Source: Oikopleura dioica
Taxonomy: Eukaryota > Animalia > Chordata
Reading direction: 5' to 3'
Assembly: GCA_907165135.1 (NCBI GenBank)
Contig: OU015566.1
Span: forward strand, 11,160,001 to 11,224,000
Length of the DNA stretch: 64,000 nt
The notes beneath the pieces were generated by a model. That model ran no database searches. It was given only the letters and a program-made list of their open reading frames with translations, and had not been told where the DNA came from. Both the position numbers and the translations under genes were made by a program. Below, piece after piece: positions 1 to 64,000 of this stretch (the first letter of the stretch is position 1; the number at the start of each line of letters is the position of its first letter).

Positions 1-216
1 TTCTAAGTTGAAGAAGGCCCGATTTCGAAGTCTATAAATTGATTATTCCGAGATCATCCTCTTTCTTTTCTCTCCCTCTTTTGTCCACGGAGTCAATTTG
101 GTATGCGCACAAAACTGACCCGTCTTCATTTCAGAAGCAAATGCAGCATTAGAATTTTCATCGACTCGAATTCGGTTACCACTGTAAGACGTTTTGGAAG
201 CTAATAAGCCTGAACG

Positions 217-3200
217 ATGTTTGCCGAAATGACCTTGGCAGAGCTAAATGCTCTCGCCGATCGACAGAGGCGACAAATTGAGGAGCAAGAGAAGACACTC
301 ACGGCGAAGCAACAGAGGTTGAGCTTCTTGACTCAACAATCTCAACAGTTAGGGATGACTTCGTGTTTATATTATTTGAAAAGCTATCATTCCTCATGAA
401 AAGTGGGAGTAGTTCAAAAATAGCAGATTTTAGTCGTCAATAATGAAATATAATAAATATTATATTTAGAATTCTTAATTTGTAATAAAACATAAATATA
501 TATAAATGTTACGTTGTTTTTCCTAACTAATTTGCGAGCAGGGCTGGATAATTTGAAATCAACACAAATCTCAACACCCATATTTCGGGAATTCGGCCAT
601 CCTGATTGGTCAATAGGGCCGTTTTGGGGTGTTAAAATTTGTGTTGATTTCAAATTATCCAGCCCTGGTTGCGAGCACTAATCATCCCGTCTAAGCAAAG
701 TAAAGATGCGGATCATCTGCGAAAATTGCGCGAAAAAGTAGGTGAACAAGAAGATCGACTTAGAATGCTGCGTGTTGGGCCTGAGCAAAACACGGCTTTA
801 TTATCAGCTGAGCTAGACTCAGTCCGAAATCTGCTTGAAGCAAAACAGCGTGAACTCAACATGTCGATGCAGAAAGTAGAGCAACTAACAAGTGTGCTTG
901 GCGATTTGCGCAAAACATCGACAGCGACAAACGGGGCGGAAGAAGTGAACAAGCTAAACAGAGAATTGAATGCTCTTCACAACTTGAATAATGATCAATC
1001 CCAGCGGCTTCAAGCGCAGCGGGATCTTCTTCGAAAGAAACAAGAAGAGTCCCAAGAATTAGACATGAAAATCCTCGAACTTGCAGATAGAATCAACAAA
1101 AAACGAGCAGCTCAAACGAAGGGAAGCCAGAATCAGCAAAAATACACGAATGTAGCTGCAGTTGAGCCCCTCGTCAATTCAACGCAAAATAAAATCGGTT
1201 CAAAAATTGACGGATTGCCGCAAAAGGCGCAAGTGCTGAATAATATCACTTCAAGGACGGAAATTGCGCCTGATGATGCTGATCGGAAGAAGCGAGGGCA
1301 GAGGCCTATCAGTGAAATTCTCACGCGTCAAGGTAAGGAAAAAATTACAAGCCCTTGGAACTGTCATCTTCTTTAAACAGAAAGCTCTAGGAGTCAGAAG
1401 TGACAACGAGTCCCTCGTAGATCAAAAAAAGTTTACATCAATGAATCAATAAACGTAACCTTTCATAAAGAAACGTGACTTGTGAAGGCGCATCAAAGTT
1501 GATTTTTTTATTTAAATTTATTATTCAAGACCAAAAAGACTCCAAATCAAAATCATCGTCTTTGGCACCGGGCAACTCGCTTTTCCAGTACCGTAATCCT
1601 TCCGAAGAAAAGCCTCGTCCACCGCCACCAAGCTACACTGAAGCTCTATCCAGGCGCTCCCTGCCTGGACAAGCGTCACGAGGAAAACTAGGCATAAAAA
1701 AGCCCGGTAAGTGTATTTTATTTTTGGCAGCAAAAACATTCGTCCCGTGCACACATTCATCGAAAAACGCAAATTTACGCATATATCCGTGGCTTTTTCA
1801 ACTCTGTATTAGAGAAACAGGCAATTGAATTGCAAACAATAAAATGAATAGGATTGTCCAGCGCAGAGTGCCACAAGGAGGCGCTTGCTTTAAATTTATT
1901 CAACGCAGACTGAAACACAGACCATTCATGAATTGAAGCATATTTTTAATATCTAGAGAAAATATGGCGACAGTATTCCAAGCAATATGCGAGATAAGCA
2001 ACTTACAGCAAGAAATTGCATTGATAAAGAGGAAACAGAAAAGGTTCGGAATGGACAAGAGCAAGGCCAGGTGGGAAATTATCAAGAAAGCTTCGAGTAA
2101 ACCTCTCGTCAGTCAAGGTAAGGGGCTTTTCCAGCATTTTATTAAACAAAAAGAGGTTTATCAATAAATTCTAGTAATTTTTTCATCGAAATCTTCGGCA
2201 GGTACATTTTTAATTGTAAGCAAATCATGTAAAATTCCCATTCATATTTTACAGCTCTAACTCTCAAGCAGAATCAGACATTAACTCGAACAAAATTCAA
2301 CTACGGTCTTTGACTTTATGACTAGCTATAAATTCTAGTGTCTCCAGGAGGCGATAAGAACGTCTTCGATGAGTGGCGAAAACGATACGCGAATACCCCG
2401 CGACCACTGAAAAAGCGCTCCTCCTTCTCGGAAGCAGAAGGCAACAACTACTATCAACAATTGTACAAGACCTCTGATCCGCTCTTTCGCGACCCACGGA
2501 ACATTCCTCTTGAAGAGGAAGCTGAGCAATCAAGTCAGAGCTCCGAGAGCGAAAATCAAATCAAGCAGGAAGCTCCTAAATCTTCACCATCAAGGGGGTA
2601 AGAGCGCTGCTTGTTTGAATTTTTGTCGAAAGTTTTTGCTCTTTCATCAATTTCTATCTTGACCCACGATCTTCTTTTACAATTATTTTAAAGCGGAAAA
2701 GCTGATCAAGATGCCCCTCCGACACCGCCTCAGCGCGCACCGGATGAAAAATACAGTAACTCCACTCGTTCCCCGCCACAGCTGAAAAGTGCGATCAAAA
2801 AGCCGAGAGGCATTTTGAAGAAACAAGGCGCGCCAAGGAACAGTTCGAGACGAGTGGAGCTTGATCCCCTGGCACTGCTTCTGGATGCTTCTCTTGCTGG
2901 AGAGATTGATGTCGTCCGTAGTGTGATCGCAAAGGTATGAAATTAGAAAGGGACAAATAAAATTTATCTTTTTATTGAAGCAATTGAATAATAGAAAGCT
3001 CAAGGTGACTTTTGTGGCAACTTGTGTGACGTGATTTCACGAGATTTGAGTTTCAATAATTACAGCGTTTTAGATTTATGATCAATAATTTCTTCAGGTT
3101 TCAAATCCAAGCTATGCAAATGACGAAGGAATCACCGCGCTTCATAATGCCGTATGCGCCGGTTATTTTGATGTTGTCAAGTACGAACTCAAATGAGCTT

Positions 3201-3820
3201 TAGTTTTTATTAACTTGTTCAAAAGATTCTTGGTTCACTCGGGTGTCGATATAAATGCGGCGGATTCGGATGGTTGGACGCCGTTGCACTGCGCTGCCTC
3301 TTGCAATTCCTTACAAATGGTCAAATTTCTGTGTGAAAATGGCGCCCAGATCTTTGCCGAAACTTATCCTGACAATGATACTGGTAAAAACACAACCATT
3401 CAACACTTGTCTAAGCTAGTTTTCTTTTTTCAGCCGCAGAAAAATGTGAAGAACTGGATGAAGGGTACGTCAATTGTACCGAGTATCTTTACGGAACACA
3501 GGTGATCTTTCTTTCTTGATTTTAATATGCTAAACATTTTCAGGAAAAACTTGGTGTCGTGAATAAAGCATCAGTTTATGCTCTTTTCGACTACGACGCT
3601 GAAAGCTCAGATGAACTATCTTTCAAAGAAGGAGATCTTCTCTACGTTAAACGTAGAGGAGATAGTGACGAAGACAAATGGTGGTGGAGGTATTCCCCCA
3701 TTCGTTTATTTTGAAAATTATCTTCATCCTAGCCGCCACTCCGACACTGGAAGAGAAGGATACGTACCGCGAAACTACCTTGGCATGTGGCCGAGGATAA
3801 AACCGCCTTCGAAGAAGTAA
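217..3820 (+). CDS. TP53BP2: ASPP-family protein (apoptosis-stimulating of p53; coiled coil, ankyrin repeats, SH3), spliced; 5' end may lie upstream
   Basis: [20 protein letters not shown] resembles the ASPP N-terminal helix; [26 protein letters not shown] and [16 protein letters not shown] ankyrin motifs; SH3 YALFDYDA...WW...[21 protein letters not shown]1 vs ASPP2 orthology not resolvable. Confidence 0.88.
539..667. mobile_element. 129-bp hAT-type MITE in the first visible ASPP intron
   Basis: Perfect 31-bp TIR cagggctggataatttgaaatcaacacaaat; 8-bp flanking repeats tttgcgag (531-538) and gttgcgag (668-675), 1 mismatch. Confidence 0.9.
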
Positions 3821-4421
3821 ACCGAGTTTCTTTCTGTTTATAAAAGTTCAATACCTTTCGTCTTCGTTATATAAAGATACACCTTCCTCACTGTGGATTT
3901 ACCTCCCAAGAAATATTCTCAACCAGTAAACAATTTTCTTCGCTTCGTTTTCTGACCTTTTTATATCCCGACTTTACCGCCTTGATTTACCCGATAAAGC
4001 ATTTCTGGCACTCATTCGTTCTAAAAACTGTTGGCATGCTCTGCTCCATGTCTAGTCGACAATTGTATGAAAGCCAGCCTATGTTCAATTTCCTTCCCAA
4101 AAAGCAATTTCTTTCGTTCTTAATTCGCATCAATTCCCCATTTGATTCAGTAACTTTCATTCCATTTCACCACTTTTTTGTTCGAAACATCTTGAAATTT
4201 CTTTCATCATATGTTCTTCCCAACTTATTAAAAACGACCTTTCTTACGTTTCACGAATTCAATTTCACGATGGCCTGTGAAAATTACCTAACACTTTTGA
4301 AATGTTGAATTAACCACGAAAATTCTAGATCAGGGACCGCGCTTTTGCTTTTTCCCCGAGAACGCTCATTCGTAAAAATCGAGATTTTCGACCACTCTAA
4401 GTAAAAAATCGACAAAAAAGG

Positions 4422-5771
4422 ATGAGCGAAGCTACGGCCGAGGCAAAAACCGCCAGTGGTGATGCACCGGTTTGCTCAAACGAGGTAAATTGATGGCGAA
4501 AACTCAAATAACGAGGTTTTTTTCGAAATCTTTTGAATATTTGAAATATTATATTTCGTGTCATATTGTTTCGCTTCTAGAGCACCGCTAGAACAAATTT
4601 TATGTTTTTATCCGAGAACTTTTTCGTGTAAATCAGTTTGTTGTTCAAAATAAGAGGCTTTTATGATTCTAATGGGTGCACAAGAGTCAAAACAAGTCGA
4701 AGAGACCTTTGAAAGAGGCGATTTTATCGCTTCGATCCAAGAAAAATATAATCTTCAGCCCCAGAAGCCAACTGCCGTCGACGAACTCGCTGATGCCCTC
4801 AAAGGTAAACACACTCTCTAGAAAAGGCGACTTAATAAGGGATATAGTCACGAAAATCACCCCTGCCGCTGAAAACGCCCAGCAAGAGGTCCCCGAAAAG
4901 GCTGAAGAAGGATCTACTGCTGCTCCTGAAGCTGAAGCCAAGCCCAAACGCGAGCGCGTTTACAAGAAAAAACACATCCTCACCCGAGGAGGTACTGGTA
5001 TTTAAATTTTCTGTGGCTAAAAGATTCTTTAGTGACCGGTAAAGTAAAATGGTTCAACGTTTCCAGAGGATTTGGATTCATTGAACGCGACGATGAAGGA
5101 GCCGATGTCTTTCGTAAGTTCAAACCCATCCTTTCTATCTTTGCAGCGAAATTTAGTCCACCAATCCGGCGTTGTCGGATCTGGCCGCCGACACCGCTTC
5201 AGCTTGTTCCTCAAAGGCGGCGAGGAAGTTGAATTCGATGTTGCAGAAGGTAAAAATCCACTTGAAATGTATAAACGTCTTCAATGATATTTTAGGAAAG
5301 AAAGGGCCCGAAGCAATTGCAGTTTCTTCCCCTGGTGGATTGGAGCTCGCTCCTTTCAATCCCCGATTCCGACGAGGTACCCGACGAGAGCCAAATAATC
5401 GTAAGTCCTTTCTTGAAATGCGTCTGTATCATTCTTTCCAGGCAAGAAAGATGGCGAAGGAGAAGAACTTACTTCCTCTGAAGAGGAGAAAACTCCTCGG
5501 GAGCCACGTGACTCCAACAACAACGAACGTCGAGAGCGACCAGAGCGCCGCCGACGAAAGTTTGACAAGCGAGCTCGAAATCCCCGAAAGGGAGGAAAGA
5601 ACGAGGTAACTGAGATATCATCTAATCATGTAAAGAAAACAATTTTAGCGCAAAACCGAAGGTGCTAAAAAGGAAGAAGAAGCTCACGCTCCCACTACTG
5701 AAAAGGTTCAAGCTGCCCCAGCCGTTCCTAACGCTCACCTTCAAGCTCCTGAACTCATCTCTGTCGAGTAG
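4422..5771 (+). CDS. Y-box-like cold-shock-domain protein, spliced
   Basis: GKVKWFNVSRGFGFIERDD..DVFLHQS..GEEVEFDVAEGKKGPEA cold-shock domain; Arg-rich/acidic C-terminus. Confidence 0.88.
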
Positions 5772-6114
5772 ATGTGCATAAAATAGTACTAACGTACGGA
5801 ACCCATTGCCATAAAGTACTATGTTTAAATTTCATTATTTTTCTCTCGCCGCGCATCAGACAGCCACTCCATTTATTCACTTCAACAATTTGTCATACTG
5901 TTACATTCCCATACAGTAAGATAATGACTATTCTTCAATTATCTCCTAGCAAAATTCATTTGTTTTCTTTACTCTGCCATTGACAAGGAAAACAATGTTC
6001 ACACAAATAAATATCTATTTTAAAACTTCAGTGTTTCATTTGCAGGGTATAACAGCAGTTTACAAGCATGCATAAAAACGGGATCAAAAGATAGTTTCAA
6101 TGAAACTGTATAGA

Positions 6115-8507
6115 ATGGAGTCGGAAGAAAGGACAGAGCCCGAGAATTCCGCGCATCTGAAAGTTCAAAAAATGAACTGGAAGAAAATCGCGGGCAATGA
6201 GCTCTTACGAGTGCAATCAAAAATCAGCACCTCTCAACAAGATCGAATTCGCAATCGCTGGGCGAAGAACCGCGAAAAGACGAAAAAACTATTTGTTAAG
6301 CAGCGGCAAATGGATGAAAATGAAGTTATTGACCCTTCAGATGAACAACCTCAATATAATTACAGAGGTACAAGTTATCTTCGAGACAAGTTTACTAGCT
6401 CTTTGTTTAGTTCGATTGAACACGAAAATATCGAGCTTTCGCGAGACCCTTTCTTCAAAAAAGCACGAAGTCCTTACGCACACTTTACCGATGATTCCCA
6501 ATCTTCCAACAAGCTTCCAATACATGCCATCCCACAAGAATATCGCCTGTGACGATGTCAAAGTCCTTCAAAACATTCCCTACATGGGTGATGACATTGT
6601 CGAACATGAACGGGGCTTTCTCGATGATTTGATAAACATGCATCAGCGAAAAATGCACTGTGGAGGCGGCGATGAGACTATCCACGAGCTGGTCGATCAT
6701 CTCTTCAGTATTGAGAAAGAAAAAGATCCTAACGCAGAAGAACCTTGTCAAGAAATCTTTGACGCTATCAGCTGTTTACTGGCTGATCGAGGAACTGCAG
6801 AATCGATACGCGACAAGTGGAACGAATCAAATTTGAACAAGTCTGTCGAAAACGATCATTCAACAAAGCTGCCGTCGATCGACGATCCTAGCGCAGTCTG
6901 GGAGTCGCAGAAACGGGACAAGTGTCTAAATTCCTTTCACGAACTTGTTTGTCCGCGCTGCTACCGTTACGATTGTATGTACCACACCTTCCAATCCAAA
7001 CCGCCAGCGAGAACGTACGTTCTCAAGCGTAAACTCGACATGCCAAGAGTGCCGCTGAATCCATGCTCGGAAAACTGCTTCTTGAATCTCGATGGAGGAC
7101 GAGAAAAGATCGAGCAAATTTTCAAAGTCAAAAAGTTCAAGCCAAAACTCAATAAGAAATCAAAAAAAGCTGTTCAAGAGGATGTTGAACTTCTCGCCAG
7201 CCCGGAAACGTCTCGAGATGGATTTGAAAACAAGGTTTTAGCTCTAAATAGCGCAAACCCTCATTATTTATTCTAGCCGCTGCCGGATGAAGTACAAAAA
7301 CTGTTCGAAGAAGAAAAGTGGACGCAGTCGGAAAGCGTTTTAGTAAGAACGCTTCTGGAAATATACCAGGGAAACTTGTGCAGTATATCTTCATGTATGG
7401 GCGAAAAGAGTTGCAAAAGCGTATGTTTAATTTATAAAAGTATATTGTCAGCAATCTATAGTTATCTAAGCGGATCTTTTGACTCGAAATTTCCTTAGAT
7501 CTTCGCCAAAATTGCGTTTGATGATTCATATGTCTCGACTTCTGCACTTGATGAATCTATAGTTCACAAAACTCCGAATAGGAAGAAACCAGTGTCGCAT
7601 GGCAAGCGGAAAACTATTGGTGAATTCTCTCAAGAAATCGATTCTTTATATCTTCTTTTAGTTCGTAAGGATGTTAGCCTCCACAACATGCACAATTACG
7701 AGCCTTGTGATCATCCAAATGAACCGTGTAAGGAAGACACTTGCCTTTGCCATCAAAAAGGAAACTACTGCGAAAAGTTCTGTCCCTGTCCCCCTGACTG
7801 TCGGAATCGTTTCAGTGGATGCAATTGTAAAGGCCAGTGCAACACCAATCGTAAGATATCAGCCTAAAAGCACTCTCGAACTTGAGTTAAGTTTGCCCTT
7901 GTTATGTCGCCAGACGAGAGTGTGATCCTGATCTTTGCAAGCTCTGCGGCGCGGATGACTTTTCAAAAGATTTCGACGAAATTCGATGCAACAACATAAA
8001 AATGCAAAGAGGTCTACATCAGCATCTTCTAATGGCCCCATCGGACATTGCTGGATGGGGATGTTTCGCGAAGGTTTGTTATTCAAGCCACTATTTTCTT
8101 TTACACTCTTACAACTAGAATGACATCAAGAAGAACACTTACATTTCCGACTACTGTGGCGAACTAATCAGCCAAGAAGAGGCAGATCGAAGAGGAAAAG
8201 TTTACGATAAACACAAGTCGAGCTTTTTGTTCGATTTGAACTCTTCTTTCTGCATTGACGCGACTAGAAAAGTAAGATCAAAGGCTCAGAGCACGATTTA
8301 ACTTTCGATAAGGGAAACAAGATTCGATTCGCGAATCATTCTATGAATCCGAACGCAGCCACAAAGATCATCCGAGTGAATGGGGATCATAGAATCGGAA
8401 TTTTCGCCAAAACGGACATTCGAAAGGGCGAAGAGCTCTTCTTTGACTATAGATACTCAACATCCGACGCGATCAAATATGTTGGTATTGAAAGGCAACT
8501 GACCTAG
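6115..8507 (+). CDS. EZH2: Enhancer of zeste H3K27 methyltransferase
   Basis: [10 protein letters not shown]; CPRCYRYDC; CXC domain; SET domain [34 protein letters not shown]. Confidence 0.95.
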
Positions 8508-8716
8508 AAACGATTAAAAAAGATACTATATCTTTTCCACTGAAGCACAATTCTACCGTTCTCGTTCTTTATATTTTCAAGTCCACTTTCTTTACCTATT
8601 TCTGTATTTCTTTCACTCGTCTTTTTTCCTTTTTCTGACCTTAATTTTGCTGCCATCGATCATTCCAAAAACTGAATATTACTTGAATATTGAAACAGGT
8701 CTCATTTTTTTTTAAT

Positions 8717-10167
8717 TCAAAAGAAATTATTTTTACAGTCGCAGTATTTCTCGCGTGGCAAGTATTGGACAATATGTTTCAGGTGCATTTTAACTTCGTA
8801 GTCGTTTTCAAGCAGGTCTGTCAAGGCTTCTTCAAAAAGTCGTTGTTTTGTTTCTTCATCCACTGGAATGTATGAACTTCAAAACTTCATGGAAGGATCT
8901 TACCTTCATGCCAAGGAGTAGCATCACCACCAGGTGGGCCATAAGCGCCCATATCACCAGGATAACCTTTATCTCCCTTATCACCAACTTCTCCTGGAGG
9001 TCCTGGTGGCCCTTGAGGTCCTTAGAAATCTGTTATCCTTTCTAGGAAAATATTTTTTCGTACCTTGAGGGCCTTTAAAGCCTTTGTAGCCAGCAGTTCC
9101 AGGTTCTCCTGCGTTTCCTTCCGGTCCGTCCGGGCCAACTTCCCCTGGAATGCCCGGGTATCCATCTACTCCAGGAGTTCCTGAGGGGCCAGATCTTCCT
9201 CGAATTCCAGGTTCTCCTCGGAGACCAGGGAAACCCTTCGGGCCGTCTTCGCCATTTTCCCCAAATTCTCCAGGCTCTCCCTGGCATCCTTCCGGTCCTA
9301 AAACGGATGTTTAAAATGGCGATATTAATTTATTATATTTACCGAGTTCACCACGAGGCCCTGTTTGTCCATCTGGGCCTGTCGGGCCGCAGCACTTGCG
9401 ATTTCTGCCAATTTGAACATCGTTCCTCGTGCAAACCTGCGGTGCCTGAAAGCCTGGCTCCCTAATGCAACGCTTCTGACACATTTCCGGGCAGCCGGCC
9501 AAATGTCTCGCCAGACGATCCACATGAACAGCTAAGCCAGACGTTTCGGAATCTAAAAATGATGAATATTGTTTTATGTATTCGTAAATACTTACGAACA
9601 ATCAGACTTTCTTTATTGGAAATTTCTGAAGGCAGTTTTCTCTTCATTGTTTTTGGGAAGATTGGAAGGACTTCGATGCTTTTGAGTTGACCACAAATGT
9701 GTTCCAAATAACTGCCCTCGTCGAAGGCCAAGATAAGAATCGAATTTTTCAAATAACTGAAATCATCTTTTAACAAAATCGAGTTGTTTGAGACTTTACC
9801 CCTTTGAAATTTTGTCAAGCTTCTTGATGTTTTGATTCTGCTCTTTTAATTTCATATAAAAATCGTTTCTTTTTGACGAAACGTCAGTGAAATATATTTC
9901 TCTGCATTTCTTCGAGCTCTTTAGTTTCCAGTAGTCCACGCACTCTTCTTCCATAATACAGGTTGTTGCATTTCTTGAAAATACAGAAACTGTCTTCTTG
10001 TCATATGGGCAGTTAGATTTTTCTCCAAGAAAGTCAATAAAATCTATCTTTGGGTTAGGGCCGAGTTTCGAATTTTGACAGAGGAAATTATCTTAACCCA
10101 TTTCTTTTTGGCACTGATCAGCTAAGACAACTTCTATTAGTAGAAATATTCGAGCAATTGATAACAT
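8717..10167 (-). CDS. Short secreted collagen-like protein (signal peptide, Cys-rich N-domain, short Gly-X-Y helix, Cys-rich tail)
   Basis: MLSIARIFLLIEVVLA signal-like start; KCCGPTGPDGQTGPRGE and further GXY exons at 8905-9390; C-terminal YCDC. Confidence 0.75.
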
Positions 10168-10436
10168 CCCTCTCATATCAGGCAGTGGTCTCTCTTCGAT
10201 AAACCAAGATTCCGAAAAACGAATTATGCCGAAGTCAAATATTTTACTCGATTGACAAAAATGTAAAACCATTCATACAGAGCAATCAAAGAGCGCTAGG
10301 GCTTTTGAAAATTCATTTTTGATATATGAAAGCCAAACATTTCCCATCTCCAGCGCACCTGTTCCGGCTATGCAGTCACGTTTTTATTTATTCTTGAAAT
10401 TAAAGACTTGAATTTTAAGACTGATAATTCAATCAA

Positions 10437-12394
10437 ATGTTTTCGCGTAAATCGGAAATGGATGGTCATCGTCGCTTGACGACTGTTCGCAAATCCGAAT
10501 TTCCAAGTAGTGGCGGTAGGCAACCAAGAGATAGCCTCACTGCGGATAGCTACAGGTTGAGCATTGCTGGAGGTCAATCGACGATCAAACGCCCAAAAAC
10601 GCACTCGTCGAATGATCCACGAGATCTTGCAAAGAAAGCGTAAGCATATTCCTAGCCCGCCAATTCTAATATCTCCTTATTTTAGAAATCAGAAAGAAGT
10701 CGTCGAAAAGCTTCAAAACTTTCTCATCAACGAAATCAACTTCCGCGAAGTATCGCTCAAAGAACTTTCCAACATGACAACCGGCTTGTTCCATGAAATC
10801 TTCTCAACATTTGTCCGAATTATTCTCGGCCCAAATTATTTGATGAGCTTTGGTAAAGTGAAACCAGCAGAGCTCATCGTTGAGACTATGCGTGCAGTTG
10901 ATTATCCATTTAAATTGGTGAAATCAAGCTTTGTGAACTTGACGAAGCAGACCTTTCCGACTGCGATTGGAGTTTTGGACTGGCTGATTGACTTGATTGG
11001 AATTCAACAGGCAGCGGAAAATGCCGCTCAAGATACAGCGGATATTGAGGAAATCATCCCAATTTTCGAAGGATACGCGAGATATGCTGCTGGAGAAGGC
11101 GACATCGACGATATCACCGATGATGTGACAAATGAGGTAGCCAAGTCGAAACAAGAGCAGTTAGCTCTTGAAGAGATCGACATTGATGATGCTTACAGGC
11201 GCATGGAAGAAGCAGAGCTAGAACTAAAAGACTTTAAAAATGCGAAACGATGCTACGAAAACGACTTGGTAGATTTGACAAAAGCGATCGAAGACTCGAC
11301 AAAATTCCTGAATCTAAGCAAGTACCACGTCGAAAAGGGCGCTGCAGAGATCAAAACGCTGCGCGAAGAAGAAACGAAGCAAAAAGAAATGATCGAACAA
11401 CTCAAAAAAGACAACGCAGAACTCCGGGAACGAATCGGAGATCAAGAGACGGCCATTGAAAAGAAGAACCGATACAACGCGCTCGTTGAAGAGGATCAAA
11501 AGTGGCAAGAAACAGTGGCGGCTCAACGACAAGATCTCGGAATAATTGGTAATTTTCGTTCCCTAAACTGTTCTTCAACTTATTTCAGAGGTTAAAATAA
11601 GCCGTGAACGAGCAACTGCTGCCGACATTTTGATCAATTACAACACAGCCGCAAATTCACTTCGCGAATTTTCCGAAAAATTCAAAATCCCATCTTCCAT
11701 CTCGGCGAAAAACTTATCTATGCTTGAAGAAAAACAAAAGCTCATCGGCGAAGCGGATCAACTTTGCCACAAGCAAATTAGCTCGTTGAGAAGTGAGACA
11801 GACGTCCTGAACTTTGAAAATGATGAGCTAGAAAAGTATTTATATCTTTTTCCTTGTTCTTTTTCTATCTGTGTCTAGGCGAATTCAAGAGGAGCAGGAT
11901 GATCACGACCTGGTAAAGACCCAGTTCGAGTCAAGATTCCAAAAGAGCAAGGCGGAGTTAAATAGAGTCGAGGAAGAAAATGCTCATATGAAAAGCCGAA
12001 TTGGAAAGAGGCGAGAAAATGTAATGAGCATCAGTGAAGACATAGAAACTCTTCAGGTAACGGGTTTGATTATTCGACGATGAAGTAACAAGTGACCTTT
12101 AGAGTGACAGGATAGATCTTGAAAGAAAACTTCAAGATGTCAAAGAAAATGACGAGAATGCCAACTACGGAGATGAGGAAGAACGAACGATCATTGACTT
12201 CCTCGAATCGGCTAACGACAAGAAGAACACAGCCGACACTCAATTCAAAAGTACTCTAGACTCTCTTTCCATCATTTATACACGTCTGTTTAGTTGTTCA
12301 AAGTATCTTCGAGGAAGAGATGAGCGTCATCCAGACGCGCGTCAAACGCAACGAAGAGATTCACGAGTTCATCACTAGAAAAAACTTTGACTAA
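10437..12394 (+). CDS. NDC80: Kinetochore protein NDC80/HEC1
   Basis: NDPRDLAKK..QKEVVEKLQNFL and YPFKLVKSSF..FPTAIGVLDWLIDL (HEC1 CH domain), then a long coiled coil. Confidence 0.85.
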
Positions 12395-12572
12395 GAAAAG
12401 TTCTTATACAAACACTGTGTTTGAAACACACAAACACTCTCACATTCCCTTTATCAAAAGAAAAATATTCACATTTATCCACTGCCCCAGCAGTTTTCAC
12501 TTTTCCATTCCATAAACAAAAATAGGATCACAAAGCTCATCTTCCATTACCAACTGTTCAGAGGCGGATGTA

Positions 12573-13757
12573 ATGTTAGCGATGGCACGGATCGACGAAA
12601 AAGTTGGCCCGAGTAAAAGCAGACAGGAGCATCCGCCCATAAAAATGAAGCTTCCATCCCGCGTGGAGCGCAAATGCGGCGAGTGGTGCGAGGTCAAGAG
12701 CAAGACCAAAGACAAAAAGTACTACTTGAACATAAGAACGAAAGAGACGACGTGGAAAAAGCCGCCAGACTGGAATGATCAAATTGTAAGCGAACCTTCC
12801 CTTTCCCTTATTAAAGCATCCATCTAGGCTGACAGTATTGGTGCCTCGCGAAAAATTCTGAAAGATTCGCCCTCCCTTTCCACCGACAGCTCATCTCAAG
12901 ACGTCCCTGCTGCTCATCCCGCTCAATCCACGCCAGTCGGGTCAACTAGATACTCCCGCGCCTCCCCGCCCTCCAAAAAGCGCAAACACAACAAACATAG
13001 AAAATCAAAGTCATCAAGAAAAAGTGAAAGTCCTCAGCGCATTAACTCCTCTCTTTACTCATCAAACATATCCACATCATCATCGTCAAAAACTATTCCA
13101 TCGCCAAATGTTCAATCAGTCGAAACTCACATCCAAAAGACAGAATCCTCTGATCAATCGAAATTGGACGAACTAATACATCCCCTGAAAAGCTCTTTGA
13201 AAAATCTTCCCGCCCCTATCCCTTCCTCCGTCCTTCTCGACCCTCTTTCGATAAAGCCAAGCCCGGAAGAGCAAGAAAAGCAGAAACAGCGTGAACAAGA
13301 AATTGAAAGGACATATTCATCGAAAAGATTGAAAATTCAACAGCTGGAAAGACGACATCGTTTAGTAAAGCAACTGCCGGAGAACTCCGCTCCGGATAAT
13401 GAAACAGTCCTTCGTCAAAGCCAAAAATTCGTGAACGAGTCTATTCCTTCCAGAATGCAAGAGCTTATCTACAGTAAGTTTCTCTGTTAAAATGTTTGTT
13501 AAATGGCTGTTTTAGATAAGAAGGAGAAGCAGGCGGATTTCTACTCCCGCGAAAATACGCGAAACGATCAAATTATGTCCGAAAAGCGCGGCGAAATCGC
13601 CCAAGTGAGGCACATTTTACGTAATCGCACCTTCTTCATCGAATCTACTGATGGTTTCTGCAGTCTACAAAAGAAGCGATCGGAAGCTTTAATGTTGAGC
13701 TCATTTTCGTTTTCAAGTCTAAGCAGTCCGGCACAGTCCAAGGACAAAGTTAGTTAA
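12573..13757 (+). CDS. WAC: WW-domain adaptor with coiled coil (WAC-like)
   Basis: WW domain GEWCEVKS..KKYYLNIRTKETTWKKP; C-terminal EKQADFYSRE..MSEKRGEIAQVR resembles the WAC coiled coil. Confidence 0.65.
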
Positions 13758-13909
13758 CTTTCGGCTCATCACTGTCTTTTAGTCAGTTATTCTTCGTTAT
13801 TTCTGTATCATAAAATAAATTTCGATCATTTATGCCTTCTAAATAAAGTATTTTTTCTATCACTCTGATTCTTCGACACTAAAAGTCGACAGTTAAGAAA
13901 TTGATCGAA

Positions 13910-15265
13910 ATGGACGCAAAAGCAAGACTCGCAGCTCTCAAAAGAAAGCGCATGGAAGCAAAGACTGCGAATCACAGGGATGTTGTTGAGGAGGATCGCG
14001 TCGCGAAACTACCGGCTAACTTCGAAGCAAAGAAAGAGCGAGCTCAATATGAACTTTCTGAAATTGAACGAAAGAAAGAAATCGAAGCAGCAGGTAATTT
14101 TTTAATAGATTTTGAAAAATCAAAACTTTCGGGCGGCGGTGGGACTCCCTAGATTTTCCACAGCTGTCCAGGCTGTGTAATAACCCTTTGTCCCTCCATT
14201 TGGGGACCCGAAAGAACCTCCCGAGCTGGTGAAGCTCATCGTCATTTGCGGTTTTTATTGTGTCGATTCGACACTGTAGAGTGAGTCTGTGTCTTCTAGC
14301 CCTGCGTCCTCGAGGATACAAGGGCTATGATTTTGGACAGTGTCTCCTAAAGTTTGAACGAGAAGTTATGCTTCAACGCCAAGTCTGGGTCGGGATTCGA
14401 ACAAGATTCACGGATTAATCGTGAGCATTCATGCCCTTGCCACGTCCTGGTCCACCAAGCCAGACGTCCCCGAAAGCAGTGTTGAAAAATCAACTTTTAT
14501 ATCAAATTTTCAGCCCACAATGTGGGCCACAATCTACTATAGTGTAGCAAGAATCTTGTATAGATTGTTTTATGACAAAGATTTGTGTGACTAACAAGTT
14601 CGTTTTTTCAAGGTGGCAATTACGAGCGTGCGAAGATGCTGAACAAAACAGCGCTGGATTTGGAGAGAAAAGATGCGAAACGCAAACGCACGAAGAACCC
14701 GGACCCCGGCTTCATCTCCTGGGAAGATAATACTGCAAGACAATATAATAGACTCACACGGGGTAATTATACAAGCTTTCGTCATATTTTGGCCGTCTCG
14801 CATTCATGTTCTCATGTCTGGAAACGGCAATAATGTTGATTGGAATCTGTCTAAAAGTCATGTTTAGACTTCAAAGTGGATATGGAAAAGTACGAGCAAG
14901 AAAAGCAAGAATATGGGGATGACTTCTACGCCGGACTTTCCACAGCTTCCATTCTTCCAGGAAGACTCAAGGACTCTGAAGAAGCAAAATCGAGACTCGT
15001 CAATGTTGTCAAGGTACTCAATCAACGAAAAACCATCATTTTAACCGATTCAGGCACAAATCGAGAAGAGAAAGAACTTCCACAGACGACGCATGCACGA
15101 CGAAGACAAGGACATTACTTACATCAACGAGCGAAACAGAAAATTCAACGAGAAAATTGACCGTAGCTACTCCAAGGTAAGGCTTTTCTTGAGACGAAGC
15201 TTTATCATCATTTTTAGTACACACAAGAGATCAAGCAAAACTTGGAGCGTGGAACTGCCATCTAA
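13910..15265 (+). CDS. SYF2: Pre-mRNA splicing factor SYF2
   Basis: NHRDVVEED, KNPDPGFISWED..RQYNRL, DITYINERNRKFNEK, NLERGTAI*. Confidence 0.95.
14126..14600 (+). ncRNA. Candidate highly structured intronic RNA in SYF2 intron 1 (14094-14612)
   Basis: Multiple helices, many with G-U pairs valid only on the sense strand (14164-70/14334-40; 14225-52/14273-300; 14372-79/14479-86; 14383-88/14460-65); identity unknown. Confidence 0.45.
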
Positions 15266-15380
15266 AAACGCCAAAAATCGTCTCCTTTTCTCTGTCCATC
15301 CGTTTTTCAAATCTGTCTTTTCTCCTAACCCAATTTTAACCAAAGATTATCGTCAACATCTCCAAAAACTGACTCTTAGA

Positions 15381-16594
15381 ATGGATGTTCAAACGCAGGA
15401 AAAAGAACGCTTCGTTTTCGAGCAAGTAGTGCTCAACATGAAAAATTACAAAAGAACGATGAATGCTAAAATCGACCGCAACATCGTCAACTTCAATAAA
15501 CTCCCAGATTCTCACAAGAAACTTCTGCCAAATCGCGAAAAATACTTTGACGATCAGAAAATGGCAGTTTTTCAAAATCAGGAAATTCTGAAGCTAATTT
15601 TGGAGGATTGTGAAGAAAACTTTGGTTTTAAAATAACTGGATCAGCAATAAAAGTGAGTTGAGAAATGCTCGAAATAGAAATTTATATAAATCAAGGGTT
15701 TTCAAGACTCGGCAGCACGAACGAGTGGTGACAACGCTGAAACAAATCATGCGTGACTGGTCCGAGCTTGGAGAAAAGGAAAGAGCTTCGTGTTACGGGC
15801 CTATCTTGGACATCTTGAACTCCGAATTCCCAGCGGAAGAGACGGATAGAACAGGGATCCATGTCCTCACGCCAGGTTGTGGGTTAGCTCGACTCACTTG
15901 GGAGATTTTCTCGCATGGTTTTCAAAGCGAAGGTTGCGAATTTTCCTGGTACATGATTCTGACAAGGTGAGATCGGCTCATCTCATCTAATCGACAAAAC
16001 TGAACTGGATTAATTGTAGCCGCTTCATTCTGAACAGCTCAACTGGCGCAGCGGATGAATCGGATAAAGTGCATTATCGAATTCATCCCTTTGTACACGA
16101 AACCAGCAACATGCTAAGCTGGCAGGACGCGCTCAAAGAAGTCCGATTTCCTGACGTTGATCCGGCAGAAACGCCTGAAGATGGAGGGCAGATGAGTTTT
16201 GGCGCGGGCGAGTTCTTAGATTTATATACTGAAGCGAAATGGCATGCAGTGGCGACTTGTTTTTTCATCGACACTGCTCATAACGTCATTGATTATGTAC
16301 AGAAGATCTTTCAAATTTTAAGGCCGGGCGGTTTGTGGGTAGGGACCAAAACAGTTGTTTCGTAGCTAAATCGAATAATCCTAGATCAATAATGGCCCGT
16401 TGATGTACCACTTCGCGAATACGGAAGAAATGAGCTTGGAGCTATCTTGGGAAGAGCTAAAATCAGTGATTCTGGCGACCGGATTTGAGCTTGAACTTGA
16501 AGAGAGCGAGAAATGCCGATATGTCGAGAATCCGGCTTCTTTATTGTCACAAGAGTTCAAAACAATACTTTTCACTGCTAGAAAGCCTCTTTGA
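15381..16594 (+). CDS. CARNMT1: Carnosine N-methyltransferase (N2227/UPF0586 family)
   Basis: LKQIMRDWSELGEKER, VLTPGCGLARL, EFSWYM, VATCFFIDTAHNVIDY, INNGPLMYHF. Confidence 0.93.
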
Positions 16595-16659
16595 ACTGCC
16601 ACTTGAGTGATTATATAACAATTTGAGAGGCTTAAAAAGGCTTTTTAGAATATCGGAAA

Positions 16660-17343
16660 ATGGGATCAAATCTTGCACCGCTCGATATCTTTGGAATTAT
16701 TACTGGAATTTGGGCTTTGTAAGTTTCATTTATTCAGAAAGTTCACATTATTTTTCTCGATTTCTTAGAGATAGGGACTGAGTTTCATTTTCAGAAATAT
16801 AATTCTTGAGTGAAAAAAAAATTTCATTTCGACTTTACTCGAGGATATTGGCAGGTTTTTGTGTCATTTTAATCTATTGGACGTACACTTTTCCTCCCTT
16901 ATAAAGCAGACATATTTCAAATATCTTGATAAGGATTAGTTCGTTCTTTAGCGACCTTATCTCGTCCCTGAATCTGAAAGAACCAGTTCCATGCTGCATA
17001 TTTTATAAATCAGAAGCTTATCTGGGTCGAAGTGCTTTACTGTCTGAGATCCAAGTCAGAGAGTTTCTCTTGTTTATAAATATTAATAACTGACGTAGGA
17101 TTGCGATTGTTGGGAACCTGATTGTTCGATCTTCATGGGAATCCAGTGAGGTGTATCGGGTCTGTATCACAATGACATGCTTCTGCTGCTGGCTTCACTG
17201 GCTCCTTTGCTGGATGCACCAGGTACATACAACTTCCATATTAGGAAATATTCAACCGGTTTTTTCAGTATCAGCCTCTCATGGGCCCAACACTGTCAAA
17301 AGAAATGGTGGAAATCGTCTCCTGGACTTGGGAAAACAAATGA
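16660..17343 (+). CDS. ATP6V0E: V-type ATPase V0 subunit e, 3 exons
   Basis: Exons 16660-16718, 17099-17222 and 17269-17343 give two TM segments with CCWLHWLLCWMHQYQPLMGPTL. Confidence 0.88.
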
Positions 17344-19466
17344 TAGCTCCACAGTTCGAGTCTACAAAACAAAAAACAATCCGCAAGCTTCACTTTTCAA
17401 TTCACACATGCGACATTATGTCTATCGTCGAAATTCTTCATTTCCTTTTATCCAGAAGACAACCATTTATCCATTGATTAGTTCACAAATCACCTTAAAA
17501 CCGCCCGAACCGGGAAAAGCCTTTCTTCTTTCCTTCTATTCGATGAATAAATTTCACACCACTCAGATTCAACTTCAAAATATAAAAGAAAATGATCGTT
17601 GATTATTTATGCTTTTATGTGTTTTTCATGTTCCCTGGCAGATCAACAAAGAAGCATGATATTTTGACGACAGTCGAAAGTGTCTTCAAAAGTACAACAA
17701 TTTCACGCGATGAAAATATTTTCGACTTTTTGTCTAGGTTGATTTTATGGAGTGATCCCTCTCCGTAAACCGCGATAGCGCGCCAAAAATTTTAATCCGT
17801 AAAATTTCGAACCTTTCGACCTTGAAATTCGACTTTGACTTCAACACCCTTTTTCAAAAGAAGCGTCAATTAAAGAGATTAGGTAAGGCTTTAATTTTGA
17901 TGATGACAACTTCGTTTTGATCTGAGAGCTACTAAGACTTTTAGTCTAAAAGTAGACGGGATAACGGGTTGTTCCGTAAAGATTACGGTGAAGATGAGGA
18001 CATTTGTGGGCACATCAGTTCGATAGTAGTGTAGTCTAGTTCCTTGGAATTTCCGACCCCCGCAGGCTACAACAGGGGCGTAAACAATCCTTCCTCCTCT
18101 TTTCCCTACCTGGGTTGGCTAACCGTTTCGATGTTGCTTTTTTAACCGAGAGAAGTACCCTTTTTGGTTCATTTTCAGCTTGTTCCAGCTCAACCAGTGT
18201 TTTTATTCGATATTAATCGATTTTTATGACGTGAATGTTTTATGGGGAGGGAAATTTTGATTTGTAATTATGCATAACTTCGTAATGAATAGATACTTAC
18301 GATTAGTTGGACCCGAAGGATTTAAACAATAGTTCGCCTTTTGAAGTGAGCGATAGAAGAACAATAGTAAGTGGCTCCTGTTGCTGTCAGCAGACTCGCT
18401 ATCCACCTACTAGTTTTACGTAAATGGAGTTTTACTTTTTTTAGCTTTGTTAAGAGTTATGAGAATTTACCATCTGATGAATTCTGATCAAGAGAATATT
18501 ACGTTTTCTTATTTCCGTAGAAATGGTTTTTGAGAATATTCTGAGAGTCAGAATTACAAAATCAGGTGTTAAAAGACAGGAGTACTGGCCTTAGGCGAGT
18601 GTGGTGCGATAGTGAGAAATCTACAGCGCAGGTTGAAAGTGACTAATGATCTGGTCCATTCTGCCATTTGCCGACCCAGTACAAGTCCTCTCGTTTTTTT
18701 TTCTTAGAATTCAATACAGAGAGTCCTGCCAGAGAACAAGTTCACAAGAGAACGAGCGTACAGGCCCATAAAGATAATTACATTTCATTTCGAAAGGAAA
18801 AGGGCTTTACTGGGCATCTTAAGCGGGGAAAATTGAATGCATTTCTGCCCTGAGGCGCGAGCTTAGCTGCCGGGCTGACGACAGAGGGCGTGCTCGAGCT
18901 CAAAAAAGCTTAGTAGCATGCCACTTTCCTAAACTAAATTTGTGAAGATTTCACTAAATAAAAGTAAAAGAGAAATAATGAATTTTGAATAATTACAACT
19001 TACGCTAAAAGACTATCTTTCATCATATTTTTTCGCGGTGCAGTCTTCGTGAGAATATCTCCACGAGTGATACGAAAACTTATCAGGCAATTTCTACGTC
19101 AGTAGACAGCGCCTTGGCTCCATATAAACCGGGAGAAACTTTAATCGTCTCCTCTCTTTCCCGATTTCTGATTTTTCGACAACCGAGAATTTATCTAATT
19201 TCTTTATCTTTTAGACAGACTTTCGTCCTCGCGCCAGGCTACCTACAGCTACATTTGAGACCTACCAAGCTTAGAGCCTACCCCAAAGTCCCCCCTAAAA
19301 AAGGTAAGTGTACGATCCAAGAGGCTGGGAGCTCCCTCCTGAGGTGATAACACGAAGTTACACTAGTAACATCTCGAGAATAAACGAGCTTAACACCTGA
19401 TTCTAGAACTTTTCCCCATTTGGTGTTTTCTATAATCGAAAGATACTACAAGACAGACTACAAAAA

Positions 19467-21884
19467 TGATGTTCGAAAAGCGACTTTTCGGTTTATCCAA
19501 GGGTTTCGCAATGATCATGATTTACCCCAATGAATTGATCCCTCCATTCTTAAAAGTCATTATTTAGGAAAACACAAACGCACACGCTGCTCTAATCAAC
19601 TCCACCTTGATTAGTGATTACCACCTTCCATAAGCCATCATCAGACTTTTAGCTAAATCGATAAGCTAAGAAACAGACTATGGTCACCCGTACAATCCTC
19701 AACATAGCAACATCGGTTTTCAATGAATTCGGCTATCACCATCATCAAAATGCTTTAAAAACACCCGCCCCGTCGTCGGTGGCGTCCAAAGATCGGAAAG
19801 AATAGTGTTACTAGGTTAGGTTGGTGGTCATCAACCTGCTTACATAACACTTCCGGTCGATGGACGCCATCGGCGGCGGGGCTAAAGTCATTAGTGATGT
19901 CGAGTTGATTTATTTTATTACTCTTTCGTCACTCCTCCTTTTGAAGCTAAAAATGTAGAATTTTTGCAAAACCCAAGCTAAGGCCACCCACTTATCGACA
20001 TCCAGGCATCCGTCGACGAGGCTTTCCTCGACAAGTAAGTAACTGTTCATTATTCTTTATTAAACGATTAGATGATCGTTTACCGGTCACGATTACTATT
20101 ACGTAAGAGTAGCTTTAATAAAACTTCCTTGTAAAAATAAACTATTCCTTCCTGACTTTCTCACGTCCTTGGAAAGTAGGAGGTTAAATATTTGAACACC
20201 TAGAACATTCGTAAAACATCGCTCTTTACAGATATGGCCTTGAGCCGGACAACACCATCCTTGCTGACAAACGACACCTTCGTCTCTATGAAGAACTCGT
20301 TGAAAAGATGGCCGTCAAGTTCATCCCCGGCGGTTGTACGCTGAATACCCTCCGTGTTTGCCAATGGATGATGGGCGAGAACGGATCGACCTTCTTCTCC
20401 GGCGCCGTTGGAAACGATGCTCTTGCCGACATCCTGATCCAAAAAGTGCGCGACTCTGGCATCGACGCTATCTGGCAGACCTCTGACGAGCATCAGACTG
20501 GTACTTGTGCCAGTCTCATTAACGGAAGTCAGGAAAGGCTCAAAATAATACAGAAAAAAACGATTCTGTAAAGGGACTTTGCCCCATTTGAACCCTACAT
20601 CAGGGTTACAGATCGTTGGTGACACGACTTGGTGCCGCCAAACACTACGAACGAAAGCATCTTGATAGAGGTGACGAAATGAGGACGCATGATGGGGTCA
20701 AGACTAACTGAACTTTTTCAGAGGATATGTGGGAGCAAGTCAAGCAGTCAATGATCTTTTACTTCTCCGGCTACTTCCTTACGACTCAAGAAGGAGTTGA
20801 CTCAATGCTTGCCGTCGCCAAGTACTCCGCTCAGTCCGACAAGCAGGTAAAATACCGCCAAAGTACAGTCAAAAACCTTTGCCCCGTCACTGATGTCCTC
20901 GATTAGGTTCCATCCTTGGAGCCTAACGAAGGCATCAGTGGCGGGGCTTCCGTCATTAGGGATGAGTTAGCGTTTCTTCGTTCCTACTCTATGTGTTAAT
21001 TTGATTGTGACGCAGTGTCAAGTGAGGCGATCACATGAGCACTACTGTAGTTTTCTTACATAAGAACCATGGTGGAAAATTCCACTGAAAATGTGTATTT
21101 CAGGTCTTCGCGTTCAACTTGTCCGCAAACTACATCTGCGAGTGTTTTACAGGAACAGGACAAAACAATTGCAAAGGGAGTTAATCCTTTAATTTGCCGA
21201 ATAGTGTTCACACGTACCCGCTCGTTGGATGCAGTCCAACAGCTTTGCAAATATTAGGAGCAATATTAGTACTGCCGGCAAATGATTGTTTGATCCTGTA
21301 AATAGCGGAGGTCGATCAGATTCTGCCATACACCGATTTCATCTTCGGCAACGAGCAAGAAGCGGAGGCATATGCCAAATGCGCCGGCTTCAAGCACAAG
21401 TCGCTTGAGGAAATTGCGATTTATTTAGCGCAATTACCCAAAGTGAACACGAAGAAAAGGCGTCACGTGATCATCACCCAGGTAACAGCCATTTACACGA
21501 GTTGCCTGTCTTCACAAATCGTCTTTAGGGTGCGAAACCAACCATCGTTGCGGACGACATGGGCAACATTGCCCTCTTTGAAGTTGAACGAGTCAAGAAG
21601 CTCGTTGATACGAATGGCGCCGGTGATGCTTTCGTCGGCGGCTTCTTCGCCGGATATCTTCAAGGAGCTGGCATCGCCGATTCTGTCGCCGCTGGACAGT
21701 GGGCCGCAAGGATAGTCATCCAAAATGAAGGATGCACGTTTCCCAAGTAAGTTCATTCGAGTTCGACTCCGACATCTTTCCATTTCTTGGAAAAAGCGCC
21801 GCTGTTATCGAACCGATTTCAGTTTTTCCCAGCGGTCTAATGTCTCTGTTCAGGATCTGCGAATACGACTACGACAGCAGTTAA
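19467..21884 (+). CDS. ADK: Adenosine kinase; first coding exon and last exon uncertain (alternatives present)
   Basis: GHPLIDIQASVDEAFLDKYGL, PGGCTLNTLRV, TGTCASLI, DFIFGNEQEA, VDTNGAGDAFVGGF, GCTFPK. Confidence 0.93.
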
Positions 21885-23303
21885 CCCTAATCGCACATAT
21901 TCTCGCCAAAAACGGCATCCTCGGCGTCGTGATCTACCTTCGTTTTCCTTTCCAAGTTCCCTCGCTGCGCCTTGGATTAATTCTTTACCAAACTAAAGCC
22001 CTACCCGACACCGCTTAAAAGTCTATCGCCCCTGCCAAAAACTCACCCTACCTAAGCGCTGTCGGGTAGTTTCAAAACTATCCTTTCTACTTTCACTCAA
22101 CTTTGAAATAAGTTTTTTTTTACTGTAGGAAAAAACTCTGACTGCAGCTTTCCTCCAGCGCCCTTACCGAATTTGAAGTCCTTTTCAGGACTTTTGTGTA
22201 GTGTTTCTAATAGAAACTTTCTATTCTGTGAATATAGTCAAAAAGATCTCGTTGTCTTGACTCGTCTACACAAAGAGTACACTTCTTCTATCATTGAAGA
22301 ATTTCGGAAAGGGAGGAATGCTGGAGAAAATTTCTGCAGAAGTGCTTTTTCCTCGTTCTCATTCTCACCTATTCTAATGGTGCTCTAGGTTAAATTAACT
22401 CATCAAATCTCGTTATATTACCTTCTCGAAGATTTGATCCTCGATTCAGATACACTGGTCCAAAATTCTAGCTTTTTTCGGGTCGCGGCGGATCTATCCG
22501 ATCAGTTCGGGCAGGTTTTAAAACCGATCTGGACCGGGCCGTCACCTAAACCTGTCCGAGAGATCGGCCCGCCGTTCTGCCCATCCATCACTTTACCATG
22601 TCTCTCCTGACTCATTGAGACCAGTTTTCGGAGTATGCACTCTAAACACACACTTAGAGCCAATTCATAAAATACTCAGTTATATATAAAAAATACCCCC
22701 AAAAATTGAACCCCCCTGACAAGAATTTTCTGTACTTCCTCAAAAATTCATATTTTTTTCTTCAAAAAATCTAAAACACTGCCAGGGGTGCGACGCGGAG
22801 GCCCGTTCGGTCGCCCTCTGGTGAGCGTCAGTGCGCTCCGGATGGCCTCAGTGATGACTTAGAACGCCCAGCTGTTTTTTCTCTAGTCTCTGTAGCAATA
22901 GGGACTGGTCCACTTTCTAGGAGAATCCAACCACTCAAGCACTAATCAAACTTCTAGGTAAAATACCCACTGATTTCACTACTTCCGAACTAAAAACTGA
23001 AACACTTCCTTTTCTAAATTCCAGAAGAAGAACCAGTCCCGATCCTCTTGCTATTGAACTAGTGTTGAAAACTATGCGCAGGCAAAGAGTAGTCGGTCTC
23101 AACCAACCCCATCTCAAACCACTTTATTATTTAATAAATTGTATGGTTTCCAACGAAAATCTGTCTTTGCGTTTATTATTGCAGGCTAAAAGAAAAATAA
23201 AACGCAATTTCAATGCAGATTTGAAAAGGCAACTATTACTCTTTATTACTGCAGAAGAAAACTGATTGAAAAATATAGGAACTAAAAAGCATCAAGAAAA
23301 ATA

Positions 23304-24230
23304 TCAAGCTTCTTCGGCCATAACTTCTTCCTCGTCTTCTGGATCTTGATAGACGGCATCGTTGTATTGACTGTTTTGGTACTTTTCGTAGTGGCTTGAT
23401 CCATAAATATCGCCATAATCGCCGAATGAGTCGTATGATTCTTCAAACAGATGCTCATGCGCATCAAAAAGCTCATCCTCAGCTTCCTGCGCGTATGCTT
23501 CTTCTGGATACTCGTTGCGATATTCATTCATCAAGAACGACGGTTTGTATGTTTCACCTTTACTTTTTTGCTCTTCTTTTTTCACTAAAAGCGTTTAAAT
23601 TTTCTAACTTAAGATGGTTCACATACGCTCTTCTGCACGTTTTCGAAAGTCTTGTTTGAGCATCCACTCTGATTTTGATGCTCTCATGCTTCCAGGAATC
23701 TTCTCTGGGTAGACGGCATCCCATACTTGCTGGAACTCCCACTCGTCTAAAAGTAGTAGTTTCTTCCATGATTCCGAACCAGAAGGCGCTTACCTTCGGT
23801 TTCAGCGAGTGTTTCAGTCACATTTCTGATCCGCTCTCGGTAGACTTCTCGCTTTTCTTCCGCATCGTTCAGCATCTTAGTCTTACGCTTGTTCAGACGC
23901 TCGTAGAATTTGTCCATCTCCTCTGGCGACTTGTTGCGGTGGATCCAGTCTCTGATATCTTCATAATATTGAGCCAGCTAAAACATTAGATAAAAACATG
24001 ACACCTTTGTTCGCTACCCACCACAGCAACTTCGCCGATTTCAAGTGTAGTCGGATCTCTATCTCGTAATCTTCGGATCTCGAGAAGTTCGTCCCAGTAA
24101 GCATGCTTCTCTGCCAATGTCATTTTTGATTGATCCGCTAGAAAGTATTAGAATCAGAAAAAATTTACTCTAGCTAACCATATTGGCAGTTTCCCCATCT
24201 AAGCGCTACCGAAAGAATAAGAAACTTCAT
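23304..24230 (-). CDS. Orphan secreted acidic protein A (paralogue of 24391-25844)
   Basis: MKFLILSVALRWGNC signal-like start; GT-AG exons join in frame; Asp/Glu/Tyr-rich tail. Confidence 0.75.
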
Positions 24231-24390
24231 GGCTCAAAATCAAAGAAAATGATGCGAGAGGAGCAGAGACGAGGAAACTCCTCGTAAAGACGGATTCGAG
24301 CTGACATTCGAAAGGGCAAGTGGATTACAGCTAACTTTTCCAACGGTCTCTCGAAGTTGAGCAGTTGTGTTTTGCCATTTTTTCGGGAAG

Positions 24391-25844
24391 ATGAAACTTT
24401 TTTATGCTCTTTTTGCGTCTGAGGTTCTCGCGAGGAGAGAAAGAGCTCAACCATATCGACAAATTATAACGGACCCTGATAAGCTTTACTTTGCGCCTGT
24501 TAGACGACAAATCAGTAAGTCAATTGAAAATTCAAAGGCAAATAAAATTATTTTTAGCGGATGTCGAGTCGATGAACAAAGATGAGTTCAAAATCTACAA
24601 CAACAAGGCAGTCCAAGAGCTGCGATTCAAGGATCCACGTCAACTCACTTTGGATGAAGCGGAAGATGTAAGTCCAGCTCCTAAATCTATTCTTGATTTA
24701 TGATAAGATTGCCGATTTCTATGCGAACCTGCGTAAATGGCAAGCTCGAATGGACGACGACGAGGAACGAGAGCTCTGGAGAAAAGAGAAGATTCATCAA
24801 AAGAAGGTGCAGTATCAGAACATCGAGCATCAGTACGACAAGGAAAAGGGTCGCGAAAGAAAGAAGAAGCATGGAGAGCCAAAAACGTGGACATTAGATG
24901 ATGAAGCAGAAAGAAAGAAAAAAATTCGGAAAAGGGAAGAAAAAAGGAAAAGTCGATAAAGTTGAGAAAGGCAATAAGAAAAATGCGACAAGGGTACTGT
25001 TACTTTTGAAGATAAGGGATTGAAATATTTTTAGGATGACTACATCGAGATGAGAGAACGAATGGAACGAGAGGAATTCGAGCGAATGAGAAAATTTGAG
25101 GATCCATCGTTCGAGGGATACGATGACTATGAAGAGGAAATCATCATGGACGACGATGAGGACAACGACACCGCAGAAGATCGTAAACGTCGAGATGCTG
25201 AAAAGGAGAAGGTCTCCACCGGAGCCGACGATATTGGTAAGAAAATGAGAGGGAGGCGCGATGCAAGAATGTTTGAAATGCCGTTACCACAAGAAGATGA
25301 TGTTGAGTATATCGATGAAGATGATGAAGACGATGACGAGCCGCGCTACAAACACTACCGTGAAGACGGTTTGCCTCACCCTCGAGAGTATTTCGGCAAG
25401 CATGAAGAAGAGGAGGAAGAAATACATTATAGCGAGGACCAACTCTACAGAGACAATTTAAGAGTCCAAGAAATTACTGCACAGCTCTTCCAGACTCAAG
25501 GTTAGTTGTAGTTATATATCAAAATGGTACTGACATATATCAAAATAACAATGAATAAAGGCGACATGGAATTTGATGCTGTTTGGGATAGAGTCAAAAT
25601 GCACATTCCCGAATCCTTTGCGAAGGGAAAAGACGACTGGAAGCTCAAGGCGATCTTCCAACAACAAGCTCAAAATAGTAATTTCAATCTTCTTGTTCTC
25701 CTGTGTTTACGATATCTTTCAGTGAGAGACGATGAAAATCTTCGAATGCGCGCAGCTGAAGTCATCCAAAAACAACGCGCTGAGAAGGAGCATTACCAGC
25801 GATTCGCGAGAAAAATGATGGACAAATATGAAGGAGATCTTTAG
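24391..25844 (+). CDS. Orphan secreted highly charged protein B (paralogue of 23304-24230)
   Basis: MKLFYALFASEVLA signal-like start; in-frame GT-AG exons; ends YEGDL*. Confidence 0.75.
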
Positions 25845-26125
25845 ACGTAGATAATCATGCCTGCTTATTTCCAATAAAATAGATGAAACAAATATTTTTT
25901 ATCATCGTTTATTATTTTAAATAGTGAGGCGAGTATTACTCGCCGATGACAGTGAGTGGTGAAGGCAGTTTGAAAATAATGTGCACTTTCGCCTAAAGCC
26001 TTTAGGTGATAGTGTGAAGAAAAAGAATCCCTAGAAATGTTTCTGTAGAAAAATTAAAATTTGTAAGTCTAAAAATTTTATCAATCAAGCACTGGTTTGA
26101 TCAGATGCTTGCCCAAGACTTTTTT

Positions 26126-26900
26126 TCACTCAAATTCATTCTTCGAAAACTGGCTTGCTCGTTCTGCCATATCGTCTGCGAAGATGTTCGAGCGAGTGAG
26201 ATTGCTTGGGCGTACTCGTCGGCTTGACGCTGGATTTCTTGATCGTCGTGGACGAGGAGGAGTTTCGGCAAGCTCGTCGATGTAACTTATTCGGGAGACT
26301 TTGCCAATTGACTGAAATTTAGTTTGAGAGAGATCAAGGAGGAAAAGCAAACCATTCGAAAGGGATCAGGCTCAGTAAAACTCCGGTCGAATCGGGGAGG
26401 ATGACCAACGATCATCGGTGTCGAAGTTTGGAATTGAGGCAACTGCTGAGGATAAGCCGGTGGTGGTGTGAAAGGCAGGATGATTGGGGTGTTATTGGCG
26501 TTTGTCTGTTGTTTTCGCTCTTCCTTGATTTCTGTTTAGAGACTTAGATTTCGAATGAGTCTCACCTTATCGCGTATTTCTTTGATTTCTTTCTTATAGC
26601 TCTTTCGCATTCGTCCAGATCGACACATGCAAACCGTGCATGTGAGGATGCTACCGATCATAAAAGCTATCGCAATCAACAGGTAAAAGTATGGTGAATT
26701 GATGGCGATTTTTATAACTAAAAGGTTTGAGGATTTATGGCAAGAAAAGACTTCCTACAAGACTTACATGCTTGAAAATTAGAACCTTTGTTAGCGTGAT
26801 CATCATTGAAGGAGTGGGCTTCAGAGTTGCAGTTCAGATTGATTGTTGGTTGACCAGATATGGACGCGCTCGGAGCGGCGCTCCATTGAGGTTGACTCAT
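26126..26900 (-). CDS. Single-pass membrane protein family, copy 1
   Basis: 4 exons; INLNCNSEA, TM SPYFYLLIAIAFMIGSILTCTVCMC, PPPAY, C-terminal SQFSKNEFE. Confidence 0.8.
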
Positions 26901-27430
26901 CAAAGTTTTATCTCGCTTTCCTTTTGTCTCTCGATGTCTTTATATGAGTGACTACCGATTCATTAACGGTATGAACGGAAGTGTGTTAAAAACAGATAAT
27001 TATTTGCTCTTTTTCTGAATTTCAACAGGTGTAGATGATTGGCGAATGGGCGGGATGGAAAGCTGCTGCAAATTCTCGAAATAAAGAGAGACCGGAAAAA
27101 AGTGGTCTCGACCCAAAAAAGACAAATGTGGTGTTTCCCAATGACGCCATTACAAGCGGAAACGCTTGATATTGAACCTGCTACAGTGCATTTTCGAACT
27201 GGCGAGTACAAATTGAGGAAGTATTTTGAAACGACTTGGTGAGATAACTTATCGCGATTCTAACCATGTAAGTTTTTGCTAATTTGGAAAATTACATACG
27301 ATTTGCGATAATCATGCCTGCATATTTTCAATAAATTAACGACACACAAACGGAGAGATTCTTCGAAAGATGCAAATTGTAATATGCGCACATTTCAAGA
27401 TTCGTTTTTGTTAGGCAAAATGGGACTTTA

Positions 27431-28325
27431 TTAAATATCGAAAACCTTGCTTTTACAACAGACAGAAGGTGGCTCGACCATTTCTACAGTAAATAAAAGA
27501 CTTCCGTCGGTTATAATTTCGATTTCGTCAGAAACTTTCTCGTTGCTTGAAGATATAAGCTCTCCAACCCTAGAATCACAATAAAATACGCTCAAATCAT
27601 TGTATTTTACCTCATGGGCCCATCAATATTCCATTTGAGACCTGTTGTCCGAACATTACATTCACCATCGACAGGAATAAGACCAATCTTTCCCTCGTAG
27701 CCAGTATTCAAGGCCAATCTGTGTGCTCCCTTTTTGAGAACTCGCATCAGAGACGTATCTCTCAGGAAGTAAACTGGGCTTTGAAATTCATTCGAAATCT
27801 TCACCATTGTGTGGATTTGAGACATCTGATGGTCGAGACGGCCTTTTGCTCCAGTTCCAATAACAAAGACTGGGTCCTCAGGGACTCTTTCCAAAATCAT
27901 TCGAAGCGCTAGAAAATAAGATAGGCGGATTCTACCTATGCATGAGTTTAAACCTTTCTCGAAGTCGGTTGAGTTCTGATCCGGCGTTTCTTGAATGTCA
28001 ACGCCGTAAGCTTGATACTCATCGATGAGTTCCTTACTAACAGAGTCGAAGTCACCAGAAACGCAATGAGGAATAAAAACAGAGGGGCTTTCCTTGTCCA
28101 ACTCATACAAGACGTTCAGCCCACCATCTGCAGCGTGCCTGTAGGAAGACTGCGTCCAGAGCTTTTGAAATGTGCTGTAGAGAAGCAAATTCTGTTTGTT
28201 GATTTTACTGCCATTGAGGATAAGAAGACTGAAACCCTGAATTGATTGATATCAAGAAAATCACGAATTAGTACCTTTGAAATTACTGGAGCAAATGGCT
28301 GCTCAGCATATATCTCATTCTCCAT
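27431..28325 (-). CDS. TPK1: Thiamin pyrophosphokinase
   Basis: LLILN, AADGGLN, SGDFDS, PDQNSTDFEK, GRLDHQMSQI, TTGLKWNI, LISSSN. Confidence 0.93.
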
Positions 28326-28412
28326 GATTTGAATGACTGGACTCTCTTGTTGAACCGGGTGTTTTAGCTTCTCGTTTTGAACGCGCGGGCAGACCGTCAA
28401 CATGCGTCGTGG

Positions 28413-29307
28413 CAGGGTCTCGAAATATTGGATGTGCGATGGAAGTCCGAGCGCGCTCTCGGGCGCCGGACTTCCGCGTGCTGGTCGTTGGCTCGCCCCA
28501 ACGCCCGGGATGGGAAGTCCATATCGCGCTCACGCGCTAGGGGGAATGTGAGTACCACGCGCCACAGAAAACCCTCAAACGAACCAAAAAAAGTTCGTTC
28601 TTTACCCTGAAGCCTAATTTTTGTCGATTTCAGAATATTATCGCCTGCCGACCGGAACGACCTGAATTCAATGAATAAACACAGAATAATTCATTGAATA
28701 ATACACTAACATAACTAGTCCTTTCCTTTCATAATAGAATTAGTTATGTTTAGGGTCGACGAGCAAAAAATCAACCCCTAGAACCTCTTGAGATAAATGC
28801 CTTAAACTTTGGGACAATATGTTTTTGGCCCAACTAAAAAATTTGTAATCGAAAATTTTTTGATCTGATCACCTGATCAGGTGAAACGGACTCTCAAAAA
28901 GCGAGAAAAGCTTGATAAGTTTCGCATCGGATCTGAATCTGAAAATATCGATCTACTTTAATAAGCCGAAAAACTCCTTAGACTGGCCTAAAACTTACTC
29001 AACTTTGAAAAATTACTCAAGAAACTGTGATATTTATCGAAATATTATTAATTCTATAAATTGTTTGGGATGTTTAATGCGCGCGCTGTCCTTATTTCCC
29101 GGGCGCGAATTCAGAAAGGCGCGTCACCCCGGGCGCCGTCCAGCCCCAAGCGTGGACTTCCAACCGCGGGCGTTCGCCACCCAGCGCCAGGAGTCCGCGA
29201 ACGTCCGGCTCGGGGTTTTCTTCAAACATGGCCACCCACCGCGCAGAAGTCCGGCGCCCGAGAGCGCGCTCGGACTTCCACCGCACATCCAATTTTTCGA
29301 GACCCTG
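28413..29307. mobile_element. 895-bp non-autonomous hAT-type DNA element
   Basis: ~70-bp GC-rich imperfect TIRs starting cagggtctcgaaa; perfect 8-bp TSD cgtcgtgg (28405-28412, 29308-29315); no transposase ORF recognised. Confidence 0.9.
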
Positions 29308-29558
29308 CGTCGTGGGAAAACGCGCGTTATACCGGCACGTGTTATCATTAGAATTCCAATTTCTCTAAAAAAGAATGCATAAGAGACTGTTTTTATATGT
29401 TGTATTATTTAAAATAGTGCACCAAGAACAGTGGAAGATAAAGGCAGTTTGAAAACTGGTGTGAGCTTTTGGTCATGTGGGAAAACGGTGAGGAAAAATG
29501 GAAATGTTTCAGTAAAATATTGAACTTTATAACGCTATAAAGTTTACTACAGTTAGTT

Positions 29559-30345
29559 TCATTCAAATTCATTCTTCGAATACTGGCTTGCTCGTTCGGC
29601 TTTTTCATCGGCGAAGATATTCGCGCGAAGATTGCTAGGTCGTGTTCTTCGGCCTGATGCGTTTCTAGTTCGTCGTGGACGAGTTGGAGTTGGAGGAAGC
29701 TCTTCGATGTAACTTATTCGTGAGACTTTGCCAATTGACTTAATTTCAGTAAGAAAGAAAAACAAGGAGAAAGGGCGCACCATTCGGAATGGATCAGGCT
29801 CTGTGAAGCTCCGGTCGAATCGTGGAGAAGCGGCGTGGCCCACAATCATTGGCGTCGATGTTTGGAATTGAGGCAACTGCTGATGATATGCTGGTGGTGG
29901 CGAAATAGGCATGATCATCGGGGAGGGATGATATGTGTTGTTCGCGTTTGTTTGTTGTTTTCGCTCTTCCTTAATTTCAAATTTAGTGGCGTTGAATGGA
30001 AAAGAGCTCTCACCTTGTTTTCTTCGCGTATTTCTTTGATTTCTTTTTTGTAGCCCTTTCGCATTCGTCCAGATCGACACAGGCAAACCGTGCATGTGAG
30101 GATACTGCCAATCATGAAGGCTCCCGCCATCATCAGGAAAAAGTATGTTGGATTGCTGATGATATTTATAACTTAAAAACGTGAGCTTTTTCCCGCAAGA
30201 ATAGTCTCTTACATGCTTGAAAATCAGCGCTTTTGTCAGCGTGATCATCGTTAAGCGAGTTGGCTTCAGAGTTGCAGTTTAGATTGAGGTTGATTCCGCC
30301 GTTTGGCTGACCAGATATTGACGCGCTCCCTTGAGCTTGACTCAT
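29559..30345 (-). CDS. Single-pass membrane protein family, copy 2
   Basis: Same 4-exon layout and high similarity to copy 1; PPPAY; SQYSKNEFE. Confidence 0.8.
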
Positions 30346-30654
30346 CAAATTTTTAATTCAATTTCTACAACTAAAATTAAGTTAAATACAAAAGTTTCCG
30401 TAAGATAAGTGTAAATAAAAAAAAAGAATAAACTTTGAGGTAGATAAGATATAATACTTTTGAGGAATATTGCTAGGAATGATGATGAAGAAAGAGATAA
30501 AATTGCAACAAAAAAGACAAAAAGATCAGAATAGGAATGTTTATAGAAAGAAGACAAAGGATATAATAAGGATAAGGAGGATATTTTATGAATTAAAGAC
30601 TATGAACTGATATGAACGATTGAAGAAAAAGTGGACAAAAGAAAAACTTGATAT

Positions 30655-31087
30655 TCAGACAGAGTATTCTGAATAAAAGGGTGAAGAGTTTCTGTTAGTA
30701 CAATTTGAAACAGGAGTCAGTCGATATCCAGGAACTGGGAGATGGTGAGGGTAAGTAGAGTGAGGCGATAACGGGTAGGGCGGGATTTGTAAGGAAAAGG
30801 CTTGAGTTTGAACCTGTTCTTTCTTTTTTCGTGCTTTCTTGAATCGGCGAGTGCAAATCAAGGTGGCAACGATGAAGCCAAGAACAAATGACCCAGCCAT
30901 CAAAAGGCCGAAGTAAAGCGGGTTGCTGATAACTTGGATAACTAAAATATCAGTTATATTCTTCCTCCAAAAAGAAGTTCTTACGTGCTTCAAAATCAGC
31001 ACTTTTGTCAGCGTGATCATCGTTGAATGAATTCGCGTCAGAGTTGCAGTTCAGATTGAGGTTTATTGGCTGATGCCCTTGATTCAT
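30655..31087 (-). CDS. Single-pass membrane protein family, copy 3
   Basis: LNLNCNSDANSFNDDHADK exon; NPLYFGLLMAGSFVLG TM; Pro/Tyr-rich tail. Confidence 0.72.
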
Positions 31088-31422
31088 CAAATTTCTTTAA
31101 GAATAATATTCAATTTCTAAAAGGAAGGTCCCTTATGAAAACTTATGAAAACAAAAGAATTTAATAGAAGAGAAATGATAAAACTTATTAAAAACGAAAA
31201 TTGTCTAGAAATCCTACTTTGGTTCTTATCAAGTTATTCTGAAGAGTTCAATGACATAATTTATTTTAATTTTGAGCATGCAAATTTTTGAAGAAAAGAG
31301 GTAAAATAGCTTTTGATGAACTAGAATTTCTGGAAAATAAAATTGAAGGAAACTTTGTGAGAAAGAAAGTCGAATAAGATGGCAATGGAAGAAATTATCT
31401 ATGGATTGATAAAGGAAGAAAA

Positions 31423-31842
31423 TTATACGAGAGAATCAGATTTGTCGACAATGGCAATTCGGTTCTCTTTGTTGTTGGCAGTTTTGCGAGTTGGGGAAAG
31501 ATGGTCCCAAGAGAAAGAGGGATGTCGGTAGATGAATTTTTTCTTTCGAGCTCGAGCGGATCTGCACTTGAAGACGAGGCAAGTGACGATGCAACCAAGA
31601 ATCAACGATGCTCCCATCAGAAGGCTGAAGTACACCGGATTGCTGACGATATCCACGACTAAATGAAAAGCAAGATCACAAAAAAAGCGTGTGAAGGACT
31701 CACAAACATCGTTTTCAATGGTTGTCACCGATTGGAACAAGTTTCTAGCAAATGCCTCGGAGTTGCAGTCAAAATTTATCGTAATTCCATCCGGATCCTC
31801 TGGAATCGCCTGGATTAGATCGTTCTCGCGCGAAAAACACAT
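31423..31842 (-). CDS. Single-pass membrane protein family, copy 4 (divergent)
   Basis: INFDCNSEA; NPVYFSLLMGASLILGCIVTCLVFKC TM; basic ARKKK. Confidence 0.68.
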   Translation of the reverse strand: MCFSRENDLIQAIPEDPDGITINFDCNSEAFARNLFQSVTTIENDVCESFTRFFCDLAFHLVVDIVSNPVYFSLLMGASLILGCIVTCLVFKCRSARARKKKFIYRHPSFSWDHLSPTRKTANNKENRIAIVDKSDSLV

Positions 31843-31971
31843 CAAATTTTTCAACCAATCTCTGAAGAAAAATATTTAATGAAGCAGGATTGAAAATTTT
31901 CAATGAATTTATTTGAAGCAGCAGGTCGGATTTGGAAAATATAGTTGAAAAACTAGCGAGGAAAATATGTT

Positions 31972-34900
31972 TTATACAAGCTGAAAACCGCTTTGAATTT
32001 GAATAGCTTGACGTAATTTTTGAACTGTTCGTTTGACATCAGTATATGGCTGAAAAAAAAAAGATTATTTACTGATACTTTGAGTGGTACTTACAGGCAA
32101 GTCGAGTAGATTAAAACATGTATGGGCAACGGGAAGGTGGTCGGTGGTAGTTTTGACCTGTTTGATATTGATTTGAAGGCCTCCAAGCGGCACACGCGAC
32201 GATCCAGTCAGAAATATCAGAAATTTTCGCTTCTCTTCTTCTGTCAACTGATGAAATGCAGCCCAGAAGGTTCTAACAGTAGGATGACCGGCCTGGTATC
32301 CTTCGTGATACTGCGAGAAAGAAGTTGATAAATAATGAATACTAGGGACATCTTACCTTGGCGTTACTTTCAATTGCTCTCCAATCTACGACAGTGGCTC
32401 CGACGATGAGTTTTTGAAGCTCTTCTGCGCGGAACATCCCGAAAATTTGATTATCCTCCATCAAAGCGTTAAAACCCTGGAATAACTATTTAACTCTTAA
32501 CGAGACTTTAGTTTTACCTTTTGGAAGTTTTGAAATTTCGTCTTCACAGATGCATTAAAAATGTAATCGATGTAGGTTTCTACGTAATCTTTTCTGTTGT
32601 CATAATTCACTGGAATTTCTCGTCCACCAGGGATAAGGTCGAATTCAGTTGTCATATCGAATTCAGTTTGCTCGACAGAGAAGTAAATGCCCCAGTCTTG
32701 AAGTCGATCTTCTTCTGTCGCTTGCAAAATTCTTAATTGAATTTGAAAAGGGGAAGGTATTAAATGCGTCAAACCTTTCCATAGAATTTCCGATAGATGG
32801 ATGAAGCTCCTTCAAATCTGTCAGGTTAGGCTTCAGACCAAGAAGTTTTTTGTAGAGAGCGAATGGGAAATGAATGTCGACAATGTTGTCGTTATAGATA
32901 GCAAGGGCGCACACAATTCCGAAGAGGAAAAACTCTTGATTGAAGCCTTCGTCTTCGTCGAAAATTCCACTACTTCGGAACCAGACAAGATTTGATTCTT
33001 CATCTTCCTTGATCATTCCATAGCTTGGATCGAGAATCGCTTCGATAAGAAGCATGAAGAATTCTCGACGGACACCGGCTTCACTCTGCGGATTCGCGTC
33101 ACGGGCTTCTTCTCCTAAAAACGGTTGATATGAGACTTTGAGGATGGATCTTACCTCGAAAAGTAACAAGTAACGGTTTATGGAGAGCCTTTGGCCCTTC
33201 AGACGATTGAAAAATTTGGTTCATGATCTGATAAATTGTGTCGGAAAGAATTTTATCACGAGAAACATTCAACTGGACCAATTCACTCCGAATATGAACT
33301 TCTCCTGTCAAGATACCATGGGCGACACTTTGGACATTCCGCTGCCTCGTGGCGTTTGCCTTTTGAATTTGATATATTTGAGACTCGAAACGCATCAAGT
33401 GCGACTTGCACTGGGCATCGTAAACGAAGGGGTATTCGCAGAAGGAAAATTTATCTGTAGTTCGATTTGGAGATGATGTTCTTCCCATTCGCCAGTTTTT
33501 GTAATCTTCGAAAAGCTGAGGTGGATTGTTATTGAGGCCTCGTAGATAGAATTGATCAAAATTAAGGATGTTTTCGGTTTCATTAACTTCGTAAAGGCGC
33601 TTTAAATATTGACACAGGACAGTGAGGTAGTCGGTTTTACTAAAAAATACGCTAGCAAAAATAGAATCAACCATGAAATACTTTACCTATAATCACTAGC
33701 AGGAGTTCTTTCAAGATATGCCTCGATTTCCGATTTGACCACATGAAGAACTCTTGAGAAATCACGCTGGCCAAGAGCACCAAGCCATAATTTGATTATT
33801 TTTTCTCCATTTTCTTTGATCGCATTGGATTTTCTCGCAAATGTAACCAAGGCATTTGAAAACTCTCCTGGATACTGAGAACGATATTGCTTGGCAAAGT
33901 GGAGAACAACTGGAATTGTAATGAAAATGCGTAGCGTTTCAATGTCTAAAATATTATGAAAAACTGGCAGGATAGACATTTTTACCTGCTGGAACCGGAG
34001 GAAGTGAAGGAATAAGTTTGTTTCGTAGCGCATTTAAAATAATCTCTCTCGACTGGCTGTGACGGAAAAGTTGAACAAGAGCGGTCGAGCATTTTGAAAG
34101 AGAAACTCCGTGATTCTTCGAGTTTGTTCCCCAGTGATTATCGTCAAGAAAGGAGGCATTGAGGCTAGAAGCACTTGAGAAGATGGCGGCCAGCTCACGT
34201 TGAGCTGAATCTGATAGTTTTCCATTATCGAGCGTGTTGTAGACGGCGGCTAATTTTGAGCTGAATTTTCTTGGCTGCTTGAAACCTGCAGACATAAGAT
34301 ACTCTGGGCTGAGAGAGCATGAAGTTTCATTTTGAGACCCGGAAAAGGATTGATCTCCACCAGCAGCGACAGAACTAGGCAGGCGATCAGCATTTAGTGA
34401 TATTGAAATTGTGATAGGTAGTCTGATACTCGTGTCGTTGTGTTCACCGAGTTGTCCATTGGTATTCAGCCCAAATCCAATTAGTTGCCGCTTATCTGTC
34501 NNNNNNNNNNNNNNNNNNNNNNNNNNNNAAAAAAAAAAGACATTCGTGCCCATCAGTTCCATGATTTTCTTCGGTTGCGTTTGGTTACTAATGGAATTAT
34601 GTCCAAGCTGGCCGTTTCCACCATGACCCCAAGAGAACACGCCGCCGTTCCTCGTCCGGCAAACTGAGTGTTCTTCACCCATGGCAACGAAGACAACTTC
34701 CTGGTGCCTGAGATTTTTCACGAGCTTTGGAAAATTTGACCCGTCTGAAGTGCCGAGGCCCAGTTGACCCCAGTTGTTTCTTCCCCAAGTGTAGAGCGTT
34801 CCACTTGGACTGAGAACTCCGCTGTGATATGCGCCCGCGCATATTTGGATTACTGGAAAAGCATTCAAGGAAGCAATTATCGTTGGCTCAAGAATTTGTT

Positions 34901-35795
34901 TCTCCGAAGATCCAAGCCCCAGCTGCCCCTGGTCGTTGCTTCCCCATGAAAGAATTGTTCCCTCTTCTGTTAGGGCTAGGCAATGCTCTGCCCCACAAGC
35001 GACTTGAACCACTGACCAATGCATAATTTTATCTAACAGCTTCGGCTCGTGAATTGAGTCTTGCTTGCACATCAGTTGACCAGCGTTGCTCTTGCCCCAG
35101 CCAAAGAGAACGCCAGATTCAGCGATCGCTATTGAGAAATAATCTCCCGCCGCCACGTGAAAGATTTCTTCGCTTCCGAAACCCGTGACTAAGGCTGGGC
35201 GGCACTGGCTCTTGCACTGCCCTAATTGGCCGAATTCATTACTTCCGCAAGAGTAAACCTTTCGATTAGCGGTGAGATAGACTGTGTGGCGAAGTCCAGC
35301 CGCGATGGAAATGATGCTCTGGTTCGCGTCAATCGGAGAGGGACATTTTACAAGAGTATTTTCACTGCCAAGTCCGAGCTGTCCATAATCGTTTTTACCC
35401 CAGCCGTACATATCTATTTGTTGCGTAAAACGCTGACTAAGGACGTCTGGGGTTGTTGAATCCACTGGAGTTTCAGGGCCAGAAGGTTCCGGCTGCCTTG
35501 ATTCGCTCCCCTCTGCTCTAGTTTTCGAAGATGGCGTCAATGACTTTCGACTAGTATGATCTTCGCCACTGTCACTGATTCTAAAAGTAGAGATAAAAGT
35601 TCTTCAGCAAGAGCTGTTTTTTAGAATAAGTGAATCAATAAGGTGAATAACTGCAATCAAGGAGGAAAGCGAAATATTTAATCAACGGAAAGTTGGTGTC
35701 TCATTCTACTGTTTTTAAATGGCAGATAAATGTGTTATTTACTTGTTATACCTCCGATTCCAGCATGGGAGGCACGCGAAGACAGATTTCCCCAT
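31972..35795 (-). CDS. HERC4: Small HERC E3 ligase (RCC1 repeats plus HECT), HERC3/4-like
   Basis: RCC1 repeats (WGKNDYGQLGLG etc.); FSFCEYPFVYD; HECT GVRREFF, FLTGSSRVP, LPVAHTCFNLLDLP, GFQLV*. Confidence 0.92.
34501..34528. other. Assembly gap (N run) inside the HERC gene
   Basis: 28 N characters next to an A tract. Confidence 0.99.
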
Positions 35796-36839
35796 AAGTC
35801 ACTCAAGCATTCTATATTTTTTGAAATGGGAAATCTCTTTTGGAACAACGAGGTAATCTCAAATGGAAATCCTCCAGCCGTAACAAGGGAAAAACACCTC
35901 TCTCCTATTTAAATATTTCCACAGCAACGCAACATAGTAAAAATTGAATAAATATTAGTTAAAACTAATACTCAAAAAGTCAGAGTTTAGGATCTCTAGG
36001 AAGAAAATGTCCGTGAATGACCAAACAAAAAATACAGTCGTGAGTTGCTTTTAGCGCTTCCTCTTACTTTTTATTGATTTCTTTCTCTTCCATTTTCCGG
36101 CTATTAGCTTGGGGATCGGACTTTAATAGCTTTAGAAGGGATCTTTTGATCTCGATGAACAAAATACATAACGGGAGTAGCATCGCCACAGCGCTTATTT
36201 CCGCCTTTCTTTTAAACTCACGGGGCTTCTAGAACATTCTAGATATATTGTAAAGTTAAATCAAGCCCTGGGGATCACGAAAGGGTGTCAAATGATAACC
36301 AATCGGTCGCGAAATCAAACTATTTGTTGAATCTTCAAATTTACGACCTTAATTTTAATGAGTACCACTAGTGAGAACTTTTTGAATCTAAATTTCTATC
36401 AGCATAGGTCTGTTTATCCAACCTTAGATGAAATAGAAAGACCGATTGATTGAAAGTCTTAGGAAGCAGCAAATTTTTATTCTTGGAACGTGTAACTTTT
36501 CAAGATAATAAAAAATTAATAAATAAGCGAAAGCACAAACAAAAATTAATGCAAAGCGTCAGCAGAAATAAAAAAGGAATAAATACAACTTTGGTTGTTA
36601 TTGAAACGAAGAAACTTTCAGAAGCTTTTACTTACGGTAGTAAAACAGTAATTACAGTAAAATTGTTTTGTAGATTCAAAAAGATAACAGATTAGGTCGA
36701 TAACAAAAATCATTGGTGACAAAAAATAGTACTCGTTAAGAAAATAGTGTCATAGGTATATTCACGGAACTTGGTAGGTATTCTGAAGATACAGTATGTA
36801 GAAAGAGGAGATTAGGAAGTAGAAAAGGGGAAATCGGGT

Positions 36840-37832
36840 TTAGGAAGAGGTCCGTCTGGATTCGTCTGAAGAGCGACGTTCGAGTGATTGCGCGCGGCGA
36901 TTTTTCAACATTCGGGACATTTCTTCGTCCTGAAAACTCATCATCTTAATTCAAATTTCCTTCCGTACCGCTGATGTGAAGTTTTCGACTTTTTCCGTAG
37001 AAGGCTTGACTTGTACTTTTTGGCAGTAATAGTACTCGTAGGCAGCTGTTGACAGGCACCATCTACCAGCTCTTACTAGAGTCGAATTTAGCTCAAAAAT
37101 CGTTAAGGGGAAAATCTTACCTTCAATAATTTCCAAAAGCATTCTTCTTCCCGCAGAGCTAGTATTTGGATTAATAAAACAATCTCGTATACAGGTGAAT
37201 AGTTTGTCCATTTTTTCGTTGTTGGCCGTCTAAATAGGTTAAAATAGCCCAACAGAGCATGGTTCTTACTTCAAGCTGTTGACCAATTAGCTGTAGCTGG
37301 CCCATCAGACATTGAATGTCATTTTGCTCGCCAGAGAGCGTCAGTTGTTCAAGACATTGGAAAACTGGCGTGACAAGGACGCCAAGTTCTTGGCCTTTGA
37401 CTCGTATTGTCTTGGAACGAAGATGTTAGAGCTTATATCTGTGGTGGATTAGTGTCACCTTGTAGAGGCCGCAAATGTAGGCAACAAAGCCTCTAAACTC
37501 CGATGGCTTCAAATTTGCCTTGTCCTTGAATGTCTTTTGCAATAATCCAAGCGTTCGAGTTCTGAAGGGTCGTTTTGGTTCATCTTTGTACTGGCCGTTT
37601 TCTTTCTCGATGATCATTGACGCTAGAAGCGCTGCATGACGGGCCCATTTTAGCTTACAAAAACGTTTTTCTCAACTTCGACTAACGAAACTACCTCTTT
37701 CTTAGCTAAATCGATCATGGTTCCGGCGGCGGTAATAACCAGCGCTTCCAACGGAGCCGACTCGCTATTCATCACTTTGGAGATAATTTCCGCCTCATTT
37801 TCGCTAAGAGGCAATCCCTGCAACATCTCCAT
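36840..37832 (-). CDS. MIF4GD: MIF4G-domain protein (SLIP1/MIF4GD-like)
   Basis: FRTRTLGLLQKTF, VLVTPVFQCLEQL, LQLIGQQLE, MDKLF..IRDCF, RRMLLEIIE..RAGRW. Confidence 0.8.
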
Positions 37833-38021
37833 CTAACATGACGTCAAGTTACTATATTTTTCCTCAATTATTATTCAGTGCGTATTTCATTTGGTATTTC
37901 ATGTAAGTGTCACGGATTTTTGAAGTGAGAATTTGCATTAAATTAAATATATATTTTGTACATAAAATAAATAGATCGAGAAAGAAGCACAGAAGTGATG
38001 ATGGCAGATTCTTCTGTTTCT

Positions 38022-39612
38022 TTAAGATGAATTGCGGTACCACAAGGCGACCCCTGAAAAATGACCATGATTTGAAAATTAATTCCCAACTTACCGATAG
38101 CAGCAATGGCACAGATAGTGGCACCAATGATCAGACCAGATGAAACTTCATCTTTTTCTGCAGAATTTTCTTCGGTCTTTTGATTGTCGCTTGGAGCTGA
38201 TTGCGTTTCTGAACGAATTGTAAATTGAAACAATACAGATTTTGAAGATTTACTTTTTGGAGATTTCTGAACGACGGGGGATTCCGAAGCTCCACTGAAC
38301 ATCTTTGAGTACATTTGTTTTTGCTTTACGTCCTGCTTTTTCAGCTCTCGACGACAGCGTTCTTCGTGTTTTTCCATAGACGCGGTGTACTTTTTCTCTT
38401 CAGAGCCAGCTTCCAATACGCGGACCTTGGCAATGATCTTCAAGACCTCTTCGTAGTTTTTCTCCCGAATTTCGATGTCAGCCTAAAAGATCAAAATTTA
38501 ACGCAAGAATTTCGAGCATTCAACTCACGATAAGAGCAAGTACGCTGAGATTATCTGGGTAGATGGCGAGAACTTCTCTGAAACAGCCGATTGCTCTCTT
38601 GTTTTCGCCTTTTTTGAAGAAGCATCGGCCAGCATTCTTCATGAGCTTCTCGAAAAGCTCCTTCGTCTCTTCAGTCTGCTCATTTTCTAAAAAATAGTTT
38701 TAACCCATTCATTCCGTCAAATAGCCACCCTTACGAGAAATGAATTCTTGAATTTGCTTCAAGCCATTCTGGTAGTGCTTGAGCGCGGTTTCGATGTCGC
38801 TCGCTTTCCAAGCTTCGTTACCAGACGACTTGAAGTCATTGGCCAACTTGAGATGATTCTTCTCAAGCTTTTCCACAATTTTTAAAACAAATTCCATAGG
38901 AAGAGTCTTGCGAAGACTATCATGAGATTTGACAGCAATAGAGCCGCCAACTTTCGCTTCATAGCACGCAAGCTCGATAGCTGGAATTGCGAATCCGTCC
39001 CCAAGCAGAACCTCAAGCGTTTCGTGGTGCTTTAACTCGCAATCGTTATCCACACTGGATCCGAATCGCAAGTGCTGGGCGATCACAGGGACAGAGATTT
39101 CGATTTTGACCAAATCGCCATTTTTGACGGTTTCTTCACCACCCTCTACCATGATCTTTGTGTAAAGGCGGCCTGATCCAAGGACATCTTGCCAATGATA
39201 GGGGTCCACCGGTTTCTTCGCTTCTTGAGCGGGAGAATCTTCTAGTGCCGCTTCTGGAATTTCAGCTTCGTCGACAGGGTCCGCTGTATCCTCAGAAACG
39301 ACTTGGTCGTTCTCGGTTTCTCCCTTTGTGGATGGCTCTACGACTTCAGCAGATTGCTTGATCTCCTCGTTTTCGATCGGTACGAGTTCGGGAACTTATT
39401 TAAATTTGAAGAGTCCTAAGCAGTACAAAAATACCTGAATCCGCGTTACTGCTATCAGAATCAACCTCAAGCGGAACATTCTCGACTTCCTTTTGCTGAT
39501 TGAAGTCGGCCGAGTTCAGAACTTCGTATGCAGACGATTTCATGTTCTCTGCAACATGCTGGAAGTCTCCACTTGGCTCTGGGGATGCGATTTCCTGCTT
39601 AGTATTATCCAT
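38022..39612 (-). CDS. FKBP8: FKBP8/FKBP38-like (acidic N-terminus, FKBP domain, TPR, C-terminal TM anchor)
   Basis: WQDVLGSGRLYTKI; TPR KSSGNEAWK, YPDNLSVL; QKQMYSKMF; tail TM GLIIGATICAIAAIGVALW. Confidence 0.85.
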
Positions 39613-39770
39613 TGCTTGACTCTTGGATTCTACAAATACGACGCGTTTATTTAGGAGACAAAAAATCTCTACTGTAAAAATTTGGGCAGTAAAGGCTTGA
39701 TGGATGACAATGAAAACAGCACTAAGGTGAACTGGTGACGGAAAGCTACATGTAGCGGTATTTTAAAATT

Positions 39771-42700
39771 TCAGTAATCGTCATAATCGTTATCATAGTC
39801 ATTTTCATCGTTGAACTCGTCGAAATCGCTCATATCTGACCTGGTTAGTGAATCGTATGATCTCGCTTCCTCGGAAGATTCCCTGAAATGAGAGTAATGA
39901 AAGAGAAAACAGAAAGAATGGAAGTGATCTAGACTCTAGATTCTAGAGAAAAATATACTCACTCATCCGGGTAATCGTTTCTCCAATTTTCCTCGTCGTT
40001 GGAATCAGAGTCATTTTCCCAATCTGCTTCTTCCTCTCTCACTCGCATCATGTAATCCATGTCATACGATTCAAAGACCAAATTGTCATCCTGTATTACA
40101 TCATTGGTGTAGTAAATATCGTACACATACTCCTCGTTCGCGTCTTAAATCGAACATCTGTTAAAATTCTCGTCGTCTCAAGAGCTTTGATAAGAAATTT
40201 TATCATAATTGCAGATGGAAGTGTTTATTGGGTAAATACCTGATGATTTGTTTGTGTTATCAGCAAGTGAAAGATTTTCACGGATCAACTTGGCACCGTT
40301 GAGACTGATGTCGACCTGTTTCCTATTCTCGATCTCTTCATACAAAATGTCGTAGAATCGAGCTGTGTCCTCGTCTTTTCTGAAAATTTGGAATGACAAT
40401 TATGCCAAGCTGTATCCTCTTGACTGAAGGGGCTTCAATGAGAATTTCTTGATGAGTTGCAAAAGATTATGAAGTACAAAATATCAGGTTATATAATTGA
40501 CGATACCTTCAGTAAATTAGGCCGGAGGAACTTTGTTTCTTGGTCACTTTTGATATCTCTATTTGTTCCCCTCGCCGAATAACATCTGATATCAACAACG
40601 ATAACGAGTATATCTGTTTATTTTTAGGACTTCCTAAATACGGGAAATATCAATATCGCGAAAACAAAATCCAGCATTTTAGGACAGCTCATTGTTTGCG
40701 CCCTTCAACACAATCTGGACTTTTCTTCGCGGCTAGTTGACATGGGAATGACACTTTCTCATCAAGTTCTTTATATTTTCAGAGTCAAAGAATCAAAATA
40801 GAAAACCAAACGCTTTCTAGAACAAGACTTCGACTTTATATAAGTGAAAAGAGAGCATGATAGTTGAAGGAAAGCCTGCCTATGCGGTAAAAATTGATAT
40901 GAGAGGGCCCTATGGCTTTTGGGTAATCGCCAGAGACCACAGACTGAAGCAAATGTAGGTCATTTTTCCTGGAAAAGGATAGAAAATTACTAGAACTTTT
41001 GTTTTTAGAATACGAGGTATTTTCGAACATATCAGTCGAGGATGAACATGTACCACAGGAAAGATACTAAAAGTATAAAAAATAGCAAGAAAAAGATTCT
41101 CATTAATCTCAATTCAAAAATTGTATCTTGACGAAAGTTCCATGGCATCCTATGACCAAATGAGCCCGCGAGATAATATATTGGCAGAAGTAGAAGTAAT
41201 CAAGGGACGGATAAATACACCTTTCTCGTATCGACTAATCTTTTGACATGAAAAATCTCTTCCTGACGGCCGTATCTTTCAGTATCGCCAGCTTCGTTTG
41301 GTGCTGGGTTACCCGGGTCTGGCAACTCTTACAAAGAAAATGGCGACTATACTTCCTGGACATGATGAAAGCCCCTTATTTACCCAATATAGAAATGGCC
41401 TTTGTCACCATAAGTAGCAAAAGCCACAGGGAAGAAGCCCCAAAACGCATTTGAATAGTCTGTGTGTAATGAGAGGTCGTGCTCCGAGCTATATCGCCAG
41501 TGCTTGAGCACACTTAGAAGGTCAATCACACACATTAGAGTAAAGCGAGAGAATTTGGACAACGGCTATCGTCCGGGCCGACGCAGGAAATTGGGTCGCA
41601 AATAATGGAAGTTTTTAAGTTTAGCATTTTCGATAGAGATAATAAAAATTATGAAAATAAACGAAAAGAATATGCTTTGCTCCTTCATGATTTTTCAAGC
41701 AAAAAAGTTTCTTTAGGGACAACTTTCTTGGCTATTTTTTTCAACAAGGGATCTTAGAGGAAATAAAGCTTTAATCTATCTATTGACCTTCAAAAAGGAA
41801 CTGTGATGGGGCACAGTACACTGCGGCCACTTGGTCGACCTGGACCTCTTATTCCTCAAAATCGTAACAAACTTTAGACTATTCAAGTGGATGATCTTTT
41901 TATTAGGGCAGACGGTGAATGTTTACCTAGAACACTCCACTGTGCGTGGTGTGCCTGGTTTGCCCCCATTGGTGAGGCCCGTTCCCATTGTCCCAGGGAA
42001 CGAGAACATCGCGAAAATGAAACAGCCAGCACCGGGTTCGCGTTTATCCTTTGAAAGCCACATTATGTCGACCGCTCGAAATCGACGGAAAGCCACTTCC
42101 TCCTCCAAAAGAGACAGCAACTCCAAGAACTCCGCTGCACGTCGAAAACCGCCTTTAGACCTCGAACCGGCCAACAACCCTTTGATGATCATCGATCGGC
42201 TGGTGAAAGAAACGAAAAAGTCAGTACTCTTATTAATAGGCGCAGTTAACCAAAACAATCATTTTCGCCAAATTTTTATTTTGCTAAAAATTTGGATTCT
42301 CAATTTGAAAAACAATTTGTTTAACATCGAAAAGACCCGATTCCGGCGTCGTTGATATCAACAGCCAGTTCGACCAAAGTTACAAAGTTCCTTCTAGGCC
42401 AGCGTCGAAGAACTCTTTCACTCTCCAACAGCTAAAAATCGGCTCGACCCGAATCACGCCAAAAGAAGCCGCGAGGAGCTGCGCGTGAGCACCAAGAGCG
42501 GCTCAAGTGCAAGCGGAGCTCAAGAAGATAACATTGGCCTTGCCGGATTGAAAATATCAACAAAGCCAAGATGCACGCCTGTAACAGTGTTGTCGAGCTT
42601 GAAGAAAGAAAGAATATCTTGTACGTGTTCGGCATGCGAAGATCGGAAAGAAAAGGTAGAAATACAGTATAATCAGTCCATTATCCCGCTACAATAGGGA

Positions 42701-43665
42701 GCTAAGCCATGCTTACATACGACTAGATGGTTTTTCAGGAAATCGGGCATCCTAAAATTCTTATTCTCATGAACAAGAGATTAAATATGATGACTACTGT
42801 AAATTTTTTATTTGCTACTTGTCGTTTTTCACGTCGCTCGGGACTGTTTGGCCCCATGTTCATGAGCTTCATAAAAAATCCTGACACTGACAGATAATCG
42901 TCGAAAGATCAATAAAAATGTCCAATGCAGTATTTTTCACGAGTTTTATACTGTAGTAAAATGTCAAAGACACGACTTTTTTGGAAGATTTCAGAGTTCC
43001 TCGTGGGAAGCGAACAATAAAGCTTCATTTTCAAGATGTTCCACTACCGAATAAATTCGATTAAAAATAGTTTTTGACGAGAAAGAGATTAAAAATTCAT
43101 ATTTCAGAAATCACGGCTTGGTTTCGACCGAGAAGAGCGATTGCGCCAACTCGCCGAGCAGCAAAAATACGCAGACCCATTGAAAGATGCGGATTCTGCG
43201 TTTCTAGCACGTATTCGCGAGCTCAAATCGTACGACCTGGATACGGCAAAACAAGAAGATGCTAAGAAGCGTCGCAAAAACAAAAAATAAAAACCGTCCA
43301 TTTCGCCCATCTTTTTATAAATATGAATATACTGACTTTCAAAAAGAAAAAATAGGCCAATTGTAAATTCAATAAAAACTAGAATACGTACACTTTTTCC
43401 TTCACCGCGGACACTTCGTCCAAGGATGTTGGATTCTTGCGCTTTCGTGAAGGAGTTACTAAAGCAATCGCATCTTCCGCATCTTTGGAAGCCACAGTTC
43501 CAGCATATGAGAATTTCACATCGATTTTGCGCTAGAAAATGGGATTTTCTGAGCTGAAATTCTGACCTGGCCACTTACTCTTTTCAAATCGACTCTGAGT
43601 CCCTTATCCGGGTCATCCTCTTTCTTCCTCTTGACTCTGACGACAGTAAAGCCGTCCTCTGCCAT
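39771..43665 (-). CDS. SLC7A6OS: Iwr1/SLC7A6OS RNA polymerase II nuclear import factor, with a ~3-kb intron
   Basis: N-terminal TVVRVKRKKE, KFSYAGTV; NGAKLIRE, EYVYDIYY, DSDSNDEENWRNDYPDE. Confidence 0.85.
41806..43290 (+). CDS. Orphan basic low-complexity protein nested antisense in the SLC7A6OS intron
   Basis: GT-AG-bounded open exons (41806-, 41931-, ~42398-42654, 43108-43290) ending FLARIRELKSYDLDTAKQEDAKKRRKNKK*; middle junction uncertain. Confidence 0.6.
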
Positions 43666-44102
43666 CTTTTGGTCGACTTATTTCGCAAAAAATCTGCTTC
43701 GAAACAAGACAACAAAGAAGATGCGTCTGAATCTTGCAATCGAGATTAGTTTTAACGCCGCCGCTCGACTGTTAAATTTTTAATTTAATTAGCCAGTAAA
43801 ACAGGAAATTTATGTCAGCGCTAATACTGTGACATATTGCGAGAGCTCATAAAGAATAAAAATAGATACAGGAGCGGAGAATTAAACATTTAGAACATCC
43901 CAAAGTTCAAAAGAAGTTGTCACTTCGGAATATAGAAAATGCAGAATTGTTGTCATGGAATTGTTATTGCACATTTTAAATAAGGTCGGTTTAGTTTTTA
44001 GCATAAGGATATAGTAGCATGTTTCAAGGATACAGAGGGCAATGCGAACTTTGAACTGCAAGGTTATTTTTCGGACTTCTGAGAAGAGTGTAACGACTGT
44101 TA

Positions 44103-46151
44103 TTAATCCAGAGATATTTCGGGATCAGCTGGCATGGGGTACTTTGTGTCTCGAACCTCGATTCCGTCGTTTAGTTTTTCTTTCAAGACTTTTACAATGG
44201 TTTGACTTATTGAAATGCTCTGAGTTGTTCAAAAATCTTTCCTTTCATATTTTCATACTCGATGTCAATATCTTCCATCGCCAAATACGACGGTGTAAAA
44301 CTTTCCATCGCCGGGAGATTCTGATAAACTCCAAGAGTCAGCGCCAGGACACCAGTAAGGAAAATCAATCTTTGAGTATATTTCCATCTTATTTCCTTCA
44401 TAAAAGTAGATGCGCATGCTTTTTCGAAGCACAGCGCGGGCAAGATAAATGCTTCAAAAAAGCTTGAAAAATGGTTTGCATGGAAAAATCTTACCGATAA
44501 ATGAACCCATAAGAGCACCGTTGAGTTGCAGGACAACTTCTACATCTTGGATGAAATATGCAACTGTCATAGTTAGAAAGACGATTACAGCTGTGAGGCT
44601 TCGGAAGATATTATCAGGGATGAATGTTACTGGAGATTCGGTTGATTCGCCGGCTTCAAGAGTTTAGCATGGCATTGGGCAATGTATAAATTCCTACCTA
44701 GACTTTCATAGCTCGGCTTGTTGAGAGTGGGCTCAACGAAACATGTAAATATCGACTGGCGGCAAGGGTAGATCATGAGCGGAAAACCAACAATGACCGA
44801 CATCGCGAAACCCAATTTAGTGAATTGAAGCACAATGTCCCTCGGGAAATTCAACAGCATGTTTCCCTTCACTTCTTCTTGAAACAGACTGTAGCCGAAG
44901 AAGCCGACGTAGATGTAGACGAAGCCAACGATGCAGATGGTTTTGCGCATGATGCGGAGCATTTGGAAACTAGTTGCGTCGGATATACTTGCATAAATGA
45001 CGAAGAATTGAGACTGACAGGTAAATGAAAGTGCGAAGATAGGTAGAACTTTGAAGACGCCGCTAGAAATTATTGATTGAGCAAAGACAGTGTTTGTTTT
45101 ATATTGCACAAAGTTGGGGAGTCCTTAATCTCCGAGCCTGGACATCGTAGATTGTCCCCGAAGGGCTGAAAATGAAGCTAAGGGTCTAATCTAGTGAGTA
45201 AGGGGGTTTTAAAAATCTAATGATCACGTTATCAATGAGATATTACGTCATCAATAACGAAATCACTGATTTTTTCGATTTTTACCCATTTTGGGGAGTC
45301 CTTAATCTCCGAGCAGAGACGTGCTAGAATGTCCGCTAAGAGCTTAAAATGTAGCTAAAGGTCCAAACTAGTGAGTAAAGTGGTTTTGAAAGTCATGTGA
45401 CTTACTCATCCCTATTCTAGAAACGTTCAAAAATCGCTTGTGCAATATAAAACACTGTCAAAGAATAACTTGGAACAGAAAGACCTGAAATCGAACCATT
45501 TGACTTCTTGAATCCAGTCAAATGAAGCAAAACCACCGGCGACCGAATTGAACGTAAGGACGAGAAGAAAAAAGACATAAAAGCAGGAAGAAAAATACGC
45601 AAATTTTGCTGGAAAAAATTAAATTCTGATATTCGAAAATTGAACGTACCAATTGCAGATAACTCCCGTAACACTCCGAGAGGATAAACAACGAACACTC
45701 CAAGACATAGAACGAGTCTTTTTTGAATACTGTTTTCATCGACAGGATTTTCTTCTGTTTCAAAGAAACCAACATAAACTTCGGTCAACAGACCAGAAAT
45801 GACAACATAAAAGGCTGAAAAAGTCGGTTGAAATCAGCTCGAATTGGCTCTTATCGATTTACCAATGCATGTTCCTAGCATGAGGCCAATTTGCGCGAAT
45901 TCGACGCCAAACTTGCCCGTCCCGCCGAAGCATGCTTTGCAGAGGTACTCGTAGTTGTGTTTGGATTTGGAGACGGCGGCGTGTAGCAACAAAGCAACGG
46001 AGCTATAAGTAGCGTAGCCGGCGAAAGCGAGGACCAGCGCGCCCAGTAACAAGCCACATTGTTTGAAACAGAAGGGAATCGCCAGTATTCCGACTCCGAC
46101 GACAGAATTGATCAAATTGACAACATGTGGCGCATCCGGGTCGCCCTTCAT
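44103..46151 (-). CDS. SLC38A10: SLC38A10-like amino-acid transporter (short C-terminal tail)
   Basis: NLINSVVGVGILAIPFCFKQCGLLLG, LMLGTCIAFY, FTCQSQ, GFPLMIYPCRQ. Confidence 0.88.
45114..45394. repeat. Two imperfect ~103-bp direct repeats (177-bp period) in an SLC38A10 intron
   Basis: ttggggagtccttaatctccgagc at 45114 and 45291, each followed by alignable sequence. Confidence 0.85.
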
Positions 46152-46774
46152 CAAATTGACATCTAAAATGAACAGAAATAAGTATTGAAAGCAGCAATTT
46201 TCCCGTTTTCTCCATTTCAAATTGTATCAGTTTTAACTTTTTGAAACAGTCAGTAGTGACAGTAGTACCTGGTTAGCGTGTAAAAGAAGGGCGGAAACCG
46301 ACCCTTATTGACAAATGAAAGCGAATCACAGCTTTTTCTGGAGTGGTGCGAAAAAAATCAAGAGATATTTCAATAAGATATTATTATCAAAGGCTATGTC
46401 CTTAATTCCAGCGATGTTAACGAAGATTCAAGGAGTCAAGGAAACCCTGTCTACACTTTGAAATCAAAAGTACTATTCTAAAAAATCATTCAGTAACACC
46501 ATGCTTTAGTTTTTACAGCGTCGAATAGTCGAATGAACGAAATAAAAATGAAATTCAAACTAAAAATATAATTCTAATAAACAAATTCTCGCCACGAATG
46601 AAACAATGAGTGAAGTAATAAAAAATGCTTTTTCAGGTTTTCAGGGTTTCTTTTTAAATTCTTTTGTTTGAAAAATCAAGGCAGGAGAAACTTCAGGAAC
46701 GCAAAGAGGGAGAGAGTTTTCAGGGTGGTGGAAGAATCGGTGAACTGAAGAGTACAATGGCTCAAGTACAGTTA

Positions 46775-47216
46775 TTAGGCGCCTCCAGCTTGTTTCTTGA
46801 GCATGTGGTAGATTTTCTCCTGAACGAAAGAAGTTGGTTTTTAATTGGATTAGGGGCCGTTTATGGGTACTAGAGAAGGATTCATGTAAGCGCACTTACC
46901 TTAATCCAGTCCTTGTTCTGTGGCTCGTAGCTTTCCGTGCTCTTTCTGTAGACCAAAATGACCAAATCTGTGAGCGAGTCGATAAAGTCAAAAAGCTAGA
47001 ATACGATTAATTTCCAACGGAAGAGGGATAAGATGGTACCTGTGAGATATCATAGGTGATCTGTTCGTGATGAGGATTCTGTCTCTTCAACTGTTCTTCG
47101 TAGAACTTGCAAACTCCCTCGAGAGCGTCTTCGAGATGTTCAAAATCGCCATAGGTTCTTGATTCAGGACGGCGGTTGGGCTGGACGAGCAGGATTGTGT
47201 GAACAGATGCGGGCAT
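46775..47216 (-). CDS. ERH: Enhancer of rudimentary homologue
   Basis: [35 protein letters not shown]. Confidence 0.96.
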
Positions 47217-47700
47217 TCTGAAATAAACGATTCTTAGGTCAGATTATTAGATTTTTTGAACAATCATTTTAATTATTATCACGACATTACTCGAATCCGC
47301 CGCAATAGAAGGATTTCAATCATTGAAAAAATGAAAAAAAAAAATTATTTCCAATAATGGTAGTCGTTATGGCATTCATACTAACAATGCTTCAGAATTT
47401 CATTTTATATGATAGAAAGTAAGCACAAAATACAATATTTCACGGAAGTAGGTATGCTGTACATGCAAACAATGTCTTAGAATATCATTTTATCAGATCA
47501 ATTTATATAAGTATGGACAATTGTTTCTTCTTTCATTATTCGTGAAAATCTCTTTTGAAATTTTCATCTCTTCATGTTCTTCTCATATTATCCGTGCTAA
47601 TGCTCTCTTTATCCCACCGCATCCGGATCTTCCCAGCGCTCGAAATTCCTTCTTTCTCAATTCATTTTCTTCTTTTTCTTTTTGGAAAGACTTTCAAAAA

Positions 47701-47770
47701 TGAGGCGGCCCACGCACGGGCCCTGGCGCAAATTTAGCGCAACGAGCGATTTAGCGCGCCGCGCTGGATC
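47701..47770. promoter_or_regulatory. GC-rich candidate bidirectional promoter between the divergent gene runs
   Basis: GC island with duplicated atttagcgc in an AT-rich spacer between ERH (-) and the 47851 gene (+). Confidence 0.4.
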
Positions 47771-47850
47771 ATTTTTTCAAAACCAACTTTTCGATATTTT
47801 TACAAAAGAGAATTTGTGACAGACGAGTCTTTCGAAAAAAAACTTAGAAG

Positions 47851-48864
47851 ATGAACAGATTTGCTTTGTTGCCAAGGGATATTTTGTCCAGAAGAATGTA
47901 TTCGGTGAATTTGAAACAAGCTAAAGGGAAAGTGTTGGCTGCGAATTCTCAGGCTAAAGGTAAATTTTGAATAGCAAAATTGTTGATTGCTAAACCATCT
48001 TTTTAGATGTGTTCTTCAAGGACACTGACGTCTACGATCCTAAGAATCCCTTCATTGGAAAAGAAGAAGTGGCAGACATGCACAGAATCAACCCCGATTA
48101 TGTCCAGTATTTGAAAGAACAAGAAGTGCACGAAGACGACTGGTTCTACAGAAATTTCTTCAGAGTTATTTGCCCTGCGATTGTGTTCTTTATGTGGATC
48201 TGGTACAAGATTTATACGAATCCGGCTTACCGAGTTCCGGGGGCAAAAAAGATTGATGACTGGTCAATTATGGTCGACTTTCATAATATGTTTTCGTCCA
48301 AAGAAAATCAGAGGGAATATGTTCACGAGTTCAGAAGAAAGTAAGTCTTATAGAAGAAAATGGTGAAGCAAGTAATGTGACATTTATAGCCATTTCATGG
48401 CGAATGGACAAATTTATTATTCACTAATGTAATCTTTTTTTCGCTTATAAAATCAGATAGTCTGATTAATCAGAAAATCAGATAAAGACATAGATTGCAA
48501 TTTTTAGAGGTGTAGCAGAACTGGCAGCTCTGGAAAGAATGGAACGAAAGGGAAAAGGACGAACCGTCACTATGTTCGAAAACAGCAACGACAAAATGAC
48601 CCTCGAAGAGTACAGAAAACTTGAAGCTGAGCGAGAAGAGCTCGAGCGCGAGCAAGCCGCTAGAATTGCCGAAGAAAACAAGAAATTAATCGAGTACAGA
48701 CAAGAACAAGCGCTGGATTATCAACGAAAACGTGAAGAAAAGCGGGCCAGAATCATGGGTAAGGATAAAAAATGATGATTCTAGCGCTGAATCATCGTCT
48801 AATCATCTCCTTTTTAGCCGCTGTGGAAGCAGAAAGAGCCCAGAAAAAAGATAACGAAGACTAA
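47851..48864 (+). CDS. Orphan single-pass protein with mitochondrial-presequence-like N-terminus and coiled-coil tail
   Basis: MNRFALLPRDILSRRMYS; TM VICPAIVFFMWIWY; four exons join in frame. Confidence 0.65.
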
Positions 48865-48930
48865 AAAACTGTTCCATTTCTAAAAAACTCCACAAATCCC
48901 TTTTTCTAAAGAGAATTTCTTCGCAATAGA

Positions 48931-50570
48931 ATGTGGCGTGCCCAAGCTGGCCATAAAATTCAAGCGAACAATGATTCGGATGACGATTGGGAGACCGAGG
49001 CCGACTTTGAGAATACAGCCGATGATAGTGTTACAAAAGCACAAGCGAGAACCTTTGGGGACAAAAACAACCCTAGTGTTATAAATGTAAGGGTTCTTTT
49101 ACTAGAGTTGCAGATGCAAATTGATCATTTTTTTCCTTAGGCGGTCGCGACAGAGCACGAAAATACAAAAGCCAACTTCCTTCATCATTCCCAAAAAGAC
49201 CATTCTCACGGCTTCGGCGGCAAATTTGGCGTCCAGGAAGACAGAAAAGATGCTTCTGCGGTAGATTTTTCGTACGACGGAAAAACTGCCAAACATCAAA
49301 GTGCCACTGATTTTTCAAAGGGCTTCGGGGGCAAATTTGGCGTTCAAAAAGACAGGCAAGATCAAAGTGCGAAGGGGTGGAATCACATTGAAAAAGTCGA
49401 GAAGCACGAGTCTCAGACGGATTATTCGAGAGGTTTTGGAGGCAAGTACGGAGTGGAAAGTGATAAGCAAGACAAAGCAGCTGTTGGATACGATTACGAA
49501 GGAAAAGTCAAGCTTCATGAGAGTCAAAATGCAGCGGGATCAAAACCGAAGGCGCCAGCGAAAGCATCCGATTTGCGAAGCAGATTTGAGAAAATGGCGA
49601 TGGAACAGGAAGAAAAGGCGAAGGTAGAACGAGAGGCAGCGCAAAAGGCGCGATTTGGCCGAGATGCTGCAGAAAGAAAAGAGCAAGAGCGAAAAGAAGC
49701 TGTGGAAAGAAATGCACCAGCTCCTGTTGCACCTGCTCCAGCGGCGAGTGTTGAAGAGGACGTTCCAAGAACTTCGGTTTCCGCAGCAAGACAAGCGTTT
49801 ATGAACCAGCAAGCCCCTGCTCCAGCTCCTGTTCAACCAACTCAGAGAAGGAGGAGTAACATTTACTCGACTTCTCAAGAACCTGAGCCACCAGCGCCTC
49901 AGCCCGTTGCTCCAACTCCACCAGCTCCAGTGAGGCAACCAGAACCCGCGCCGGAGCCTTATTACGAGCCCCCAGCTCCCGTCGCCGCAGTCAGACAGCC
50001 TGAACCAGAGCCAGAGCCGTATTATGAACCGCCCGCACCTGTTCAAGAAGCAGCTCAATATCAAGAACCTCCGCAACCGACGTTTAATGATTCTGTTCCA
50101 GCGCCGGCGCCACAAAATGATTATCAAGAGGATATTTATTCGATGCCACCTGCTCCAGAAGAGGAACAGACGTATTTTGAACCCCCTGTTGACCCTGTTC
50201 CTGCGAAAAAGTCGGCTCCTCCACCACCACCTCCAGCACAACCACAATTTGTAAGTTCTTTCAATGTATTCACATTTAATTATGATAATACCTACTAGAA
50301 CATATGTAACCATCACACAGTAAATTTATAGCACTGGAAATTTATTTTAGGATCAAGGAATATGTGCGGTAGCACTTTGGGATTACCAAGCTGAAGAAGA
50401 AGACGAAATCACTTTCGATCCCGGTGAAACAATCACACAAATTGAAATGATCGACGAGGTAAACATTCGCATTGACCACAGTTGCAATATTTCTTCAGGG
50501 TTGGTGGAAAGGCACTTGCCGTGGGCACACAGGCATTTTCCCCGCAAATTATGTCGAACTGAAACGATAA
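48931..50570 (+). CDS. CTTN: Cortactin/HS1-family protein (NTA, three cortactin repeats, Pro-rich region, SH3)
   Basis: [12 protein letters not shown]; 3x GFGGK(F/Y)GV; [24 protein letters not shown]. Confidence 0.92.
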
Positions 50571-51001
50571 ACGACGACTTACTTTCTGCTTATTTTCTTC
50601 CTTACTCGCTTTACCACGAAAAACACTACTCCTCTCCAATGTTCGATGTGCAAACACCTTCAATGATCAACCCAAGAACAACGTCCCTTCCCGACAATCA
50701 ATTTCCTTATCTGCAATTTTAAAAATCCAAAGAAAACATGTGTATTCCCTTAAAAGTTTTTGTTGCCAAATCAACGTTCCTCTCTTTCTTTTTTCGCATG
50801 TAGCAAAATCGCCAATTTTCACAATTTTGCAACCAAATGAGCTTTATTCCCATCAAAGTGAATTTTCCACTAGAGCTCATAAATTCATCTGATTATTTTT
50901 TTTCCTTTCGCTAACTTGATCTACTTGTGCCTAACAATTTCTCTAATCAATTGTTCCTATCAGTCTTCAAAAACGTCAGTTTCATTTTGGCCTTCCTCAG
51001 A

Positions 51002-53473
51002 ATGAGCTTGAAATACAGAGAAAAGTACAGATTTGGCCCGTTCTTCAGCGGGAAAGAACGCGGTGATTGTACTTACTGTGAGTTGACAAACAGATTGTTT
51101 TGCATTTTCGGCGATGCTGTGACTATAATTGATATGAAAACAGGGCAGAAGAAGGATGAAATTTCATTTGAAGGAGATTTAGTCAGTTGTTTACAAATAT
51201 CGAAAGGTAAAAAACGGATCTTTTCTTTAGGGGTTTAATTTTTCTCAGACGGGAGTATTCTGGTGGTTGCTACAAGATCAGGACTTTTGAGACAGTACTC
51301 GACTGATGACTTCCAACTCGAAAGAACTTGGAAATCGCTGCATAATGGCCCGGTCAGAGTTTTAGCGTTTGACCCTACTTCCACTTTTCTTGCGTCTGGT
51401 GGAGCTGATGGAACCGTCAAAGTGTGGGATGTTATCCGCAAGTTTTGCACACACAATCTCAAGGTATTATTTCCATCAGAAATTCATCTCATAACAACCA
51501 TAGGAGCACGAAGGACTCATTCAAACAATTCAATTCCACCCGAAAAAGCTCGAAGTGTTCATTTCCTGCAACAGTCATAAAATTAAACGATGGGATCTCC
51601 TGACATCTTCCGTTGTTTCCGTCTACGACAGTCATGTTTCAAATGTTTCCTCGATTCAGTTTATCGATAACGAGCATTTTCTCTCCTCTGGTCGAGATTC
51701 TGTAGTTTTAAAATGGTCTGTAGAAGATTCAGAAGATGCACTAGAAACGTTGCCGACTTATGAACCGATTGAAGATATGATCATGCTTGACAATGAAAAA
51801 GGATATTTGACAGTTGGCGTCAGAGGGCAAGTGCGGAAGTGGAATTTGGACGGAAAAGAAATCGCTAAAGAGCCAAATCGAAGAGATAAGACTCCAGAAG
51901 AGCCCGATCTTGAATCCTACGTAAAAATCATGAATTGCAAAAGCGGCGCGGTCATTCTCGACAACGGACAGAACTTTCACCAAATCAATGAAAGCTTAGA
52001 ACGACAAATTACTCTTAATGGAAACTTTGAAGAAGTAATTGCGACTGCCTGGTTGAGCGTCGATACCTTCGCCGCGGCTACAAACTCGCCGGAAATTCAT
52101 ATTCGAAACTTGAGCAACGGCCACGCTAGAATTCTTTCAGGACATTCGCATGCTGTTATTTCAATCGATTCTTACGAAAACATGATCATCTCAGGCAGCA
52201 GAGACAACTCGATCAAGCTTTGGATCGAAAACGAAGAAACTGGAGTTTATGAAAACGTAGCCACTGCTGGTGGACATATGGGCGCTGTCACTGGCTTGAA
52301 ATTTTACACGAACGGGGAGCACTTTGTCTCCTGCTCTGAAGACAAAACTGTCAAGTTGTGGAAAGTCGATGGCGAAAACATCTCCTGTGTGTGGACTCAA
52401 TATGATCACGACAAGGCGGTGAATGGAATAGATATTGCACCGAATAATCAACTGATTGCCTCTGCTGGAGCTGGTGAATATTCTTTCAAGACCTCTTTTC
52501 TTAGATTTTTTAGATAAGAAATGCGTCTTGTATCGAGCAAAGGATGGAGCGAAAATCGGAGAGTTTGAGGGGCATCGAAAGGGAATCTGGTGCTGCTCCT
52601 TTTCTCCAGTTGATCAGGTTCTAGCCACCGGATCAGCTGATGGGGACATTAGAATTTGGCATTTGAAGGAGCAGACTTGCATCAAAGCTTTAGAAGGTAA
52701 ATCATTTCATGTCTTTTGTCTTAAAATGATTGAAGGATCTGACTGTTCTGTTTTGGATCTGATCTGGTCAAAATCCGGCGACGATCTGATTTCCTGCGGC
52801 TCAGACGGAGTCATGCGCATTTGGAGCCTGCAAACCGCGCAGCAAACTGAAACGCTCGAAGCTCACACTGAACGATGCTGGGCAATCTCGGGGCAAGAAG
52901 ATCTATCTTTGATAATTTCCGCCGGTGGGGATGGGCAGATTGTTTGCTGGAAAGATTGTACAGAAGCAGTGAGAGAAGAGGAGCAGAAGAATCTGATCGA
53001 GCAACATATGCAAATGCAAACGATGAATAATATGATGCAAACAAAGCAGTTCAAGAAGGCCTTGGAAATTGCCGTCAGATTGGGAAAGCCTGGAGCTGCG
53101 ATGAATGCTTTGAAGGTCCCATTGTTTGCGTATTTTCACAATTTAACAATTTATTCAGGAAATGAGTAAAGAAGATATCAACGAAACAGTCCCCCTTTTG
53201 AAATCTCAGACGAAAATGAAACTCCTGGAGTTCTGCACGACCTGGAACAAGAACTCAAAGACCGCTTACATTGCTCAAATCACCATGGCCTCCATTTTCC
53301 GATCGATACCGCTTGAAGAACTCCTGAAAGACTTCAGCTTGAGGAAGAATGTCGAGGGCCTGTTGCCATTTACAGACAGATATCGAAGAAGAATTGATAA
53401 CTTGAAGATTCAGTCGAGATTCGCCAGCTTTGCGATTTCGACGGTGAAGATTGCGCCGGAAATGGAAAACTGA
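51002..53473 (+). CDS. TBL3: U3 snoRNP WD40 protein TBL3/UTP13
   Basis: Many WD40 repeats; CTHNL; GHRKGIWCCSFSPVDQVLATGSAD; Utp13 C-domain WNKNSKTAYIAQ, LLPFTDR. Confidence 0.93.
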
Positions 53474-53575
53474 GCACTGTCAAATAAAAAAATATATTTA
53501 AAAACTAAAACTCTTTTTCTCGAGTTTTCAGAACGGAAAGAGATTTGAGAAATACTTCATATTTTCTTGTTTAGT

Positions 53576-54540
53576 ATGGAAAATTTGAAAAGACAGTTCG
53601 ATTTCGCAGCCGATCACGTGCAAAATAACGTTTCTAGTGTAAATCAAGATGTATTGATTGAACTATATGGTTATTACAAGCAGGCGACATGTTTTGGGTA
53701 AAAACGCTTTCAAATACTTTTACATGCAATGATAAGGGAATTCGCAGACGCGCCAAAACCAGGCTTTTTGGACTTCAAAGGGAAGAAAAAATATGCATCT
53801 TGGGAGAAGGCGTCAGTTTGCAGTAAAGAGGATGCGATGGAGAGATATGTTGGTTTAGTAAAAGAAAACTTTGCTGATTTCAAGCCAGAATCGGTCCCAG
53901 CCGACTACACCAAGAAACCTTCGAATATCATGGCCAAAAGAGTCTCTCGGATGGCACCGGTGGAACAGCCAAGCTCAGATAAGGAAGATTTATCTGAAAT
54001 CTTGGGAAAGGGTTAAAATCGACTTTGACAGCGTTTTTTTTAAATGTAACAGCCGGGTCATGTTACATTTAAAAAAATGCTGTCTTTGGAAAAGAGTTTT
54101 TGGTAGTTATTTAAAGGAAGTTTGTTTAACCCGGATTAGTGGCGGCGCGAGATGGCGAGGTTTCGAGGATAGAAGAGCTCTTACTGAAGGAACCGCTAAG
54201 TATCGAAAGTGTCGATGACGCGAAAAGGAATGGGTTTATACGTAATTATATATACGGAATTCATGATTAATTATTTCGTTAATAATCTCGGAAAAGAACC
54301 GCTCTTCATTGGGCCGTAGATCGCGAAAACACCGACGTCGTGGAATATTTACTAGGCAAAGCGGAGTATAACGAAACGCTTGTGAATGCGACAGATGAAG
54401 ACGGCTGCACGGCGTTACACTACGCCGCGACAAGTGAAAGTGAGCAAATCCTGAGAATCCTCGTCAAATACGGTGCTGATCCGACTATTGAAGACAACTT
54501 TGGTGAAACGCCGAAGACAATCGCGCCAGGGCTTTTTTAA
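53576..54540 (+). CDS. ACBD6: Acyl-CoA-binding plus ankyrin-repeat protein
   Basis: LYGYYKQAT..KPGFLDFKGKKKYASW; ankyrin LHWAVDR, DGCTALHYAA. Confidence 0.88.
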
Positions 54541-55018
54541 AAGAGCTAGATTCTGTGCTTTATCTGTTCTTCTTCATGTGATAACTTTTTCTGCAGTAAC
54601 AGTAATATATATTTATCCGGTTAAAATTGTATGCTGGGGAATCGTTTCTCCATCCAAAGAAAACATTGACCTTTGACCTTTCCTTTGAAATTTGGCTTTT
54701 CTGAGTTATTCTCATGCTCCCCTAGTTTCTCAAGTCTTATTTTCATTGATACTTTCGTATTCACTCGCTAACCACGCTTCCCACACACTAGAATGACCTC
54801 CTGGCAAGCACCATTCTAGTGCCACTGATAAGGAGCGGCGCGACTTCCCCCGCGGCACCATATTGTAACGTGAAGATTTTATCCTTCAGCCTTTTTTCCT
54901 TGTGGACGAACGTAATTACGGAGATTTCCGATACATGGCCGACAAATCAAATCGCTCGGATCTTCAAGAGGGCTAAGAATAGGAAGATAATAAAGAAATA
55001 AAAAGAAAACAGTGAAAA

Positions 55019-57538
55019 ATGAAGCTAAAGCAACGACTCGCGCTAGCCACTTTTTGTGGAATAGTATTCTTTGGTAAGTAGAAGGCGGATCTTCTACTGC
55101 CATTTCAAATTCTAGCATACAAAGCGATAGATGATCAAAGTTACATATTTGATGCTTTATTGAATACTCCTACAGCTGAAGATATTTTAAAAGAGTAGTG
55201 ATTGGAAATTTTAATGTTCTTATCATTGGATTTCTGTGTAGTACTGCATATTGGGAATTTTTGGGGCGAATAGTTAACGATTCAAATCTGGCCTTACTTA
55301 GGTGAGATATTTTTTAAATGCACGATCTTATCTCACTCATAATTGACCATGATTCTCACTCTTATTTTAAATGATCCAAATCATTATATAATGTCTATAA
55401 AATCCATCTCGGAAGAATGACAAAATCTCCCCTCGTGCAAATTCTTTTCTGACGTGTGTGTTTAGTAATCAAGCCGCTGATTGAACCCGAGGAGGGCGAG
55501 TGGCATCCACGACACCGTCGCCACCACCGCCTCGTTCACCGCGCAGATTATGACAGCTTGGCTGACAGAAAATCGCAGGGTTTTGCGGGTTCGCAGCTAC
55601 ACGGGCCGAACTTTGAGCGACACAAGAATGCTATCAGGTAAGTTTCGACCAGTCATTTTAATCTTCTATTATTTTCTCAGAGAATACCACATGGAAAACG
55701 GAGGAGGTGAAGATCAGCTTTTAAGAAGGGAACATCCTGTCGCTCCAGCCAATCCTGTCATTCCCGCCGCTCCTGTCGCCCCTGTAGCTCAAGAACCCGT
55801 ACCTTTTGTTCAGCAACAGCCGCCAAAACCCGTAGAACCGGTCGCCCCAGTCGCTCCTCAAGTTCCACTAGCTTCCGTAGCCCCGGCCGCTCCCGTTGTT
55901 CCTGCTCAAGAACAACAACCTGCAGCTATCGCTCCAGTTGTTCCTCAAATACCCCAAGAGCCAGTTGCACCGAAGCAAGAAATATCTGCAGTGTCAGTAG
56001 ATAGTAGCGACAAAAATTTCCCATCACTAAAAATAGAATCCAACGTCGACCAAGACGCGATCGACTCTGAAATCAGTCGCATCGTGTTGAACTCAGAGAA
56101 GCCTGCGATGAAAACGAACGCCTGGGAAGTGGCGAGAAATTGGATTCGCCCGCGACTCATCTGTAATTATATTTATCAATCGTAAAAATACTCAAATTTG
56201 GCATGAAATTTCTATCTTTAAAAACTTTTGGTAAATTGGATTGAAGCAATTTTCTGACTTTCCCTTTCAGATCCACAGAATCACCCCCAATTGGGATGGA
56301 TTCTCAACCATGCAGCAACTGTAAAAATCAAGAAAGCAGATATTCTGCCTAAGGGAACCCAGCTAAAGATGCTCGTGTATCTCGAAGGCAACCAAAAAGC
56401 TGTGTTCAAGCCAAAACGATACGAACGGGACTTTCAAGTGCCCGGAAAAGCCTGGAATGGATACGATAGACACAATGCCGAAATCGCTTCGTTTCATTTG
56501 GGTACGATTTCACTCTAGATCATGCAATATTTTATTTTAATCGGATTTTAGACCGAATCCTTAACTTCCGAAGAGCGCCACTTGTGACCGGGCGAGTTGT
56601 TGACTTTACCGAGGAAATAAAGCCCGTGGCGGCGGAAAGACTCTCCAATACTTTCAAAGAAGTCGAAGGAAAGTCCTGCTTCTACGGCGTTTGCTACTAC
56701 TGCAACGAAAATGAATATGCATGCGGTACGTTTTGACCTGAAAACGGCTGAATCAATCATGAAATTTTAGCTGATGAAAACGGAAAGCTCGAAGGAAGTC
56801 TTACTCTTTGGTTCCCAGAAGACAAGAAGCTCGAGAAAATCCGCCATCCTTACCAAAGAACTTATAATGACGAGAAACAAGCGAAATGGGAAACTGATGA
56901 AGAGTATTGCAACAAATATGTGAAGAAGATCGAGCCATACAATAAGGGACCTCGTCTTTTGGACATCATGGACACGTCAGTCTTCGACTTTTTCATCGGC
57001 AATGGAGACAGGTTCTTTCTTCAGAGAAGTTCTGTGATTTAACATGAAGTGTTCAGACATCACTACGAAATATTCAAAGACACGCCCGACGCAATGCTGC
57101 TCCTTTTAGATAATGCAAAGTCCTTTGGGAACGCGACTTTAGATGACTTGTCAATTCTAGCGCCGCTCCGCCAATGCTGCCTGTAAGTGCTCCCCTCACT
57201 CATTCATTTTCAATACAGTTTTTTCATTACTGTATGAAGCAGACTGGCAATCATGATTAATTAGATTGCGACAGTCTACATTCGACCGCTTGGTGTTTTT
57301 GCGAAATGGACTTTTGACGAAGTTTCTGGTCGAGGCGATGAAAACGATCCCATTGCGCCTGTACTTCATAAGTCGCATATTGAAGCGATCAATCGACGAA
57401 TGCCGATTATTTTCCAGACGATTCAATCATGTGTAAATAAGTAAGTTTCTGATAAATTCTTTACGAAACGATACTGACTGGTATTTCAGGCACGGTAAAG
57501 AAAATGTCATCATGGAAGTTTGGAAAGGGCAAGAATAA
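55019..57538 (+). CDS. FAM20B: Glycosaminoglycan xylosylkinase with a long Pro-rich stem
   Basis: MKLKQR plus TM; [62 protein letters not shown]. Confidence 0.93.
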
Positions 57539-57730
57539 ATGATGACCAGTTGCCAAATCGAACCTAATCCTGCTAGCTATCCTTCAGTTTATTCTTTTCT
57601 ATTTGATTCTGTATGTACAATTATCTAGAGTACTTTCTTGAATAGCCTTATTTAAAAAAATCCACGAATACTTATACTAATTTTATATGCAATTATCCTG
57701 TAGGATCAGGCAAAGGCGAGTGAAAAGTAT

Positions 57731-57802
57731 TGAAGAAGCCTGGGGTCGAACCAGGGACCTCCGTGTTCATGAACCGGTGTGCTACCACTGCACTACTTCT
57801 CC
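57731..57802 (-). tRNA. tRNA-like sequence in the 3' LTR (anticodon arm defective; CAT-centred loop)
   Basis: GGAGAAG/CTTCTTC acceptor stem, GTGC/GCAC D-stem, CCTGG-TTCGACC-CCAGG T-arm, TTTT 4 nt downstream. Confidence 0.75.
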
Positions 57803-58091
57803 GGGGACTTTCGAGCCAGTTACTATGCCTAAGAGGAGAGGACCTTCTCCCACAACTCCCCCTAGTAACTGCTCTAACAACTCGTCTTACATATGCCGCC
57901 TTGGGTTTTGGTTCTTTGTCTGGTGCCACGGTCCCCAACCGTTACAAGCCTACCAACCCTCCCAACCTTCAGCTTCTCCTGAGCTACTGAGTGAACCTTT
58001 GTCAATCTCAGCTTAGGGTTTGTTTTGGCTACCTAGACAACCCACTGTCTTCACCAGTTTGTAGGATCAGGCAAAGGCGAGTGAAAAGTAT

Positions 58092-58163
58092 TGAAGAAGC
58101 CTGGGGTCGAACCAGGGACCTCCGTGTTCATGAACCGGTGTGCTACCACTGCACTACTTCTCC
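58092..58163 (-). tRNA. tRNA-like sequence in the 5' LTR (identical copy)
   Basis: Identical to 57731-57802. Confidence 0.75.
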
Positions 58164-60828
58164 GGGGACTTTCGAGCCAGTTACTATGCCTAAGAGGAGA
58201 GGACCTTCTCCCACAATCCAACCACTGCCAATTATAAAAACAACAGGGTAATTAACCGACCCCGATTCTCTTCTGTACTGTCTGTCTTCTTATAAAGCTA
58301 ATCATGCTAATGTCAATATCGACACTTGTATGACCATAATATAATATATTTGCCGGCATTCGCAATAAATATTAAAGAAGCACAGGCGTCAGCACAGCGC
58401 GGACTCTGGCTTTTGCTCTCTTTCTTTTCCTTTGATAAATATTATAGAGAAAGGCCTATTTGCCGACTAAATGGAATGTTTGCAGACCGACATTGATGTT
58501 GCTGGAGTAATGCGTTTTCAGCAGTAAAGAGTCTGAGAAGAGATGGTTATTGAGCAATTACTGAAGAAAGAACTTAAGTTCAGGATGTATTGTAAAGGGG
58601 AACGACAATCGTTGATTCTAGAGCTGGCGAAACCCTTTAAAAGGAGCAGGAATAGATGAAGCTTCGCTTAGGATCATCATCTTCATTTCTTACTTCAGTT
58701 TACTTGATTAGGCCATTTATTCGACCTTTTCTAGCAAGTTCCAAGCCCGCCTAGGAATCGATGCACCTGTAGGGGTGGGTGTTTATTGTTTCTAAAAAGC
58801 GTCACCAAGTGACGGATAAAATTCTTTTGTTGAGGATTGAGGATCAGTCACGCTGTGGAGGGGCAGCAGTAGGTGCCATTCCCTTCGGGGATTCTGAAAG
58901 TCGCCCCCGCTCAGAGCCGAAACTGCGAAAGTGGCTCAGAAGGCTGCGGTCAGAGCTCCGAGATAATCCTCCCATGCCACTTGTCACTGGTGTCATCGCC
59001 GATTTCAATCGCATCCACGAATCGCATAGAGAATACTCCTACCCTTCACAGCGCACCTTTTTAACCGGAAATCAAGGAAGAGAATCGCTTGGCTGGATAC
59101 TTTTGGTCAGAGAAATAACCCGAATTCAATCCGAATTACTAAAAGATCTTTTTCTCGGTTTTTAGGTTCAATTCAATTAATTTAATTTAGGAATCTTTTA
59201 ATAAAATAAAAACGTAATTAGTGTTTAGTAATCACTAATTACGAATGCATATCTTCAGAAAATTTCGAGAATAAATTTCAATACTTCTAGATATGGTGGG
59301 GACCTGAAGAGAATGATGACTTTCTGATTTTTCGGCATCTTCAGAAAGTAAGTTAATTTTTAATCTTAAATAAAAATGAGTCATTGACATTTTAATCGCT
59401 AAATGTCTATGAGTCGGTCAAAGTCGCCAAATTTAATTGGCCCCAGCCACACCTACTCATTCCTGACCATAGGAAAAGCAAGAGAAACTCTGGTAGAAAA
59501 TCAAAAATAGTCAAAGAAGAATTATCCAGAGAAAACTGCTGATTTATTTTAGAGATCACAAAGATAGCGAAACAACTTTCCCACGTGAAAAAGTCTTAAC
59601 TTTCTTTTGAATGCCCTGGAGTTAACTTTTCGAGCTGTTAGGGTGATGGCCAAGGTCAGGGGAAGGTTGGGTTTGGGCGGGTCGTGGGTGGGTTAAGTTA
59701 ACCAAAGGTGGTGTTAATAATTCCAATTCGTGGGTGCCGACCTGTTGCGCCACCAAGTGGAGAGCCGGCAGACGGTCAGATTACGCGGCTACGTGACCAA
59801 AGACGCGGCATCAGACTGCGACGCAGAAGAGAAAGAGAAAATAAGAGAGACTCACTGAATGAGTGAACCACACAGAGACTGCTCGATTCGAAAACACCAC
59901 CTATTTAGACTAATTTTGATGTTTTTCTTGCGCTAGAAACAATTAAATTCCAATTTGAAGATTTCGTCGATAGTTTCTCTGACTCATTTGGCGCTAGAAA
60001 TTCAATTGTTTAAAAATATCTTGGTTAATTTTGATCACTCCTACAGGAAGGCGACATAAGGAGAGTTAGCTCAACCTGTTATTTAGAATTTTACTGAAAA
60101 GATCTTCTCCAAAATTGACAAGAACTTCTGGTCCAGAAGCGCTCGAAAATTCTAGAGAGAACAAAAATCCGCACTCCGTTAGAATCTGGAGCCATCGCAG
60201 ACTCGGACGCATTGTTGAAGTAATTTCTGTCAAGCTCGGGTTTATCGGTGTGCGGCGAGCGCGTCATCGACGAAAGAGATCCTCCCTGAAGACAACGAAG
60301 AGAATCGTATGAAAAAATATTGCCAGTTCTGTTTGAGGTAGTGGGTTGTATCGCTGAGGGAACTGAAACAATATTTAACCCTGGCGCTGCAACAAACTAC
60401 CCCCTACGGTGCTTGGTGGTACTCGCCGAAGGTCATGATTCGTGAATCATGGTACAAATTGTATCGTTATGATCAAAATTGGAACAGATCACTTTTAATT
60501 ACTTTCTTTCTTTATGAATACTCGGATGCTTTCACATCCTGTCAAGTGTCTCTGTAGTGGTTTTCCTACTGTTTTCGCTTCGAAATATGGGATTCTAGCG
60601 CGCGTGGTCAACGTAATTATGCCCAGTGAGCCGTGACGCGCCCAGCGCCAAGGCTACCATTCCATCATGCCTTGACAGCTCCCTTCTCTCTATTCCAGCG
60701 TTGGCGATATGGCCAACGCCGAGTTCGTACGACCAAGTCTAGGTCCGTGCCACCGATGGGTGGTGTCCTATACTATAAAAACGACTGTACCCCTATAATT
60801 TTATCATTCTTTTCCCTGACTTCACAGG

Positions 60829-63800
60829 TATAACATAAAATATTATATATATATTTTATTATTTTCTGCTCACACCTATCAGGGTTAATAAACTTATTCG
60901 AGATTGATTCCCGTGTTCCAATTACTTTCAGTATAAAACCACCATATATTTTGGTGACTGAATTAATCGGTACGCCCAACAAGAGAGATATAAAAAAGAT
61001 ACAAGAGATAAAACATCCGTAAATTTATCAATGACGATCCGTGAATACATACTTATTTATCATTTTTTATTCGATAAAACGGGCATTGTTTTGAATCCTT
61101 AGGCAATTTTACCCGATTTTCTCGATTAGTATGATAATAAGTTTTACTTCCGGAATAAAGTTGATATTTTTTTAATTCGAAAAACGGAATCTCATTGCTC
61201 TCAAATCCGAAAATCGAAAAAAAATCACCTCAACCGGAAATCAAACTGATGATCAAATCCCTGAAAACGACAACTTAAAATCAATGTGTTCTTCATGATA
61301 ATTACCAATCAAATGATCGCTTATCTCAGAAGAAATCATAAAGGTCGTCATGTTCCAAATCCTGAAAGAAGAAATTCAAAGTTCCTTGATTTTAATTATC
61401 ATTCCGGGAAGACTTTAGATTTGAATTCACATAGAAACTCATTCCAAAGAGGTGCCGAAATTCGTGTACGGTTCTGCTATGCAAATGAACCTCGGCCCAT
61501 GGAACTGGTCAAACGGGAAATAATATTGCTCAATCTTCGAAATATTTCTCAGCGTGCTACAGAATGATCTATTCTCATTAACAGAATATAATAGGCGCTA
61601 ATGATCAATCAAGAGTTTAAAGCTCAAAACATTCACAGCTCTGCTCGAAGCTCGAAAAATCGTCTTTATTGCATCTAATGATATAAAAAGAAGATATCAA
61701 AAATTATGAGACGAAGAATTAACCAAGAAATGATGAAGAAAAATGACGGACATTTCATCACAAGCGCAATACAAATTTGGTTTAAAACAATCTTGCTTAA
61801 TGGACTCCGATATGCTGCTCATCAATTTTGGTTGCAGTAGAACAAGCATCCGCTCAGATGTTCCCACTCTTCTACTTGCACCTCTTATCAAGAACCGTCA
61901 AATGTGCCACAAAAGTGTGCAAATTTCGACTCACTCATTGAGGCCACACTTCAATCTTCATCACCAAAGTAAAGCTGAACCTGCTCGTCGTTCAGACGTC
62001 CTCACATGTCCAATAATGTTAACGATCCCTGCTCATCAGATGTAATCAGAACGGAAAAATTGAGACTCTGGTAGAAATTATTATCTTACGTATTAACGGA
62101 AAGATGATCTATGCTCCAAAAAAATGCCTTTCCAAATCTAAGATCTTTAGCTCTTTAAATAGGCAAATTAATAAGAGTTGATTTATAAGTGGATCAGAAA
62201 GAAGGCTATCTCAGCTCTAAGAAGCTCTTAGATAGAAACTGGACATACAAATTATGGCTACTGCTCGCAATGCCTGTCTACTCACGAGAAGTTTTTAACT
62301 CAAATATCACAAGCTATCTTTTCTCGTGATCAACTTGTTCTCCAATAATTGCACGTTGACGATTGAAAACGATACTTGCACATTGCTCACGCTAGAAATC
62401 ATTAGCCAGTGCAACTGCTCAGAAGGTTTTTCGTCAATCATGGAAAGAGTCAGAACAATCACCTGCTCGTGTGATATACGCGTCTGATTACACCGCTCAA
62501 AGAACTTCGTCGCTCGCTCATAAGGACAGAATATTCGCTCAATTACCCTTAGAAAAAGTCTTCATTTATCAAGTCGATTATGCACAAACTGATTGCAATT
62601 AAATATCCATTCACGAAGAAAAATATCGGCGTCATATCAGTCTGATTCGACCGCTCAAACGAAAGACTGCCTTAAGAACAGAATTTATCAAGGAAGATGA
62701 CGTGGCCGAATCACAAGGGAAAGTCCTAAAAGACGAAGTTAAGAACAAGTCTAAAGTTAACTCTCATAAAGATCAACCGCTCCTTGTTGATAGAGATGAG
62801 ATCATTCCTGCTCAGAAGAATGAAAAGTCAAAAATTAGCTCTCATAAAGATCAACCGCTCCTTGTTGATAGAGATGAGATCATTCCTGCTCAGAAGAATG
62901 AAAAGTCAAAAATTAGCTCTCATAAAGATCAACTGCTCCTTGTTGATAGAGATGAGATCATTCCTGCTCAGAAGAATGAAAAGTCAAAAATTAGCTCTCA
63001 TAAAGATCAACCGCTCCTTGTTTATAGAGATGAGATCATTCCTGCTCAGAAGAATGAAAAGTCAAAAATTAGCTCTCATAAAGATCAATCGTTCCTTGTT
63101 GATAGAGATGAGATCATTCCTGCTCAGAAGAATGAAAAGAAGTTAACGAGTCATAAAGATCATAAAGAGCCAAGTGATAGAGATGACTCAGCTCACGACA
63201 ACGTTTGGAAAGATCGTCTCCGCTCACGACGATAGTGTTGTCCTGTGATTAGCTGCTCGACTAATCCTTTAATGGTCTAGAAGTTTTGCTCATAACTCGA
63301 CCTGATTCACAGATAGCTGCTCGACTATCTCGCTCTCAAATCGTCACATTTTCACGACGTGGTGGTGCTCAGATATGCGTTCCCATTATCTAGCCACCGT
63401 TTACTCATAACTGGATTGCTCGCTCTCTCTGTAGTCTAAAGCCCTGCTCACACGACATCGATGTCAATTGGTAAATTGGTTCCTCACAACTTCGGCGATT
63501 CAATGCACAACTGGAAATTGGCTCATAAGAAAAATTTAACTTCCCCGATCAAGCTCAAATGGGAATCCAGCTTACTGGTAATGCTCAACCAGATCGTTAT
63601 TACGAAGTTTTCATGCAGGCCTCTGTGGATTTTTGTTCTCATAACACAGGTAATGTGTTTATCAACTGCGCACACGATAAGTACCTCTTTCCTGAACCTT
63701 GGTCCAGCCTTCTGCAGATGTTTGGCAATGGGTGCAGTTGCCAAAATCACACACAGAAAGTCCTTTTATGAAAAATAAGGCATTCACGATCACAAGTTCC

Positions 63801-64000
63801 GCTCAAAGCTACGCTCAAACGCTTTAAATATTCTTAATAATAGGGTTCCAATGCTTAAATTCTCCGTTCACAAGCTTATTTTAATAATCGCCCTGCTCGT
63901 ACGCTAATTAATCCCTATTAAAATTTTCACGAACTTTATTTCACTAAAATACTTAATGATCGCAGCAATTTCGCTCAATTGCTATAAAATCAAAAGCTCA
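60829..64000 (+). mobile_element. Decayed Ty3/gypsy-like LTR retrotransposon (integrase and env-like remnants)
   Basis: Possible short LTR 60829-~60945 followed by TGGTGAC PBS-like site at 60952; integrase-like fragments IRSD..HHQSKAE and KYRRHISLIRPL; Cys-rich GNVFINC segment at 63559-63771; many stops and frameshifts. Confidence 0.55.
62761..63163 (+). repeat. 78-bp tandem repeat, about 5 copies, in frame (26-aa unit SHKDQPLLVDRDEIIPAQKNEKSKIS)
   Basis: Near-identical units starting 62761, 62839, 62917, 62995 and 63073. Confidence 0.95.

Follow-up and report, generated by a model that had tools for sequence, protein, structure and literature searches.

A tRNA-like unit in both LTRs of a Helenus-type TRIM from the tunicate Oikopleura dioica, and its candidate primers

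The window, by which I mean the whole stretch of 64,000 nucleotides of the Oikopleura dioica genome analysed here (contig OU015566.1, positions 11,160,001 to 11,224,000), contains on its minus strand a 517-bp TRIM in the order LTR, PBS, internal domain, PPT and LTR. A miniature LTR retroelement had been proposed at 57699-58215 in an earlier note made from the sequence alone, and identical LTRs, a TSD, a PBS and a PPT bear this out, the end coordinate 58215 being right as well. The direct repeats (57699-57855 and 58060-58216) show 100% identity, and the true LTR length is 156 nt, with TG..CA ends on the minus strand (TGTGGG...CCTACA). The features, in coordinates of the window, are as follows.

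58060-58215, minus strand: 5' LTR, recognised as an identical direct repeat with TG..CA ends and by an alignment of 27 LTR copies
58164-58215, 58092-58163 and 58060-58091, minus strand: probable layout of the 5' LTR, as U3-like part, tRNA-like R, and trailer with U5, respectively
58092-58163, minus strand: tRNA-like unit of the 5' LTR (ARAGORN; Rfam RF00005, 50.5 bits)
58084-58087, minus strand: TTTT run of the 5' LTR, 4 nt past the tRNA-like unit, a putative pol III terminator-like signal
58057-58059, minus strand: spacer AAC between 5' LTR and PBS
58041-58056, minus strand: PBS TGGTGAAGACAGTGGG, starting with TGG, 3 nt past the 5' LTR
57855-58059, minus strand: non-coding internal domain of 205 nt, including spacer, PBS and PPT
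57856-57863, minus strand: PPT AGGGGGAG, 1 base ahead of the 3' LTR
57699-57854, minus strand: 3' LTR, with 100% identity to the 5' LTR
57731-57802, minus strand: tRNA-like unit of the 3' LTR (ARAGORN; Rfam RF00005)
57723-57726, minus strand: TTTT twin in the 3' LTR
57695-57698, with its twin at 58216-58219: TSD ATCC, 4 bp, no strand

TRIMs were recognised by TG..CA LTRs of about 100-300 bp, a short non-coding internal domain, a total length well under about 1.5 kb, a PBS next to the 5' LTR, a PPT next to the 3' LTR, TSDs, and several dispersed copies, and the element at 57699-58215 shows every one of these traits. In the genome, the family consists of full elements at 11 loci, one of which is a tandem array (LTR-internal, three times), and three additional solo LTRs. 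Perfect 4-bp TSDs, at different sites, flank 12 of the 13 independent insertions, and 10 of 13 units show no difference between their two LTRs; the element is young and has recently been mobile. Both LTRs of the copy in the window share a 10-nt deletion in U3 that is private to this copy. The variation among the 27 LTR copies is distributed very unevenly: the tRNA unit is constant except for one single-base insertion (1 of 73 alignment columns variable), as are the trailer and U5 but for one of 32 columns, whereas 21 of 63 columns vary in U3 (Fisher test of tRNA unit plus U5 against U3, p about 1e-8 by column, or an estimated p of about 1e-4 if the 10-nt deletion is taken as one event).

Each LTR was said to hold a 72-nt cloverleaf followed by TTTT, with intact acceptor, D and T arms and a broken anticodon arm, and both ARAGORN and Rfam agree with that description. 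In both LTRs the unit scores 50.5 bits against the Rfam tRNA model (RF00005, E 2e-9), well above the gathering score of 29. The acceptor stem has 7 bp, including one G-U pair, the D and T arms are intact, as are the A box TAGTGCAGTGG and the B box GGTTCGACCCC, and the trailer reads ATAC before the TTTT. In a functional tRNA gene one expects 5 bp in the anticodon stem, 7 nt with U33 in its loop, and agreement between anticodon and tRNA body; here the stem has 3 bp, the loop 11 nt with a C at position 33, and ARAGORN assigns the unit to His with ATG, which is not a natural His anticodon. Measured in this way, the unit is not a functional tRNA gene. The cloverleaf does not stand out when the 72-mer is folded by minimum free energy (z = -0.7), but it does with the covariance model. 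Compared with the nearest homologue (L017), one pair of the D stem shows a compensatory change from U-A to C-G.

TRIMs with a tRNA-derived sequence in their LTRs were named "Helenus" (TRIMp3) by Kojima (2024, Biology 13:119; PMC10886601), and are recognised by a box A (TRGCY..YGG) and a box B (GGTTC) within each LTR. The present element has such a tRNA-derived sequence with both boxes in each LTR, as well as a 4-bp TSD. Judged from these features it belongs to a kind already known, the Helenus/TRIMp3-type TRIMs, of which it is a new member, since no tunicate is among the hosts listed by Kojima; the chordate hosts described are the coelacanth, sturgeon and paddlefish, and ostariophysan fishes (PMC10886601). 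Helenus elements in animals have 4-bp TSDs and Gypsy partners (PMC10886601). As a rule, though not by definition, the PBS of a Helenus element is complementary to a host tRNA and resembles that of an autonomous element in the same genome; such a PBS was not found here.

For the tRNA-like unit, a role as internal pol III promoter is suggested because the A and B boxes are intact and the unit is invariant next to a variable U3, and also because U3 is short (only 52-62 nt), without TATA box or AATAAA, and because the sense strand bears a T4 run behind each tRNA unit and nowhere else in the element, whereas it does contain A4 runs. In host tRNA genes the first T run is 4-8 long and lies at +2 to +4. 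The unit would thus act as promoter and, together with its T run, as terminator, and would set R. Leaky read-through of the T4 in the 5' LTR could then give a genomic RNA in the order tRNA, U5, PBS, internal domain, PPT, U3 and tRNA. That the T4 lies right behind the 5' tRNA unit, so that read-through is needed, is counted against this reading. No reads were found on the element in three oligo-dT (poly(A)-selected) libraries under the same species label, which is counted against it too; these reads may stem from another lineage, because a neighbouring exon differs from the window. One metatranscriptome contig spans 57895-58121, unbroken over the TTTT, with DNA carry-over being possible. For the published Helenus families, pol III transcription is likewise unproven (PMC10886601).

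Alternatively, the unit may be a passive passenger, for instance an old tRNA-SINE present in both LTRs, with transcription by pol II or by read-through from a neighbour. Kojima proposed that Helenus arose by insertion of a SINE into an LTR (PMC10886601), the metatranscriptome contig crosses the TTTT without a break, and the family is so young that the conservation could partly reflect a lack of time. However, in the very same copies variation in U3 far exceeds that in the tRNA unit and U5. U3 offers too little length for a usual pol II promoter and contains no TATA box, no poly(A) signal is present in the LTR, and T4 runs are lacking in a strand-specific manner; the zero reads in poly(A)-selected libraries weigh weakly in the same direction. 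I consider a mere passenger improbable.

The earlier note also pointed out that 9 contiguous nucleotides of the PBS are complementary to the 3' end of the LTR tRNA with CCA added, which is correct. The reverse complement of that 3' end plus CCA is TGGTGAAGAAGCCTGGGG, to be compared with the PBS TGGTGAAGACAGTGGG. The genome encodes 6 of the 9 matching nucleotides, the rest being CCA. The predicted duplex of PBS and own 3' end (-19.6 kcal/mol) is the best among the tRNA-like sequences tested, and an energy equal to this was obtained with shuffled 3' ends in 0.5% of 2000 trials. Self-priming of the Tf1 type, which requires that the element's RNA can pair with the PBS through its own 5' end, does not apply: the predicted RNA 5' end GGAGAAGUAGUG shows no such complementarity, and without CCA the match in cis is only 6 nt (UCUUCA).

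From this pairing the earlier note had suggested that the element supplies its own primer, a suggestion that would fall with a host tRNA ending in CCCACTGTCTTCA. It withstands this test, as no such host tRNA was found, yet nothing positive shows priming. An exact genome search finds this 13-mer only within copies of the element. Canonical tRNA genes ending in ..CTTCA or ..TCTTCA were found, in T-loop-anchored searches of the assembly, only in the form of the 27 LTR units; all 35 non-element matches to these patterns were fetched and none is a tRNA. With one mismatch allowed, the 13-mer has 56 matches, none of which overlaps a tRNA gene listed by the Rfam scan (which gave scores for 63 of 3446 candidates); the 19 that were read are neither tRNA ends nor PBSs, and lie neither in a tRNA nor next to the end of an LTR. 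A whole-tRNA pattern with acceptor pairing returned only element copies as recognisable tRNAs among the 100 of 163 matches listed. When up to 3 mismatches to the complement of the PBS were allowed in the T-loop-anchored search, the only real tRNA recovered was Leu(CAG). Fifteen new loci fetched from this mismatch search are not tRNAs, including an initiator-like sequence in three copies (GATCAAAACCCAGCGTCTTCA), and a metagenome scan for variants gave one unrelated tRNA-Pro, situated in a tRNA cluster. In all, no host tRNA with at least 8 contiguous nucleotides complementary to the PBS was found by pattern searches of the assembly, a survey that required GTTCRA and C61 and was not a full tRNA scan; this is counted against priming by a host tRNA. 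For the competing proposal that the PBS and the LTR tRNA both descend from one host tRNA, these searches of the assembly found no such tRNA.

The primer could also be another RNA, ending in ..CUGUCUUCACCA, be it a host tRNA that the assembly lacks or masks, a tRNA whose T loop is atypical, or a site inside a tRNA, for which copia, Ty5 and fungal Helenus provide precedents. The PBS does resemble the complement of a full 16-nt tRNA end (T-stem CCCAC, a 7-nt acceptor strand, A73 and CCA), no match to it was found in the assembly, and a tRNA deviating from GTTCRA and C61 would escape the patterns used. Against such an RNA stand the absence of the exact 13-mer outside the family, the one-mismatch matches that were read, and the recovery of Leu(CAG) alone with up to 3 mismatches. 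Since tRNA genes usually exist in several copies, a chromosome-scale assembly is unlikely to lack every copy of one. This possibility seems to me a slim one.

The host tRNA-Leu(CAG) (L089) pairs with 13 of the 16 PBS positions and forms one G-U in addition, with a predicted energy of -18.8 kcal/mol. The helix anchored at the 3' end of the tRNA ends after only 6 bp at an A-G mismatch, and is counted against priming by this tRNA when set beside the 9 contiguous nucleotides in the Tor-like families. Unrelated host tRNAs (e.g. Arg-TCG) also match the PBS at 12-13 of 16 positions, and the similarity to Leu(CAG) is therefore weak evidence. L117 contains 26 nt copied from the 3' end of Leu-CAG, so that tRNA-Leu(CAG) has been used as a primer in the O. 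dioica genome, and Leu-type PBSs occur in the three Tor-like families examined (L123/L124, and L135 and L138 by PBS similarity). The PBS of the resident autonomous Tor-like family is predicted to form a less stable duplex with tRNA-Leu(CAG) (-13.1 kcal/mol) than does that of the TRIM.

Among the elements recovered in the partner searches, this Leu-primed resident family alone shares its PPT motif and TG/CA ends with the TRIM, and the similarity goes no further. Tor elements have TSDs of 4 or 5 bp (PMC4402516); in this family they are 5 bp, not 4, which is why I do not take it to be the partner. No autonomous partner with a 4-bp TSD was found by searches with PPT plus LTR start, with PBS plus LTR end, or by local alignment, a result also counted against the reading favoured below, and no other LTR element with the PBS TGGTGAAGACAGTGGG was found in the genome. 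L135, a Tor-like element with a 4-bp TSD from a public assembly, has no nucleotide match in the O. dioica genome examined.

The reading that I favour, and to which I would give about an even chance, is that of a pol III-promoted Helenus TRIM that Tor mobilises and a host tRNA primes. A resident Tor (Ty3/gypsy) element would lend it Gag, reverse transcriptase and the integrase responsible for the 4-bp TSDs, and the minus-strand primer would be a host tRNA, most likely tRNA-Leu(CAG), imperfectly annealed to the 16-nt PBS. The match of 9 nt to the element's own tRNA might then be a coincidence, or a leftover of common tRNA features (CCA, A73 and C72). Host priming is favoured because the Leu(CAG) duplex is more stable than that of the resident Tor-like family, because of the Leu-type PBSs and the Leu-CAG copy in L117, and because no complementarity between LTR tRNA and PBS was found in more than 200 Helenus families (PMC10886601).

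The likeliest of the rivals is a self-primed Helenus. In this case a pol III transcript of the LTR tRNA would undergo trimming by both RNase P and RNase Z and then receive CCA, a sequence of events that I regard as possible, if rather doubtful. Its 3' end UCUUCACCA would anneal to the first 9 nucleotides of the PBS within borrowed Tor particles, a step to be taken as tentative, and the LTR module would be promoter and primer gene at once, which I would likewise not assume. The pairing is contiguous over 9 nt, anchored at the 3' end and the best tested, its PBS complement is found nowhere else, no other LTR element with this PBS was found, and the arms needed for processing and CCA addition (acceptor and T) are preserved, unlike the broken anticodon arm; the compensatory D-stem change points the same way. 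A helix of 9 nt would suffice, as the resident autonomous Tor-like family has a PBS of only 9 nt, which makes this a working length in O. dioica; two environmental relatives also have exactly 9 nt. Moreover, PBS variation is confined to position 10, just outside the 9-nt helix, with C>T in one array unit and, in the metatranscriptome contig, C>A, which stretches the match to 10 nt.

However, only 6 of the nucleotides are encoded, with a chance estimate of roughly 0.002 per family, and since more than 200 Helenus families were checked without a match, one chance hit would not be surprising. Host Leu(CAG) is almost equal in predicted energy, and the longer tRNA complement TGGTGAAGAAGCC is found in none of the 13 PBSs. 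Covariation of PBS and acceptor stem across copies, recommended in the earlier note, gives no signal either way, acceptor end and PBS both being invariant. The objection that the PBS should have been rewritten from its primer was dropped: two autonomous Tor-like copies keep non-tRNA sequence past their 9-nt PBS, and as these are unconverted too, the unconverted PBS of the TRIM is no objection to self-priming. Ty1, as cited in PMC5371799, does not inherit its primer sequence.

The Helenus class, described in 2024, now reaches the tunicates, and the very compact genome of Oikopleura is seen to accommodate a non-autonomous, currently active LTR element based on a pol III unit, copies of which inflate tRNA gene predictions. 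If self-priming were true, the element would be independent of host tRNAs, the first LTR retroelement to encode a tRNA-type primer as a separate gene and a new answer to the priming problem of reverse transcription. It would be a parasite of a parasite with its own promoter and primer, in need only of partner proteins, and the retention of the processing arms with loss of the decoding arm would be accounted for. Since Oikopleura dioica has short generations and can be kept in culture, self-priming is directly testable in this species.

Among the closest known systems are the described Helenus elements. They too are short and non-coding, with a tRNA-derived part in the LTR that is no credible functional tRNA, a PBS, a PPT and, in animals, 4-bp TSDs, and they too occur as solo LTRs and tandem arrays. 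In the described families, however, the PBS matches a host tRNA and not the LTR tRNA, and for contiguous pairing the reverse is observed here. [quoted passage not shown] The tRNA-derived SINEs (SINE2) share with the element the A and B boxes in a tRNA-derived head, a degenerate anticodon arm, non-autonomy and transcription driven by pol III, but lack LTRs, PBS and PPT, depend on LINEs for their mobility, and have TSDs of variable length.

Tor (Ty3/gypsy; Henriet et al. 2015, PMC4402516), from the same host, has TG..CA LTRs, TSDs of 4 or 5 bp, a similar PPT (GGGGAG), and 9-nt PBSs in the copies examined. Unlike the present element it is autonomous (gag, pol and often env) and transcribed by pol II from its LTR, and nucleotide similarity between the two is limited to short motifs. 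Precedents for LTR elements that do without the 3' end of an entire host tRNA as primer are Tf1 of S. pombe, which provides its own primer (as cited in PMC5371799), and the half-tRNA of copia and Ty5. In Tf1, the 5' end of the mRNA folds onto the PBS and is cut, whereas the candidate in O. dioica is a separate tRNA-like transcript that would need the addition of CCA.

On the minus strand of window positions 57699-58215 lies an LTR element whose parts are the following.

Features of the element (window coordinates)
57699-57854 and 58060-58215, minus strand: direct repeats (LTRs), perfect, 156 nt each, with 205 nt between them
After the left repeat (58060-58215), minus strand: AAC, then the TGG-initiated primer-binding site (PBS), TGGTGAAGACAGTGGG
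Before the right repeat (57699-57854), minus strand: polypurine tract (PPT), AGGGGGAG-T
Both flanks of the whole element: 4-bp target-site duplication (TSD), ATCC on the plus strand

The repeats read TGTGGG...CCTACA at their ends, and each holds a 72-nt tRNA-like unit in the element's own orientation (ARAGORN; Rfam, 50.5 bits versus a gathering score of 29). This unit has a 7-bp acceptor stem including one G-U pair, intact D and T arms and the promoter boxes A (TAGTGCAGTGG) and B (GGTTCGACCCC), with an anticodon stem of only 3 bp and a loop of 11 nt; behind it stand the trailer ATAC and a TTTT run. The description in the earlier note, with its repeats, PBS, cloverleaf with a broken anticodon arm and TTTT, was thus accurate. 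On the sense strand the only T4 runs are those behind each unit, while A4 runs are present; no TATA box is found in the U3-like part (52-62 nt) and no AATAAA in the LTR. Host tRNA genes in the O. dioica assembly have their first T run, of 4 to 8 T, 2-4 nt past the gene, and by this placement, too, the unit resembles a minimal tRNA gene.

In the assembly (64.3 Mb, 19 contigs), full copies of 517-542 bp are observed at 11 loci, together with three solo LTRs. The locus C1:2724384-2725650 carries an array of three tandem units (LTR-internal-LTR-internal-LTR-internal-LTR) with one TSD, GGTC, around it, the middle unit having lost 13 nt internally and showing the PBS variant TGGTGAAGATAG. Perfect 4-bp duplications, different in sequence each time, flank 12 of the 13 independent insertions, and 10 of the 13 units have two identical LTRs. 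In the window copy alone, both LTRs lack the same 10 nt of their upstream part, as expected from reverse transcription of one template, and the family has therefore been mobile very recently. Among 27 aligned LTR copies the variable columns number 21 of 63 in the U3-like part, 1 of 73 in the tRNA-like unit (one copy has one extra base) and 1 of 32 in the trailer and U5. Two of the solo LTRs (G000:C5:16038752 and G000:C5:16057306), 18.5 kb apart, share their 8-nt flanks and their TSD (GTAC), which looks like one insertion followed by segmental duplication.

Once CCA is added, 9 nt at the 3' end of the unit are indeed complementary to the PBS, the match from which the earlier note proposed that the unit may serve both as internal promoter and as self-supplied primer. 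I searched the genome for a host tRNA that would fit as well. The 13-mer CCCACTGTCTTCA occurs 12 times, each time as the PBS of the TRIM family; none of its 56 one-mismatch matches overlaps a listed tRNA gene, and none of the 19 that were fetched and read lies in a tRNA or next to an LTR end. The T-loop-anchored pattern GTTCRANNC, for genes ending in ..TCTTCA (42 matches) or ..VCTTCA (20 matches), yielded the 27 LTR copies; the remaining 35 sites were all fetched, and ARAGORN found a tRNA at none of them. A T loop combined with the 13-mer at up to 3 mismatches gave one genuine host tRNA, tRNA-Leu(CAG), with the 3' end CCCACUCUUGUCA. By this pattern survey, a canonical host tRNA with an end comparable to that of the unit is absent from the assembly, and a host tRNA matching the PBS fully, which the earlier note had named among the findings that together would speak against its proposal, was not found.

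Counted from its 3' end, the unit pairs with the PBS over 9 contiguous nt, and the 17 distinct host tRNA sequences sampled do so over at most 6 nt, a maximum reached by Leu-CAG and Arg-TCG. The predicted duplexes are closer to one another: -19.6 kcal/mol for the unit, -18.8 for Leu-CAG and -17.3 for Arg-TCG, with -33.6 for a perfect complement. The sequence TGGTGAAGA stands next to the LTR end in no other LTR element of the genome. As no encoded tRNA found fits the PBS fully and the element's own product is the best end-anchored match, the PBS is an orphan. Self-priming, in which the RNA of the unit with its CCA would act as the element's own primer, draws on this match, which spans the full local PBS length and is unique in the genome, on a PBS without counterpart in host tRNAs or autonomous elements, and on the unit having kept exactly the arms required for end processing. 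However, just six encoded nucleotides match, and the chance of at least 9 contiguous nt, estimated from the sampled host tRNAs, is about 0.002 for each family; as over 200 Helenus families have been examined and none matched, a single match is unremarkable by itself.

Other LTR elements of the genome give an idea of the form that a functional PBS takes. A genomic tRNA-Leu 3' end carrying CCA (L088), found by pattern, is actually the PBS of an LTR element on the other strand (L117:1719-4874, G000:C1:16555518-16558673). [quoted passage not shown] Its 6.6-kb Tor-like relatives (L123:2836-9454 and L124:2899-9525, on G000:C2 and C4) are apparently autonomous. They duplicate 5 bp of target and contain gag-like and pol ORFs between LTRs that are 100% identical; their PBS is only TGGTGACAA, 9 nt complementary to tRNA-Leu(CAG), followed by unrelated sequence. 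Their PPT and LTR start (GGGGAGCTGTGAG) are found at at least 11 genome sites. Likewise, L135 and L138, Tor-like elements found in public assemblies, have the 9-nt TGGTGTCAA in common and diverge beyond it. The former (L135:2876-9353, ENA ERZ21867824 contig) has LTRs of about 625 nt, a 4-bp TSD (TTAT) and the PBS TGGTGTCAAGCG; its PPT, GGGGGAG, resembles that of the TRIM, and no nucleotide match to it was found in the O. dioica assembly. From these element junctions, on which all the Tor comparisons rest, a 9-nt PBS is normal for the Tor-like group, and the sequence past it is not routinely overwritten from the primer, so a self-primed element need not be expected to show TGGTGAAGAAGCC, and an objection on that ground falls. 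The same elements also count against self-priming, since Leu-type tRNAs appear to be those that Tor-like elements recruit, and by prediction the imperfect 16-nt pairing of the TRIM with Leu(CAG) is stabler than the 9-bp duplex of the autonomous family (-13.1 kcal/mol). That Leu-primed family itself was rejected as partner of the TRIM because its duplication length differs and only GGGGAG and the TG..CA motifs are common to both.

The acceptor end is invariant in all genomic copies, as is the PBS apart from position 10, directly outside the 9-nt helix, where one array unit has C>T. The family also occurs in wild populations, as shown by a variant of the element in a marine metatranscriptome (run X1), a contig of 247 nt that covers window 57895-58121 and differs by 5 substitutions and a 4-nt insertion. 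This contig has C>A at position 10, which lengthens the match to 10 nt; the 30 nt that it covers at the 3' side of the tRNA are unchanged, and it differs at the anticodon arm. As a hint of self-priming these two events are only suggestive, and the contig, possibly derived from DNA, may represent RNA running across the T4 run. Three poly(A)-selected RNA-seq runs of the same species label, which would miss pol III products, hold no reads of the element; they cover only window 57497-57538, 42 nt of the neighbouring gene's last exon, with fixed differences (57502 A>G), continue on both sides into sequence unlike the window, and are probably those of a diverged lineage. Closest to the unit, at 80% identity, is an orphan tRNA-like gene present in one copy (L017:1501-1572, G000:C1:10853572-10853643). 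It has the anticodon UGA, a weak anticodon stem and a T7 terminator, and it lacks a long variable arm. A compensatory pair distinguishes its D stem, and its 3' end, UCUCUA, does not match the PBS; the gene may have given rise to the LTR module or be its relic. About 620 nt downstream (L017:2121-2150) follows another tRNA-like remnant, degenerate and with a T6 run.

Weighing these points, I give about an even chance to an ordinary mechanism, in which the element would be transcribed by pol III from the LTR unit with read-through of the 5' T4 run, a Tor element would supply the proteins, and a host tRNA, most likely Leu(CAG), would prime reverse transcription. Self-priming is the less probable account, yet a serious rival: the match is real and the best end-anchored one found in a tRNA survey made by pattern, but it depends on putative expression, processing and CCA addition of the unit, and Leu(CAG) is a credible host alternative.

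TRIMs with tRNA-derived LTR sequence were named Helenus and form, with the 5S-bearing Cassandra and Ajax, the group TRIMp3 (Kojima 2024, PMC10886601). Animal Helenus elements make 4-bp duplications and have PBSs in common with Gypsy elements, solo LTRs and tandem arrays are common, and the tRNA part is regarded as a pol III promoter, not as a working tRNA (PMC10886601). The element fits every defining feature of Helenus that could be tested; tunicates are absent among the hosts reported in that study (PMC10886601). Tor elements, the Ty3/gypsy elements of Oikopleura, make 4- or 5-bp duplications (PMC4402516) and would be the obvious source of proteins. Kojima considered the LTR tRNA-like sequence as primer and found complementarity to the PBS in none of the Helenus families (PMC10886601), whereas in the O. 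dioica element it is present.
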